DNA of 64,000 bases from Trichosphaerium sp. ATCC 40318 (Eukaryota > Protista > Tubulinea), in contig JALMLS010000022.1 in the NCBI GenBank assembly GCA_038496445.1, forward strand, positions 1 to 64,000. Reading direction: 5' to 3'. The notes beneath the pieces were generated by a model, which saw only the letters and a program-made list of their open reading frames with translations, did no database searches and was not told the DNA's origin. Shown here one piece after another: positions 1 through 64,000 of the stretch. Each line of letters begins with the position of its first letter. The stretch's first letter is position 1. The translations under genes and the position numbers were made by a program.

Positions 1-51
1 TTTTACATTACCGAACACAGTTGTTAAACAAGCATCTCCTTTACTGAGATT

Positions 52-1555
52 ATGTTAGTTAAAATTATTTTATCTTGGTTTTAGGTTGTATTGTATTCTC
101 ATCTGAGTTTCCTCCTGACTGCTCAAAGTTATCTTGTACGTACAAAAACCATTATTTCTAAACTGTTTTTTTGCTTATTGTTAATATCCAAGATGGAAGT
201 AACACCTATGACCTTTCTGGTTTGACTGTACGGTTGCTGTAGTATTATATTGTGTTGTGTTTAACTTTATTTCAAGGCTCTTGGTATTCAGGAACAACAA
301 GGATCGCATACCACCTCCTATTACTATCGCTATTTTGTTTGTGGCGAACAAGGCCAGACTTGTGGAAATGTTGCTGAAGATTGTGGCGTTTGTAGTGCAT
401 GGGAAGGCCGTTGGAATGAAAACCCCTATACATACTGTGAGGGAATGTACACTGAAAGTAAAACAGAGATAACTGAGTACAGAAACGGAGATGATCTTGG
501 CATTGCTATTGAATATGGATGTACGTGATCTACTCCCTTATTGTCTTACAATTATAGACGCTGATGGAGGCTCAGTATCAAACATGCTCCTCATTTGTGA
601 TCTCAAATACAGTGGTACGCTAATATCTGAAACCGAGTTTGCTTGGTGTAATTGACGGTGTTTGTAGGATTTGAGAAAGCAGATGTTGATAATACTGCAA
701 TTTATAATCCCGTTGTACGCAAAAATAGCACTAGTAACCATAGGCGCACATTTTTATTGTTTCTTTAGATTACAGTTCGTACAAAAGACGCTTGTCCTCA
801 TTCTCAAACCCCATTTCCACCAGATTGCTCCAATATTGTCTGTACGTACAAAACATCAAAACAATGAAATGTAGCTAAGTTTGAATCAACAGTTGCAAAT
901 CGTAAGTATGATCTATCCAATCTTCAATCTCTCGGTGTACAAGAGACAAGAGGTTCCTCAACATCATATTATTATGTCTATAGATGGTTTGTATGTGGTG
1001 ATCAAGCTCAAACATGTGGAACAGCGAGTACATTTGCTTTCTTTTTTTTTCTTAAAGAGGCTGTTGGTATTCACAAGCCATTTAGCGGATTCATGTGCTG
1101 TTTGCTCAGCTTTTGAAGGACGCTGGCATGACCCAAGTTTTACAGCCTGCGAGGGAAAATACAGTGAATCTTCTGTTAAGATCTCAGAGCACACATCATC
1201 AGGAGTAAAGTTCGATTTTGCTGGTGAGTTTTCAAAATATTGATACTATTGACTTTTCTTCAGATGGAGACATGGGTAGTGTTTCAGAGATTATTCTTGC
1301 TTGTGATCCCCGATACTCTGGTATAAATACTCATTAAACTTTTATTCGTTTACCAAGAGTGTAGGATTAGAACAAGTGTTTGTTGACAACACAGACGTAA
1401 ATAGACCAAGTGTACTTCCTTTTTTTTTTTTGGAAAAGTAATTTTGGCATACCATTTATTATTATGAATAGATTTTTGTTCGTACAAGAGATGCATGTCC
1501 ACAAACTATTGAAGAACAAGAAACAAAGAATGTTGTTTATAGTGCTAATGAATAA
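52..1555 (+). CDS. Secreted protein with two tandem mannose-6-phosphate-receptor-homology (MRH)-like domains; multi-exon; apparent 1-nt frameshift in the signal peptide
   Basis: Spliced exons give two homologous Cys-rich units: YDLSGL..YYYRYFVCG..C..C.VCSAWEGRW..CEG..LICD..TVRTKDACP and YDLSNL..YRWFVCG..CAVCSAFEGRW..CEG..LACD..VRTRDACP. The YDLS start, ICD and T..AC end are typical of MRH/CI-MPR repeats. Stop TAA at about 1553-1555. The ATG at 52 is in frame only if one G, present in the paralogous copy at about 4690-4731, is restored. Confidence 0.7.
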
Positions 1556-2738
1556 AATTCACTAAAATCCCCAATATACTGGTTTATCACGTTAGCTTAG
1601 TATAGCAGTTTTAGTTTATTTCGTTACAGACTGGATAGGTATTGATTGATGTACCACTTGGAGATAACATCTGACATCCATATCAAACACATCCTGTTAG
1701 TAGAAAGCGAATTAACAACAAGATTATCCTCGGGCATCAATACAAGACAGTGCGTTTGAAAACACTACCGTCAAGAGTGGCTAGTATGAGAATGGCCAGT
1801 TGAAGATTCAACGTACTGAAATTAATGTTAAAGAACACCCAGCACTAGTCATTGGTTTTGGTGAAATGTTTGCTACGTTAAGTGTGGTAACGGGGGGCAG
1901 CCAGCTTAGTTTTTGTCTTTTTTGGCAAGGAGCGGTCAAAAATGTCAGTATTACAGTCTTGGAGCGTAAGGCGGTGTGTGGACGCTAGGAGAAGCTACTA
2001 AAGCATCTAACATGCGAACAACGATTTTTGATGGTTTCCGGATAGCAAAGATTTAAAACATCTTTTTAGGCTCGGTTGCGCGTCGTTTGATCCCTTCTTT
2101 TAATATGACTTTCTCTATATTTATGTGCTTATACCGTGATAAATATAGCTGGTAGTTCAGCTTGCTAAGAACATTAGAGCTCTCGGTTTTTTTCGGTTTT
2201 TTTTCTTTTTTTTTTCTCTAATTGTTTTCGGTCCAAGTTTAACTCACGTGATATTTATTGATTGTGTATTCCGTAACATGAAGACAACTAAAAACTTGAT
2301 AGTCGTACAGCCTAAAGGAAATAATCACGTGCATGTGGAATTTCTACGCTGCCAATTTAAGACAGTACGTTTTCTGGATTTGCTTGTTTCGGCTACTAAA
2401 CTAGGTGTTTTTAACAGGTGTCGGAACATACAAAGAATGACACTGGATTAGATAATGATATTGATTTAGATTATACCTCAGCATGAAATAATAAAAACTA
2501 TTTGTAACAAAATCATCACCTATTCTAACGATGTATGTTCAAAACAAACACAGTAGCCAAAGTCGTAAATCAATTGAAAAAAAAACACTAAGTCTATTTG
2601 AAAAGAAAATTCCTTGTCTTGAATCTGTAATGTCCTTCAGAAGTTCTACAACTCTCATGACTCTACCACCAGCCATCGATTCAATATTGCTAAAAAGTAG
2701 CCAATTTCATGACTGTAGACGAAAGATAAACAAAATGT

Positions 2739-3890
2739 TTATTTAAGTACAATGACTTCACCAGTTTCGTTCCATTCCTTAAGTTCTCCTTCTACACCAT
2801 GATTGAAAAAACACTCTCTTTGTATTTGCCCATTTTCATGCCATTTTTTACAAACTCCATGTCTTTTGTTATTAATTAAAGAACACTGAAAGTTCAACTG
2901 GCCATTCTCATACCACGCCTTGAACATTCCTTCTTTTTTCCCATTAACATGATTACACTGAATCTTCATTTGTCCGTTTCTAAAATATGATACATGCTGT
3001 CCATCTTTGATGCCTTTGACATACCCCACCTCTCTTCTCAATTCACCAGTTTTATAATAATCTTTACAAATACCATGTTGCTTATCATCAACATAAACAC
3101 ATTGAACCCTCACTTGTCCATTGTCAAAAAAATCTTTATACTCTCCTTCTTTTTTATCATTCACATACATGCGGTCTTCCATAAAAGAACCATTATCATA
3201 CCATGATCTTTGTCTACCATTCATTTTACCATTGACATAAAAGAAATGATTCTGTATACTTCCATTTGTATGCCACCACTTCTTAAAGTCACCTTCCATC
3301 TTCCCGTTCTTGTAATAATAAAGGCACGACAAGTTACCATTTTCATACCACTCCTTGTGTTCTCCCTCATTTGTACCATTTCTATACAACCCGAATATAA
3401 AAGGCTGACCATTTCTATGCCAAGATTTATGTTCACCATCCATTGTACCATTCACATATATCAGCTCACTGCTCTTTGGACCTTCTTCAAACCAGTGCTC
3501 AAATAATCCTTCTCTTTTCCCTTTCACAAACATTCCTCGACTAGACAACTTACCATTATCATGCCATCTCTTGTATTCTCCATCTTCCAGTCCATTCTTC
3601 CAGTATTGGCTAGTTTTAACTTGCGATAATGTAACATCACGGAAACAAATCCATTTTTCATGTTTCTCAAAGTTTTCATCAAAACGTGTTGTTGTCGCAG
3701 CTTGTTTGGATAGGATTGGCCATTTTATGTACACTTCAGCGTCTAGATCTATAATATCAAGTTGAAGCTCTAAAGGAAGCTGTAGCAGTAAGTTACTGTC
3801 GTTTTTATTTCCATTTGTCTAAGTTGGGTAGTTAGTACGAAATAGCGCTTATTTATTGCTGAGTTAATTTACCTCGTGTTTTGTTGCCAT
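2739..3890 (-). CDS. F-box-like N-terminus plus MORN-variant (YwqK-like) repeat protein; 2 exons
   Basis: Exon 1 is MATKHE (3890-3873), followed by a GT-AG intron with ACTAAC branch. Exon 2 begins TNGNKNDSNLLLQLPLELQLDII (F-box-like LPxE), then about 12 repeats of G..EG..K.W..NG.L....Y. Confidence 0.85.
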
Positions 3891-4519
3891 CGCGGTATTG
3901 TATTTGTCTTTTTGCCCTATTTCTTGACTGGCTGTTGAGTATGTAGAAGTCGTCACCTTACCAAAAAAAAAATAAAACAAGTACATTCTTCAAAGAACTC
4001 TTTTGCCAAAACACTTCATTCAGGCAAACTCAAGGGGTGACTTTTTCCTCTATCTATGACTAGCGTGAATTCCCAGCCAAATACTATACAATTAAATACG
4101 AACTAGTCAAGGTAGAATGTTGGAATTAACAATGTGTATTCTGATAGTGATTATGTAAAGGTAGAAATGTCACAAGGAGGTGGCGAACTAGTGGTGCTTC
4201 AACTAGTTGTGCTATTTGGCAAGTGCCAAGACTGAAGATTGTTCAAACGATCTCAAGACAAATCTAGTCAACTGTTCTTCATGACACTAATTGTGCACGT
4301 GTCCATGTCAAAAAGTAAAAGGACAAACGTAACAAAAATTAGAGTACTCAAAAGTGTTGTAAACAAACACTCCTCCCCTCACATGTGAACTCAACTTGTA
4401 CAAGGTAGTCTATTGCATGTTATAAAGCAGGTATCCAAGTGGGTTTTTAAAGTACTGAGCACCTATGGACATGGGTCCATTGTAGTAAGGATAAACCGTA
4501 AACTATTGGAATTTTTTGA

Positions 4520-4790
4520 CTTTATTCAAACATGAACATTCTCTGTTTCGTGTCCTTTAATAGCTTGTGGACATGCATCTCTTGTGCGAACTGTAATCTA
4601 AAGAAACAATAAATGTGCAGCTATGGCCACTACTAGTTTTTTTGTCGTACGATGGGATTGTAAATTGCAGCATTATCAACATCTGATACAATACAACCTA
4701 AAACCAAGATAACAATAATTTTAACTAACATAATCTCAGTAAAGGAGATGCTTAGAGATGCTTTGTTTAACAACTTTGTGTAAAAATAAC
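4520..4790 (-). pseudogene. Internally deleted inverted copy of the MRH gene
   Basis: The minus strand matches nt ~20-97 (5' UTR plus MLVKIIVILVLGCIV). This is fused directly to SDVDNAAIYNP, then an intron, then ITVRTRDACPQAIKGHETENVHV* and AATAAA. Almost the whole MRH domain is missing. Confidence 0.8.
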
Positions 4791-5194
4791 CGTCAAACTT
4801 TTTCCTGACAAACCGTTTCACTTTAAAACGTGATTTCTTAGTGCATAGCTACAGGGAGCTTTTTAAATTTAGTATGAAGTGCTGAATGGTATTTTTGGAT
4901 TGCAGCTGCAAGTTTTCACCAAAAGTTCACGTTACTATCTTTATGGCTATTATCTCCAAGGGTTCTTTGCTGATAAAATCTGCCAAGTACCAACATAAAT
5001 ACTGCAGCCAAAATACAATTTCTTTCAAGTGAAGAAGTATAAGGTGCTTGGAATTGAGGCAACTATAACGTTCAATGGGTAGTATTTCATGGCAAAGGGG
5101 AAAGGCACTTCCAACAGTCTAAAATACAACTATCACATAGCTGGATTGCTGTAAAGTAGAGAATTCCTAATTATCTAGGCAAGCCCGAACCAGA

Positions 5195-5365
5195 TAGGGT
5201 TTTAGTGACTTTTATTCAACACTACAACATCCTCTAGGACACATCTCTGTGTTTCACGGATAACTATCATTTTTAGAAAACAATCATTGTTTGAAGCTAC
5301 TAGTATTAATCCGACATACACGACAAGAACAGGTTAGAAGAGAACCCATCTTCCAGCATGACCCC
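5195..5365 (-). pseudogene. More decayed third remnant of the MRH gene 3' end
   Basis: agggttttagtgacttttattcaacactacaacat resembles the reverse complement of 1530-1572, and acagagatgtgtcc resembles acaagagatgcatgtcc. Confidence 0.5.
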
Positions 5366-5779
5366 TAGTTGTAAAGTCATGCAACGCAAAAAAGAAAGAT
5401 AACTTAACCCCATAGACGTTTGCACTACAGACTCTATTCATTGGTATAGCCCATTTTGTGCCACATATTATAAACTACTACGCCAAAAGCGTAGTAACAC
5501 ACTCACTGTCTGAATGTGGTGAAACAGATTTGCCAACAAATTGTAGCTTAATCTGCCAGCCTTCTCCTTAGTCTTAATATCTGTATTTACAGGCAAAAAA
5601 TCCATCAATATCGCCCTAGTACCCAGCTAATTATTTTTGTATAGAAACAAAGGTGCAAATGGTCAGCAGCACTGGTGTAGTGCAAATAGCAAACAAAATT
5701 AAAACAAACCAACCTTTCAACCGAAAAAAGAAGTAATCTTTTAGTAACACGTTTTGCGAATCAAATCAATGCTGATTTG

Positions 5780-5980
5780 GTTTCCACGTGTGTATATAGC
5801 TATCGCAAGCCTTTGCGAGAGTTTTGAAATGTGCATTATCAGTGAAGTGAAGCAACAATACCGAAAACGGAAGTTATCATTTAGTAGCACGTTTTTTGCA
5901 ACAAAACATCGCCGATAAGGTTTCCACGTGTGTAAATAGCTACCACAAGCCTTTGGGAGAGTTTTGAAATGTGCATTATC
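5780..5980. repeat. Direct repeat of about 60 bp with 140-bp period, each copy containing CACGTG
   Basis: gtttccacgtgtgta(t/a)atagcta(tcg/cca)caagcctttg(c/g)gagagttttgaaatgtgcattatc at 5780-5840 and 5920-5980. Confidence 0.9.
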
Positions 5981-8879
5981 CATATTTGAGTAATTACAAT
6001 AGAAATTTCAGTGAAGTGCAGTCTGTATCCCACAATTTATTTCTGAGAGGTTTTTATGGGTATAAAAAGAAACGAAAATATTTCGGTAATTGTAGTAGTT
6101 GCAGTGTGTGCACCACGCGTGGGGCTTCCTAGCCATTTGGTCGAAAAAATTTAAGGGAGTCCTCCGTCTAGCTTAGTGGGTGTATGCATTGCGAGGTGGA
6201 ATTGACAAAGTTCCATCTTAATCCGACGTAGTGTGAAAGCTTGAATCGTTACATTAGCCAGCATGTCCTCGTAAGTAGCACGTAATTAACTTAGGAACTC
6301 GGTCTGGGCCAAGAAAATTATAAGGTCCGATATAGAGGTGAGTTCTGCCGTTAGGGAAAAGCTCTATATAAACTTTGAATAGGCGCTGCATAGCAGCATG
6401 ATCGTTCTTTTTGTTGTTAGCCCAATTTTGGAATTGTATCTGTTTTAAGGTTCGTTTCTACCGAAAAAGTCATTGAACACGGTTGTGCATGCTATGCACA
6501 TTAACGCTTGTAAAGGTGGATACAGTTACACTCAAATCCAAAAATGGATCAGCTCTAAAACTGGAGTTCTTTTACTGTACAGGGTTAACAATTATATGTT
6601 TGATTCTGTGATTAGAATATACATTATTACTTTAACACCTATCTTAACACTGAAAAGTGTTTGATATCGTATACTTGATAAGAATTGCTGGCAGAGATAA
6701 AATCAGAGACGTTGGTAAAGTTAAGCTACAGTTTTTTATTATTACATCTATCACGAAATTTCCATTACATTATTTTACACTTATTCTATAGTATTGCCCT
6801 ATTTATTTGTATTGCGCTTCCTCAAAGGAGTTCATACAAGAAAGAACAGGTTATGTTTTTTTTGTTGTTTTTTGATTTGTATTTCTTGCTTGCTAGTTGG
6901 TGTAATTGGTTCTCATGGCGCTAGCGGCTTCATTTCGTTACATTCTATAAGCGTAAATGTGTATGTTGGACCCATTTAGTAACCATAGCACCCATAACAA
7001 CGCTACAAAACACTTAAATTTTTTGACATAAAAAAACCAAAGAGAGCATTTTTTGCTACAGTTCTGGTTCAAATCAAATCAACTTGTTTTCCCAAGAAAC
7101 TCCTTACATTCTATGTCGCGTTTGTCCCAAAAAAACCGAAGATGATTTCCACTGAAACACGTGATTTTTTTTTTCTCAAAAGTTTGCTTACTACACAACT
7201 GATTGCCATCTATATTTGTCAGGCTTCGGTTCTTTCCCTTGCTCATCAAAATAAGCATTATAAGTAACAAATCGTAAAATACCAGCCTATTTATGGAATG
7301 TTTAGAAAGACAACTAAGAAAGTTCGTTTAAGGTACCAGTAGAAGGCCAATCAGAAATCTTCTACGTGTAAATTTGGTTATAGTAAGTAGCATTGGTAAA
7401 ACAAAACCAATGTATCCAACAATATGTATTCTCTTAACGAACTCAACATCTAAAACATTTTGTTTGTAAAAATGGCATTTTTAAAAATACAAAATATTTT
7501 GTTCTTTTGCTTACCTTCAAGCTCCTTTGAGTCCTGAGTTTTATAATACAGTATGGGCGTAAGATCTTTGCGTACTCTAAATAAAGTACAAAAAAATAAT
7601 TTTAATAAAGGTGCAGTCACGTGTAGGAAAGGTTTTCCTAACACGTTACGATAAAAAAAATCTTGTTATTTTTCTTACCCAAAATTTGTCTTGTTTCCGC
7701 CCTTACGCCATCTTTCTACTCTCTCTGCCCTCTCTCTTTGTTTTGTACTATGTTCATATTCGAAATAACGCTGTTTGATGCGTTTGTGTGAAAGTATTGG
7801 TAGTGGCTTATTAAAGTGCTAGAATGTCATTAGATTATGATAATCACGCGTAACTACGTACAACACGGTATAATCTGAGCCACAATGCTCGCGAATTTAC
7901 TACTCTACACCTGTTGTACGTTATTAAGTACTAGACATACGTGTCATATGAGTCTTACCATTCTGTAGATACCAAAGAAGCATTTAGTAGCTGGTGACCG
8001 TTCAAACATTCAAAAACTTCAAACCAACAGTCATACGGTAACTCTTGAATTACTAATGTGTTAGTTGACTCCATGGTGCAATGGCGTAGCGTATATTCGA
8101 TTTTGACGGCCAAAACCTTGCACAAGCTGAACCTGTGTGAGGATGCCTCTTTTCTTTCAATGGGTAGGGAGTTTAACTGTAGTCGATTACAGTGTATGCA
8201 GCGTCAAGTTATGTAAGCAAGGTAACAACCTGACACTACGAGAAAAGTTGTTTTAAAAATCACGTGCGTGAATAAATAAAACAGTTCGTAACAATTACTT
8301 TATGTTATGAATCACATTTTGAGGCTTGTTTATTAGTTTTACCATCTGGTAATTCAGTCAACATGACTGAACAAATGTCTGTCTAGGCCTGACATAAACT
8401 TGCAATTTCTTGCAAAAAGTCACTTTTTTACAAAAACTGGAATGACAGGGACAATACCGTCATTAGTTTGTGCAAACAACTTGCTAAGTTTTTAGGGATT
8501 TTGATTTTTTTTGTTACATTATTTACACTAAATTGTACACTAATTATCACGTGCGTGGAGTTAAATTTCTTTGATAATAATACTCAAAAGGAAACCTTCG
8601 TATGCCCCAAGATGTGTAAGCAAACATTCCTTTCCAATCAGAGCTACTACTCGCTTCTGTTCTCAAAAGAAGAGTTTTGAACGGTTGAGTACTTTTTCCA
8701 GAGTCTCCACTTTGCTTGTACTTAAGCAAATCCGCAAACCCTTATACGTCATAAGTAAACAATACCACAAGGTTAAATAAAACAATACTAATTGAAATAT
8801 CAACGAGCTACGTGTTAAGAATTTTTTGCTTCAGTGAAAACCGCACCCAGTTAGGAGCAAAAAAATGTTGTTTTCTATT

Positions 8880-9587
8880 TTAAAGCGTACCTTTATCTAC
8901 TTTGTTTACGCTCCTAGGCGTTGTTGGACTCATTGCAAGTGGTCTAGTTGTGTTTAAGAGCCCAACAGACTGTTGTTTAACAGAACGCTTCAACATTCGA
9001 TGTTTGTGCTTTCTTGTAGCTAAAAATGTGACCTCGTTTACAGGGATATCCCTGATAGCTTTAGACAAGTCCACACGCTTACCAGCCGGTGTACGAGCTA
9101 TATAATTTTCTAGTTTTAGATTTCTCTTCTCACAGATTTTTAACACGATAGCTCGTAGTTTTCTGCGTCGACTAACGTGTACGGTATGCTTCGTGCCGTC
9201 TTCCAAGTGAACTGTGAATAATTGCTTGCCATGGTTCTTTTGGCTTGACGATAGCTTATTAGACGCGGAAAAAGAGAAAAAAACCATTCGTTCTTTAAGA
9301 TCTGAACACTTGGTGTCTAGTTTGATGACTTGACCCGAATCTGTTTTAAAATCATAACTAGTGATGTCTAGGTTTCTTTTATCGCATAGCTTGCCAATAA
9401 CGTCGCGTAGTGTTACTTGGTCGTTTTGAATAATTAATCTGCTTCTGGATCCCTCTGGTAGGTAAACCTCTAATGTCTGAAGGCTATCCAACCCCTTATT
9501 GAACACAGTTCTGGCTCGTAATCGTTCTGAGTTCTTACCGAACGCAGCAGCGGCTGCATCGCCTATTGTACTTCTTCGCTTGGCCAT
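8880..9587 (-). CDS. Intronless protein with two Raf-like Ras-binding (RBD, ubiquitin-fold) domains
   Basis: LEVYLPEGSRSRL..TLRDVIGKLCDKRNLD..Y and FTVHLEDGTKHTVHV..LRAIVLKICEKRNLK..Y match the RBD pattern seen in Raf, RGS12/14 and Tiam. First ATG at 9587 (MAKRRST). Confidence 0.85.
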   Translation of the reverse strand: MAKRRSTIGDAAAAAFGKNSERLRARTVFNKGLDSLQTLEVYLPEGSRSRLIIQNDQVTLRDVIGKLCDKRNLDITSYDFKTDSGQVIKLDTKCSDLKERMVFFSFSASNKLSSSQKNHGKQLFTVHLEDGTKHTVHVSRRRKLRAIVLKICEKRNLKLENYIARTPAGKRVDLSKAIRDIPVNEVTFLATRKHKHRMLKRSVKQQSVGLLNTTRPLAMSPTTPRSVNKVDKGTL

Positions 9588-9985
9588 ATCGTACGACTCA
9601 TGCACTTTTTAAAGTGATTTAAACGAGAAAGTGAAAGAATTAACAGAAATTCAGCAAAATTCGACGCGCTAGTTTAATACAACAGCTAACGTCATGAAGT
9701 TTTACACAAACGCAGTGGTACCAAAAGCGTCAGTTAGTCTAAATTACAAATAAGGATAGTGACATATAGCGATAGACGGTACAAGTCCCATTTAGGTATA
9801 AACACGGGCACACAATACAAACGAGCGACTGTAGAAGTTATAGTCGCGTCCCAAACAAAAAAAAAAGAAATACGTTTCCAAATACCTTTGAAATACTACA
9901 AAAACGCACAAAGCGTCATATTATAGTGTATAGGTTTATAAAAATTACAAAAAAATACAATCTGCGAAATCTTCATCAGGATCCT

Positions 9986-11392
9986 TTAAATCTCGGCAAA
10001 CTTGTGTTTGAACTGTCTTTTACGCACCCATTTGGTCATAGCCCACTTGGTACCCTAATAACACGTCAAAAGAAACGATTCAGAATTGTAATACAAAAAA
10101 AATAGTTTTTATGAAACAGTTCCTCACCTTGATCACAGGTAACCCAGCATGTAATGCATTGCTATCTGTAGTACCATTTGGATGATCTAGTTCATTTGTT
10201 AACATCATAACAGTACAGTATTGCACAATAACGGTTTTTTTCAATAAAAACTTCCGCTAAAGATTTTTTTCAAAAAGTCTGCAAAAAAGTGTCATCTGGA
10301 AGACAGACGTACAATTATAAAAGAGTACAGCATCCCCACGATGTGCTTTGACCTTTATACCAGCCTTAGGAAAGGCTGTTTCGCCACCTTCTTCAGGACT
10401 AGCCAAGTACATTACGATACTCATAAGTCTATCTCCCGCAGGTCCAATCTTTATCTTACCATCCTCTCCAAAGAAATCAACATGCGCAACGTATTGTTGG
10501 CTTTGCTCATAGCGTAGTAGATATAAAATTTCGCCATTTTCTACATGACAAACATAAGATTCGCGAAAACAAAAAAAAAACACGAAAAATTTTCTAAATC
10601 GCATTTTGATTAGTTGTCATCTACGCGACTTAGTGGCGAGTAAAACGTACCAGGAGGGAACTTCGCCCACAACGAAAGACGTTTCTAAAATGTACGTTAC
10701 ACTCATATCTTGTACTAATTGAATTGTCTGATGGAATATACCTCTATACGTTCAATTACCGGGTCATTCTCCAAGAATGTGAGAAAACAACCGAATGATG
10801 ACCTTATCTTAGATTTTGATCCTTTGGCAGCGTCCTTATCATTTCCTACAACGGTAGATCGCTCTAGGTGAGATTTACCTAAATTTATCTCAATAAAAGC
10901 CAATAGTTATTTGAGAAACAATGTTTTATGCGTCAATAGCGCAAATGTAGTTTTAAAAAAGCGTAAACGTGGCTTTTTGAAATCCCGACCTTTTTCGATG
11001 ATATAGTCGCACTCTTCGTCAGTTAAGATATTTCTGAACACTTGGACCCTAACCGCGCAGTCAGACTAACAAAAAAAACATTTGATTGCTTATTTTCTCT
11101 AAAACGAACCTAGGGCTCCACGACATGATCTCTATCCTACTAGGATCAATTGTGTGGCGTTTCTTGTGTTCAACATTGACATTTTTTTCAACAGCAGTGT
11201 CCGCTTGCTTTGTCGCTCCCAAATCCTTCTTTACAGGCTTACCAGACGTTGAAACGGATATCCTTCCAAAGAAAAACGCTAAAGACAGAATCCACCTAAC
11301 GAGAGCGTATTTAGCAACTAACTAATAATGGTATCACAATACAACTAGTCGTACAATAAAACTAGGCCTGCTACAAGCGCTTTAGCTGCCAT
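9986..11392 (-). CDS. P4H: Prolyl 4-hydroxylase alpha subunit-like 2OG-Fe(II) dioxygenase with N-terminal membrane anchor; about 8 exons
   Basis: Spliced: MAAKALVAGLVLLWILSLAFF..IMSWSPRVQVFRNILTDEECDYII..RSTVVG..IRSSFGCFL..ENGEILYLLRYEQSQQYVAHVDFF..RLMSIVMYL..EEGGETAFP..GDAVLFYN..ALHAGLPVIKGTKWAMTKW. The HxD, distal His and Lys motifs are intact. Confidence 0.95.
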
Positions 11393-11671
11393 TTTATCGT
11401 TGAAAAAGTTTGGCTAAGCTTGTTTTATCCCAACGGCGAGTACTCGACTTAATAGCTTTGTGTAGTATCCACGTGACACATTTCAATATAAACTATTTGA
11501 TCCGCTCTGTCTACGGCTCATAACCGCATACGCTATAGTATCTATAGAACTACATAAACAGACTGAAGATTAGCTCTAAAAAGAAATAAGTTGACCTTAC
11601 TTTTAATTCTTTTACACCTCTCAAGGTTTTCCGTAAACAACGACAACCTAAATACAATAAACAAAAGTCTT

Positions 11672-14191
11672 ATGAGAAAAACCGTGGAGAACAATGAAGC
11701 TCACATTTGCGAACAATTCAATGCAAGACTCAATCGAAATGGACATTTAAACAAACACACTACAAGTATGAACCCCCGAGCGCATAGAAAATATAATTTT
11801 CCAAAGGTATGTATTGTTATCTATCGTATTAGACATAAAGCTAGCGCGATGGAACTAATCCATCACGTACGCTCAAGTTAAAAAACGACTAAAAAGTACC
11901 TTGAATGTAATATTTTAATGTTAACAAAGACATGGGCCTTTTATTTAGCCGTTTTATAAAAAAAAAGTTCTTGTGATTTTGTTTCTTTTCTTCTTTAAAG
12001 TAGTTTAATCGATAGTACATGTTATTGTTAAAATATGTATTATTGTTTCGAACTTGTTCATCTAAATGTAATGTCTAAAAAAACCGTTTAATAAAACTTT
12101 TTGTTTTAAGGATGTGTATGGTAACTCAGAGGATCCAGATGATGATGACTATAAGCTACCTGATAAAGAAGAACGACCAGTGCAATCTAAAAAGTGGCGA
12201 AATATGGGTACGTTCGAAAAATGGATGTCTGTTCACGTCACGTGATTTGTAAATTTCTTTTTTTTTTTCTTTGAGTTTTTTTTTTTGGTTCCTACTCCTT
12301 TCTTCTTAACTACCTTGTCCTGGTATTTTTCTTCTCCTTTTCCAGTTTATTTTATTACCTTGCTCAACTTTGTTGTATTTCGTTCGAAAAAATACCTCAG
12401 GAAGAGAATTGAAGAGAATTTGGTTGTGTTCTTTAAAAGTGTCGTTTTCTTCTTCTTTTTCCTCACTCCACTAAACCATTCTCCTTTCGTTTTTATTAAA
12501 CCGGTTTGGCCGTTGAAAAACCTATCGTTTGGGTTACAACATGGTTTAAATTTATGTTCTTGTTAAAATATTCGGAGGGCGGGTTTTTTGTAGCTTGTGT
12601 TTTTCAGGAAAATGTGAAAAAAAAATCGCAAAAGTTAACTTTTTCTGTATAGACAACAAAACGAAAGTTCAAATAAATCGTCTGAGTAAAAAGCATGAAC
12701 AACTCTATGCACAGCTAGAACAAAGTCAACGTGATATAAGAGACTTGACACAAAAGAATGCAGCTCAAAGAGAAGAATTAACAGCACTCAAAGTAAGTGA
12801 ACTCGACCGATCCATAAAAAACGTTTTTTTTTTCAACTTTTTTCTTCCCTTTCCAAAACGCCAAAAAAAGATCACGTGCACATTTTTACACCCTTTACTT
12901 CTAGTCTCAGATCCATCACATGTCGATGTACCAACCTATGCCAGCTGCTCAAAATACAGCGCAATACAATACGAAACCAGGCGGTGAAGTCGTAATGGCG
13001 CGAGTCGTAGCAGGAACAGCACAACAAGCTCCTCAGCAACATGCGACGCTACCTCCTCCACCTCAACCACTTCCAAGACATCACATGCATCCTCCTCCTC
13101 TAAGAGCGTCCCCTCAGGCACCTCAACCTCAACATCCTCCACAAAGAACAACACCAATCCTTCCACGTGGAATATTATCTGAAAGAGTCGTTGATCGCCC
13201 ATCATTCTTCCCAAGAATGAGAGACCGTCCTCCAGCAAGGTTTATATCAGCAAACGAACATAAAGAAAGACAACGCTCAAGATTCGATATACCAAGAGCC
13301 GAACAACCAAAAAGAAGCCAAATGTTTCCTCCACAACCACCTCAAGCAGAACCTCTCAAAAGACCTCCTCACTTCCCTCCTACACCAGCCAGTGATCGCA
13401 CGCGAGGATCAGGAGCTTACCCCTCCAGCCCTACAGACGCACCACCTAGCCCTGCACCTCCTCAGAACGGCGCTTACATATCATCATTTCAACGCGGTTT
13501 GTACGCTCAAGCATACCGCAATTTTTTCACTGCTGGAAACTCGAATGCTCCTCTTGTTGTCGGTAACGCACCTCCATACTATCCACCACTCCCTGCAGCA
13601 TACAGACATCATCCTTATGCTGGACATACAGCGAGGAAGGGACCACATGCTGGTAGAAAAGGATACGCTGAAAGAAACACAAGCCCTAGTAGAAATGGTT
13701 CTCCGAACGGATATCAACCGATTGGAAAAGCCTTGAAGAAGCCTAAATTTGTCGAAAACGATAAAGAAGAAGTTGACTACAGCTGGAGAAAGTCAAGCAG
13801 AGAAGGATCCATAGGCGGAGGAGAAAATAATAACACTCTGTCATTGACAACAGCATCTCCACCTGATAATGGCCTTGACATTGAACCTGCTTCTTTGAGT
13901 GGAAGGATTCTATTACAGTTGAAGAAACAGCCTGCATCGACAATAAGTATCATAGTTAAAGCTCTACTGGATTTTCTACCGCCAGAAGAGATTGATGACG
14001 CTTTGAAGAATATACCAAACGAGAAACATAAGAATGAACGCGCACAGTCAGTAGTTTTAGAGGCAATGAATAAACTTGCTGAACATGGTCTTGTTGAAAA
14101 GAAGGTAACAGCTGAAAGAGGAGAGTTCTGGAATGCCACAGCCGAAGCTTTTGAGAAGTACGCTGAGCTTTTTGGAAAGCTTAGACAGTAA
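11672..14191 (+). CDS. Putative transcription factor: acidic segment, leucine-zipper-like coiled coil, Pro/Gln-rich region, NLS-like KALKKPK and C-terminal winged-helix-like domain
   Basis: Phase-compatible exons at 12111-12207, 12653-12793 and 12905-14191. The first exon is either 11672-11806 or ATG 11849 (MELIHH). The C-terminus RILLQLKKQP.STIS.IV...VLEAMNKLAEHGLVEK....GEFW.AT fits a winged HTH. Confidence 0.7.
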
Positions 14192-15479
14192 CAAAGAAGA
14201 CGAAGAACGAACAGTCAAGGAAAACAACAAAAAAAAAGATGACTTCAACAAAAACCGTTTCGCGTCATGTGGTATTTTCGTAAAACCCAAAAAAAAAGCT
14301 GACGAACTTCTCGCTGTAATAAAACTAAACATGTGTATATTTTTTCCACTTTGGACTCATTACTGATACATCCTTTTATGTCGTTTGGTAGTTTGTTTAA
14401 TTTCTGTTTTTTTTTGCAGTATTTGGCGTTACACGAGTTTTTCTTTACTGCACATTAGCAATACTGCGCCCTATACATATTGTGCACTACATTGTGGGCT
14501 AACAGTTAGTTCACACTTGTATGCGGTTTTTTGGTGTGCACGTGGTTTTATTGTTTTGTGTGACAAACTTCAAAAACGCCCTGTATTGCCCCTGACATAT
14601 TACAAGAGTCAGGACAAAAGCACAGAGACGCGTATTTGTTGGCACAAAAACGTTTTACAATTTTTACGTTTTGCTGATGTATTTTTGGCCCTTATTAGTA
14701 CCTCGAGATTGTAAACGTTGGTATTGTGAGGGCGGAGTCAGATTATGATGCATATTTTGTATGTTTCGAAATGCCCTTTTCAAAAAACAGCATTCCCTTT
14801 TTATGACTTTGTCGCCGCTAGCTTCTGGTAGAAGCACGCAAGTAGCATTAGAAACAAAGGGTAAGTGTTCACTGTAAACATACTGAGTATGTAACTCATA
14901 AATAAAGCGAGTGAGTATTAACATGTACTCGTTAAAAGTGAATCAAAAAAAAAAAAAAAAAAGCTATGGTGTCTCTTATGGAAGCCATGACGTCTTTGTA
15001 TAACCTATCACAACGGAGAAACATAACATTGACATGTATCTCGTAGTATAGCTCGCTATAATATCGTAAGGCAACGAGGAAAGTAAAATAACACATCGTT
15101 AGATTCACTTGTTCTTTTAGATCTACAATACGAGATTGTAGGAGAGAATACGTCTAACTCAGCTTCGATCCCTGGATCACGTTGCCAGAGACCTTTCCCA
15201 AGCCTTATAACCATGAAGGCCCTTCTTCCTTATTTATACTGTCATTATTTATTTTTATCCACGTAGAAGCTTTCTCAAGATTTATGTGGTCTCAAAAAAT
15301 TAAAGATTTATCTACAGAGAACGCATCATTAAGTAATTACCTAAAGTTGTATTTTGAGATATAAACCTGTATTTACCAGCACCAAACAAAGTGCGTGTTT
15401 TGTTCATGTGTTGCCAATGTTCAATAATATCTAGCACTACGTAGCTCGTAGAGGCATCTTTGTAGCAGAAGTATAGTTA

Positions 15480-16050
15480 GAGTAAATGTGGCAAACCTCT
15501 AAATAACTCCCTCATCTGTTATGTGTATGCAACCATCTAGCCAAATTTCATACACTTTCAGACAATGCGTCTATACTGCCATGTGTTGTCTTTTTGCAGT
15601 CCTGAATATTAATGAAATGAACACATGATGAACCCAGAAAGAGCTTTTACCCCTTTATTTGTAATGTTCTTAGCTTGTATGTACTCCGCTTTGTCATCTG
15701 TTATTTCTATGATCAAGATTAATTGTATGTACTCCAGCAAGCGCTTGAATGTCTTCATCTCTTATGTTCAAACAGCTAGTGAGATCAAAGAATGTACCCC
15801 AGGAAGCCCTTTTACTTGTAATACATTTGCAACCTTCAAGATCAATAGTATGACTCCAGCGAGCACCTTCAGACGTTCATCTGTTATGGGTTGACAACCG
15901 TTAGAACTGATGTTATGTACCAGAAAGAGCTTTTATCCCTTCATCTGTATCTACAAGAAGACAGATCAATTTCGCGAACACCAGTCAATTTGTTGAAAAT
16001 GTCGTCAGCGGCGAGTGTACACTTATTAATAAAATAGAGGAGCTATGGTT
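15480..16050 (-). pseudogene. Decayed LRR gene paralogous to the F-box/LRR gene at 30406-31743
   Basis: Minus-strand fragments such as DEGIKALSG, ITDERLKVLAGVILLIL and IQALAGVHTINLD..EITDD, broken by stops and frameshifts. Confidence 0.85.
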
Positions 16051-16068
16051 GAGAGTTAGATAAATAGC

Positions 16069-16300
16069 GTGGCTCTTCCGTATCAAATTACTGTTAACAG
16101 AATAGCAAGTGTCAAACTCATTCTATTTAACACGTGTTCCGCTGCCAATGGTATCATTATAAAATTAATAAAATAGTGTTCACTGATCACGGGTTGTGGC
16201 TATTTCGTATCAAATTACTGTTAACATAATAGTAATTATCAAAATTCATTACAGGTATCACGTGTTTAGCTGCCATTGTTGATTAAAATTGATAAAAGTA
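16069..16300. repeat. Degenerate tandem duplication with about 127-bp period
   Basis: gtggct..cgtatcaaattactgttaaca..aatag..tcaaa.tcatt..cacgtgtt..gctgcca.tg starts at 16069 and again at 16196. Confidence 0.85.
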
Positions 16301-16930
16301 AGGGTGCACCATTCTGTTCCTTGACAACGCGCACAATTACTTACATGAGTGTAACTACCGGCCAAGTCAGCAACGTAGTGGGGAAACTTGTTCCCATACA
16401 ATTAAACGTTTCTACTTTGCGGCAATAAAGGCAAAAAGTCGAGCTCCTTTCACCTTTGATTCTCCATGAAAAATTTGCTAGCAGTTTTTTAAGATCCAAG
16501 TGCAAAACAATAAACGTCGTGAGGGATGTAATACGGGAAATAAAGGAGTGCCTTTCGCTTTGCTTATGTTCATATATGCGATTGTTGTCATTTTTGGCGT
16601 GTTGTCGATGGAGTGAGCATTCTTGCAAGAATGGACATAAACGTTCAATCCAAGACCAACACAAGATCCGTGAAGATTTGAGCTTTAGTGTATGTCCTTT
16701 GCAACGTAGGATCTTGCTAAATGGGCTTGGTTTGCGTACTTGAGCGGTACTGATTTGTTGTCGTCTTTAGTAGTCGCCAAGTGTTCAAAACCTCTTTTTA
16801 TTACTATATTATCCTATTGCAGGCTGGTGTTGCGGTTATTGGTAAGGTTTTGACTGATTGTAAGGAATATTCATAGTCTTTCGCATTAGTTGCTTATATA
16901 CACGCTAGGACAGAGAATACGCGTAAAAAC

Positions 16931-18397
16931 ATGACTACTGACACCAGAAAAGAAAATGCGGTTAAAAAAGTGCGTTGTACGCTTCATACGCACCTCTTAA
17001 TATCATAAAGGCGAATGGCACCATTAAAAAGAAAATACTCGTAACAATTGCAGGAACTTCCGGTACGCACCCTAAAATCGTCTCCAAACCACTAAGATAC
17101 TGTGCACGTCATAATTTAAAGAAAAAACTAACGTGTTGCAAGTTTTTCTTTATGGTTTTTTTGTCAAAGAAAGAAAACTGTGTTTTCTCTTTATATTGAT
17201 TGCCTTAGGCGCTGGAAAAAGCTCTGTAGCATCAGAGCTTGGTAAAATATTTGGGTGCGAAGTTTTAGGGACAGATCACGTGCGTAGCATGTTACGAAGC
17301 AAAGAAAGCGATAAAGAGGTGCGTGAACCACAACTGAAAAAAAAACTGTCATTTAGTGACCTTGCCTTTTGTGTCTTTGCTTATCTATGCACTAGACACC
17401 TGTCATACATGCTTCAACGTATAATGCATATAAAGCGCTCACCAATACATCACAAAAAGCAAAGGAAGAGCTGGTACCGTCAAAATTAATATCTTGTTTC
17501 TCAAAAAATATTGCAGTCCTTGTTAACATTTCCTAGGTACTACAAGGGTATAAGACGCAGTGTAGTCTTGTTCAGCCTCATGTAGAGAACGCTATAGAAG
17601 ATTTAAAGAGTAAACAAGGTCAAAATATGCTTATAGTGGAAGGTGTCCATGTTACGGCCGATTTATTGAGAAACTTGAAGAAAGATAAAACATGGGTTGT
17701 TTTGCCGTTTTTACTTCACGTTGCAGATAATGTACGTATTTGACGTACATGCACAACCGTTTTTCTGGAATTGTTCGCAGTTTTCGCTGCACATATCACG
17801 TGATAACGTGGCGTGATAAAGTTACACCTCAATTTTGAAGAAAAAGATAAAAACAAACTTCAACCTAGTTTTCGCTTCCTTAGAGGATTCGTCGCTAATT
17901 AGTGCGTAGGATACACATAAAGTTCGTTTTAAAAATCGAGCTCAGCCAGAACCTTCTATGCATCCATCAAGAAATAAGTACATAAAGCATTTCACAGAGA
18001 TAAGGACTATACAATCTTATGTTAAAGATCAAGCGACAAAACACAAAGTACGTCTCGCTTTCTTTTTTTTTTTTGGATATCGCTATTCTTCTCCTCTTCC
18101 GCGTTTTATAACCTTGGAAGATACCTCGAGAGTACAATATGTAGGCGTATGTGAGGTTCAATGGTTTAGTTTACCATTTGTTTATTGCCACAACCGAAAA
18201 ACGAGCGCGCCTTCTTTGTCTTTTGTGGATATTTAATCATTTTGATTTTTATTTTACAAGTGTTCTTTTTGTTGGATTTCTTAGCATTCACAGTTATATT
18301 CTAGATGCGTATTGTTGATAATAGTGGAAATAGTATTAACAATGCTGTGTGTACAATCAAAGATTGCATTGAAAAAAGTTTGTATAATGCCGCTTGA
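16931..18397 (+). CDS. P-loop kinase, 2-phosphoglycerate-kinase-like; about 7 exons
   Basis: Spliced Walker A IAGTS|GAGKSSVAS, then GTDHVRSMLR, PVIHASTYNA, QGYKTQCSLV, LIVEGVHV, H..RF..R, NKYIKHFTEIRTIQSY. These are motifs of the 2-PGK family. Confidence 0.9.
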
Positions 18398-18566
18398 GGT
18401 CCAAAAGAGGTAGCGACTTTTTTTTATCTACAAAGAAAAAAAACCAAACCAAGATTGTGTTGCTGATTGGGCTTTTTGAAGAGAGGGCTTATGTGATGTA
18501 CAGTATTTATCCGAAAGAGTGCGAATTATTGTATGGTGGAGGGTGTTGTGTGGTTTAAATTTTGCG

Positions 18567-19882
18567 TCATACACAAGATATGATAGGAGCTGGTTCTAGC
18601 ACATTAGGGTGATCTCGCTTGAGCCTTTCCAAAGAAGGTCGGCTGCCCAGTTTTTGCGAAAGTTTCTGACGTGCGTTATTATCTTTTGTATTATCATCTC
18701 CTACGTAAAGGTAAGTAAATACGTATTGTTTAGGGCAAGGAGAGATGAAGAAAGAGGAAAAAACAAAGAAAGAAGAACAAGACAAAAACTGCACGACAGC
18801 GAAAAAAAAATAAAGCGGGATTTTTCTGGTCGCAGTTTTCTCGTGGTAGGTTGTTGTCGTGACTTCAGGAGCGTTATAGTAGCGAGAGTAAGCGTGTAAA
18901 AAGTTTATCCCTTTTGGGGCATTTTTTCGCTCGTTTTTCTTTTGGAAGTGATTCTTTTCTGACGTACTTTTTATTGTTTCAGTGCTTACTACTGCAGTCT
19001 CTAGAGGCATACGCATTTGTAATAATCTCTGTACTTTTAAATTTACTATCGCAAATTTAAGAGCTTGCTGCATTCTAGCTATAGAGTGTGCTACTTCATG
19101 TGGAGGACAACATTCCTCTAAAAAATTAAAGAGTTAGAAATTTCCCACAACAGAGAACGCGAGATTTTTTTTTTTTTTTGATGAGGATTGGGTTTTTCCA
19201 TAAAATCTCAATTTATACTCGTTTCGGCTTTTATAATCACGTGATATTACAAAATACCACGGGACTGGATTTTGTAATTGAATATTGTGATGAATTCATT
19301 TAAAAACTAAGCGTTACCAAAAAAAGAGAATTACAACTCCAAAGAACGATCACGTGATGATCATAGTAAAAGTAGTAAACTGAAGTCCAAAAAAAAAAAA
19401 AAACTGTGGAGTCTGTTTTGAGCAAGAAGGAAAAAAAACAAGAAGAGAGTGCACGCGATACCTTTTAAAATATTCATAGCGCATAGTGTATGCTTTGGTG
19501 GTCTATGTGTAAGGCGGGCACTGACGTATATCGCGGTTTGTTGGAATTTAATTGCGCGTTGCGTTGCTTGTAGGCTAGGGGCAACATTTACTCCTATGTG
19601 AGGTTAGTGGAGAGCATAAGATAGCGATTGATACCCATACAAATGTAAGATGTCACTAAATCTTCTACAGCAGGCCTATTGCTCAGTTTACGCGATAAGG
19701 AATCCTTAGGATCATGCAAGGCTTCAAAAGAATGGAATTTAGCGGAGAAGAATTCAAACAAAAGGGAAGCTTTTTTGTTCACTTCAGTAGCTTGTTCGCT
19801 TTTTTTAAAATGGTTTTATTGACGTACCAGCTGTTTGTCTTACTAGATCTGCAAGTATTTTATGTGTTAGTATAGTGGTCAT
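18567..19882 (-). CDS. RPEL-repeat (G-actin-binding) protein; multi-exon; 3' end uncertain
   Basis: Exons encode SLSRKLSNRPAVEDLVTSYI, VAPSLQATQRAIKFQQ..VSARLTHRPPKHTL..MNIL, VAHSIARMQQALKF..LQMRMPLE and KLSQKLGSRPSLERL. The L..KL..RP...L repeats with APSLQA linkers are typical of protist and fungal RPEL proteins. Confidence 0.85.
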
Positions 19883-21532
19883 GACATATTGCGGGTATTT
19901 GGAAGTTGTAGAAAAGTATTGCTTTTAAGTCATTGTTTGGCGAAACCCTTTTTCAGATAAGTCTTTTTCTGTCGCTAGTTCGCGGTATATAATGTAAAAA
20001 CAACTATTGTATCTATACAGATGCGTTTGATTGTAATATAGCAATGAAAACTGCGTGTTTTTTAACAGTTTTTGGTACACAAATTGTGTATAACGTTAGC
20101 GATTATACAAACGCTTTCTGTTATGTTATATGATTACTATCACGTGTTATGTACGTGTTTTCTCATCGTACTGAAGGTAATTTTTCAATGTGTTTGTAAA
20201 AACGGAACGACACTGTCGTGTCATCGTGGTAGTTCTCTGCACATTACAAAAGAGGTGAAGTCGTAAAACAAAACCAATGTGATCACCGTTTTAGATGCTT
20301 TGTCAGTTTTTCTTCTTATTTACTTTCGTGTAGAACTACTTCAAGAGAGCAACACTTCCTCAACGGAGATACTAAACGGTACGTGCATCTTTTGAGATTA
20401 CCGCTAGCTTCATCTAGCGGGTGGACGCATTTTTTTTGCGTTATCAAAAAAAAAAAACGTTTCGAAATGCATGTTGCATCACGTGTGGTGAAGTGATACT
20501 ATTTTTTACACGTAACGGTAGTTGGAAAATATGACTTGCCTAACCGGAGTTTTGGATGGTGGTAGTAAAATCAGAAAAGCTCATAACTGCGCAATACAAT
20601 CAAAAACAAATCCGTTTCAACTACCCCGATATTTCGGTGCGTATGAAAGTTAATCTTATTTTTATCTCTTTTCGTTCGGGCGGCCTCTAATAAGAAACTT
20701 CTGTGTAAATTAATTGTTAATTAAAAGAGCTAGTGTTCATGAGTTTGACGATAGTTCGTGAAAAGGGTTGCAAGTTGGGTATAGATCTTTTTGTTTTTGT
20801 AATTTTTTTTTTGAAACTTTTTTTAACTTACGGATTCTGTATTGGCTTCCTCAGTTCGTCAGTCGGTTATTTTATGGTGTTTTTATATGCGTACTGTTCA
20901 CAGGTCTATGTATTAATAAGTTATGTCAGTGATTTCAGATGAACTTGAACGACGTGATTAATTTTATTGCCTAAGTTTTTTAATGGTTGAGGGGAGCATC
21001 ACACGTTATGATAATTATACCAATGTGGCTTCGAGAATGTGTAGGTTATAACCGCAGAGTGATTGGAGAGCTTACTAAAATGTGAACCTATTTGCCTGTT
21101 AACATAACCATCCGGAACTTCTGGAAAATTACAAAACTTTGTAACGCAAACAATTCTAGAAGTCGGAGAAATATATAGCTGCAGTATGATACCCAAGTCA
21201 CAGAATTCAGTGATGTTAAGTGTTACTACTACAGCGTGTTTCAATCTTATCTCAAGCAAACTTCAAGTCATATTTGGGCCAATAACTTTTTTTTTTTGAA
21301 GTAGGTATTGACAAGTCAAAAAAGTTCCTCAGAGTCCTTAATCGGATTGCAAAGGCACAGCATTAGCTGCCGTGTACCCTTCCCAAGGAGTGCATAGCAC
21401 GCCTCTTGCATAGGGTTGGGTCGTCTGAGTATACCCACTGTTGTCCTTTCGGGTGGATCGGTGGTTTTGTTTTACGCAGCAAATACTTGCTTCTTTTGTC
21501 TGCCCTTTTCTTCAGTTTTGGGCATAGACAAA

Positions 21533-22308
21533 ATGAGCCTCAAGCACCTCTTCATAGCATTTACGTTTGTATTGGTTTGTCAATGCGATTGGCTTCCTGA
21601 CTATGCCACTGTTTTTTCAGACAAGTTTAATGCTGTATCAATGCAACTACAGTGCACTCAGTACCGAGCAAGCGCTACGCTTGATGTTTACTTTGAACGC
21701 TTTTCTGGTGGCTTCAAAAGGGTACAAACTATTCGTTTTTATCGTAAAGAGTACCGTTACCCTAATTTACGCTCCAGTACGCCGATATAGACGGCGATTT
21801 GTACCTTGATGTCGCAGTCGGCAACGGTGTACGTTTTCAAGCGTCAAACCCGTAGTAGACGCGTTTAACTGGTTAATAGTGGACAAAGCGTCAGAATCTC
21901 GGTAATTGCACTACCTGCTCAAGAGGATCTTATGAATCGCCTGTTACATGCAAAAGTAAGCGCAATGTACGTTTTCAATAGCTTTGAAGCTTATTTCGCT
22001 AAAACCGCGTTTTTAAGAGTTCAACCGAGTTTAATAGACACTGCGACTTTACTGCTAACTCTAATTACTATCAATACGACATTAACGTTGTAGAGACGTG
22101 TGATATGATCAAAACATTCACATTCGACATGATAATAGGTGCAGACGATCCAGACCGTGATGATATCATTAATAAATGTACTGTACTTGCTTGGCGGTTA
22201 TTTCCAACTAATTCTGATGACTTTTGGTCAAAAGTCCAGAAAAAGTTTTTGTGCCCTGATATCTCTTGTAATGTGAATTCACAAAAAGATGCCAAAATAC
22301 GAGTCTAA
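21533..22308 (+). CDS. Secreted Cys-containing protein of unknown function; about 4 exons
   Basis: Signal peptide MSLKHLFIAFTFVLVCQC, GT-AG introns, last exon ending ..KKFLCPDISCNVNSQKDAKIRV*. Confidence 0.65.
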
Positions 22309-22793
22309 AGAGAAGGTGAATAAATCTTTCAAACAGTAAAAAAGCTTCTCTTTGATGTCTTTGTTTGAGCAGTTAGGAGTCTGTCACGTGCATAATTTTT
22401 GTTTTGTTTTGAATTAAAAAAGTTGCTTGATTTCATTGTACAATGTAACACTTGGGAATTTACATCAAGAAGGACAGAGTTATTGAGTCATCTGATTTTG
22501 ACTCCACCTGTCAATGGCTTTTTTCATTTTGCACACAAAAACATTTATGTCTTAATTCCTTATTCGCCTATTTTTCCGATTTTCCAAAGGTACTCCCTTT
22601 GACGCAGACCGTTTGGACTACTGTTGTTTTTACGTTTCAGTCTGGGACCGGTCCGGGCTGGTATTTCTGGCATCTCTAATGTGAATTAACGCCAATAAGC
22701 GTTCAATAAGCCACTCCTGAGTAACGGAAATTTTTCTAATTAGTAATTATGTTACACAATCACTCTCTATTTCTTGTATATTACTATATTTGG

Positions 22794-24431
22794 TTAAAAC
22801 TCTGATTTACTGTTTTCTGGAGGACACTCTTTAAGACGATGACAAGATTTAGGATCTTGTTTGTACATTGAAGGAAATAAATATTCCAGAGTACAAGGTG
22901 TTCCAAAAGTACCAGATAGTCTTTCTGTATGTGCAACTTGGTGTGGGCAGAAGCCTTTAGTGTATGTTACAAACCTACTTAATCCACTTGCTGTACCAAT
23001 TATAACATTCACGTGATCAAGTAAAAAGTATTCCAGCCATAACCTAGTGCCTTCATCTTTGTCTTGGCTTTCTTCTTCTGGAACATAAACAACTCTGTTA
23101 GGATAACGTGATGTGATAGCATCAAAAGTGATACTGTTTATGCTTGTTATAAATATAGTCTTCACATAATCTCCATAAACATCAATACACTTATAGTATA
23201 AATCTAAGTCATCCAGACTTTGAATACCACCTTTACCAATATGTACATGAACACCAATAGACGGTTTGCTTGCATCAAAGTGTTCTTTTACGAATTCATC
23301 AACAGCCTCTTTAGTATTTTTTGTTGGTTGTATTAAAGCTTTTGTAACTGCTCCCACAACAATATCAAAGTCAGTACACATATAGGTACGTGAACTAACA
23401 TCAACCTGAGGTTGAAGTACATTCCAATCAACAAAACTATTCCAGAAATAATGAGACCATTCCATGTTGTTAAATTGTTCGCCGTCAAACCCACCTAGAG
23501 CAAAGTGAGAGGCCCCAAAGTTTGGGTCTCCATTCATAACGTAGATTCCTTCTTTTCCTGAAGGATCAAACGTTGATAAAGGCATGTCTTTGTTGTATTT
23601 AATATACTTTGATGAATCTAAAGTCCAGTTGAATTTCCATCCAGTAACACCTTGCCAAAATGGCATTGACTCAACATCAATAAAGAAAGCACGGTCGTGC
23701 TTTATAGCAGTAAGAAAAGCATTAGTTACTCTTTTAATCTGATCACCTAAAAGACTTTTGCACGTGGGAGTGCATTTCTGGATTAAAATCCTTTGTTCTT
23801 CAACGGGTTTTGCTAATTCGTTCTTTCTTAGACTGACATATCTATCTAACCAAGGAGGATACTCATCCAAGTCAGTACTCCAAGATGGCTTGAAGCGATT
23901 ACTTTGTTTGTATTCCTTTAGCCAAGATGATACTTCTGGAAGTAATTGTGATGGAGGCAAGATAATTGTCGGTCTAGAAACTGAAACAGGTGCCGAAGTT
24001 GCAACTTCAGTAGGGTTTTCTTTGCCATCTTTGTCCGCACTGCCTCCCTAAGTAGGTTCGTAAGCCTTTTTCTACAATATGGCGCCTTTTAAGCGTGAAA
24101 CTTGCTCATCACGTGTGTAGAGGTGATTCAATTCGAGTTGTTACAGAATATTTTTGCTCGACATTTTTTAAGTACCTTGTCTTGTTCTTGCTTTTGTTTT
24201 GACGCAATCATACTAACTCCAGGTATATTTTTAATATTAATTAAAGCTTCATCTCCGAAATACACCAAAGAAACAAAACAAATAGTCGCAATAGTGAACG
24301 TAATCAATAACCGCCGTTTCTTGTTACGAATAGAAATTGAGTAAAGAAAACAAGTTATTTTAAACTATCACGTGTCGTACAAAAATAAAAGAGCAAATCT
24401 TTCTTCCCGTACTGATGCGGCGTCTACGCAT
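22794..24431 (-). CDS. Type II membrane glycosyltransferase, alpha-1,2/1,6-fucosyltransferase-like (GT-B fold); 3 exons
   Basis: Spliced MRRRISTGRKICSFIF|KRRLLITFTIATICFVSLVYFG (TM)..|stem region. Catalytic exon has LLGDQIK..AFLTAI..DRAFFID, SIGVHVHIG, IFITS, EYFLL...IIGTASGLS (FUT motifs I-III). Confidence 0.8.
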
Positions 24432-24533
24432 AGGACACTAAATTACAGTACATTAAGCTACGCTCATATAACTAAGCTTCTTTAAGTCAAAGAAGAACCA
24501 ACCAAGTAATTACGCTCATTGTGGCAAGCGCAA

Positions 24534-24795
24534 AGAAAAAAAGGTTAAAACGGTACAAGCTCGCTGTTTTAGCGCAACTTTACCCCTGGCGTAAAGCTCA
24601 ATGCCAGTTATCAACAACCGCACTATACGGTTATTCTACGCGCAGCAAAGCCATAGAGGCGGCGTGTAAGTTTTGTAAATTAAAATCATGAAAAAAAAAA
24701 ACCCAAATAAAGACGCCAGTGGCACGCGTGTGTTGTTGGATTGGGACAAAACAGCCAAGTAAGTAAAAGCTTGTACCGTTTTAACCTTTTTTTCT
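24534..24795. repeat. Inverted repeat (28-bp perfect core in longer degenerate arms) between divergent genes
   Basis: agaaaaaaaggttaaaacggtacaagct at 24534-24561; its exact reverse complement at 24768-24795. Confidence 0.9.
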
Positions 24796-25211
24796 GTGCC
24801 TTGTCACAGTCTCGCTGAGTAACGTAATAATGTAGATGGAGGCTACACGTGACCTCAATAACTGCTCGTTTAGTTTTTTTTTTTTTTGACATTTTCACAA
24901 AGCGGTATGTTCTGTAAAAGCGCGTAAAACTGATAATCTTTTATCTCATGCCTATATTAATACTACAGAAACCCTCGGCATCCGTAAGTAATGTCACCTG
25001 CCTCTTGTCGTTACTTTACTCCGACAACACTTGACTTCACCTTTTTTTGTGCAACACACTCTGTTTATCCACTTCGGTCATACCTCTTTGGCGTCACGTG
25101 ATATAATCAAAAGTCACGGGATTATCGATAAGCATCTTTAGTTGATAAAAATCAGTAAATTAATATTAAACGTGATTAAACAGTTACTGGGGTGTTGGTT
25201 TGATAAGAAAG

Positions 25212-28200
25212 ATGGATAGTGAAGCTGAAGAAGACAAACAAACAACTATAAGCGGCTCCGAGTTATTTACAGCTACAGAACTCGTTATTGAGTTCTTATT
25301 AGCGTATCCTCACATTAGAGATGCTTCTCAAGATATTCTAGAACGTGCTTCTAAAATAAAGGCACCAATACCATTAGGATTCGTACATGCGATGAAAGAG
25401 GTACTTAATAAAATAAACACAGCATTTTTGTAAGAATTTAAAAACCGTTTCAAAAAAGTTACTTATATCTGTTCCCCACGTGACAGCACGGATTTTTTAA
25501 TAACTTTTTATTAAAGGTTGAACATGTGTTTGGATGTATACCGTATCGCGAGGAGCGTCTAGACGTACGATTGTTATTGTTAAATTGTTCTTTGTGCAGT
25601 ATTTTTTTCGGTTCCTTCTCTAAGTTTTTTGTTCATTCAGGAAATATTTTCTCAAGTGTTGGGTCTAGATGATCGTGTATACAATGTAAGTCTGGATGTA
25701 GTTGATTTTCGTCAGTTTCAACAACGTATACTTCAGACAACAGAAGATAAACGACAAGTGAAACTAAAGAGTGCACCAAGAATTGTTGAAGCAACGAAAA
25801 TATCAAAGTTGAGAGAATCTTTATTAATTATGCTGTTCCGGCATTTGTTTGAATCTGTTGGATCTGATACTATACCAAATGATCGTTATCCATTCGCAGT
25901 GGCATTGAGTTTTAACTTGGCACGGAGGTAAGCGCTGTGAACAGCATTTATTGGATTTTTAGAAACAGTGAATTTTTTTGACAATTTGTCATTAGTGACT
26001 TAGATATTTTCGCTGTTGTTTCAGAATTACATACACGCGGGAATGGATTCCTGAATAGTCATAGAGAAGCTCTAAAACAAAAAATAATAAAAACAGTACG
26101 TCATAAAAGTACAACCAACCTTTTTTTTGCAAGCATGTTCTGTTTGTTTTTTTTCTTCAATTCCTTTTCATTAAATATTTCTAACAATACTATATTATAG
26201 ATGAGCGAAGTGTGGGGGTTATTGGAAAAATACAGTGGCTGTTCTATAACACCTAAAACGAGTCCACGGATTGTTCCCTTTAAAAACATTTGTGTCTTAG
26301 CTGGTGAGTCAAAACGTGTTTTTTATGCTTCTAATCTCTCCCTAGATGTTCGGATACCTACTCAAAAGAAGAAAAACTCCTTAGATATCCAATGTGAATC
26401 TCATCTGTCGTTCCTGTGGGGTGACGAAATGTTATTTAATTCGTTTCAAAGGGGTAAAGTGTTCTTTGTTAAGTCATTGTCTGTTTTGAAGTAATTTGCT
26501 TAAATCTATCTATAGGAAGGCGAGATAAGACTATAAAGAAGTCACGTGGTCTAGAGATACTTCAAAAAATAGAAAAGCAAAGTGTAGATGCTCCAACATC
26601 GCGTTCTAATTGTAAGTTTTTTTTATCTTTTTGGAATGCAACTATAAATAACTTTGTGTTTGTTTTAGGGGATCCTGACTTTATTTACAATTTTTTGGAG
26701 TCTCTAAACCTCATTGAGAATCTTGGAGAGAATATGGATGTCACAGATATAGTAAATGAACTCGTGGTGAGTTACAAAACGGATACATTTCTATCCCTTT
26801 TTTTTTTTTGAAGCAAACAAAAAATTTTAACCCAAAGAGAAGAATCCATCCTGACATTACTAGAAAAGATGTGTCTTTACAAAATCGGTTGGAAGTGCTT
26901 TCATAGATTCACTAAACGATATAGAAAGAAGTGCATTAAAAGCAGTTACACACGGATTTTCTGATTTTCAACAAAGTAACCAGCAAGCAACAATAATCCT
27001 TGAATGTGCAAGTACGCTTCCATACCAATTTTTACGGTGTTCTTGTCCATCTAGCCCCTGGTAAACTTCTGTCTTAGTTTCAAAAACAATATCGACGTAC
27101 TTACAAACAGGAGACATGTCAGCGTTTGGAGGCTATTTACGATACTTGACAAACAAGACAAGACTTATTATTAATTTCCAAAATCCAAGTGGAAACCTAG
27201 TACGATTTTTGTTCTTATTCCTCGCTTACAACATAACGTACTAGCCTGAACCTAAGGAAGGTATTAAAGAGGAGACACCTGTTCCTGCTATAACTGATTA
27301 TCGATGGGTCAGAGACCCACAAGGATGCCTATCTACATTCGCTTTCAATGCTATGACCCTCATATTTTTTGATAGTGGAAATTTGGGGAAGCTGATACGC
27401 TTTAAGCTTCGAGATTCCTATGTGGTACGTTGATGATTATTAATCACTATTGCATGGAAATATACTATATAGTAACATGTACTAATTAATTACTGTAAAA
27501 AGGTTTTTGTTACTGAAGAGGAAGGCATTTCGTTAAAGGAACTCTTGACTGATAAAGTTGACAAGAAAAAATATTTAAACCATTCGTCATTTGTTGGTGC
27601 TGTTTTAACTTCAGCAATGCTTAATATGAGTGGTGTATCACTTGATAACGTGCTAGCAGTGCCAGTAAGAACTAAACAAACATAAATCGGTAACTTATAC
27701 GCGTGTCTAGAACAAAGAAAAGACTGGAGGTGTAAGCTATTGGATTGAGGTTATTGCAGGGAAATCTGTTTTAAGCTGCAATGAATCAAATACACATATG
27801 ATCAATCCACTTCTATGTATGGACGAAATGCATGAAACTTTAGGAGAAGACATAACCAACATAATAAAGTCATGGGTAAGCATGGAAGAAACACGTGATT
27901 TACACATTACCGACGTATCATGTTAAAAACATGCTTTCAAACAAGTCTATAACTGCTGAAAGCAATAGCTAGTTTTTGATGATACACGCAATATATCATG
28001 TCGGTTTTCTAACTTGGTTTAGAACGTTGAAGCTATGGCTAAATTATGGATGGAGGAAGTAATGTATTTAGACAATCAAGTTTCTAAAGTACACCCAGGT
28101 AATCTTCTCTTTTCGAGCAATTTTTCTAGTTTTCAGTTCTTTTTAAGCTAATGTTAATTGATTCAATAGATTCTCCGAAGCTATTTACGTGCAAGCAGGC

Positions 28201-30193
28201 CATCAATGTTCTTTTGGGAAACTTGTTGTTCCTTCAAGATGCTGTTAATTTTAAACCAAACATTACTTTATTTGAAGCTGTTCAACTCATTCATCCACCT
28301 ACAGGACATTTTTATAAAAGTCTTCATGATAGTCTAAAAAGCCCAATAGATGTATGTCACACTACTATTCACAACACGTGATTTTCACGTGATTGACGAA
28401 GATGATTTTTTGTTTTCTTTTTTTTATTTCTTATACGCTATTTTTAGAGGTTTGCTGAAACTCAAATAAATGTGCCCGAAAGGCAACAAGGAGACGAATT
28501 ATTTTCATCACAAATGATTAAAATTATAATGGCAAAACAAACAAGAGATACTATCAGTATAATACGTAAGAAGGTATTACGTGGACGCATATCTGAGTTC
28601 ACTAAAATTGAGGTACAATTTTTTATCACCCATCCTAAGGGTTTCGGACTTTTCCGCCACCTTTACCTCTCATCACTCTGATTTTTTGTTCGTAGGTTCC
28701 TCGGTATCAAGAGTACTTATTTGAACAGGATTTATTCAATAATCTTCCCAAGAAGTATCATCAAAGGCTATGCGATGCACTTGTGAATCTAAAATGCCAG
28801 TTGAGATTATTTAACTTCAACTACTGTCAAGTACCTTTAAAAGGTACCTCACACTATCCAATCTCTACTGGATACTACTTCACATAGAAAGCAATATACA
28901 ATCAATTAATCGTTTCATATTTAGACCCGTTTATGAACAAACTTGGAAACAAATTGGTTCTGTTGAAGCAACTTTCACTTGTTGCTTGTCAACTTGATAA
29001 GTATTTCTTTGAAAAAATACATGAACGAACACCATATTTAGAGCATCTCGATATCTCACTGAGTGACGCCAAAGCAGTTAAACTACGACGGAGAAATGGG
29101 AAAAGTACAAAAACCAGCTTTTTTTTTTAGTTCAAAAAGAGATCCTAACTTTACTCTTCCAAAGCAAAAACAGTCAAACTACTATACTTGAAAGTCCTCA
29201 CAGCAAGAAAATGTTATTCCTTGGTATCAATTTGTCTTGATTCACCAGTACTAGAACAAGTACACGTGCAAGGTAACTCTTATTTATTCATACCAAAAAC
29301 CTTTAATTTCGTTTCTTACTTTTTTCTTATTTACTCAATGTAGGGTGCACGGAGCTCATTGAATTTAACCTCAATACCAAAGCACTAAAGACACTTGATT
29401 TTACAAACTGTCATAAACTACACCTGAGACAATCATGTTCGCTATTTTTACTTTCAGAACCAAAGATCAGAGGACCCATCAAATTTCAACCTTTATACAA
29501 ACTTTTCTTGGATAGAAAAATAGATACACAAAATCTATCCAAGTTCCGATATATACGCAGATTAACAATTGTAACCAAACAAATGAGGTACGAAAAACAG
29601 AAAGCAGAAACGAGAAAATAAGAAAATAAGAAAAAAAAGAGAAAACCTCTTTTGTTCCAATTTTTTTACTGCCAGACAATTTCAACGCTTATTTTCGCAA
29701 CAATCATGTTTGCTTTATCTTATTTACTTACTAACACTTATTTTCCGAATAATTCAGTCAAATCCCGGAACAGATAGGCACTATAAAAACACTTACGTCA
29801 ATCGACTTTTCAATTAACAATATCACACATGTACCAACCTCTTTTATGGAGCTAGAAAACCTAATATCTCTTAATATGTCATATAACCCTCTTGCACAAC
29901 ATCCCGATATAACAAACCATAACCAAACATCTCTATTTGAAGCAATAGTTAACCTACAAGCGCTTAAAAAAGTAGTCTTGATTGGTTGTAAATTACAAAA
30001 ATTTCCAAGTTCACTACTTGCTCTTGAATTCATTGAAGAGCTTTATCTGGATGATAACAGTATTCAATATATACCAGAGAAGATCAAAGATTATCACAAG
30101 TATTTAAAAAAATTAAGTTTGAAAGAAAATCCTATTAGGCACGTGCCTGATGGTGTAAAGAAAGTGACAACAATTGATGAAAAAAATAAATAA
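25212..30193 (+). CDS. Large multi-exon protein with central degenerate PI3/PI4-kinase-like region and C-terminal leucine-rich repeats
   Basis: Many GT-AG exons from MDSEAEED. C-terminal LRRs are clear (LEHLDIS, LTSIDFSINNITHVP, LISLNMSYNPL, LEFIEELYLDDNSIQYIP, LKKLSLKENPI). The central kinase-like assignment is an inference from motif spacing. Confidence 0.75.
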
Positions 30194-30405
30194 AAACAAA
30201 AATGGACCATTCAAACATTTCAACAGCCAATTTAACGGTCAGTACATACGCTGTTTAGGATTTTCTCTGTATTTTTAGAGAATCTTGTCATTCTGATGGA
30301 TATATCTCAAACACAACAACAACTTCCACATGCTTATCAAACTTGTTTATTTCTGAATATGGCTAAAACGACAATCATCTATTTTTGTTGTGTAATTGAA
30401 GTGTT

Positions 30406-31743
30406 TTAAGTGTAAATTTTGTGAGCACCACCAAGCGCCTTGATTCCCTCATCTGTAATATCTTCACAATTATAAAGATTAATGGTATGTACTCCAGCAA
30501 GTGCTTTAATACCTTCATCTGTTATCTTGCAGGTTTGAAGGCTAATGTGATGAACACCAGCAAGTGCGGTGATGCCCACATCTGTTATGCTCGTATAACC
30601 AACAGTAATAGTATGGACACCAGCAAGAGGTTTTATCCCTTCATCTGTTATGTCTTTACAACCTTCAAGATAAATTGTATGTACTCCAATAAGCGCCTTT
30701 AAGCTTTCATCTGTTATATTTGTATAGCTGAGATTAATATGGTGAACACCAGCAAGAGCCTTTACCCCTTCATCTGTTATTCTCTCACAACCACACAATG
30801 AAATGTGATAAACTCCAGATAAAGCAGTTATCCCTCTATCTGTAATTTGCTTACATGAATTTATGATAATTGTATGCACTCCAGCAAGAGCTTTTATCCC
30901 TTCATCTGTTATGTTTTTACAACTTTCAAGATAAATTGTATGTACTCCAATAAGCGCCTTTAAGCTTTCATCTGTTATATTTGTATAGCTGAGATTAATA
31001 TAGTGAACACCAGCAAGAGCCTTTACCCCTTCATCTGTTATTCTCTCACAACCACGCAATGAAATGTGATAAACTCCAGATAAAGCAGTTATCCCTCTAT
31101 CTGTAATTTGCTTACATGAATGTATGATAATTGTATGTACTCCAGCAAGTGCCCGAACGCCTTCATCAGTTATGTTTTGGCAACAATAGATACTAATACT
31201 ATGTACTCCAGCAAGTGCACATAACCCTTCATCTGTTATGAGTGTTTTACCAAGATTAACATGATGAACACCAGAAAGAGCCTTGAAGCCTTCATCTGTT
31301 ATTTTTGGACATGAAAAGATATCAATAGTGTGAACACCAGAAAGAGCTTTTATCCCTTCATCTGTTATATTGTCCCGACAAAACCTAACATCAATGTCAC
31401 GAACACCAGCAAACATTTTGACAATATCATCAGGTTCAGATTTGGCAACAATTTTGATTTTAGTATGTTGGAGAGTACTTGGATGTTGTAAAACTGCTGA
31501 AGCTTGTGAAGCATTTGAAATATGAACGATATGGTATCCGATAATATCATGAATGATAGAAGCAAGGCGATGACATGTTTGACAAGCCGCAAACCTTGCT
31601 TTTGTCGTTTTACGTAAAATATGAGCTAAAATCTCTGTTGGGAGGTCTAGAACGCTTTTTTCAGCGCTAGTACGATGTTAGTATGCGAATAGGCTAATTT
31701 ACGCGTACGTTTGCTCTTCGGTGGTTACTATCGTTTTTAACAT
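30406..31743 (-). CDS. F-box plus cysteine-containing LRR protein (about 15 repeats of ~22 aa); 2 exons
   Basis: Exon 1 MLKTIVTTEEQT, intron, then exon 2 AEKSVLDLPTEILAHIL (F-box), in frame with repeats GVHxIxLxxCxxITDEGIKALA. Confidence 0.92.
30631..31152. repeat. Near-perfect 261-bp (4-LRR) intragenic tandem duplication
   Basis: 30631-30891 and 30892-31152 differ at 7 positions by manual alignment. Confidence 0.95.
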
Positions 31744-31775
31744 CAGGAGAGGCTTTGGAGGTTAGTTTTTTACGA

Positions 31776-31836
31776 AATAGACTGGAAATAATCTAGTGGC
31801 TTTGACTGCGCAGGTTCAAGTCCTGCTCGGTCGCCG
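31776..31836 (+). pseudogene. tRNA(Ser/Leu)-like 3' two-thirds lacking a D arm; alternatively an extended primer-binding site on the minus strand
   Basis: tagactggaaa..tctag (anticodon-arm-like), long variable arm, gcaggTTCAAGTcctgc T-arm, ending ..gtcgcc(g). No 5' acceptor or D arm is visible. Confidence 0.6.
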
Positions 31837-31839
31837 AAT

Positions 31840-31985
31840 TGTGTGGGAGGCCAAGGAGTACGGAAGAGGAGCGGTTATCTTATTTATTCCCGTGAGATAG
31901 TGATCTCCGGGCGGTGTACAATACAAAGGGAACACTCCGTGAACTCGGAGATGTAAACACATGTGTTCTGTAGGTGAATTCAACA
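31840..31985 (-). mobile_element. Putative LTR remnant followed by the tRNA-complementary PBS
   Basis: Minus strand reads TGTTG...AATAAA...CACACA, a 3-nt spacer, then cGGCGACC. This is the same LTR-3nt-(T)GGCGAC arrangement as the TRIM at 48586. GC-rich relative to the flanks. Confidence 0.5.
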
Positions 31986-31999
31986 TAGCATTTTTTTGG

Positions 32000-34900
32000 C
32001 TAGTTTTTTGGCTTGTACATTGAAGAACCTTTTCTGAATTGATAATAATCGTCTATAACAATTGTTTTATCATTGTTTTCAATTTTAGGCATATCATGGT
32101 TACATCCAAATAGACGGACAGACATTTTTCTCCTAAAACAAAAAACAAGTAAACAAAATGCTCTTTCCGAAAAAGAAGGAACTTTTTGAACCAAAAAAAC
32201 AAATATTGATGGTTGCTTGCTCCTTGTCTTTCACACTGGACCCGTAAACCATTATGTGGTAATACTTGAGAGGTAGTATTTTAAAGACAGGAGTGTATGC
32301 TGTGCTAAGGAAAAAGATGACTTTGGAGGCGTGTACCTTGTTTCCTTGTTCTTTATACACTTGTCAAATAAATCAATAACGTCGTCTTTGGTCACATCAT
32401 CAAGAAGTGCTGCTTCTCTTTCAAGGTAGTCAAAACGATACCTATCTGTTAATATCTCATCTGCATAGTCTGCTGCTTCTTTATACAAGTTTGAAGGTCT
32501 CTCCAACTTGTTAACATGAACAGACTCCTTATGTTTATCAAAATCCTCTGGACTCAAATCACGCAGTTTTATCTAACATAATAAGTCACGTGATCAAAAG
32601 AATTTGATATGAATATGATTAATACCAAGAGGGTATTTTTAGATAAAAGACGTACAGCTGCTTGTTCTATAAATGCTTCAATACGTTCATCAAGGAAAGA
32701 AGCATCTTTTACTGAACTTTGAATAATAACACGCCACATCTTAGCATGACATACTGTTCTAAAATTCGCCCATACAATATATCCAAGCTGTTCTTTTGTA
32801 CGTAATTGGTTGAATGCTGGTTCCTATTAACAAAACAGTATTAGAAAATTGCCACAGAAATGCATATTAAAGTAGTAAATGATCAGTAAATAAATGTTCA
32901 AAGAAGCATCTGATGTACTTTGAGAATGTCGCTCATTACTGATACAATTGCTGTTTCCTTATCATCAAGTTTATATCCCAATTGATAACAATTGAATATA
33001 GCCGAGTTGTTATCATCTGGGTTTCTTCCATTCATAGGAAGCACATGTTCAATACCTAAGAAAAAAGTGAGAAAAACTCATTCTTGTACTAAAACAACTC
33101 TAAAAAGAACAGTACCTTGTGGTAGCTGTACAAACTTTGCACGCTCTGAAGGCTTCTCTTTCTTCGGTTTGATGATATCTTTTATATCTTTAACAGCTTC
33201 TAATACGGCATCTTGTTCCATATGACCAACAGCAAGGAAGTTAAAGTGAATATCATTCAAGAAATCCTTGAGTTGATTCTCACATCCCTCAACTGTTAGC
33301 CCATCGATAATTTTAAGCAATTCATCGCCTGAATGGAGTGGATCAACCATAGCAGCATTAAAGAAATATTTTGCGATATAGTAAGGCTTCTCTTTGTCGA
33401 AATTTTGAAGTTCTCGTTTAAGCTACATTTAACAGTTAGCAAAAAATCTAAACACTCTGTGTGTGGTATAACCGAAAAATTTTCAGCGGTGTGGCTTTGA
33501 AAGATATCACATATAGTAATAGCGCGTATTTGCAATTAAATTATTAAGTAGTGGTTGCTTACTGTATTCTTCATGATCAAGAAACGCTCAGGTTTGACTT
33601 TAAGGTCACGAAGACTTCTGATGCCTTTCTTTAATAGAGCAGGAAGCTTCTCATCAAAACCAGTACCCAGAAGAGTCATATAGTTCCACCCTGAGCTTAC
33701 ACGCAAGCCCATACCTGCTAGTAAAGCAAAGTACGTGTACTAAGGCGAAAAAAAAATAAGATAAAAGTATTGGAACGATTATTTATAATGTACTTCATTG
33801 ATTGCGTCCTTAAAGAGTTTCCCAATGATTTTACTGTAGCACCAAGTAGTAGGAGAAGTATAATGCTTTGAGGTATACATGATAACAGAGAAGTATTCCT
33901 TAGGTAACTAATAAAGGTAGGTAAGTAACTACAACAAGAAGAGCCAACGTTCATAACCAAAAAAAAAAAGTAATTCTTGCCTTGAACCACGTATCCTTCT
34001 TGTAGTATACACCTGGCTCTATCTCTTTTGGATAGCTCGGCTTATAAGCCTCTCTATTCTCCATATCAAGGTTAAAGTCTACTAACTTTGTAGGAACAAA
34101 TTCATTCCTTGCTGGAAGCTTCAAAGCAGGATCGATTGTATCTGCCTTCCAAGGCTAAAAAACAACATTAGCTTCACTTGCCTTAAAGATCACATACCCC
34201 TAAACCACTATCTTTTATAGGTGTTGTAACATACGGTATTCCATACCAACGTTCGGTGCTAGTGAGCTCTTTATCAAACTCTTTAGAGGCATGAAAGAGT
34301 CTAAAAAAATATTCAGTCACAAAAAAGTTACTCTAATTCATACAAGAGGTTCTCAGGTGTCAAGAAGGATAGATAATGTTCAATAAGTTCTGGTTTGTAC
34401 TCAAGGCGCTATGATACTTGTTAAATAGAGTATATATTGAGGTTAAATAAACATACCAAATAACCACCAGATAGTATGTCGCTATCGTCAAAAAGTTGCA
34501 TTTGTTTAGAAACACGTTGAGCTTGACTAACAGCTGACGCTGAAGACATATACTTAAATGTAACATCAGCCATTGCTGCTTCTTCTTTAAATATCCACTC
34601 CTAATATACATAAGTATACGGCCCAAAACACACGACAACATCAATCTGTGATGCAAGCAATAACCGAAATAAAAATGCTTTTTTTGATTCAACCTCCGAA
34701 TCAATAATGCTAGCGTACCTTTGGTTTCTCGTTTTTTAACATTTGTAAGTATTGGAATATAGTATCAATGATTTCGTTTATTTTTCCTGTACTTTAACGT
34801 CAAAAAAAAAAGAAACTACCTTTTTTTATCTTTATAAGGTACCTTTGCCTTCCTTTGTCAATGTAACTGATAGACTGAACGTAGCACAATCTTCCATATT

Positions 34901-36641
34901 TCCATACTTTCCAGCACTTAAAGTATTGATCCACCTTGAAATAACAGTTAGCAAAGCAGTGAACAACACACCAAATGATTAAATCGTAGTTTCAAATAAA
35001 AAGTGTGCAGATCAAATCGGAACAATTGTTTCTGTTTACGCTTCTACAAAAAGCAGCTGCAGCAAGCGACAATGCTTGATGTAGCTACTAAATACTTGTC
35101 ACGCACCCTTTATCTTTTAGCAACGCATATATACTTCCCTCACCTATAAACTTAATTAATGAAACCATTCACAGTAAAATTGGCGTACTCTCATGTCCTA
35201 ATAAGTGACTCAAGTATCTCGTAGGTTTTGACTTATAGTGTGCGCGTGAAGCAGGCTAAATATGAAATTGATTAAGGCGCACCTTTTCGAATAACTGCAA
35301 AACAGTTATACGTACCATGGGCCATATTAAAGTTAACTTTGGTTTGTCCATAACAGGTGCATATCGAATATATTTACCAGTGTGTTCTGGTGTACACTGA
35401 GGTATACCAGACTCATCTAGGTATTGTACAGGTACTTCAAGATCTGGTTTATAAGGAACGTTTGAGAATAGAGGTGTAACCATTTTTTCCAAGTCATCAA
35501 GAGAGTCTAGGGAAAGAATAAGTTGAAACGACCAAAAAAAATTTAACTTTTTAGTGGTTGTTACCTTTGCCGACAACACAAAGGTTCATAGCATGTGAAG
35601 AGTAGTACTTTGAATGAAATTCAAGTAACGCATCTCTTACATTCTGATTGCGAGATTTTGGTGTTGTTTCAAGTGTATCTAAGTTACCAGTTGTGAACTA
35701 AGAAAAAAATAAGAAAAAAACCAAAAAATTGGTCTTCGTATACTTTTGCAAAAGCATGTTTTGGGTTGACATGTGCTTTTATCAGCTGATAAAACCTTCT
35801 ACCGTCGTTTTGTAGGTTCTTCGAGTTCTCTATTATAATAATTAGGCTAATGATTACCAGTATACAATTACCTGAATCAACAGCATGAAGTTCTCTGTCC
35901 GTACTGTCCTTGTCAAAAAGAGGGCAGAGAAAAAATTGAGCAAATCTAAAAACATGTACTTAGCACAGTCAACGGCTTATCATGGTTTATTCTACCTGTC
36001 TAGAGCACCTATGCATTGAATTAGTTATTATGATTTGTTGAATTTACATACCTTGGAAAGCAGGTGGCGCCACACTGAAGTAATAATTGGTTGTATCACT
36101 AAATTTAATTATTAGATGACTAGTTAAAAGCGGAGTCTACAAAGGATTATTAAACCTCAATTACCCGCTTGTTGATGCATTACTACTACCGCCATGTGAT
36201 GCCAAGTAGCTTTTATATTCGTTTTCATTAGGAAACTTTTCAGAGCCTTATGAATGAAATCGTCAAAAACATTTAAGAATAAATCAACAAAAAAAATTCC
36301 AAAGAAGGTACCCAGAAATAACATATGCTCACAGAAATGAGCTAATCCTGGTAGATCCCATGGGTCATGCATTGCTCCAACACCAACAGCCATAGAGGCT
36401 GCCGATTTATCAGTTTCTAAAAGCGTTAAGGAACAAATACAAAAAAAAATAAGTTTTCTAAAAAAAAAAATCGCGTAGTTGTACCTGGATCAGACACCAA
36501 TAAGCATTTTAATTTGTTTGGAAGCGTCAACAGTTTATAGAGACGCGTGTCGGAATCTTAAAGCGGTCGATTAGAAAGTTTGAGCTCATAAATTATTCTA
36601 CCTGGCTTCTTTATCATTGTTTCGCTGGTTTGGGTACTCAT
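32000..36641 (-). CDS. IDE: Insulin-degrading enzyme-like M16A metallopeptidase (insulysin); more than 20 exons
   Basis: [54 protein letters not shown] (HxxEH), [70 protein letters not shown]. Confidence 0.97.
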
Positions 36642-37194
36642 ATGTCGTCTATGATATGTTGTACCACTACGTGATTTAATGAGGCGCAGAATTAGATTTG
36701 TTTTGGTTAAAAGCATCCACTTACGCGATACGTTGCGTTGTTAGTAAGAGGAAACAAAAAAAAGCTGTTTTGTTAAGCGAAAGACGCTCAGTGATCAAAT
36801 TAAGTGGTTAATGCTCGCACCTAGTTTAAAACTTGTGCTTCCCAACAAAAGAGATCTCGGTCTATCAAAAAGTCAACCACTTTTTTGCATAAGTCATAGA
36901 AATGTCGTTCAAATATTGCTTTCAATCTACTATGTACACATTATTTAGCGCAATGTTGTTAGAAGCAGCGATGTACAACTAATTCTTAACGTCCTTACAG
37001 CCATTGTTCTACACGTGATACGAGTACAGAGGAAATTTCACGTAAACTTAAAAAATAACAACTTCTTATTTTAGTACATCGCTTTTCGTTTATCGTATGA
37101 AATACGATTATACGAGTAATTTCGATAAATGTGAATAAGTCAAACATGACTTAGTGTCATTCTCTTTTACAACTTCGAATAACACATCTCTTCT

Positions 37195-37660
37195 CACATT
37201 TGGTATTGATTATGGCGATGGAACAGGTAGACGCCCACCAGCGTGATTTGTATTTCTTATGATTTTAACGACGCCTGTGACGCGAAAAACGTATTTAAAA
37301 TGGGTGCAAAAAGTCAAATGAATTGTGGTTTTCGCTAAACTAAAAACGTAAACGAATGTTGTGCCTTCGTTCACATGAACATCGGTACCAAACTCGAACA
37401 CACAAAAGGAACAGGAGATACAACAATTATACAATTATACATACAACCGCAGCTTCAGAGGCACCTGTGTTGTTTAATAGAGATGATTTGTATTATGTAC
37501 TCTTTGGTGACGATGGAATTTACTCGGATTACCATCATGATTATCTGTATTGGTATCCTTTACAATTCAATAGCACTGAGGAATCCTTGAGATTGAGTGG
37601 AAAGATAGTATTACATTTGAGCTGGAACAAGTTGTTTTTGTTGTTGTCATTGAGCTTGGC
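37195..37660 (+). pseudogene. Probable internally deleted glycoside hydrolase family 43 remnant
   Basis: Fragments GIDYGDG, SEAPVLFNRDDLYYVLFG and DYLYWYPLQFN...I.LHLSW..LFL resemble GH43 (EAP...R...YY; W.PL.F). They are far too close together and in inconsistent frames. Confidence 0.45.
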
Positions 37661-37961
37661 GCAACAATACCTAGGGTTGAAGAACTTTGGTCATGTTAAA
37701 ATGAACCGTGTTTATTGTTTAACACAAGCTTGACATGCTGATTGAGATCCGACAATGTAGTTGGCCAGGAAATCTGTGCCAGAACTTTTCAACAAACTTA
37801 AGGAACGCCATAAAAATTTATGTTAGGTGCACTCAACTGAAATCAGTAAGTTACCCTTAACTATGTAAGGTATGTCGTAGATATAGGTTAAAAGAACTGT
37901 TTTTATTGTTAGCGTAGACGTAGTCAATACGCAGTCAAGGTACATCACAAACTACAAAGCA

Positions 37962-38855
37962 ATGTCAGTTAAAGGTTCAACCTCAGAATTAGCAAATTCA
38001 CAACAATCCTTGGTGTCAATACCTGTTGAGATTCTTTTGATTATTATCGTGAGAAATGGGATGACATGGCAAGATTTGGCTTCGCTACAACAATCAAACC
38101 ATTTTCTGGACGATATGATACGAAACAACTCAGATTATATTTATCGAGGCTTGTACCATCGTAAATGGGGTAAGGGCGCTGAAGAAATAGAGTCTGCTAT
38201 CCACGTGATTATTCAGAAACATTTATTGAAGCACAAACCCGAAGCACCACCTACTGCATACAAATTAGAACCAATCACGTGGAAAGAAAAGTACAGAAAC
38301 AAGCTTGTTCCAAACATCATTGCTGAGTTGACTTGTGATAAAACACATGTACATAACGGTGATACTATATTATTCACACTCAAACTAGAAAATGTTGGTA
38401 ACAATCTGGAGGACATACAGTCCACAGGTATTGAAGGAGGTTATGGTTTATATGTATGGAATCCTAGAGTAACAGTTCCTGGTGGTCATCTAGGCAATTA
38501 TAGAACCATTCACTTCAACGCAATAGGGCTACAGGACTCAGATCTTACACTTAACCCTGGCGATGTACACACATACAAAGTACCTTTCTGTTTTGGTATG
38601 TCAGGTCCAAACCCAACTGGTATGTCCTTGCATGATCCTAGGTCACAAGAGGATTGTCAACCTCCTGAAATGTTATCTCTTCATAGTAAAAGCATAGAAG
38701 TACGTGTTGCTGATTCTTCAACACCACATGTATTTCAGCTTCAAGCGTTTTTTCAACTTCACATTTTAAGGAAAAAACGTGAGGAGATGTCAGGCCATTG
38801 TTCTTATCTTATTAGTAATATTGTAAATCTTACCATGTACAAGCAAAAACAATAA
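37962..38855 (+). CDS. Intronless F-box protein with C-terminal beta-sandwich (Ig-like) domain
   Basis: LVSIPVEILLIII...TWQDLASLQQSNHFL (F-box), TWKEKY linker, then ELTCDKTHVHNGDTILFTLKLENVG...LTLNPGD (Ig-like pattern). Confidence 0.8.
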   Translation: MSVKGSTSELANSQQSLVSIPVEILLIIIVRNGMTWQDLASLQQSNHFLDDMIRNNSDYIYRGLYHRKWGKGAEEIESAIHVIIQKHLLKHKPEAPPTAYKLEPITWKEKYRNKLVPNIIAELTCDKTHVHNGDTILFTLKLENVGNNLEDIQSTGIEGGYGLYVWNPRVTVPGGHLGNYRTIHFNAIGLQDSDLTLNPGDVHTYKVPFCFGMSGPNPTGMSLHDPRSQEDCQPPEMLSLHSKSIEVRVADSSTPHVFQLQAFFQLHILRKKREEMSGHCSYLISNIVNLTMYKQKQ

Positions 38856-41301
38856 ACTACGACAGAGTTCGCTCATTCTATTGAAGAAGTATTCACAGAT
38901 TAAAACTTCAAAGACACATGGTATTACACAAAGCAAATCCTTATCTGGATCGTTTTGGTACTTAATGAGCATGTTTAGTTTATCGTTTGTTGACGGTGGC
39001 TTAGATCAAAGGACTCTTTTACGCATTGAATTTCCTGATTGTTGAATGCTTTTTTGCAATGTAGGCTTTGTTGTATTCTGCGTGCTTATGGGCTCGTTAA
39101 CGTTTCAAATTGTAGCTGTAAGTGTGATAGACTGAAAAGAGACCAGCGAAGAATACAAAGCGTTTCATCGTTGATGTGGGGACGTTTTTTAACTTTTTAC
39201 GGAGACTTAATTTACTATTTCTGAATGTGCTCCTTATTTATGTATTATTCAAAGAACTCTTTGCTTTTTTGGTTAGCTAGTCGACATCAATTGTCTCCCC
39301 TAGAGGGCACAACACCTTCCTTGTGAAACAGGTGGATATTCCGCTTTTTATGACAAGAAAACTTACTTTTGTATGTGTTGCCCTGAAAAAAGCTAGCGCA
39401 ATTGGAAATTTTCACAGGGTTTGTGAGCCCAGGTAGCACTTCTAGAGTACGCAGGCTAGCCTTGATATATCATGTTAGTACTTTGTGTAACGCACAAAGC
39501 TCTGTTTCTCATTCGTGGTGGATTGGTGTCGATGAAAGTTCGAATAAGTTGGAGTACTTGGTGATTGTAAGGTAAGAAATTGGTGCTACCACTCTAAATC
39601 ACGTGTTGCTTGTTAGCAGCAATATTTATAAATCAGTGTAAAGAGTACATGTCATCACTATGTACGACCCTATTCAAGTGATCTCAGGCTAACGAGATCA
39701 ATTCTATTCTAGTCAGTATCCTCTAAACAACACGACAAATTCTAAAACTTTGCAGTTTTTATTTTAACACCTGAGTTTCAGTGTTCAATAAGTCTTTAAC
39801 GCACATTAGAATTACAGTTTACAATGTGCTTGATAGAGATTAATTCTATCATCTCAAAATCTGCCTTCAGCTTGTAAAGGATTAAAACGCATTTATAATC
39901 TAAGGCTAGCAACAGCAAATATTGAACCTTTGAACAGGAATACTTTCTGCTACGTCACTTTGTAGTCGCTGTGATTATTGAACAAAGTGTTGTAAGAACT
40001 ATTTCGTGATTCGTCACATCCATTTATTGCAGTGGGCGTGTATAATTGAAATATTAGTGCTCGCTGGATGAAAAAAATCGGATGTTCGCTATTGGCAAAG
40101 TTAGGTTCTGTAGTAATCTCTTGTGATATGTACTTTAGTGTTAGTAGTTTCTCTTGTTGCGTAGGAAAATTAACAAACACCTTCCAGGTGGCATCATCAA
40201 TGAAGATACGTTAGTCCTCCTCAAGTTATACATGCTAGTTGCTAAATCAAAAAGTGTTGCACAGCTAGTTAGCTAATTTTTTCTGACCTATAACTTCAGT
40301 ATGCCTCTATTTTCTACCGACCATCTATTACCCGCTGTGGTCGGTATTAACAATGAAGAAAGATGTGAGGACGGGAACATAAAAACAGTTTATGTTGAGA
40401 GGAACAGTTAAAGTGTCTATCAGGTATGAGAGCGACTGTGTTGTTTAGCAAGCACTATCTTCTGAATCACATGTTTTTATCACTGATTCATTGTTGTTGT
40501 GCGGTACAGCTAATATACAACTACAGTGGTTTCTCTCAAGAGGGAAAAAGTATTTTTCTTTTAAAACTTCATACTGCATCTTGTGATACTGCAAACAAAA
40601 GATCGCTCTTACAGTGAGAGCGATGTTAGGCAGTCTTAAAATATAACTACAAATACTGCAATGTAAATTGAACATAGGGCACTTCTTAACACCCAGGGGC
40701 ACTGATACCGGGTTGCAAATACTGCAATCCTACATGTGGAATATTTAGTGCACTTGGACTTGGACTGAGGATGGTACTACAAGAAAAAGTGTGGCGTAGA
40801 ACCTTTTTGCAATCTTGTTTATTTGGGTTTTGAGAAAAGCTCCCTTTACTTTGAGATTCTATTGTTCTCAAATTTTTGTTACCAACAGTTAAACAGACAC
40901 AGTTCATAGAAGTTATTCGGGTCGGCAGAAGAGCGAAATTATTTGTAAAATCAATAGTTCATTGAACATATTGAATAGACTAAAACACGCCAAAAACAAG
41001 CTCAAAACTCTTCCACGTGTTCGGATTTAAATAGTTAACAATATTGAGATATTTTTAATACTGTGTATCACATTACCAATGGACTTGGGCTTTTTTATTT
41101 TTTCTTGAAAAAACCCGACACAAGCTGTTTATTACACAGCATTTATTTATTCTGCTTTCTTTTTTTCGCTAGCGCGAGAATTGTTTCTTTTTTCGCTTTT
41201 TTTTGGTGCACACGTGCTTTTAAGTCAACATTGTTGACCATTTACCAATAACCTTCAAACAACAAACAACAGTTCTACTTTACGTACAAGCCCCTCCACT
41301 C

Positions 41302-42048
41302 ATGAACTATTCATCGATTCTACTCTATCTCTGCTTTTCATTAGCACTGGCCTTCAACTACAAAGCCGTTACTATCAACGCTCACAACACTTGTTCTGGC
41401 TGTCGTAAAGACATGCATGCCGGTCAATTTGTGTACTGCGATGGTTCTGTTCCCGGATCAACAGTAACACACTGCAGTTGGGTTGGCGGTTCTGGAGAAT
41501 GTTCCTTCCCTCGAGATACCTCAGTTACAAAAGCTCAATGCGAACAACTATGTAATGCAGACGACCGCTGTAATTACTACACATCCTACTACGGCAGTGT
41601 ATGCAACCTATTCTACATGACCAGCTGTTCGAACACTAACAGTCAAGCACCCGGAGATACATACGCGAAGGTTACTAGCGAGAACACAATGATAATGACA
41701 AAGACAAAGAGCGGCCAATACCATGGAACAAATGCTCCAATTAAGTACCGATACGCTTACACTGATGGAACCTATTCTCCTTACAGCGCTGCTCTTGAAG
41801 ATCCCCGAGTCAACGAGTTCCAATCAGGTGCTGTTGATGCATTCTACATGGTCGCACCTGCAAAGAACAAAGACAAGACACTTCAAGGTGTTGAGATGAA
41901 AATATTCGCTAACGATGGCTGGGAGTTCTCCGAAGTACAAATCTTTAACTCTTTTCATTTCTGTTGGAAAGGCGATGCTGCTATCCACCCTCTTACTACT
42001 GCAAGTGTTGTACTGCCTCTCAATGGCGATTGTAATGCCTGTACCTAA
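41302..42048 (+). CDS. Intronless secreted protein with PAN/apple-like and PLAT/LH2 domains
   Basis: Signal peptide; TKAQCEQLCNADDRCNYYTSY..VCNLF (PAN); TKSGQYHGTNAPI...NEFQSGAVDAF...DGWEFSEVQI (PLAT); AATAAA downstream. Confidence 0.85.
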   Translation: MNYSSILLYLCFSLALAFNYKAVTINAHNTCSGCRKDMHAGQFVYCDGSVPGSTVTHCSWVGGSGECSFPRDTSVTKAQCEQLCNADDRCNYYTSYYGSVCNLFYMTSCSNTNSQAPGDTYAKVTSENTMIMTKTKSGQYHGTNAPIKYRYAYTDGTYSPYSAALEDPRVNEFQSGAVDAFYMVAPAKNKDKTLQGVEMKIFANDGWEFSEVQIFNSFHFCWKGDAAIHPLTTASVVLPLNGDCNACT

Positions 42049-42536
42049 GCGCATATATCGCTAAAGTGCTTTAATAAAGCCCCCTTCACATTCCATGTTT
42101 TTTGTTAACAATTAGAATTTCGTGTCAAACTGAAGTCACGTGATTGTTTTGAGAATTGACAACAAAATTACTTAGATGCGTGGCAAGTCTGTATGTATTA
42201 GTTTTAATGAGGCTTTTACGATGCATCAAGTTATAGAGTCTGATATCAACATTCTTTTCGCTGGATTAAATACTCAATCGCTTTATCAAACAGTAGACGT
42301 TTTGAATGTGTTTCAAACATTATTTTTGAATCGCATTTGTGTACATTTCATTCATTACTTAAACGTACAAATAGTCAACATCAAACATCACTACAGCCAT
42401 TTTACTATATTCAGCCATTGCCAAATAATTACGGAATTAAGGCTTGTTGTTGTAAAGCTTTGTGATCATAAATTAGTTTGAAGATTTTTGGCTCGTTTTT
42501 TATCATATAGTTTTTGGCGTTGTTTCAGAGGCATCA

Positions 42537-43365
42537 TCATGCCGTAAACATGTAATTGAACACAGGTCCTTCTTTGCCAATATTACAATCCTTTACCAGT
42601 ATACTATCATCCAACTTCTTTCCATGTAAAATAATGTGTACCTTTGATGTTTCTAAAGGTTTGTCAAGATGAGTCGCTAGTTTTTCTTTAACAACTGACA
42701 TCTCATCTGAAGGTTCAACATCAAGTACATTTATACCACCAGTAAACTGATTCTTCATTATTATTTGTGTTCTATTTTCTCTGTAAAGAGACAGAATAGC
42801 ACCACTTGAAACGCCACATTCTGATAAAGTGCACGTGTCTTCTTTGTTCTCTATTTCTTTAATACGTTGCTGGTACTCTGGTATTTTCTTCTGTATCATT
42901 ATACATCTCTTTAGATGTGATTTAGTATCAGAAAGAGAAACATTATCGACTTCGAAAGTCACGCCAGTATCAAGAATTTCAATGCGAAGAAAAAACTCTT
43001 TTGACTTTATGACCTTTTTAGGTTGTTTACCATCTTTTTTACATTTCTTTTTCTGAAGGCGCAGTGTGGATGCGTCAGAGATATTGTACTGTTTAAGGGA
43101 GTGAGGGTCTTTAAGAATAATGTTTGTGTAAGAAAGCTGTACTTCTTCGCTTGGAGCGTCTATACACATAAGTATCTCAACGGTTTGGCGATCTATTTCT
43201 ATTTTTGCTACAATTTACCACAACCTATGTTTTAACGCGTTTTTACTGTATTCTACGCGTACCAGGGTGCTTTTGGATCATTTCCATCACTTTGTAAATT
43301 GTATCATTTTCGCTACAGTCCAAACTTATTGTTTTGCCTGTCAGTGTTACTATAAAGAGCTGCAT
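42537..43365 (-). CDS. Protein of three diverged ubiquitin-like domains; 2 exons
   Basis: Exon 1 MQLFIVTLTGKTISLDCSENDTIYKVMEMIQKHP; intron about 43263-43212; then ..SLKQYNISDASTLRL, IPEYQQRI..TLSECGVSSGAILSL, LDVEPSDEM..VKEKL..IILHGKKLDD. No di-Gly motifs. Confidence 0.9.
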
Positions 43366-43472
43366 TACGATTATGAAGGGTGTTCAACTGCATGTAGACG
43401 AAGGTTGACTATTGCTGTCACATTGTCACTTCCAACTCGTACAAATGCCACGGAAGGTGGTGTTACGCTTCA

Positions 43473-46308
43473 ATGCACGCTTTAAATAAACTTGCACGAA
43501 AGGTGGACGTCAAAGTTTTAGATGACTGGTACAAACCTTCCTCTGTCAGTTTACTACGAGCTCGGCGTAAACAACGCCTGAAAAGGTATTCTTAACGCCG
43601 TTGATTAATTGGTAATTTACCATCGCGCATCAACACTCTAATTAGTCATTTCTTACCATTTTGGTGTAGTTTTGGAGCGCTGTATGCCTTTTTACGCAAA
43701 GTTTATCCAAAACACGATTGGAAGCCGTGGTTATTCGGGTACATGCCAAACAATAACAACGCGGAGGTTCTAGGCGTTTATCCTTTTTTTTGAACCGCCT
43801 GACTTCAAATTCGCTTTATTTGTGCTCACTAGGGTATAGACGCGCACCAGATGGTTTCTACAATAGCAAAAGGAATCAAAGACGTACTTTTGATGCCATG
43901 GGAGAGGCAATTGGTGTAAAACACATGGATGATTGGCACAGTGTAATTATTGAAGATTTTAAAGAAGCAGGCAGTTTAACGGTTATCAACACCTAGTACG
44001 TTTTTGGCAGTATTTTGCACCTGTACATAATTCAGCTTGTGTTTGGGATGCATCAATAATCGCATCACAGTCACGTGAGTGCTATAAAAAAGAAAAAGAC
44101 TATCACGTGACTGTGGAACAGATAATTTTCTTTTTGTTGTTTTTGTTTGGAATTAAATCGTTTGCTTAGCTATCAGGGATCTGCAATCAAGGCACTGCAA
44201 GGAATATATCCTGAGTATACCTTCAAGCCATGGATGTTCGCGTAAGTAGTAGGAAGACCAAAAGGGTTGTAGGCGGTATGTGAATTCACTAATAACTTAC
44301 TAGTCAAGCATATACCCATTATTGGGCTAATAAGGATAATCAGCTTGATTTTATGGAAAGCATGGGTTCTATAATGGGTTTTAAGACCGTAGAAGATTGG
44401 CATAAGGTAAAAACTAGAGATTTGAAACAGCACGGAGGCATTATGTTGATAGATATGTACGTCAAATTAACAAAAATCATTTTGCAAAGAAAGAAGTCAT
44501 CAATTCGTTAATACTAATTTATTTCAGATATGGTTCGGTGACAAATGCACTAGACGCCTTGTATCCAAAGAAAGAGGCTACCGGATGGAAATCTGCGGCG
44601 TTTGCGTAATGCTAATTGGTATTGGTGTTGTTTTCTTATTTTTTTCTTGCGGTAGAGCGAAATTCAAACAAGCCTCTATGAACATGCACTCACATGCTTT
44701 TGATGTACTTTCTAAAAAACTTAATTATAAGACTACCTCTGAATGGGCTGGAGTTGATTTTGATACATTTAAATATCATGCAGGGAAGACTCTGTTGAAT
44801 CGGTACGATTTTTTTTAATTGATTTTACAAGAATGGTTTTACCATCACCTTAACTCATTAATAATTTGTTCAACGTTGACTACATTACTTTTATATCATT
44901 TGACACATAATGTACATTTACTTTAACAATGTAAAAATGAAGGGTTGCTTTTATTATGACATTTTTAGCTTTTTTTTAATCACTTTGCTCAATGTTTTTG
45001 TTTAGATACAGTGGGTCTACTTTTTGTGTTCTTTCGAACGTTCTACCTAATTATGATTGGGAAGCGGTAGCACCACTATTTAGGTACATAATGAGATGAA
45101 TTACATATAGCAAAATGGCTGTAGAAGTTTTTTTTCGAAGCTTGCTTGAAATCTTTCACTAGTGATAACTCATTTATTTTCTTCAAAGGTCTTACGGCAA
45201 ACATTCCTACGGATATTGGAATAAACAAAAGAACCGTGTTCATTTTATAAAGAGCGTTGCTAATTCATTACAAGTTCGTGAAGCCAGTGATTGGTAAGAG
45301 AGAATCAATCGGGAATTATTATCTAATTTAGTTTGAATAGGTATCGCGTTTCTATTCACAGATTTGTTAATGCAGGCGGTTCGGGAATGCTATGGAATTT
45401 TCCTGATATACTAAGTCATGCATATCCATCTGTTAACTGGGAGTGGAAGAATTTTGGAAAGAGCTTTAAGAAAGCACAACAGCGGTACTTTTTCTCATAA
45501 TTTACCAAAATAATTATTATACGATTTGACCGTTTCTCTTGCATAGTGTAATGATAGATATGTTACGGATAATATTTCCAAAGTATCAAATTATTGAAGA
45601 ACATGTTTTACAGAATCATGAATCTACAGATGCAGCTGTAAGGTATGGAATACCTCGAAACGTTGTTCAACTTTATCTTTTTTTTTTGTTACAAGGATTT
45701 TTAACTGTACCTACCTGACAAACAATTTAGTGTTGATGTGTTCATCCCTGATCTAGATTTAGTATTCGAGTACCAAGGTACATACAATATTTGCTTATTT
45801 ATTGCTTAGTAGAGTATTAAAATACAATCCAACTGAAATTGTTTGGGTTACAAAAATTTGTTGACAATTTTTTCTTTAGGTGAGCATCATTACCATGATA
45901 TTGTATCTTTCTCCATAACAACGGCTGTACATAAAAACCGTGATGCTGAAAAAGCGCAGTTATGTAAAAATCAAGGCACGTGACATCTGATTGGATAATA
46001 AATGGCTTACCGATTAAACTAGGCTTAACTCTTATACCTGTTCCTTATTGGTGGCGTGGGGATACAGAAAGCCTTAAAGCCACAATATTGTATTATAAAC
46101 CAGACATAAATATCACCGTAAAACCTGGCGTACGATTACCACAGATGCCTAGGCTGCTAGGTCAAGTAGGACGAGGTAAGCGAAAACGTGTTCCAAAAAA
46201 ATATGTTGCAAATTTTTTGTTTCAACTGTTGATTTTTTCTTTTTAGATGCTACTAAACAAGCAACAATTATGTCACCAAATAACTACCTTGTATGCAGTA
46301 CAGGGTAG
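43473..46308 (+). CDS. Trp-rich helical-repeat protein (5 repeats) with C-terminal Vsr/DUF559/RAP-like nuclease fold; no ligase domain; about 15 exons; start uncertain
   Basis: Manual splice gives repeats (Y/F)W..K.NQ..F.......LG.K..EDW..V.......GG..L...YGS...AL..LYP...WKPW.F. These are followed by KKAQQR..IIEEH..VDVFIPDLDLVFEYQGEHHY..RDAEKAQLCKNQGLTLIPVPYWWRGDTESL, ending IMSPNNYLVCSTG*. Confidence 0.85.
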
Positions 46309-47064
46309 AGTTATTGTAAATAAATACAACTTGATCAAAGAGGTGCTAAGCTATTTTGATTTGAATTCTTTTTTGAATGTGTTTTGACAGTTATTTTGCC
46401 TTTAACACTTTTAGTTGCAGAGGTGGGTTGTGAAAAGCTACTCTGCTAGAATATGCAACCTATCCCATAGGTGTATCTGGAAACAGCGTTATTTGTTTAG
46501 TGTCTTTTCGAATCTTAAAGCACTTGCTCTACTTCAACCGTTAATTTAAGTTACTTCAGTAAACTGCTGAAAGTATCAAAGCACTTGTACATGGACTTAC
46601 TATCTTCTATGTACCTTCAACAGCCTATCAACAACACATTAGGAGGGTACCTATATGGTATTGGTAATAGCAATCTATGCTGCGGAATGTTCAAACTTGA
46701 TCAAGCACCCTTTGTTAAATGAAATAAAACTAACTGATAGGACAAAACAGTACGCAATACAAAATATAGTTCACACTTTTGGGGTTTTTTGGGTCACCCA
46801 TAAGTTGTTGGGTTACATCTTAACGCCGATAAAATTTTACCTCAGACTTTTAGCAAGTAACATAGCTGTTGTGTGCTTTCTGATAGTGTTCAAGTATACG
46901 AAGTGATCTATTTTAATGGGTTTTTTTAGCCCTTTAAGTCCCAACAATGCCAAAGCTTTTCTATAAACCCTTGTCATAAATGCGAACTTTTAGGACAATC
47001 TTACAAGTGTAATCTAACACATAAAAGCAACTCCTTGACGTAACCAACAAAAATAGAGTTAAAA

Positions 47065-48204
47065 ATGGTAGAGTGGGATTGTGGTTGTGGCATGATTATC
47101 GTCATCGCATGTGCATCTTTAATTCCAGTTTGCCTTATTATCGGTACAATACGCCTATTTACAGTCTATTTTATACTTACTATACGTGTAAAGGTATACC
47201 AATGATAGTTGTTGGAAGCTTAGGGACGAATGAAACACCATTTTATGCGTACACAAAAGATATGTTTTATCTTAATCAGAATCTTACCAAACACTTGTTT
47301 TATAGCATTCCATTATGTCCTGTGACTGGTTCTCAAATGCGTACTTATGTATCTGTTCCTTTAACATCTCAAAATGCTGTATGCCCACCAGTCACAATAA
47401 CTGGTAAAAAATTCAAAGCCGCTTTCTTGTACCCAACTACCTCTGTAGCTCAAGGTACGTTCCCACAATCACTTTAGTACGAAAGCGTTCTTTGAGTTTT
47501 TTTAAAACCGTTGCACGTGTTGCGAGGAGGTATACATGTAAAACCCACAATCACGTCGTTAGATCAAAAAACCTGTTGTATCTAATACTTTAAGTAGGAC
47601 TAATTGATTCCAATATCAATGGCATAGAGGTAAAGAATATCACGCTAAATACGGGCGGAGATAAGGCAGGTAAGCAGCCGCACCATACAAATTTGAAAAT
47701 AACATTAGTTTTTTTTTTTGCAGACTCTAAGAGAAGTGTTATCAATCAGGGAACCGAGTTCACATATATTGACTCTAGAGTGCCTGGATGTTTATCAAAG
47801 AGCTGTATTCAGGCAGCTAATCAAGATTTTGGTACTCAGTCATTCAAGTCCGAGACTTACGATGTACATTTTGTGTTTTTTTCTACGTTTCGTGCCTTTC
47901 TCACTTTATTCAGTCACCAACAAATTTCACCTTGACTGTAACAATTGTCATGGATGGTAGCCAGACTTTTCAACCTCAGATATACATGCAAATGCGCAAG
48001 ACAGGTAATGATTTGCAACATCACAAAACGATTGTCTGTTTTCTGTATACTATTTTTTCTTTGGTTTCACGCACGCTAACTTCGTTTCTTTCAGGACTTT
48101 CCGCACTTCAAATAGCTGGGATTATATTTATACTATTACCTCTGTTTTTGTTATTCGGGATTTGCTTTTTTTTCTCGTCACAAGGCTGTAATTGCGGACT
48201 GTGA
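47065..48204 (+). CDS. Two-TM membrane protein with a lumenal/extracellular loop; about 5-6 exons
   Basis: MVEWDCGCGMIIVIACASLIPVCLIIGIPMIVVG (TM1); N-x-S/T sequons; GLSALQIAGIIFILLPLFLLFGICFFF (TM2); ends CNCGL*. Confidence 0.7.
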
Positions 48205-48585
48205 GGTGTCCAACCTTTGTTGATTAATAGAACCTAATAAAATAGTCTTTTACATGTACGTTAAGTTTTATAACGTCTGTTGTACTACTGTTACATACCA
48301 TGTACATATCACGTGCTAACATAACCATTCATTGTTACAATCTATAAACAACGTACCTTCTATCTTTCGTTACTTGTATGATTGTGTTTCTTGAGAACTA
48401 CACTTCGTAAATCATTATTCTGATTGCACACGTATGAGCAACAGTATCTGCCTTTTAGGCTTTGTATCAGAGCTAATATCTTCAGTATTGCTTATGCCTT
48501 GACATAGGCTTAAACGCACAGACTCTACCACGTTTTTTTTCACGTGTTAATTTTGGGTTAAAGATTCTGCCAAACATGATCTAAG

Positions 48586-49090
48586 TGTAAGGAGTAAATA
48601 ATGTAACTTAATGTACATGAGCTCACTTAGGGCAGAATAAATTAGTTGATATCACGTGACGGTTTTAGTCTTTACATTTTGGCGACAGACGCGTAGATTT
48701 GAACCATGTCTAAACGGGGAAGTAAAAAGGAGAAGAAATCAATTTATGTACCTAAGAAAAAGCAAGATGATATTGAAAAGGAGATGTTAGAAGAGAAAGA
48801 AGTGTTTAAAAGAGAGAGGCGTTTACGAGACTAGATATAAATTGACCTCCATATTTATGGTTTAATGGTTGCTAAGGGTTTCCAATATCTCAGTCAAGTA
48901 AACAGCAAAGATAGAATTACGTGAACCAAAGAGTCATCTAAAACTGATGGAGTTCAACACTCTCACGTGAGGACACGCTCTAAAGAAAGAGGGGAGTTAT
49001 GTAAGGAGTAAATAATGTAACTTAATGTACATGAGCTCACTTAGGGCAGAATAAATTAGTTGATATCACGTGACGGTTTTAGTCTTTACA
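48586..49090 (+). mobile_element. TRIM / miniature non-autonomous LTR retrotransposon, 505 bp
   Basis: Identical 91-bp LTRs (48586-48676, 49000-49090) with TGTAA...TTACA ends and AATAAA. PBS TGGCGACAGAC.. at 48680. PPT aaagaaagaggggag at 48982-48996. 4-bp TSD TAAG at 48582-48585 and 49091-49094. Confidence 0.95.
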
Positions 49091-49387
49091 TAAGCTACTT
49101 TCTTTTCCAGTGTTGTAAGTGAACCTTCCTTTTATCAATAATCCTAGCCAATTCCATTCCTGAAATCTATTTTCTTCTGTTCCACGAAATTCGCCTGAAA
49201 ATTGCGATATTTCACACCCAAAACGTCTTTCTTCAAACGATTGGTGTAATGAAGCTTGCAATATACAAATGATCGTTCTAAAGTAAGCAATAGTACTATT
49301 TAAGCGTTCATAACAATCGTTTGCTTCAAAACAAGTATAAAGCTCCTCTACCGCGTTGAAACGCTAAGAAGATTCTAATAATACGTA

Positions 49388-50934
49388 GTGCATACAATTG
49401 TTATTGATAATGGTTCAGGAGTATGTAAAGTAGGCTTTGGAGGTGAAGATGCTCCAAGAGATATAATACAAACCGTTGTAGGACGTCCTCGCGTCCATAA
49501 CAAATCACACAACGCAAAATGTACAACATGCGTTCACTTGACTTTTTTTTCACCATTTTTTTTCTTTCGAGGTTCGATCACGTGCTAGTCGTACTTTCAC
49601 TAGTCAGCTTCAAGCTGTTTTGTAACCAAATATACTTGCAACCCAGCAGTCTTTTGTAAATTTCACTCACCACGTGTAAACCTAACCTCCATACTATTTT
49701 TGTGTTTTGTCAGAACTTTCAGCTTTTTTATTTGTTTTCTAATTAATTGTTGATAGCAAAAGAGTATGTTGGAGCAGAAGCTATAAAGAATGCTCCTTTT
49801 ATTGATCTGGTTCGACCAAAAGAAAAGGGTATAATAAACGACTGGGATGCTATGGAAAAGATATGGTCTCATTGTTTTTATAACTCTATTGGTGTAGCTC
49901 CAGAAGACTGTAAAGTACTGATATCAGAAAACGTGATGGAAGCAAAAAATAACAGGTATGCTATATAAAAATATCACATGATTAGCATCTATCAACTACC
50001 ACCTGCATAAGTGTAATACTAAAGACGTTTGACTGACTGTTTTCTCTCAGAGAAAGAACTGTTGAAATCATGTTTGAGACATTTCAAATACCGGCTTGCT
50101 TTATTGCTATATCATCTGTTCTATCAATGTATGCTTGTGGTACTACTACAGCTTTGATAGTAGAGTCTGGTGATGGTGTAACAAATATTTTTCCTTGTTG
50201 GTGGGGATATACATTCAAAAATGCCATGATCTCTGTTCCTTATGGCGGAAGTAATGTTACAGACCTTCTTATGAAGAAATTACAGTCTTCCGACAATACG
50301 TTATCTTTAAATAGAGAAAGAGCACGAGATATAAAGGAGAAAACGTCATATGTCGCATTAGACTATGAGAAAGAGATGAAAGATGTTAAAGAAAAAAGTT
50401 ACACACTTCCAAATGGTAAAGTTATAAAACTTGGCTCTGAGCTTTTTGAAGCCAGTGAGGCCATGTTTAATCCTCAGCTGATTGGAATGGATATTCCTGG
50501 TGTTGATGATCTAGTTATTGAATGTGTAACCAAATGTGATATTGATTGTAGAAGAGTACATCGCACAACACATTTACTTTATTTTCATTTTTTTAGTCTT
50601 GTTTTTTTTAACTAAATTAGGGGTTGTACAATAACATTGTTCTTTCTGGTGGTAATACTATGACGAATGGATTTAGAGAACGTCTTTATAGAGGTGTGAA
50701 ACAACATGCTCCAGAAAGAGCACGTGTTGTTACAGTAGCACCTCCTGAGCGCAAATATTCTACATGGATTGGTGGATCAATTGTGGCGTCTTTGTCATCA
50801 GGATACTCCTATAATGTTTGGTAAGCGTTTACTTGTCTGATAAGGCGCTCACTCTTATTATTAAATTAAGGATTAAGAAAGCAGAGTATGAAGAAAGAGG
50901 TCCTAATGTTGCTTTTGCTAAGTGTTTCTATTGA
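49388..50934 (+). CDS. Divergent actin / actin-related protein; at least 5 exons; start codon uncertain
   Basis: [122 protein letters not shown]. Confidence 0.95.
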
Positions 50935-51847
50935 GCTTTTACTTACATAAAATAAAACCTGTTTCCACCACAAGTAAAGGAAGTGTTAAGTTTTCGCAAT
51001 CTATTCTACGAGCTGATTTTGCTTCATTAGCCTTTTAAACAACTGTTAGTAGTGATTTGGAGCAGTTTGAGGCCAAAAAAGAAGGCACTCGCAGTGTAAC
51101 AATAAAAATGTAGCTGTATTACTTTTAAATGCTGTTTTTGGCGTTTTTGTACAGTAGAGAGCCATGTAAGAGTATTGTTACACCAAGTATTGCTTTCCCA
51201 GTTAAGCGGGGTTTAAAAAAACCAAAACACACTCTAATAGCCCCTCATGACATCAAATAACCACATACAAGCGTTTAACATACCTATTGCAACGATGAGA
51301 CAATGTATTTCATGTAAAGCAGTAGGAGGATCAATTAAACACCTAAAACACCAAGTATTGCATTGTGTGGGCAAAAAAAGGCAGCAGAGCTTTATTCTAT
51401 GCACGACATTTTTACAAATTCAAAGAATCATAAGTTATGTATCACCTAACAAAAGAGGAGCTAGGGACGATTTTTGTATGCAGTTCACACCTCTCATATT
51501 AATGATTTTGCGTATGTGAAGGTACTCCTAGAATGGCTAGCTCCATTGTTAAGATCTAAGTGTAAAATAAATTATTTACTATTTTACGAGTTTTTTTGTG
51601 GTTTTTGTTTTGACTTAACTAAAAAAGCACCAACTGAGCTTCACTGAGCACAAACAGATGATTCAAGGCTTGTGTCACCATATAAAGTGCTTGAAATGCA
51701 ATTCACGGGTTATTGGCAAAAACAGAGCATATGCTACCAAAATACGAGGCCGTTTCTATAAAGTACCTGCAAATGACGTTTATCGCACGGAAAACGCTGA
51801 AAACGTTAGTTTGAGGCATAAAGAATGAAAGAAAAGCGAGTTCCCAA

Positions 51848-51964
51848 AATTAACAATTACACAAGCTTTGACAAGCGTTTAAATTACAGAAGTGTCACCT
51901 AATGCTATTTGTCATGTATTGAGATTAGTTTTAAGCTTGTCGAGCCTTGTGTAATTGATAAATT
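51848..51964. repeat. Imperfect ~35-bp inverted repeat enclosing about 45 bp (MITE-like or hairpin)
   Basis: aattaacaattacacaagctttgacaagc vs gcttgtcgagccttgtgtaattgataaatt (reverse complement aatttatcaattacacaaggctcgacaagc). Confidence 0.75.
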
Positions 51965-53394
51965 CCAATATTCTGTACTAGTGGACACTAAGCGATTTTT
52001 GGAATTAAATACCTCAAGAGCTAATTGACCATCCCACACTTTTCATAGTGATAGTCAATATGTGTGGTATTACACAGTGTAATTTATAGCAATAGTTGAT
52101 GGAGTGTAGTGACACAGTTTCTTTGAACCTGTTTTTGGTAAATCCTGAAGCATCTCCATTCGAAAACTAAGTTCTGTCTCTAAAACCCCTCTAATGGTAA
52201 ATCATAATTACATCAAGCTTTGTGGCTATCTGATGCAATAAAGTACGCAAGCAAGAGTGAGTTTTTTGACATTTTCATGTAAATATTATGTTCAACAACT
52301 TCTTTGAAAAAGAAACCTCTGTATTTTGATACCAAAATTATCAAATACGCTATAACTGTGCTTAAGTACATCATGATTTATTGAGCACCTGACACCAAAA
52401 GGAAACATTTGAAAAAGGTTTTTGTGGGTTAGAATGATTGTTCAAAAGAACGACCAATTGACAACAATCAGGTATAGAGACAGGTGACGATAGCTTTATG
52501 TGGTACACTGAAAGTGATAAAAAATGCATTAAACGAAAGAATGTAATCCTTACTCATCATAATGTAAAAGACTTACCTGCAAAACATGGTGGTGGTAGAG
52601 GATAAGAATATGATCCCAAGCAGAAATAACTCAGTTTTAGTTTCAATGAAATAGTTGATTGAAGCACACTATTAATTACCAGCAAGTTCTGGTTAATAAA
52701 TATTATAGACACATATGTGTTCTGAAGTATACTCAAAAATTGGACATAAATAACGTTTTTGAGGTGTCCTAGAATTTTTTTGAAAGTGTGAACTGCTTAC
52801 AAAAATCGTCCCTTTGCGTAAAATGCAAAGTGTAACCTTAAGTATACAGACGGAGAAGAGGAAATTGTTAATTTGCTGAAGGAACATTTGACTTTTATGC
52901 CAAGTGAGCTGCATCTGCTTGGGTTATGTGTAGGGCCTATTTACAGCTAAATAAAGTAGTTTAGTAACACGGAAGGGTTTTTAAAGTATTATTTTTAGAC
53001 AATGATTGTTTATTGCTCAAATACTCCATTTACGCGTAGAAATCGCCATGTAATGTAGTTTAAGCAGTTTTTATTGCTTTTATCCTTTTTTATACGAGTG
53101 CCGTATTTTGCAGCATTTAAATGGTACAGCACACCTTAGCACTACTGTTTACATCCGTCTAGTACAAAACTAGCTCGTAGAATAGATTGGATAAACTTAA
53201 CATTTCCTTTGACGTAAAAAATTCAATGAGAATAGAACCAAAACAAGCAATTTCTTCTAAATACGGGACACATTACTATGAATACGCAAACCAAATTATA
53301 AGCAAAGGTACAGTTATGTCAAACAGTGTCAGTAATACAACTTCGTGAAGACATCGTGACTTAATTCACATTACAACTTTCTAAGCACTCCAAA

Positions 53395-56300
53395 ATGCGG
53401 TTAACACTTTTCCTACTTGCTTTAATTTGTATTTCTACATGCCAGCAGTACTACGTATCTACAACAGGCACATCTATACATCGAAATTCGCTATTTAACA
53501 CGTGATAAAAGGCAACGACAATAACGATGGTTCTAAGGGATCACCTTGGGCGTCTCTAGCGCGATGTTTGAAACAAATAGCGTATGCACATACCTAACCA
53601 ACTCAAAGCGGTGGTTCTCATTGTTAAATCAAGGTCTCTAAAGAGCAAGAACAAGGCCAACATTCTCAAAACCGCGGTAACGTTCAACATCGAGAAAGGT
53701 CACATTAATGTACAAGCGCTATAACTTCTAACACTATCGTACTAGGTACTTATTATCAAACTACACCGTTAGTGTTCAACTCTTCTATCTCTGGAAGCGA
53801 ACAAGGTAAAGAAAACGCTGTAAGCTTTAGATAGTTAGTTCGTTCTAGCACCTATATCGTTCGTTGGTGACAGTAGTGGTGATGTCATTGTGAGTGGTGG
53901 TGTCCAGGTTAAGGATTGGAAGCTAGTTGGTAGTAACACATGGGAAGCGCACGTGACACAAAACGATGTTAGACAAATGTGGATAAACGGTAAGACGAAA
54001 ATCCTTCCCTGACTTTCGAATTCGCTTACAACTTGCTTATCAGGACAAAGAAGAAAGCGTGTAAACTGTGGTATCATGACATACGATCACTTTGAGTCTA
54101 TATCTGGTCAGCAGCAACCATTAGTAAACTCAAGACTAACGAAAGAGTAAAGGTGATCATGCTTTTGAGCTAGTTTCAAAAGATGACCTTCCAAGCACTA
54201 CAGATACTGGAATTGAGGTAACACAAGGATAATATAATAACATTACAATACTAACCCGCTATGCTTAGATGGTAGTGTATCAGTATTGGTACATGAACGC
54301 TTAACACTTTTTTTTTGACATTGTTTTTTGAAGGACTTCCTCATATCATCAAGTATCTTCAATTGATGGAAAGAATGTTAAAGTAGCAAACCCTATGTAT
54401 GCTCCATACACTGCATCAGCCAGCGGTCATAGGTTCTACTTGGGTACGTCGCCAATGAATGGATTATTTGGCAGTCTGTATTTCTTAATGATTTCCTTTA
54501 GAAAACGTGAAGTCTTGTCTAACTAATTCTCCTGGTTCTTTCCATTTCGACAAGTACATCTAAACTGCATTGTGTATTTTGATAATTATAACGCTTTTAT
54601 TACTAGAAATACTCATATTGTTACTTACCATGCAAATGCTGGAGAAGACTTAACAAAACTGAACGTTGTACTTCCTTCTTTGACTGAGATTTTAACATCA
54701 ATGGGAGATGCTACCTCGAATCAATTTGTAGATTATGTCACTGTACCAATATTGTTATTTTGCTATCACCATTCACATAGTTGTAGTTTGATGGAATAAC
54801 ATTCAGCCACAGTGCAGGTAAGTCAAAGAAAATCATCAGAATCTTCAGCCATGTTTTTTTCTCATATCCAAAAACTAGCCGATATGTCATCGTGTTTGAC
54901 TAAAGATTCAACATGCAATGGACAATCTGCTTCTTTTGTGAATACAGCAACAGTTCAGTAAGCTATATAAAACGAGATTATTATAATTAACAAGTACCCA
55001 AGCCTCACAGCATCACGATATTGGCAGTTTAAAAATGTCGAAATTTCAGCAACAGGTACTTGCTTATACTTTCAAAAGAGCTGCCAACATCATTTTAAAT
55101 AGGAGGATACGCTCTATGGTTCACAGCTGGGAGCAAAAATAACGTAGTTTCACATTGCCACATGAATGATTTGGGCGCTGGAGGTATAAGGATCGGTGTG
55201 CCTCAACATGGTCTGGAACCATCAGAACCTCTTATTGCAACAAACAATTCTGTCAGTGATTCATTCTTGTTCATGTAGTTCTGATGGCGGTAGAATGGTG
55301 GTCATATTTATCAAGCGGGAACAGGCATATTAATGCAACTAGCATCATCATGCGCTCTGGAGCACAACGAAATAAGGTACTCAAAACTTGTTTTCTACTC
55401 AACTCTTTTTTTCCTTTAATCGTGTCATCGCAGATACTTTTCTTACACTGGAATATCAGCCGGATGGACATGGGGTTATGAAGCAACAAGCTGTCATACA
55501 AACAAAATAAGGCAAGGGTTTTTTTTGACTTTAATGTGGAATTGTTTCTTTTGTGATATTTTTCGTGTTGTTAGTCCATAGTTTTTGTTCACGTGCTTAT
55601 TTCTATTTTTAGTTACAATCTCATACATCACATTGGTTTAGGATGTATGCATTTTACAATGAATCAAGTGTTTAAATTAATATTTTACCATTAGTGTTGT
55701 CTGATATGGGATGTGTTTATCATCTAGGTACGTTCCGGTTATCCTTTTTTTTATAGCTCCTCTATTGTTTCGTTCTATTCACAAATCAAAACAACACCAA
55801 GCCATTGGCATTTTATTCATTCCGTTATTGTCATACGTTACAGGTTGACCTGAAACGATAAGACTGGATACAAAGGCTTTGAGCTAGATATTTACAAAGT
55901 TTTTAGGAAGGTCTCCTGGAACCATCATCAACAATAACGTCTGTCATGATGTTAACAGCTATGGCTACGGGTGAGTATGCTTGAATATTTTTCTGCAGTA
56001 TTACCATTAAACTAACACTAATCTAGTGCGTGGGGATACTACATGGACGAGGGGTACGTAATGTTTTCTTTGTGTATTTGTTTGCAATACTAATGTTCCA
56101 ACTGGTCTTCTAATGTTACCATTACGAACAATATTGTGTATCATTCAAAGAGTGCAGGATTACATCAACATTATGGAACAAACAATAATATTGTTAACAA
56201 CATATTTGCATTTCCAGCATACAGCAAATAGTAAGTTAGCTTTTTTTCTCAACTTCTTTCGTTTCTGGTTTTTGAATGAAAAACTTCTTTCTTGCTGTGT

Positions 56301-56913
56301 CTTTTGGGTACTATCTAAAACCATAGTACACTAATATACTGATAGTTCTTGCGGAAAAGTTCCATATTGCATTCAAGCAGCTATAAGAACAGATCCACCT
56401 GATCCTCCATCACCACATTCAGCGAATTCATTCACGTTTGAGAGAAATATTGTATACATCGCAAATGGTTCGAAAATGAACTGTTGTACAAGCCATTCTA
56501 AAAGTTTTTTTTGTAGGCACTCTATTTCATTCAAACAAAGATAAAGCTTTTGGAAATACAACATTTGATAGTAACACATACTGGAGTACTATTAACCATG
56601 ACAAGTTGATGTTTCCTCCAACTCAAGTGCGATTTATTGTCTATGTTGCTTCTATCATTCACACCTAATAATGTATAGCATCCAATTACTTTTACGCAAT
56701 GGCAGAACGAAGGGCAAGATAAACACTCCATTCTAGCTGACCCTGAGTTCACAAATGTTGGTAAGATCACAGGCAAAAGTTAAATAAAATATTCTAATGT
56801 ACTTTTTAGGCAATTTGGATTTTGATCATTTATCTAAAACATCACCTGCTCTTGCACGTGGATTTAAACCAATAGACTCTTCTACTGTAGGACCTCGCAA
56901 ATCTTACAAATAA
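53395..56913 (+). CDS. Secreted right-handed parallel beta-helix protein (pectin-lyase fold, putative carbohydrate-active enzyme); more than 20 exons
   Basis: MRLTLFLLALICISTCQQYYVSTTGNDNNDGSKGSPWASLAR, GTYYQTTPLVF, VSGG, RFYLENV, GGYALWF, HMNDLGAGGIRIG, YTGISAGWTWGY, LSDMGCVYHLG..PGT...NNVCHDV..YGYGAWGYYMDEGSS, HQHYG, SILADPEF. Confidence 0.88.
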
Positions 56914-57219
56914 ATATCAGGCAGTTGGGTAAAAACTTATCCATTCCAACCACTTGACACCCCATAAAAACGTAGCACAACATGATTTTATAAAAGCACA
57001 GCCACTTTTTTGATTGAACTTGATCAAATTTAGGGTATTAAAATACGTTACCAGTGTTTATACGCTCAAAAAGGTAATGGAGCGCTTAGTTGATTGAATG
57101 ACAATGTGGTACATGAAATAGAGAGTGATTGTGTAACATAATTATGTTCATCACAATAATTAGAAAAGTAAAAAGATTCAGATTCAACTCATTTTGTTTC
57201 TTTGTTATATTTACACTAC

Positions 57220-60200
57220 TTAATGAACATGTTCATTATCTGATTGTTCCATAACAGTCTGCCATGTCATTTCATGACGTCTTTGATAGTAGAAAGGATG
57301 TAAAGGCTTACCACGAGAAGTAAAACCCTAAATAGAACAAAATGAACAAATGCAATTAAAAAAACGAAAAAAAAGATCCAATTCAATGTTACCTCGTGTT
57401 TGATTGTCAATACAGCACCATAAGGTGGTGGATTTTCAACATCATGCCTTGAGCATTTTATAAACACTTCTATACTATTTGTACTAAAGTGCAGAGATTA
57501 ATGAGATGACAATTAAAAAAAAACTCTTCATTCATTTTGATTCATAGTATAATTGTTCGTTCCAGCATTACGATGGCAATGAACCAAAATATAACAGTGT
57601 AAATGAAGTAAAAGGCATACGGGTTTGTTACGTACAGTTGGCATAACAAGAAACTTCCAGTATCATGTGGTCGTATCATCATAACTTCCATATCATAAAA
57701 AGGCTAGAGTTAAAAATTAGCAAGTTAGCTAAAACCAAACAAGAGTTTCAAAGAAACGTTTGTAACTTATTTTCTAATATACTATTTGGCATAAAGATTA
57801 AAAGGTACGGCTGCCCGTGATAAGCACGTAAATGTCCATAAGAAAGCAGGGCATAAAATATTATGATGTCGTGCAAAAAAATGAAACAAAAATGATTTTT
57901 GCTATCACAAATCGTTTCTTTGCTTACCTTGTACTTGACAATACAACTCTGTCTTCCCGGGATATATAGTCCTTCAGGGTCTCTAAGAACTAATCCTTCA
58001 CCTAATTGTGTATAAGCTGTTAAGTAGATGAAAATCAAGGTTTAGTCACGGTACCACCACGTGATAACACTTTGTTCAATAATTCTTTAAGATGATCTTT
58101 CCCATTACACTTGGTATGCTCAACAACATCTATTATCGTAGATGAAAAATCCAATAATGATTTTTTGAGTTTAGCATAACGTTCTATATCAAGGATTAAA
58201 AGGTTTCATAGTCAATACAATAACGTACTTGTAAATGATAAGTTTTCTGATACAATATCAAAAACTTTAAACCTTGCACCTTTACCATTATCAGTCACTA
58301 ACCTCCATCATAAGAAAAGTCATTCGTACCTTTCCAACGAGGTGTTGTTCTATACAATGAGCTTGTGAGTAAATCACGCGTATTGTGACCCATCCTAAGC
58401 ATTAACTGTTAAAAACAATCCAGAAGCACAAAAACAAAAACATGTACCATAATTCTCCATCCAAAACCAGATGAGCAGGCAGTTGCTGTTTAACAGAAGA
58501 TGGACATGGTATGATTTTACCTTGTCTGGAATAGAAGCTAGAACCATTCCACAAGGCCCGAATACCATCATACTTCTCAGAAACATACCTATTAAGAAAA
58601 AATTAAGAAAAAAAACTCGAGTTGATGTACAAGCGTACCATCCTTTATAATCTTCATTTTCGTCCATGTTGCCGAGTAACATTACTTTATTACTCTCTGA
58701 AGCTGCTATAATAATAATAAATACGTGGCTATAGTACTCAAATGTTTGATCAGAAAGACGAACATATTTGTAGTACAGATTTCGGAGGTTTTAATAAAGG
58801 CGAAACACCCTTAACAGGTTTCAAGTTGATATGAGGTGCATGATGAGCAATGGTGGATTGCAAAGACTCTGTATCACCTTTCCACCAATAAGGCACTGGT
58901 ATCACTGTAATACCTGTAAACGGATTTAAGTATGGCGAATGACATTCCGTTTAATTGGTTGGATTGCTTTCAATACCTTGTTCTTCACATGTATGAAGTT
59001 TCTCCAAATCACGTCTTTGTGATATTGATGCTGGTCCGAATTTAGAAGGGTAGTCATTATAATGTTGTTCTCCTTGGTATTCAAGAGCAATATTAAGACT
59101 TGGTAAGAAGATATCAAGTGTCATCCAAATAAAAGTAGAATCTCTTCTCAATCCTATATTATACTCTTCAACGATTTCTACACCAGGTAGTACTTTCTTT
59201 GTACACTGAAGTAGCTCTCTAATGTGTTTTAATAACTCATACAAGAAGTTAAAGCGCGTACAGTTGCGTAGATCTCTTATTTGGACTTGCCATTGTCGAA
59301 GAATCCCAATCATGTGCTGGATAAACAGAGTGAAGTATTTGAGGCCAATACCGTACCAAACCACCTCCACCATGATCTAAAAGTTGCTGTCGTGATACGC
59401 GATACCTATATAATATACTTAGAATTTAAATCACGGAATTTGAAAGCACTACCAAGACGATATATCATTGACTTTCATTTTATCTTTTAATTCTGATAAA
59501 AACGCCTCAACATTTTTAGGCGATGTCCAAAAATTCTGTGGCCTCTTTGACGTTGGTCTAGGCATACAGTCAATAACAAATAGAATACTAAGTAACCCCG
59601 TACAAGCTACGCTCAAACTTCCAGTTGTGATTGGGGTATAGTGCTTGAAGTGTCCTCATTAGAGATGATCGATAACTATAAAAAAAAAATAAGATGATCA
59701 ACAACTCAGGTCATTAACCAAAATATAGAAGACGTACTAACGTGTAACACCACCAAGTACTCCACTTAACCTCTTAAAATCAGCTTTGATCCAATCACCC
59801 AAAGTTTTAATATCATTATCTTCAGCAGCATCATCAAGCATTAATCTTTGATTTTCTTCATCAAACCAAAAATGACTAACAACACGCCTTAAAACAAAGT
59901 TAATAATAGTGAGACACACTCATTATAACCATACTTGAACTTCCATGGTTTCCAGTTATATCGAGGGTATGTATCTGAAAGAGCACGAGCCACTGAACCG
60001 GTATACCTTTGGGTAAAACGTAAGAACCCAAAAATAGAACTAATCTAAAATGGATTCATTCTTACTTTGACAAAATGCCTCCACCACCTCCTCTTGCTAC
60101 ATCTTCTGTACGCATACTATACCACTCATGTAATGCTTTAACATTAATATTCTTAGAAACTTGTTCAAATAGTTCACGTTGAGAACGAAGATGCAAATCA

Positions 60201-60998
60201 TCAAAGTTTGCGTTTGGAAAAACTGCCACAAGCAGTTTATGCATAGAGCCTTCATACCTAACAAATATTACCCTGTAACCAAAGAAACATCTTGTCACTC
60301 CCACATGATTTGACACGTGATTCCATGACGCTTCGAGCGTACACTGGAGGTCAGTACGTACTTGCTAAGTAAACTTAGAGCTCCTTTTTCAATGAGTTCT
60401 TCAACGCGCTTATCTAGCCAATCATCCATCGTTTTAACGCCTAAGAACATACCAATCTCATCTACACGCAACATTTGATTGTTCAGGTCGTTTAGGTAGC
60501 CCATAGGAGCGCCTCTAGGAGTTTTTATGGAATGGTTCCAAATCAAAACAGCTAAACTTACGCAAAATGCCAGGGGACCCACTCAAACTGCGGGTAGAGT
60601 GCCTTCAGAGCTTTTGATAAGGAATCGTTGTACCTGATAGGTATTAGAAATAAAAATGGTTTTTATCCATCCAAGACGATCTTGCAGTGCGTAGGGAAGG
60701 CTGTAAGCGTACTTGCTGAGTAATCCACGCGCTGAAGCTTTTCGTAGCTGTAAATGTGACACTTGGTACCAATCATCGAGTGACTAATGGCAAAGGTTTG
60801 AAATTGAAGCGGTTTTGGTGCCAAATATCGAAGAGCGTGTACTTGGACATTTAGCGTACGAGCAACAATGTTTAGACGCGCTCGTTGATCATTTATATCT
60901 TCCCAGTGCTTTTGTAGGTTTTTTTGCTTTGGCGGTTTTTTTTTCGTAACTTTTGCTTGGCTTCTTGCGCGGATCAATTTAGAAACAACAACTGACAT
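57220..60998 (-). CDS. Trp-rich helical repeats (5) + Vsr/DUF559/RAP-like nuclease fold + ATP-dependent DNA ligase (adenylation and OB domains) fusion; about 21 exons
   Basis: Manual splicing gives one continuous frame. It runs through repeats (DDWY, DDWL, HEWY, GDWI, SSWY), then IVEEY..LDIFLPSLNIALEYQGEQHY..RDLEK..GITVIPVPYWW. The ligase part follows: GWYVSEKYDGIRALWNG..YSRQG, LVLDGELW, FKVFDI, GGEGLVLRDP, VKYKP, PPPYGAVLTIKHEGFTSRGKPLHPFY..RR. Confidence 0.9.
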
Positions 60999-61263
60999 TT
61001 TGTAGGTGTACAGAATAAATTATTACTCAAATTCATCTTGCAATACGAATACTGCCTCTTAAAGTGCGTGCAAGGACTGTAGTCGTTCTATGTAGCGCCG
61101 TTAAGTGACAAGAGTAGAGTTGGAATTAAGTGACACAAATTAGCAGTTAAAATAGAAACTACAAGCGTTTGTGTGCTCGTAAGTTACATTATAAAGAGCT
61201 ATACTACTTTGTCAACCCAAGGTTCTTAAAGGAAAGGCACACCATCTGTAGCAATCATATGAA

Positions 61264-64000
61264 ATGGCAGAGAGGCGATTACGTGGTCCGCGAACCGAAA
61301 ACTCGTTATTCATTGATAACCGACTAACGGCGGTTCTCATAGGTACCGCTAAGCGCGTTAAGACTGGATACTCCTTTGCGGTTGAGTTTGAAGGAAAGGA
61401 GAAAAGAATCTCTAACGTTGCTCCAGACACCTTAGAACAATTAGTACAGCTAGTAAAAGATAAATTCCAAATAACTGGAAAGGTACCCGGAAAAAAACCC
61501 AAAGCGACTATGTTTAGCGTTGATGGCATTTTAGACGTATGTACTACGCGTTTGTGAAGCAAATGGTGTCAAAAACACAATAACTAAGTTGAGCGAACTA
61601 CAAGACAACTCACTTCTTCACCTCGCCGATTCATCAGCACTACTTGTACCAGTTCCAGCAGGTATAGTTGATGCATTTTCCTAAAATGCTATTTTACGTT
61701 AGAACACCAAAAACTTCCCAAACCTCTCCCTTTGATTTTATTACGCTTAAAAATAACGTAGCCAGGTCTTCTTGCTTTTTTTTTATTTTTAAATCACTAC
61801 TAGTTCTAATGGAGTCTGTTATATCTCTCCTTGGTCGTTTACGCACTGCTATTGAACCTGAAGGCAAAACCAGCGCAACAGTACGTCCTCTGAGGCAGTT
61901 TTTTGTCATTTTTATTGTGACACAAATACGTTTGATTTCGTGACCTTTTGGCCCTTCTAACTAATAAAACTAGATTGCTGATCTATTAAATGAGTGCTCT
62001 AGTACCCAATCGCAGCTTGTAGATATCCAAATGGTCAGTCCAGGGAGAAAGACAAAAGCTTCTCCAAAAAGTACTTTTAGGCGAAAAGGTGCGTTAAAAC
62101 TTACTGTTAATCCTTCTGTTGTATCGAAGAATATTTGAATATGCGCTGCAGTAGGTTCTAGCACCTGTTTGTGGTGAAAGCTGGTTTTTTGTCATTTTTT
62201 TATTGAATGTTTCTAACTTTTGTTTAAAATAGCGTCAATGTCTCGTAAGGGTCTTCGTAGTACTGTTAAGCGTGAACGTAAACAAATGAAAGAAAAACAA
62301 AGGCTATCTCTTCCTATTAAAGGGCTTCCACCTCCAAAGGAATACGAAAAAATAGAAATGTCTCAAAGGATAAAGTTAGAAGCTGAACCTAATTGTTTAC
62401 TTCAAGTCACGGAAGAAGAGACTTGGGTTGGATTAGACAATGGAAAGTTATTCTTAACAAGTGTACGTAGGGCCCATGTGTTTATTATGAATGAAGGAAA
62501 TGAAAGAAGAGAAAAACAGTCTTCTTTTTTTTTTTTTCTTTCCAAATTGTTATTGCCTAACTGCTTGTTGATTAGAACGGTAAAAATAGCTATATGAGTG
62601 CGCATAAAAAAACAATTAATGGATTTGCACGTGCTTTCGATGGTTTACGTGATACGATTTGGACTCTTTCAGATGACACTGAAATTGGTACCTGGGAGCC
62701 TAGGGTAAGTTAGTTTGTTTTGTAATGTCTTATTGATGTTTGTTACTATAGAGTCGTAACCATATCAAAAGAATATTTGCGCATTCAAATAAAGTAACTG
62801 CTTCATGTGTTGTGGTTAATAATGGTGACGTTTCTGAAATATGGACAGGTGATGACGATGGATTCCTAAAAATGTTTGAGGTAACTATTTTGATGTAAAA
62901 GCAAACACTGAATGTTTGTTTTCCAAGGGTTGTGAGCTTGCAAAAACTGTTCAAGTAGGAGGTTGTATTAATGACATAATTGTCGTAAATAATAAGGATG
63001 TATGGGTGGCAACAAATAGAGGCATAAAGATTTTTAATGGCACGAAGCAAGAAATCATTGCTAGGTACGCCCACTTGTCTTTTTTTTTCTCATACTTACT
63101 TTTTCTAATTGTTCTAGCTTTGAAACTCCTCAACCTACTGTTGCTTTGGCATATGGTAAAAATAATGTTTGGAGTGCTAGTGGGAAGGCATTATATGTTT
63201 GGACACCAAGTGCTAAAGTAACCGACTTTGTTTGTTTGGAAAAGTTGTTTTAATAACCACTTTACATAGACTGGTGTGGAAGATGCCCGTAAGGAGATTG
63301 TTTGCCACGAAGGAGCGATTACTTGTTTGGGTATTGTAAAGTCACCTAATGGAAGGCAGCAAATATGGAGCGGTTCACAAGATAAAAAAATACTGGTTTG
63401 GGATGCTGAGGTACTGTCTTTTCTCCATATTTTCTATTTCATGTAACTAACCTAAGTTTAAGTCTCATGCTCTATTAACTATACTGAAAAAACATGCATA
63501 TGTCACAAAAGCTATCATAGATACAAACAACGGACCTATATCATGCTCTGCAAACTGTATGTTTACACTTGTCTCTTCTGGTTTTTTTCTGGTTTTTCAT
63601 TCAAGTTGTTGATGAGTCGCTCACATATTTTCTCCTAGCTTCTGGACTTACATTCTGGCGTTATAATAATACTAAAGCCAAAACATCCAGAAGAGTTATG
63701 GATAAACCTACAATAACTTCATGCACGGAGTTATCACGTGATAAAGTAGAAAAACCTACAAAAATATCTACCACAGTAAAGGTGCCTTCACAGAATTCGT
63801 TAGTTGCACCTGGAATAAGCGATGTTCAATATGGATCCTACCCACACAATGAGGTTGGAAATACAAATAGTAGTGGAACTCCTTCAACGCAAGAAATCGG
63901 TACACTACAGTAGTTTCTTAACTTTGATTATTTTTTGCTTATCCTATGCTTTTAGACTATGGTTGTTTCCCAGAAACAAGTACTACTACTGATGATAATA
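61264..64000 (+). CDS. Multi-exon WD40/beta-propeller protein with N-terminal PB1/ubiquitin-fold-like segment; runs off the window end
   Basis: FAVEFEGKEKRI..TLEQLVQLVKDKF; then TWVGLDNG, AHSNKVTA..IWTGDDDGFLKMF, VWVAT, CHEGAITCL..IWSGSQDKKILVWD. Confidence 0.8.

Follow-up and report, generated by a model that had tools for sequence, protein, structure and literature searches.

Nucleases of the Vsr, DUF559 and DUF2726 families, I-Bth0305I among them, share a catalytic fold, and I-Bth0305I joins a separate DNA-binding region to an EDxHD-type nuclease (PMC3239194). Phage homing-endonuclease genes can display a repetitive DNA-binding architecture in which the modules are taken to recognize the target (bioRxiv 10.1101/2023.03.23.533998), and homing-endonuclease-like proteins of phages and giant viruses combine tandem small recognition modules with one nuclease domain. 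The RAP-domain helical-repeat proteins (FASTK and FASTKD1-5, the Chlamydomonas OPR-RAP proteins and the apicomplexan HPR-RAP proteins) are basic and carry a C-terminal Vsr-like domain behind their repeats; the RAP domain of FASTKD4 is Vsr-like, and for FASTKD5 an RNA-cleaving activity has been reported (PMC11879112). Neither Amoebozoa nor Excavata yielded a RAP protein in a published survey (PMC8190603). Here we describe a gene of Trichosphaerium sp. ATCC 40318, gene A, whose predicted product has a comparable layout. It lies in a 64-kb stretch of DNA, referred to below as the window, in which gene A and a neighbor, gene B, are the only members of their family.

Our manual splice model makes gene A (43473..46308, plus strand) an intact 15-exon protist gene, predicted to encode 522 residues that form five Trp-rich helical repeats and a Vsr-type nuclease. 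The exons of the complete coding sequence lie at 43473-43585, 43670-43738, 43840-43995, 44170-44241, 44304-44456, 44528-44605, 44656-44802, 45006-45083, 45189-45293, 45341-45484, 45547-45642, 45731-45777, 45880-45975, 46023-46175 and 46247-46308. Rebuilt from the sequence, they give a frame of 1569 nt that is open throughout, from the ATG at 43473 to the TAG at 46306-46308, and an AATAAA follows the stop by 11 nt, at about 46319. Thirteen of the 14 introns are GT-AG. The exception by splice model and sequence reading, intron 13 (45976..46022, plus strand, 47 nt), has a GC donor (AAG/GCACGT) that otherwise has the donor form common locally (G-Y-ACGT); there is an alternative in-frame GT donor 12 nt upstream, at 45964, but only the GC donor yields both the family spacing (C-x4-[IL]) and the intron position of gene B, and retention of the intron would bring an immediate stop. 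The predicted protein is colinear end to end with family proteins such as P0085 (E 3e-72), matches family members across about 400-490 residues (blastp E 1e-49 to 1e-72) and can be aligned along its entire length with ligase-less members that stop at the same point. Gene A is an intron-rich nuclear gene with 14 spliceosomal-type introns, and it does not itself lie within an intron or intein.

The repeat array spans 43473..45467 on the plus strand. A family repeat HMM and column profile, built from 528 family repeats, divide it into repeats of about 72 residues at aa 1-61, 62-137, 138-214, 215-289 and 290-366 (genomic starts 43473, 43841, 44305, 44657 and 45190), and the HMM finds exactly five repeats in each of the two genes, at 42-61 bits in A and 52-78 bits in B. 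The repeats of gene A follow the signature W...NQR.F...DW...GG..LL..Y....L...YP...W, with the GG motif degenerate in three of the five. Phase-2 introns divide most of them into two exons. The open reading frame begins inside repeat 1, which has no N-terminal helix; a short first repeat is also present in P0085, the closest complete transcript relative. The region is strongly basic (net charge +20, pI 9.7; the family median pI is 9.3). The module had no Pfam match above threshold, and 111 repeats scanned singly against Pfam returned no consistent family. Neither the PDB nor the Swiss-Prot portion of AFDB contained a significant match to the predicted model of a single repeat (pLDDT 89.4), whose best VIA Z score, 4.2 (TetR HTH, Slx4 CCD, LOTUS), is within noise. 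By language-model features and fold, the repeat region resembles DUF4046 (PF13255) proteins of Bacillota, although the corresponding Pfam match is below threshold (18.9 bits against a cut-off of 22.8). Some bacterial proteins pair DUF4046-like repeats with DUF559, and we found no paper that mentions DUF4046. The family repeats are all-helical modules with a weak likeness to DUF4046.

The nuclease domain, of the Vsr/DUF2726/RAP-like PD-(D/E)XK type by the family profile, occupies 45468..46099 on the plus strand (aa 367-477, exons 10-14). Its signature, Q, E, D, E-Y-x-G, H, R-D-x-x-K and P-x-W-W, is complete: the profile residues Q5, E23, D41, P45, E52, Y53, G55, H58, Y59, R75, D76, K79, P94, W96 and W97 are present, and every near-invariant residue of the family is retained. 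Fifteen of the 18 most conserved columns, whose invariant members were confirmed in a 100-sequence alignment, agree with the family consensus, and the remaining three carry mild substitutions. Judged by these residues, the nuclease looks catalytically competent. As a structural proxy we used P0018, a ligase-less homolog about 28% identical to gene A, whose high-confidence AF2 model (pLDDT 89.9) has helical repeats and, at its C-terminal end, a Vsr/I-Bth0305I-like fold. The nuclease domain of the model matches Vsr (1vsr; Foldseek probability 1.00, TM(target) 0.53) and I-Bth0305I (3r3p; probability 0.99, TM(target) 0.63), and also AbaSI/PvuRts1I. Neither P0018 nor the nuclease profile found a real match by sequence in the PDB. 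Among the homologs only P0022 passes the Pfam DUF2726 model (28.6 bits; cut-off 24.7), with others scoring 12-18 bits; the exons of A and B had no DUF2726 match, and Pfam scans of their single exons returned nothing except a weak ligase match. The family preserves a D...E-x-x-G-x-x-H core, but where I-Bth0305I has EDxHD it has E-Y-[QHN]-G-x-[QH]-H-Y followed by R-D-x-x-K. Gene A reads EYQGEHHY rather than EDxHD and is nuclear instead of residing in an intron, intein or phage; and, unlike in I-Bth0305I, the recognition part in this family is a tandem repeat array.

Gene B (57220..60998, minus strand) comprises 21 exons and 790 aa in our splice model and has a basic N-terminus. On the minus strand, five repeats (60914-59279) and a nuclease (59278-58837) are followed by a linker (58836-58653) and a Lig E-type ATP-dependent DNA ligase (58652-57223), which was identified with a ligase profile. 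An apparent frameshift in B at about 59262 was rejected: the site is a 43-nt intron with the position and phase of intron 10 of gene A. Gene A aligns with the first ~500 aa of B, at 32% identity over 506 aligned residues, and the repeats (about 30% identical) have diverged far more than the nuclease (40%). The preliminary description of this DNA had seen in gene A the architecture of B, several shared intron positions, highly diverged repeats and an intact nuclease motif, and our data bear these observations out. Both genes have five repeats, and VDVFIP, EYQGEHHY and IPVPYWW.GDTESL are all present in A; 10 of its 14 introns have a counterpart in B at the identical position and phase; and the label highly diverged is correct, since pairs of A and B repeats are only 16-38% identical and differ as much as any two repeats.

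In gene A a tail of 45 aa (46100..46308, plus strand), delimited by the splice models, follows the nuclease up to the TAG, and the last exon (46247-46308) corresponds to B exon 13, which forms the linker ahead of the ligase. The stop thus falls, as had been proposed, where the partner's ligase would begin. The earlier reading that ligase exons are absent downstream also holds: tblastn with B found no other ligase remnant in the 64-kb window, and a five-sequence ligase profile run against its six-frame translation picked up all eight ligase exons of B and no further segment below E = 2. A GTATGC is present at 46291, but its phase is 0, against phase 2 for the donor that ends the equivalent exon of B. 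Gene A therefore has no nucleotidyltransferase or OB domain downstream of the nuclease. The family at large puts this ending in perspective. A search of 1.84 billion representatives with the 80-aa nuclease exon of B found the nuclease in 655 clusters (50% identity), whose members come from Amoebozoa and Heterolobosea, from the protist transcriptomes of MMETSP and from eukaryote-like contigs in metagenomes; one entry in the hit list, P0132, is a TPR protein and a false positive, and a homolog search with P0085 returned one relative. Among the best 150 of the 655 representatives, 145 lack a ligase and five have one, with matches to Pfam DNA_ligase_A_M and DNA_ligase_OB_2 in ligase-plus homologs. 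Tails beyond the nuclease have a median length of 10.5 aa in the family. The ligase-minus form is therefore the family default: ending shortly after the nuclease is the rule, and the ligase-bearing form represented by B is rare. Because its tail is long for the family and its exon boundary is shared with the pre-ligase linker of B, gene A could possibly descend by loss from a ligase-plus ancestor, but it is probably no shortened copy dependent on a partner. A tree of the last repeat plus the nuclease resolved poorly, with ligase-plus rows scattered, and did not reject a single origin of the ligase-plus forms (AU p = 0.082). As far as we found in the literature, in which searches for the family returned nothing, this large protist group is undescribed. 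Crude composition measures identify presequence-like N-termini, basic and free of acidic residues, in 29 of 87 full-length relatives, which suggests that many of these proteins may go to mitochondria; gene A has no such extension.

Altogether, the model we favor is that gene A most likely encodes a repeat-guided, site-specific endonuclease. It is probably an intact, standard family member whose repeats target a site that its own nuclease cuts. We consider DNA a likelier substrate than RNA: both the closest structural matches and the relatives in viruses act on DNA, and the enzyme fused to some members is a ligase that seals DNA nicks. The occurrence of the same nuclease core behind tandem DNA-binding modules in phage and giant-virus contigs favors this model as well. 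We envision a scenario in which the basic array of ~72-residue repeats reads a specific nucleic-acid site, the nuclease nicks or cuts there, and the break is resealed by ordinary cell ligases or, in the rare fused forms, by the attached ligase; gene A would borrow no ligase domain.

An unlikely but respectable alternative is that gene A acts on RNA as an organellar factor of the RAP type, its repeats binding a mitochondrial transcript that the Vsr-like domain cleaves or holds. AFDB relatives 38-43% identical to P0018 bear the automatic UniProt name "RAP domain-containing protein", the layout is that of FASTK, OPR-RAP and HPR-RAP proteins, FASTKD4 and FASTKD5 supply precedents for a Vsr-like RAP domain and an active RNA nuclease (PMC11879112), and the basic, acid-free N-termini of about a third of the full-length relatives would suit such a role. 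The top whole-chain PDB matches of P0018, although weak (E 0.07, TM 0.15), are repeat proteins of the T. gondii mitoribosome. However, Pfam RAP (PF08373) matched no member even at E = 10, in a search that covered the exons of A and B, ten full-length and four C-terminal homolog queries; the survey lists no RAP proteins for the very groups in question (PMC8190603); the best structural matches at the domain level act on DNA, as do the relatives by sequence in viruses; the ligase fused to some members seals nicks in DNA; and gene A lacks a presequence. The proteins also differ in kind. The family repeat is a Trp-rich multi-helix module of ~72 aa and not a FAST, OPR or HPR repeat, its catalytic residues are invariant where FASTKD4 is inactive (PMC11879112), and some members carry a DNA ligase, even though many relatives share presequence-like N-termini with RAP-domain proteins. 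That the best-studied eukaryotic proteins with a Vsr-like fold, RAP/FASTK, act on RNA (PMC11879112) nonetheless counts against a DNA endonuclease.

The viral relatives raise the further idea, which we consider quite unlikely, that gene A is a domesticated or selfish descendant of viral homing-endonuclease-like genes, an anti-invader or mobile nuclease whose repeats diversify in an arms race with invading DNA such as that of giant viruses. The nuclease core is 31-46% identical to ORFs at 68 IMG/VR loci, often several per locus, and in phage and giant-virus contigs it stands behind tandem DNA-binding modules (CapR, DUF723, DUF4379); among the Atlas clusters that combine repeats with the nuclease are some from Nucleocytoviricota and Discosea, the family has expanded in amoeboid hosts, and its repeats are far more divergent than its nuclease. 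The Trp-rich repeat, however, occurs at none of the 68 viral loci, gene A is an intron-rich nuclear gene whose intron positions are common to an old paralog, it lies outside any intron or intein with no target-site signature seen, and the presequence-like N-termini of relatives point to a housekeeping organellar role. We strongly doubt a partnership in which A and other ligase-less members depend on B and other ligase-bearing members for joining in trans, with cut and rejoin divided over two proteins. Both classes do occur in one genome, 11 kb apart, and the tail of A corresponds at the same exon boundary to the pre-ligase linker of B; but the ligase-less form is the overwhelming majority and retains its own catalytic domain, no interaction motif is evident, and housekeeping ligases can seal any nick. 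Nor is a common target indicated, since A and B are not sister genes and their repeats are no more alike than any two. Least probable of all is that gene A is a partial duplicate, decaying or without function, from which both an N-terminal extension and the ligase have gone, as the GC donor of intron 13, the truncated first repeat with the degenerate GG motifs and the unusually long tail might suggest. Although about 68% diverged from B at the amino-acid level, gene A keeps its frame open through all 15 exons, the nuclease columns are conserved, all five repeats score well, the GC donor fits the local form and P0085 likewise starts with a short first repeat.

A repeat-guided endonuclease of this kind would be an ordinary member of a family that joins a repeat with no match above threshold in Pfam, and none in solved structures or in the literature we searched, to a competent-looking nuclease, and that is abundant in amoeboid protists, where the RAP survey found no RAP proteins (PMC8190603). 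Viral homing-endonuclease-like proteins are built on the same plan, although their CapR, DUF723 and DUF4379 modules are zinc fingers and those of the family Trp-rich helical bundles. Should the repeats read sequence, they would provide a naturally occurring modular scaffold for targeting, akin to nuclease-linked PPR, PUF or TALE arrays. A bolder version, which we regard as very unlikely, holds that the Trp-rich ~72-aa modules are new programmable repeats, each reading a short stretch of sequence, in a battery of nucleases directed at organellar or foreign DNA, the ligase-less ones cutting and some, with a built-in ligase, resealing. The comparison drawn in the preliminary description was with PPR-E and PPR-DYW editing factors, truncated members of an old family borrowing a catalytic domain in trans. 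The old, diversified family with ligase-plus and ligase-minus members stands, given the 655 clusters and the finding that A and B, two members within 11 kb, are not each other's nearest relatives on the tree. The borrowing is not supported: gene A keeps its own complete nuclease, the missing ligase is an accessory, and we saw no sign of a domain supplied by another protein. Our analysis thus corrects the direction of the argument. Since ligase-minus is the base state and ligase-plus the exception, the question becomes why a few members gained or kept a ligase and not where the others borrow one. What remains of the likeness to PPR-E and PPR-DYW is a single repeat family with members that have, and members that lack, a C-terminal enzymatic add-on; but PPR-E proteins are without the whole catalytic domain, whereas gene A retains its nuclease and is without a rare accessory ligase only.

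Gene A, the ligase-less repeat-array nuclease gene, was modeled by assembling the coding segments seen in a three-frame reading of 43000-47200. It runs on the forward strand from an ATG at 43473 to a TAG ending at 46308, in 15 exons with a 1569-nt open frame (522 aa), and an AATAAA lies 11 nt past the stop codon. Thirteen introns are GT-AG, with donors mostly of the local GTACGT type, and intron 13 (45976-46022, forward strand) is a GC-AG intron with the donor GCACGT. This GC donor yields the family-normal spacing from the conserved Cys to the IPVPYWW strand, and the intron coincides with one in paralogue B, the ligase-bearing gene of the same window. An in-frame alternative GT donor at 45964, 12 nt upstream, would remove four residues from the loop ahead of the PYWW strand. 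A multi-ubiquitin-like-domain gene (42537-43365, reverse strand) diverges from gene A with its start codon 107 bp away, which leaves too little space for a long exon upstream in gene A and implies a very short promoter region common to the two genes.

Paralogue B extends from 60998 to 57220 on the reverse strand (21 exons, 790 aa) and encodes, in order, a basic N-terminus of ~28 aa, five repeats, the same nuclease as in gene A, a 42-aa linker and finally an ATP-dependent DNA ligase, which has the motifs KYDG, LDGELW and EGLVLR as well as an OB domain. A candidate frameshift near 59262 was rejected, since a 43-nt intron (59219-59261, reverse strand, GTACGC...TTAG) restores the frame; it is the shortest intron of either gene and matches intron 10 of A exactly in position and phase. 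The five-repeat plus nuclease architecture that the preliminary description had assigned to both genes is borne out by a repeat HMM trained on family repeats, which finds five units in each, and by 32% identity across 506 aligned residues (30% in the repeats, 40% in the nuclease). The repeats are as diverged as had been reported, with A-to-B pairs 16-38% identical and equivalent positions only slightly closer than non-equivalent ones, and the several shared introns amount to 10 of the 14 in A, in both alignment position and phase. Among the shared introns is the phase-1 intron that follows the PYWW exon, an exon of 153 nt in gene A and of 150 nt in paralogue B.

These shared introns identify the last exon of A as the counterpart of B exon 13, the last before the ligase. 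The stop codon of A falls inside this exon, so that A does end where its partner's ligase would begin. The GTATGC at 46291 exists and is in phase 0; the donor that ends the matching exon of B has phase 2. With B as query, tblastn found no ligase outside B in the window, and when all stop-to-stop fragments of the window were searched with a profile built from five ligase domains of the family, all 8 of B's 8 ligase exons were recovered, with no other match below E = 2; the reported lack of ligase exons near A thus holds. Nor did tblastn with 150 relatives find family sequence in the window beyond A and B. Other long ORFs belong to ordinary eukaryotic genes: a MORN-repeat protein (2739-3734, reverse), a leucine-rich-repeat (RNI-like) protein (30406-31416, reverse) and an actin-like fragment (50070-50615, forward). 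Their presence helps to identify the window as nuclear DNA of a protist. For a 388-aa uninterrupted ORF (22794-23960, reverse), a word-indexed search of 5.8 billion proteins gave no relative at E <= 1e-3.

How typical is gene A? The 80-aa nuclease exon of B, searched against 1.84 billion cluster representatives, retrieved 655 clusters at E <= 1e-3; the top identity of 53% indicates that proteins of the Trichosphaerium genome itself are absent from these representatives. Clusters with a named source come from MMETSP protist transcriptomes, Heterolobosea sp. BB2 and the amoebozoan Cavostelium, and others from long metagenome contigs with plainly eukaryotic neighbours (Ras, RCC1, RasGAP, catalase, CCT). 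Many of these proteins align with gene A nearly end to end (E 1e-49 to 1e-72). Among the best 150 hits, members carry 1 to 14 repeats, the nuclease ends a median of 10.5 residues before the C-terminus (75th percentile 21), and only five have a ligase (P0142, P0070, P0139, P0022 and the fragment P0115). Because the query was the nuclease of a ligase-plus protein, any sampling bias would favour ligase-plus forms. The ligase-minus form is the standard build of the family. These data support the proposal of an old family with ligase-plus and ligase-minus classes. Some members have two nuclease domains in a single protein (P0002, 1010 aa; P0022, 859 aa), and in P0022, from Cavostelium, two nuclease-like stretches are followed by the ligase.

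Eighteen nuclease columns are at least 80% conserved in the alignment of all hits (Q5, L8, E23, D41, P45, A50, E52, Y53, G55, H58, Y59, F66, R75, D76, K79, P94, W96 and W97). Gene A matches the consensus in 15 of them and deviates mildly in three (L to M, A to V, F to S). An AlphaFold2 model of a ligase-less homologue of gene A, P0018 (526 aa, 68-sequence alignment, mean pLDDT 89.9), comprises five helical repeat units and, after them, a domain with the element order helix, three strands, helix, strand. The Foldseek matches of this domain are Vsr endonuclease (1vsr), the homing endonuclease I-Bth0305I (3r3p), AbaSI and PvuRts1I, which places its fold in the Vsr/DUF559/DUF2726 group of the PD-(D/E)XK superfamily (PMC3424549). 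The nearest AFDB-cluster models are MMETSP-derived, 38-43% identical to P0018 and auto-named 'RAP domain-containing protein'. The Pfam RAP model matched no tested member at E <= 10, only one member passed the DUF2726 cut-off, and a survey found zero RAP proteins in Amoebozoa or Excavata (PMC8190603).

The Trp-rich repeat has the approximate consensus KP.gYW.s.eNQR.F...L...L.....DW..i....I...GG..LL..Y..S....L...YP...W (528 repeats). Modelled on its own (pLDDT 89.4), one repeat forms a small four- to five-helix bundle with no significant match among solved structures or Swiss-Prot models. A multi-repeat query to Pfam gave only DUF4046, below threshold, 111 single repeats gave no consistent family, and we found no mention of DUF4046 in the literature searched.

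That the 15-exon frame of gene A is open despite ~68% divergence from B, that its catalytic residues are intact and that its five repeats score well all argue for long-term purifying selection. Caveats to its being functional are the GC donor, a short first repeat and a GG motif degenerate in three repeats. A tree built on the last repeat and the nuclease places A with the ligase-less MMETSP proteins P0103, P0056 and P0085, and B with P0036 and P0100, both inside one 11-row set with moderate support. Ligase-plus rows are scattered, and their grouping into one clade is not rejected by an AU test (p = 0.082). Given this result and the 45-aa tail of A, which has the same exon boundary as B, A may have lost a ligase or B's lineage may have gained one.

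DNA is the more likely substrate of the predicted nuclease, since its closest structures and its viral relatives are DNA enzymes and the ligase optionally fused to it is a nick-sealing enzyme of the Lig E type, which is known only patchily from eukaryotes and is kin of the kinetoplastid mitochondrial ligase K (PMC10665377). RNA is a serious alternative, as RAP/FASTK proteins have the same fold and work on mitochondrial RNA (PMC11879112). Family proteins are basic (median pI 9.3), and the repeat region of gene A has a net charge of +20. In about one third of full-length relatives, and in paralogue B, the first 20 residues include three or more basic ones and none that is acidic; gene A begins within repeat 1, as does P0085, its nearest complete transcript relative.

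The preliminary description had likened A and B to PPR-E and PPR-DYW factors, the former borrowing a catalytic domain in trans. This comparison is unsupported, because gene A has a catalytic domain itself and its form is the default in the family. The same nuclease core is present on 68 IMG/VR viral loci at 31-46% identity, as the C-terminal end of ORFs of 240-580 aa, many loci having several, whose N-terminal parts are tandem zinc-finger modules (CapR, DUF723 or DUF4379). Phage homing-endonuclease genes have been described with this repetitive DNA-binding layout (bioRxiv 10.1101/2023.03.23.533998). By analogy, target reading would fall to the Trp-rich array and cutting to the Vsr-like domain. 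At least four viral contigs have a nuclease-core ORF that adjoins or overlaps an ATP-dependent DNA ligase ORF (PF01068; L066:4787-6677, L064:1639-3470, L030:3350-5223, L040:2682-5936), and the L040 ligase also has a Lig E-type OB_2 domain. This adjacency, by a rough estimate above chance frequency, mirrors the fusion in paralogue B, and may reflect either homing-endonuclease genes located beside ligase genes or the way in which the fusion arose. Among cellular proteins, bacterial DUF4046- or DUF559-named proteins and two dictyostelid proteins have the architecture partly in common (AFDB clusters). Gene A adds a new member to an uncharacterised family, and this family is best regarded as a variation, with a repeat of a new type, on the theme 'helical repeat plus Vsr/RAP-like nuclease'.

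Follow-up and report, generated by a model that had tools for sequence, protein, structure and literature searches.

The minus strand of the window (the whole 64,000-nucleotide stretch of Trichosphaerium sp. ATCC 40318 DNA analysed here) carries at 57220..60998 a gene that very probably encodes a repeat array, a nuclease and a ligase in a single polypeptide. Each part comes from a known superfamily, and we found no description of their combination, namely a repeat array with a Vsr-type nuclease and a Lig E ligase. The same holds for the repeat fold, for which no structure has been solved, and for the large protist family built on it: the literature on Lig E, RAP, DUF4046, Vsr-like repeats and amoebal mitochondrial ligases yielded no published account of the family or the fusion.

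Gene structure and homologous fusions

The locus is a real 21-exon protist gene with a single frame of 779 aa. Its exons were picked by hand and checked against homologues, and the model is colinear with tblastn alignments of P0070, P0142, P0139 and P0022. On the minus strand the coding exons run from the start ATG at 60998 to the stop at 57220-57222: 60998-60843, 60783-60713, 60633-60562, 60514-60362, 60257-60066, 60006-59935 and 59887-59771 (exons 1-7); 59675-59604, 59557-59453, 59405-59262, 59218-58977, 58913-58764, 58705-58639 and 58588-58448 (exons 8-14); and 58394-58330, 58279-58229, 58183-58055, 58001-57928, 57703-57636, 57483-57393 and 57327-57220 (exons 15-21). All 20 introns are of the GT-AG type, with lengths of 43-224 nt, and with these canonical introns no in-frame stop occurs across the frame, as an earlier note on this DNA had proposed from joining GT-AG exons. 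Chaining the longest ORFs automatically produced a meaningless model of 989 aa, which was dropped for the manual, homology-checked exons. The acceptor of exon 18 was moved from 58016 to 58001, because the former leaves a 5-aa insertion that is absent from the homologues. Introns 2-10 are in phase 2 throughout and lie at recurring positions of the repeats; in repeat 4, the sole frame-keeping GT-AG splice, with its donor at 59771, cuts out the GG..LL segment. RNA contigs of the same genome, at very shallow coverage, confirm three introns (59558-59603, 59406-59452 and 57328-57392). Spliced contigs are present both at the repeat end and at the ligase/OB end, and no read in this very shallow set joins the repeats to the ligase. 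The gene is intact, weakly expressed and nuclear.

The claim of a single polypeptide, also made in the earlier note, is supported by homologous fusions. The order repeats-nuclease-ligase was found in at least four full-length proteins, each at most 35% identical to the Trichosphaerium gene model. Residues 117-782 of the gene model aligned with residues 25-727 of P0139 (E 7.5e-73), which is encoded by one unbroken 2196-nt ORF; P0142 and P0070 align with the model at 30-34% identity, and P0022 is a single Trinity transcript from Cavostelium apophysatum. Because the order recurs in at least four diverged proteins, including the intronless ORF and the Cavostelium transcript, we take the fusion not to be a mis-join. 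Taken by itself, the nuclease exon finds 655 relatives at E<=1e-3, and these, with the end-to-end alignment to independent fusion proteins, argue that the gene is not a product of chance. A word-indexed homology search with region 315-731 of P0139 returned only three proteins. The earlier note had placed similar repeats in uncharacterised amoebozoan proteins, and the relatives indeed comprise amoebozoan and other protist proteins.

The family is large (at least 655 sequence clusters) and uncharacterised, and it combines DUF4046-like 74-aa five-helix domains with a C-terminal Vsr/EDxHD-type endonuclease domain. It is expanded, with clustered paralogues; the repeat HMM counts 1-14 repeats per protein, and P0002, P0003, P0022 and P0052 hold two repeat-nuclease units within one chain. 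The ligase tail was gained and lost among family members. Ligase-fused proteins are scattered in the nuclease-domain tree, which is poorly resolved and does not decide whether the fusion had a single origin; given this scatter, the ligase tail looks more like an interchangeable addition than a partner that every member needs. P0022 and P0144 both have a Cys-rich tail at the C-terminus, and the two tails resemble each other (E 7e-5); a PARP-type finger considered for them was not confirmed, and the tails have no Pfam match.

Domains from the N-terminus to the OB fold

The first 24 aa (60927..60998) are presequence-like in composition, with eight K/R, no D/E and a pI of 12, and are followed by a KKKPPK segment that is already part of the basic start of repeat 1. 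N-terminal extensions lacking acidic residues are common across the family, in line with the earlier hint at mitochondrial import; a nuclear signal would account for the basic N-terminus just as well.

Five 74-aa helical repeats follow (aa 25-375; 59291..60926). A 74-position repeat HMM places them at aa 25-99, 101-173, 172-238, 239-300 and 305-375 with E-values from 4.5e-11 to 4.6e-22, repeat 4 being shorter by 12 aa, and thereby recovers the five units and the pattern W..NQR..DW..GG..LL.KY.GS..L..YP...W noticed previously. AF2 modelled three homologous repeats at a pLDDT of 95.4, with a unit of about five helices. Among solved structures the repeat fold has no relative (Foldseek best E 0.27, VIA best Z 4.0), nor any significant TPR, PPR or solenoid match. 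PPR and TALE repeats are short, two-helix units with one or two hypervariable specificity positions, read one repeat per base; here, conservation falls on aromatic and hydrophobic residues of the core and variation is spread across the unit. The PPR/TALE/OPR-like reading in the earlier note was therefore not borne out, since these are 74-aa five-helix domains with no solved-solenoid match.

In the AFDB, by contrast with solved structures, the repeat fold has matches at E 6e-13 to 6e-5. DUF4046 proteins match the repeats at E 6e-5 and 1.6e-4 in the AFDB, DUF4046 clusters match them at TM 0.55-0.64 in the Atlas, and the predicted models place the repeats in the fold of DUF4046 proteins. By sequence, the PF13255 cut-off was not reached, with hits in five of 58 repeat triplets (best E 0.017, 15.6 bits vs 22.8). 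DUF4046-like repeat matches come from bacteria, giant-virus metagenomes and dictyostelids, and the BFVD viral library gave no repeat match. Weaker AFDB matches are named DUF559, LAGLIDADG or restriction endonuclease, and one protein, A0A3Q9FTI3, matches both repeats and nuclease, arranged as in the fusion gene, its repeat match being weak (E 1.3e-2). Prokaryotic relatives of the repeats and of the nuclease carry DUF559, LAGLIDADG, restriction-endonuclease, NUMOD and treble-clef domains; the 74-aa repeats themselves are absent from the prokaryotic relatives of the nuclease.

The middle domain (aa 376-500; 58810..59290) is a PD-(D/E)XK nuclease of the Vsr/EDxHD/DUF559/RAP-like kind, assigned from invariant columns and the AF2 fold. 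Its E..D..EYQGEQH motif lies in exon 11 (59218-58977), and the conserved residues are E402, D420, E431, G434, H437, D455, K458 and a PYWW strand, with E402, D420, E431, H437 and D455 invariant or nearly so in 41 members. Compared by sequence order, the E/D/E/H/D columns agree in kind and order with the Vsr/EDxHD set plus one extra acidic residue; that catalytic set is E25-D51-H69-D97 (PMC3239194). The AF2 model, built on the relative P0001 (51% identical to exon 11 of the window), has a pLDDT of 89.8. Foldseek ranks Vsr (1vsr) first for it, with a probability of 1.00, although the E-value (0.015) is weak. VIA Z scores span 9.3-10.1 over 3r3p, 3hrl, 1cw0 and 1vsr, with 10.1 for I-Bth0305I, 9.8 for 3hrl and 9.7 for Vsr-DNA, and reach, among RAP domains, 10.2 for a Toxoplasma mitoribosome RAP protein, the best of all, and 9.3 for the FASTKD4 RAP; DUF559 proteins in the AFDB match at TM 0.7-0.84. 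The domain is thus predicted to adopt a Vsr-type alpha-beta-beta-beta-alpha-beta fold, and the restriction-endonuclease-like domain anticipated in the earlier note agrees with both the fold match and the conserved catalytic-type residues. A profile of the nuclease alignment found no match among PDB sequences, so the link to Vsr is one of fold comparison. Pfam gave no match (Vsr, DUF559, DUF2726) to the nuclease exon of the window; across the family, DUF2726 is weakly seen in 15 of 41 modules and passes its cut-off in full-length P0022 only (28.6 bits), and RAP (PF08373) stays short of its own in two of 41 modules (best E 0.079). Some MMETSP members bear the UniProt name 'RAP domain-containing'.

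An acidic, proline-containing linker (aa 501-523; 58683..58809), as long as that in P0070, connects the nuclease to the ligase; its exon 12/13 junction has no RNA confirmation. The Lig E-type nucleotidyltransferase domain (aa 524-691; 57928..58682) carries motif I, EKYDG with K543, at 58564-58578, exactly where the earlier note had put it, and the other motifs listed there can likewise be read from the gene model, all intact: III (LDGELW), IIIa (FKVFD), IV (EGLVLR) and V (IVKYK). The OB domain (aa 692-779; 57223..57703), delimited by alignment to P0142, P0139 and P0070, adds a motif VI-like GKPLHPF. Exon 14 matches the Lig E structures 4d05 (E 1.5e-6) and 8u6x (6e-5), and the best PDB matches of P0142 are 6gdr, 8u6x and 4d05 (E ~1e-25). 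Single exons of the window gave almost nothing in Pfam beyond PF01068 at E 0.17 and 0.033, under cut-off; P0142 passes PF01068 (49.1 bits vs 26.2) and stays under the cut-off for PF14743 (20.3 bits vs 28). The minimal ligase type suggested previously can accordingly be specified as Lig E / Lig K, the closest solved structures being Lig E, and judged by its motifs the domain is a catalytically complete Lig E-type ATP-dependent DNA ligase. Unlike the minimal two-domain bacterial Lig E, it is preceded by about 520 aa of repeats and nuclease.

Proposed function and competing explanations

Our preferred reading, held with middling confidence, is that of a DNA-directed, probably mitochondrial, incise-and-seal maintenance enzyme. 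The basic repeat array would tether the protein to a DNA site or structure, and the Vsr-like domain would incise one strand, leaving 3'-OH and 5'-phosphate ends as Vsr chemistry does. Other enzymes would carry out removal or resynthesis, and the attached Lig E domain, of a type that by itself has no DNA-binding domain, would then seal the nick. In this way a short-patch repair, recombination or replication-intermediate pathway would have its opening and closing enzymes kept together on one DNA. Recognise-cut-ligate, as the earlier note termed it, is a scheme that we infer, and against it stands the point that one chain with nickase and ligase would achieve nothing unless some step intervened between cutting and sealing. 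The close fold matches include RNA-acting RAP domains (mitoribosomal and FASTKD4), so the substrate may also be RNA.

A rather unlikely alternative makes the protein a mitochondrial or nuclear DNA ligase for replication or repair, whose repeats and nuclease serve merely as a DNA- or nick-binding targeting arm and make no programmed cut. Lig E is minimal and two-domain, other eukaryotic acquisitions of it added targeting domains (PBZ, PMC10665377; DUF4379), and gain and loss of the ligase tail fit the same picture; this gene and the other fusions, however, retain all five invariant nuclease positions, which argues for selection on catalysis and not on binding alone. Unlikely, too, is an organellar RNA factor, an amoebozoan counterpart of FASTK/OPR/HPR proteins whose repeats would bind mitochondrial transcripts, with RNA processing by the RAP-like domain and joining of RNA or RNA-templated ends by the ligase. 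A survey found RAP undetectable in Amoebozoa, a gap that the family could fill (PMC8190603). The Toxoplasma mitoribosome RAP protein as best structural match, with FASTKD4 close behind, the UniProt naming of some members, the presequence-like N-termini and the expansion to 1-14 repeats per protein also speak for it. Yet the Pfam RAP matches lie far under threshold, the repeats differ from hairpins of 34-40 aa, Lig E enzymes are known as ligases that seal nicks in DNA, and both modules have relatives in prokaryotes and viruses whose architectures are those of DNA endonucleases. The organellar RNA-processing analogy drawn in the earlier note is hence weaker than a DNA role, because every partner, be it the Lig E ligase, the Vsr/EDxHD site or the prokaryotic relatives, points to DNA.

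We consider it very unlikely that the family is a domesticated or still selfish homing-endonuclease-like, or antiviral, one, with arrays that target foreign or allelic DNA and a ligase that limits self-damage in some members. Relatives of nuclease and repeats do occur in phage, giant-virus and bacterial modular endonucleases, some members hold two repeat-nuclease units per chain, as a double-strand cutter would need, and the expanded family has clustered paralogues; but the gene is nuclear, has 20 spliceosomal introns and lies inside no intron, intein or evident mobile element, and presequence-like N-termini suit organelle import better than defence. Highly improbable, finally, is an annotation artefact in which a forced exon model joins two adjacent genes or a decaying pseudogene. 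The exon 12/13 linker junction and several others are without RNA support and the splice in repeat 4 must delete part of the repeat, but the frame is free of stops with canonical introns, the nuclease-ligase gap is intron-sized (58 nt), spliced RNA contigs lie at both ends, and the colinear fusion is repeated in an intronless ORF and in the transcript of another species.

A bolder version of the incise-and-seal reading, which we regard as distinctly doubtful, would make the 74-aa domains a modular sequence-reading DNA array and the protein a single-chain find-nick-reseal enzyme that edits, recombines or resolves mitochondrial DNA sites, with paralogues each tuned to their own site. If true, such repeats would join PPR and TALE as a third protein-coded way to recognise nucleic acids, and targeted nicking and ligation would gain a new scaffold.

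Relation to known systems

Like Lig E, the ligase part has an NTase and OB_2 core and the motif I SEKxDGxRAxW; it differs from bacterial Lig E in having no bacterial signal peptide, and this part alone is split by eight spliceosomal introns. With AvLigE of rotifers and ligase k of kinetoplastids it shares the state of a eukaryotic copy with an added nucleic-acid-related extension. The rotifer enzyme gained a PBZ targeting domain (PMC10665377) and the kinetoplastid ligase cluster carries DUF4379, whereas here the extension is N-terminal and consists of repeats and nuclease rather than PBZ or DUF4379 fingers. The Vsr/DUF559/EDxHD homing endonucleases (I-Bth0305I, Hef type) resemble the protein in fold (Z 9.7-10.1), in the kind and order of the conserved acidic and His residues and in a bipartite plan with a modular region, here putatively DNA-binding, N-terminal to the nuclease. 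Unlike them, the nuclease is without the Vsr zinc site, the putative binding region consists of 74-aa repeats instead of NUMOD/HTH, and the gene is nuclear, with 20 spliceosomal GT-AG introns, and is not intron- or intein-borne.

The FASTK, OPR-RAP, HPR-RAP and mitoribosomal RAP proteins likewise place helical repeats N-terminal to a Vsr-like alpha/beta domain, and form expanded families with probable organelle targeting; their 34-40-aa hairpin solenoids contrast with the five-helix 74-aa repeats, and the fusion adds a DNA ligase in a family that does not reach Pfam RAP. The repeat fold is shared with DUF4046 (PF13255; Bacillota), a family without known function for which we found no paper, and with unnamed AFDB relatives from Planctomycetes, a giant-virus metagenome and dictyostelids, although the sequence match to PF13255 is under threshold.

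The repeat domain may represent a new module for nucleic-acid binding; in bacteria and archaea it accompanies DUF559, LAGLIDADG and restriction nucleases. In amoebozoan-like protists the family may take the place of RAP/PPR-type organellar factors, and it may offer a lead to the mitochondrial DNA ligase of these lineages, which has so far escaped identification. The physical coupling of a nuclease to a ligase makes a cut-and-seal system open to direct test. The window also holds, at 43482-46192, a paralogue that has no ligase.

A spliced gene, very probably for one polypeptide

Six-frame translation of the window revealed minus-strand coding pieces separated by short introns, and we placed exons by hand using GT-AG introns, checked against the repeat pattern and homologues. 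The resulting fusion gene runs from the ATG at 60998 to the stop at 57220-57222 on the minus strand; its 21 exons, separated by introns of 43-224 nt, join, as the earlier note had read, into one open frame, here of 779 aa. The exon 18 acceptor at 58001 gives ...LSRGGEGLVLR, agreeing with ...NKGGEGIVL of the database relative P0142. Judged from exon lengths, introns 2-10 of the repeat array are phase 2 throughout and fall at two recurring repeat positions. In repeat 4, the sole frame-keeping canonical splice (donor 59771) takes out 12 aa, and the window's genomic sequence allows no canonical splice that retains the GG..LL piece of this repeat. Directly 3' of this exon 7 donor, 59741-59770 (-) encodes an in-frame RLSGVLGGVT resembling the absent piece; repeat 4 is thus either a degenerate relic of a full repeat or the product of an unseen splice or assembly problem.

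About 5% of sampled words were present, in only two RNA runs. RNA contigs for the gene, at depth 2-3, cover exons 8-11 and exon 21 in part. Introns 59558-59603 and 59406-59452 are borne out by these contigs, and a loose contig end running on into exon 20 confirms intron 57328-57392. This shows low-level transcription and splicing of the fusion gene. On the proposed check for a single mRNA, none of these depth 2-3 contigs bridges the repeat-to-ligase boundary. Intron 59406-59452 was kept in one contig of run X1 and spliced out in run X2. RNA differed from the genome by G for A at 57277 (X1 and X2) and C for A at 59424 (X1), which could be strain differences or editing.

With the 80-aa translation of exon 11 as query, a search of 1.84 billion representatives retrieved 655 relatives (E<=1e-3), and in several of the 150 listed a ligase continues after the nuclease. 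By BLASTP, the model aligned colinearly with P0139 (731 aa; model 117-782 to 25-727, 25.9% identity, E 7.5e-73), P0142 (588 aa; 312-777 to 79-584, 30.5%, E 1.9e-73), P0070 (564 aa; 365-781 to 22-439, 34.3%, E 4.8e-72) and P0022 (859 aa; 42-705 to 29-659, 25.0%, E 2.5e-42), and the partial proteins P0115 and P0093 extend to the ligase start. P0139 is encoded by a single uninterrupted 2196-nt ORF on the 171-kb contig L001, so its fusion needs no assumption of splicing, and P0022 comes from the amoebozoan Cavostelium apophysatum as one Trinity transcript. In the window, a 58-nt intron separates the nuclease and ligase parts, and their linker equals that of P0070 in length. On this evidence the repeat-nuclease-ligase fusion, first proposed from the window alone, is very probably real.

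Fold of the repeat array and the nuclease module

A repeat HMM seeded with the window's five repeats and then iterated detected 578 copies across the 150 listed relatives (of 655), at 1-14 per protein. The conserved positions form an aromatic and hydrophobic core with N-Q-R, DW, GG and YP, while the remaining positions are variable and lysine-rich in the family consensus; the window array is only mildly basic (pI 9.05, 48 K/R vs 43 D/E). AF2 modelled three consecutive homologous repeats with about five helices per unit (pLDDT 95.4, pTM 0.77). Foldseek returned no solved-structure match (best E 0.27), and an independent VIA search of 48,161 chains reached only Z 4.0, with small HTH, SAM or Slx4-CCD-like bundles. 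AFDB matches were unnamed proteins (E 6e-13 to 1e-5), which from their accession series we take to be from a giant-virus metagenome, Planctomycetes and dictyostelids, together with Bacillus DUF4046 proteins; weaker ones were named restriction endonuclease, LAGLIDADG or DUF559. ESM Atlas matches were DUF4046 clusters of Discosea and Bacillota, and Pfam DUF4046 scored sub-threshold. Given the five-helix units, the DUF4046 matches and the missing solved-structure match, the modelled repeats are a DUF4046-like domain array rather than a solenoid of the PPR/TALE/OPR type, to which they had been likened. In the 523-aa A0A3Q9FTI3, residues 160-389 match the repeats (weakly, E 1.3e-2) and 398-512 match the nuclease (E 9.7e-5); if this weak repeat match holds, the repeat-nuclease architecture also occurs in bacteria.

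Across 41 aligned nuclease modules, the D, E, G, H and D columns are invariant and Q, E, P, Y, K, P and W nearly so; the conserved columns correspond to E402, D420, E431, G434, H437, D455 and K458 of the window protein. The AF2 model of relative P0001 (pLDDT 89.8) has the order alpha-beta-beta-beta-alpha-beta-alpha. Foldseek ranked Vsr (1vsr) first (probability 1.00, weak E 0.015) and the I-Bth0305I catalytic domain second (0.99, weak E 0.03), and VIA-align gave a Toxoplasma mitoribosome RAP protein (Z 10.2), I-Bth0305I (10.1), 3hrl (9.8), Vsr-DNA (9.7) and FASTKD4 RAP (9.3). These model-based matches support the restriction-endonuclease-like fold suggested for the middle domain. The catalytic set common to I-Bth0305I and Vsr is Glu25, Asp51, His69 and Asp97, as numbered in Vsr, together with one more conserved acidic position (PMC3239194); the family's invariant residues appear equal to this set in kind and order.

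AFDB neighbours of the nuclease were own-family MMETSP members, some auto-named 'RAP domain-containing', then bacterial DUF559 and then zinc-ribbon, treble-clef and NUMOD1 proteins; ESM Atlas neighbours were phage DUF723/DUF4379/CapR proteins, a giant-virus cluster, DUF2726 and DUF559. Pfam matched the 41 modules only weakly (DUF2726 in 15, RAP in 2). In a 2012 PD-(D/E)XK census (PMC3424549), the VSR/DUF559/DUF2726 group is listed for prokaryotes alone. Scanning prokaryotic genomes identified 21 loci whose modules show 26-43% identity, and the ORFs at these loci lack the 74-aa repeats. In five of ten scanned loci (L003, L005, L009, L012, L016), the nuclease is joined to DUF4379 treble-clef fingers, with CapR also present in three of the five. 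Two nuclease modules sit in a single chain in P0002, P0003, P0022 and P0052, with a separate set of repeats ahead of each module, the arrangement that double-strand cutting would call for.

The ligase tail and candidate mechanisms

All ligase motifs noticed earlier can be read intact from the model: EKYDG with K543 (58564-58578), LDGELW, FKVFD, EGLVLR and IVKYK. Exon 14 by itself matches 4d05 (E 1.5e-6) and 8u6x, both Lig E structures, and the P0142 ligase half matches 6gdr, 8u6x and 4d05 at E about 1e-25; in P0142, PF01068 passed and PF14743 fell below cut-off. In a feature search, the fusion neighboured Lig E-like clusters of phages and bacteria, as well as a kinetoplastid ligase cluster bearing DUF4379 fingers. 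DUF4379 is thus common to bacterial nuclease relatives and this kinetoplastid, mitochondrial-type ligase cluster, one accessory domain accompanying either enzyme. In P0139, motif I reads EKRNG, keeping the lysine with Asp replaced by Asn; neighbours of its gene on L001 are another Lig E-like ligase gene, encoded on the other strand (5388-6293, -) and 25-28% identical to the P0139 and P0142 ligases, and an XPG/FEN1-type nuclease gene (1418-2642, -).

Ligase-fused members do not group in the nuclease-domain tree, where most forks are unresolved; the ligase label changes 8 times, at least 2 of them forced by well-supported branches. A paralogue at 43482-46192 (+) has repeats and an intact-looking nuclease but no ligase, and tblastn of the model found no second ligase elsewhere in the window. 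The ungrouped fused members and this paralogue indicate that the ligase is a modular tail.

Every domain can be placed in a known superfamily, the repeat being of an uncharacterised fold. Our literature search found no description of the repeat-nuclease family, its repeat or the ligase fusion, and no functional account of the architecture, in keeping with the earlier note. DNA is the favoured substrate, since every partner is either a DNA enzyme or a module associated with DNA nucleases. The scheme we rank as most likely, at about even chances, is that the repeat array would keep the protein at a DNA site or structure, the Vsr-type domain would incise, and the tethered Lig E domain would seal once processing is done.

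The first 24 residues contain 8 K/R and no D/E, in line with the basic N-terminus free of acidic residues described previously; KKKPPK already falls in the basic stretch that opens the repeat consensus, leaving a true extension of only about 18 residues. Many complete family proteins, including P0022 and P0142, have an R/K/S/L-rich extension of 10-40 aa before the first repeat with no acidic residues, a composition compatible with mitochondrial import.

Among the rivals, a ligase that has simply borrowed a binding arm is unlikely. Eukaryotic Lig E acquisition with an added domain is already known from rotifer AvLigE and its C-terminal PBZ (PMC10665377); no known acquisition has the N-terminal extension seen here. 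Slightly less probable again is a RAP-like organellar RNA factor. A RAP survey found RAP undetectable in Amoebozoa (PMC8190603). A selfish or defence nuclease is improbable, and an annotation artefact very improbable.

P0022 (743-792) and P0144 (330-390) have in common a Cys-containing C-terminal tail, C..C ... FC....C (BLASTP E 7e-5), which matched no Pfam family. Located after the ligase in P0022 and after the nuclease in P0144, this tail may be a zinc finger.
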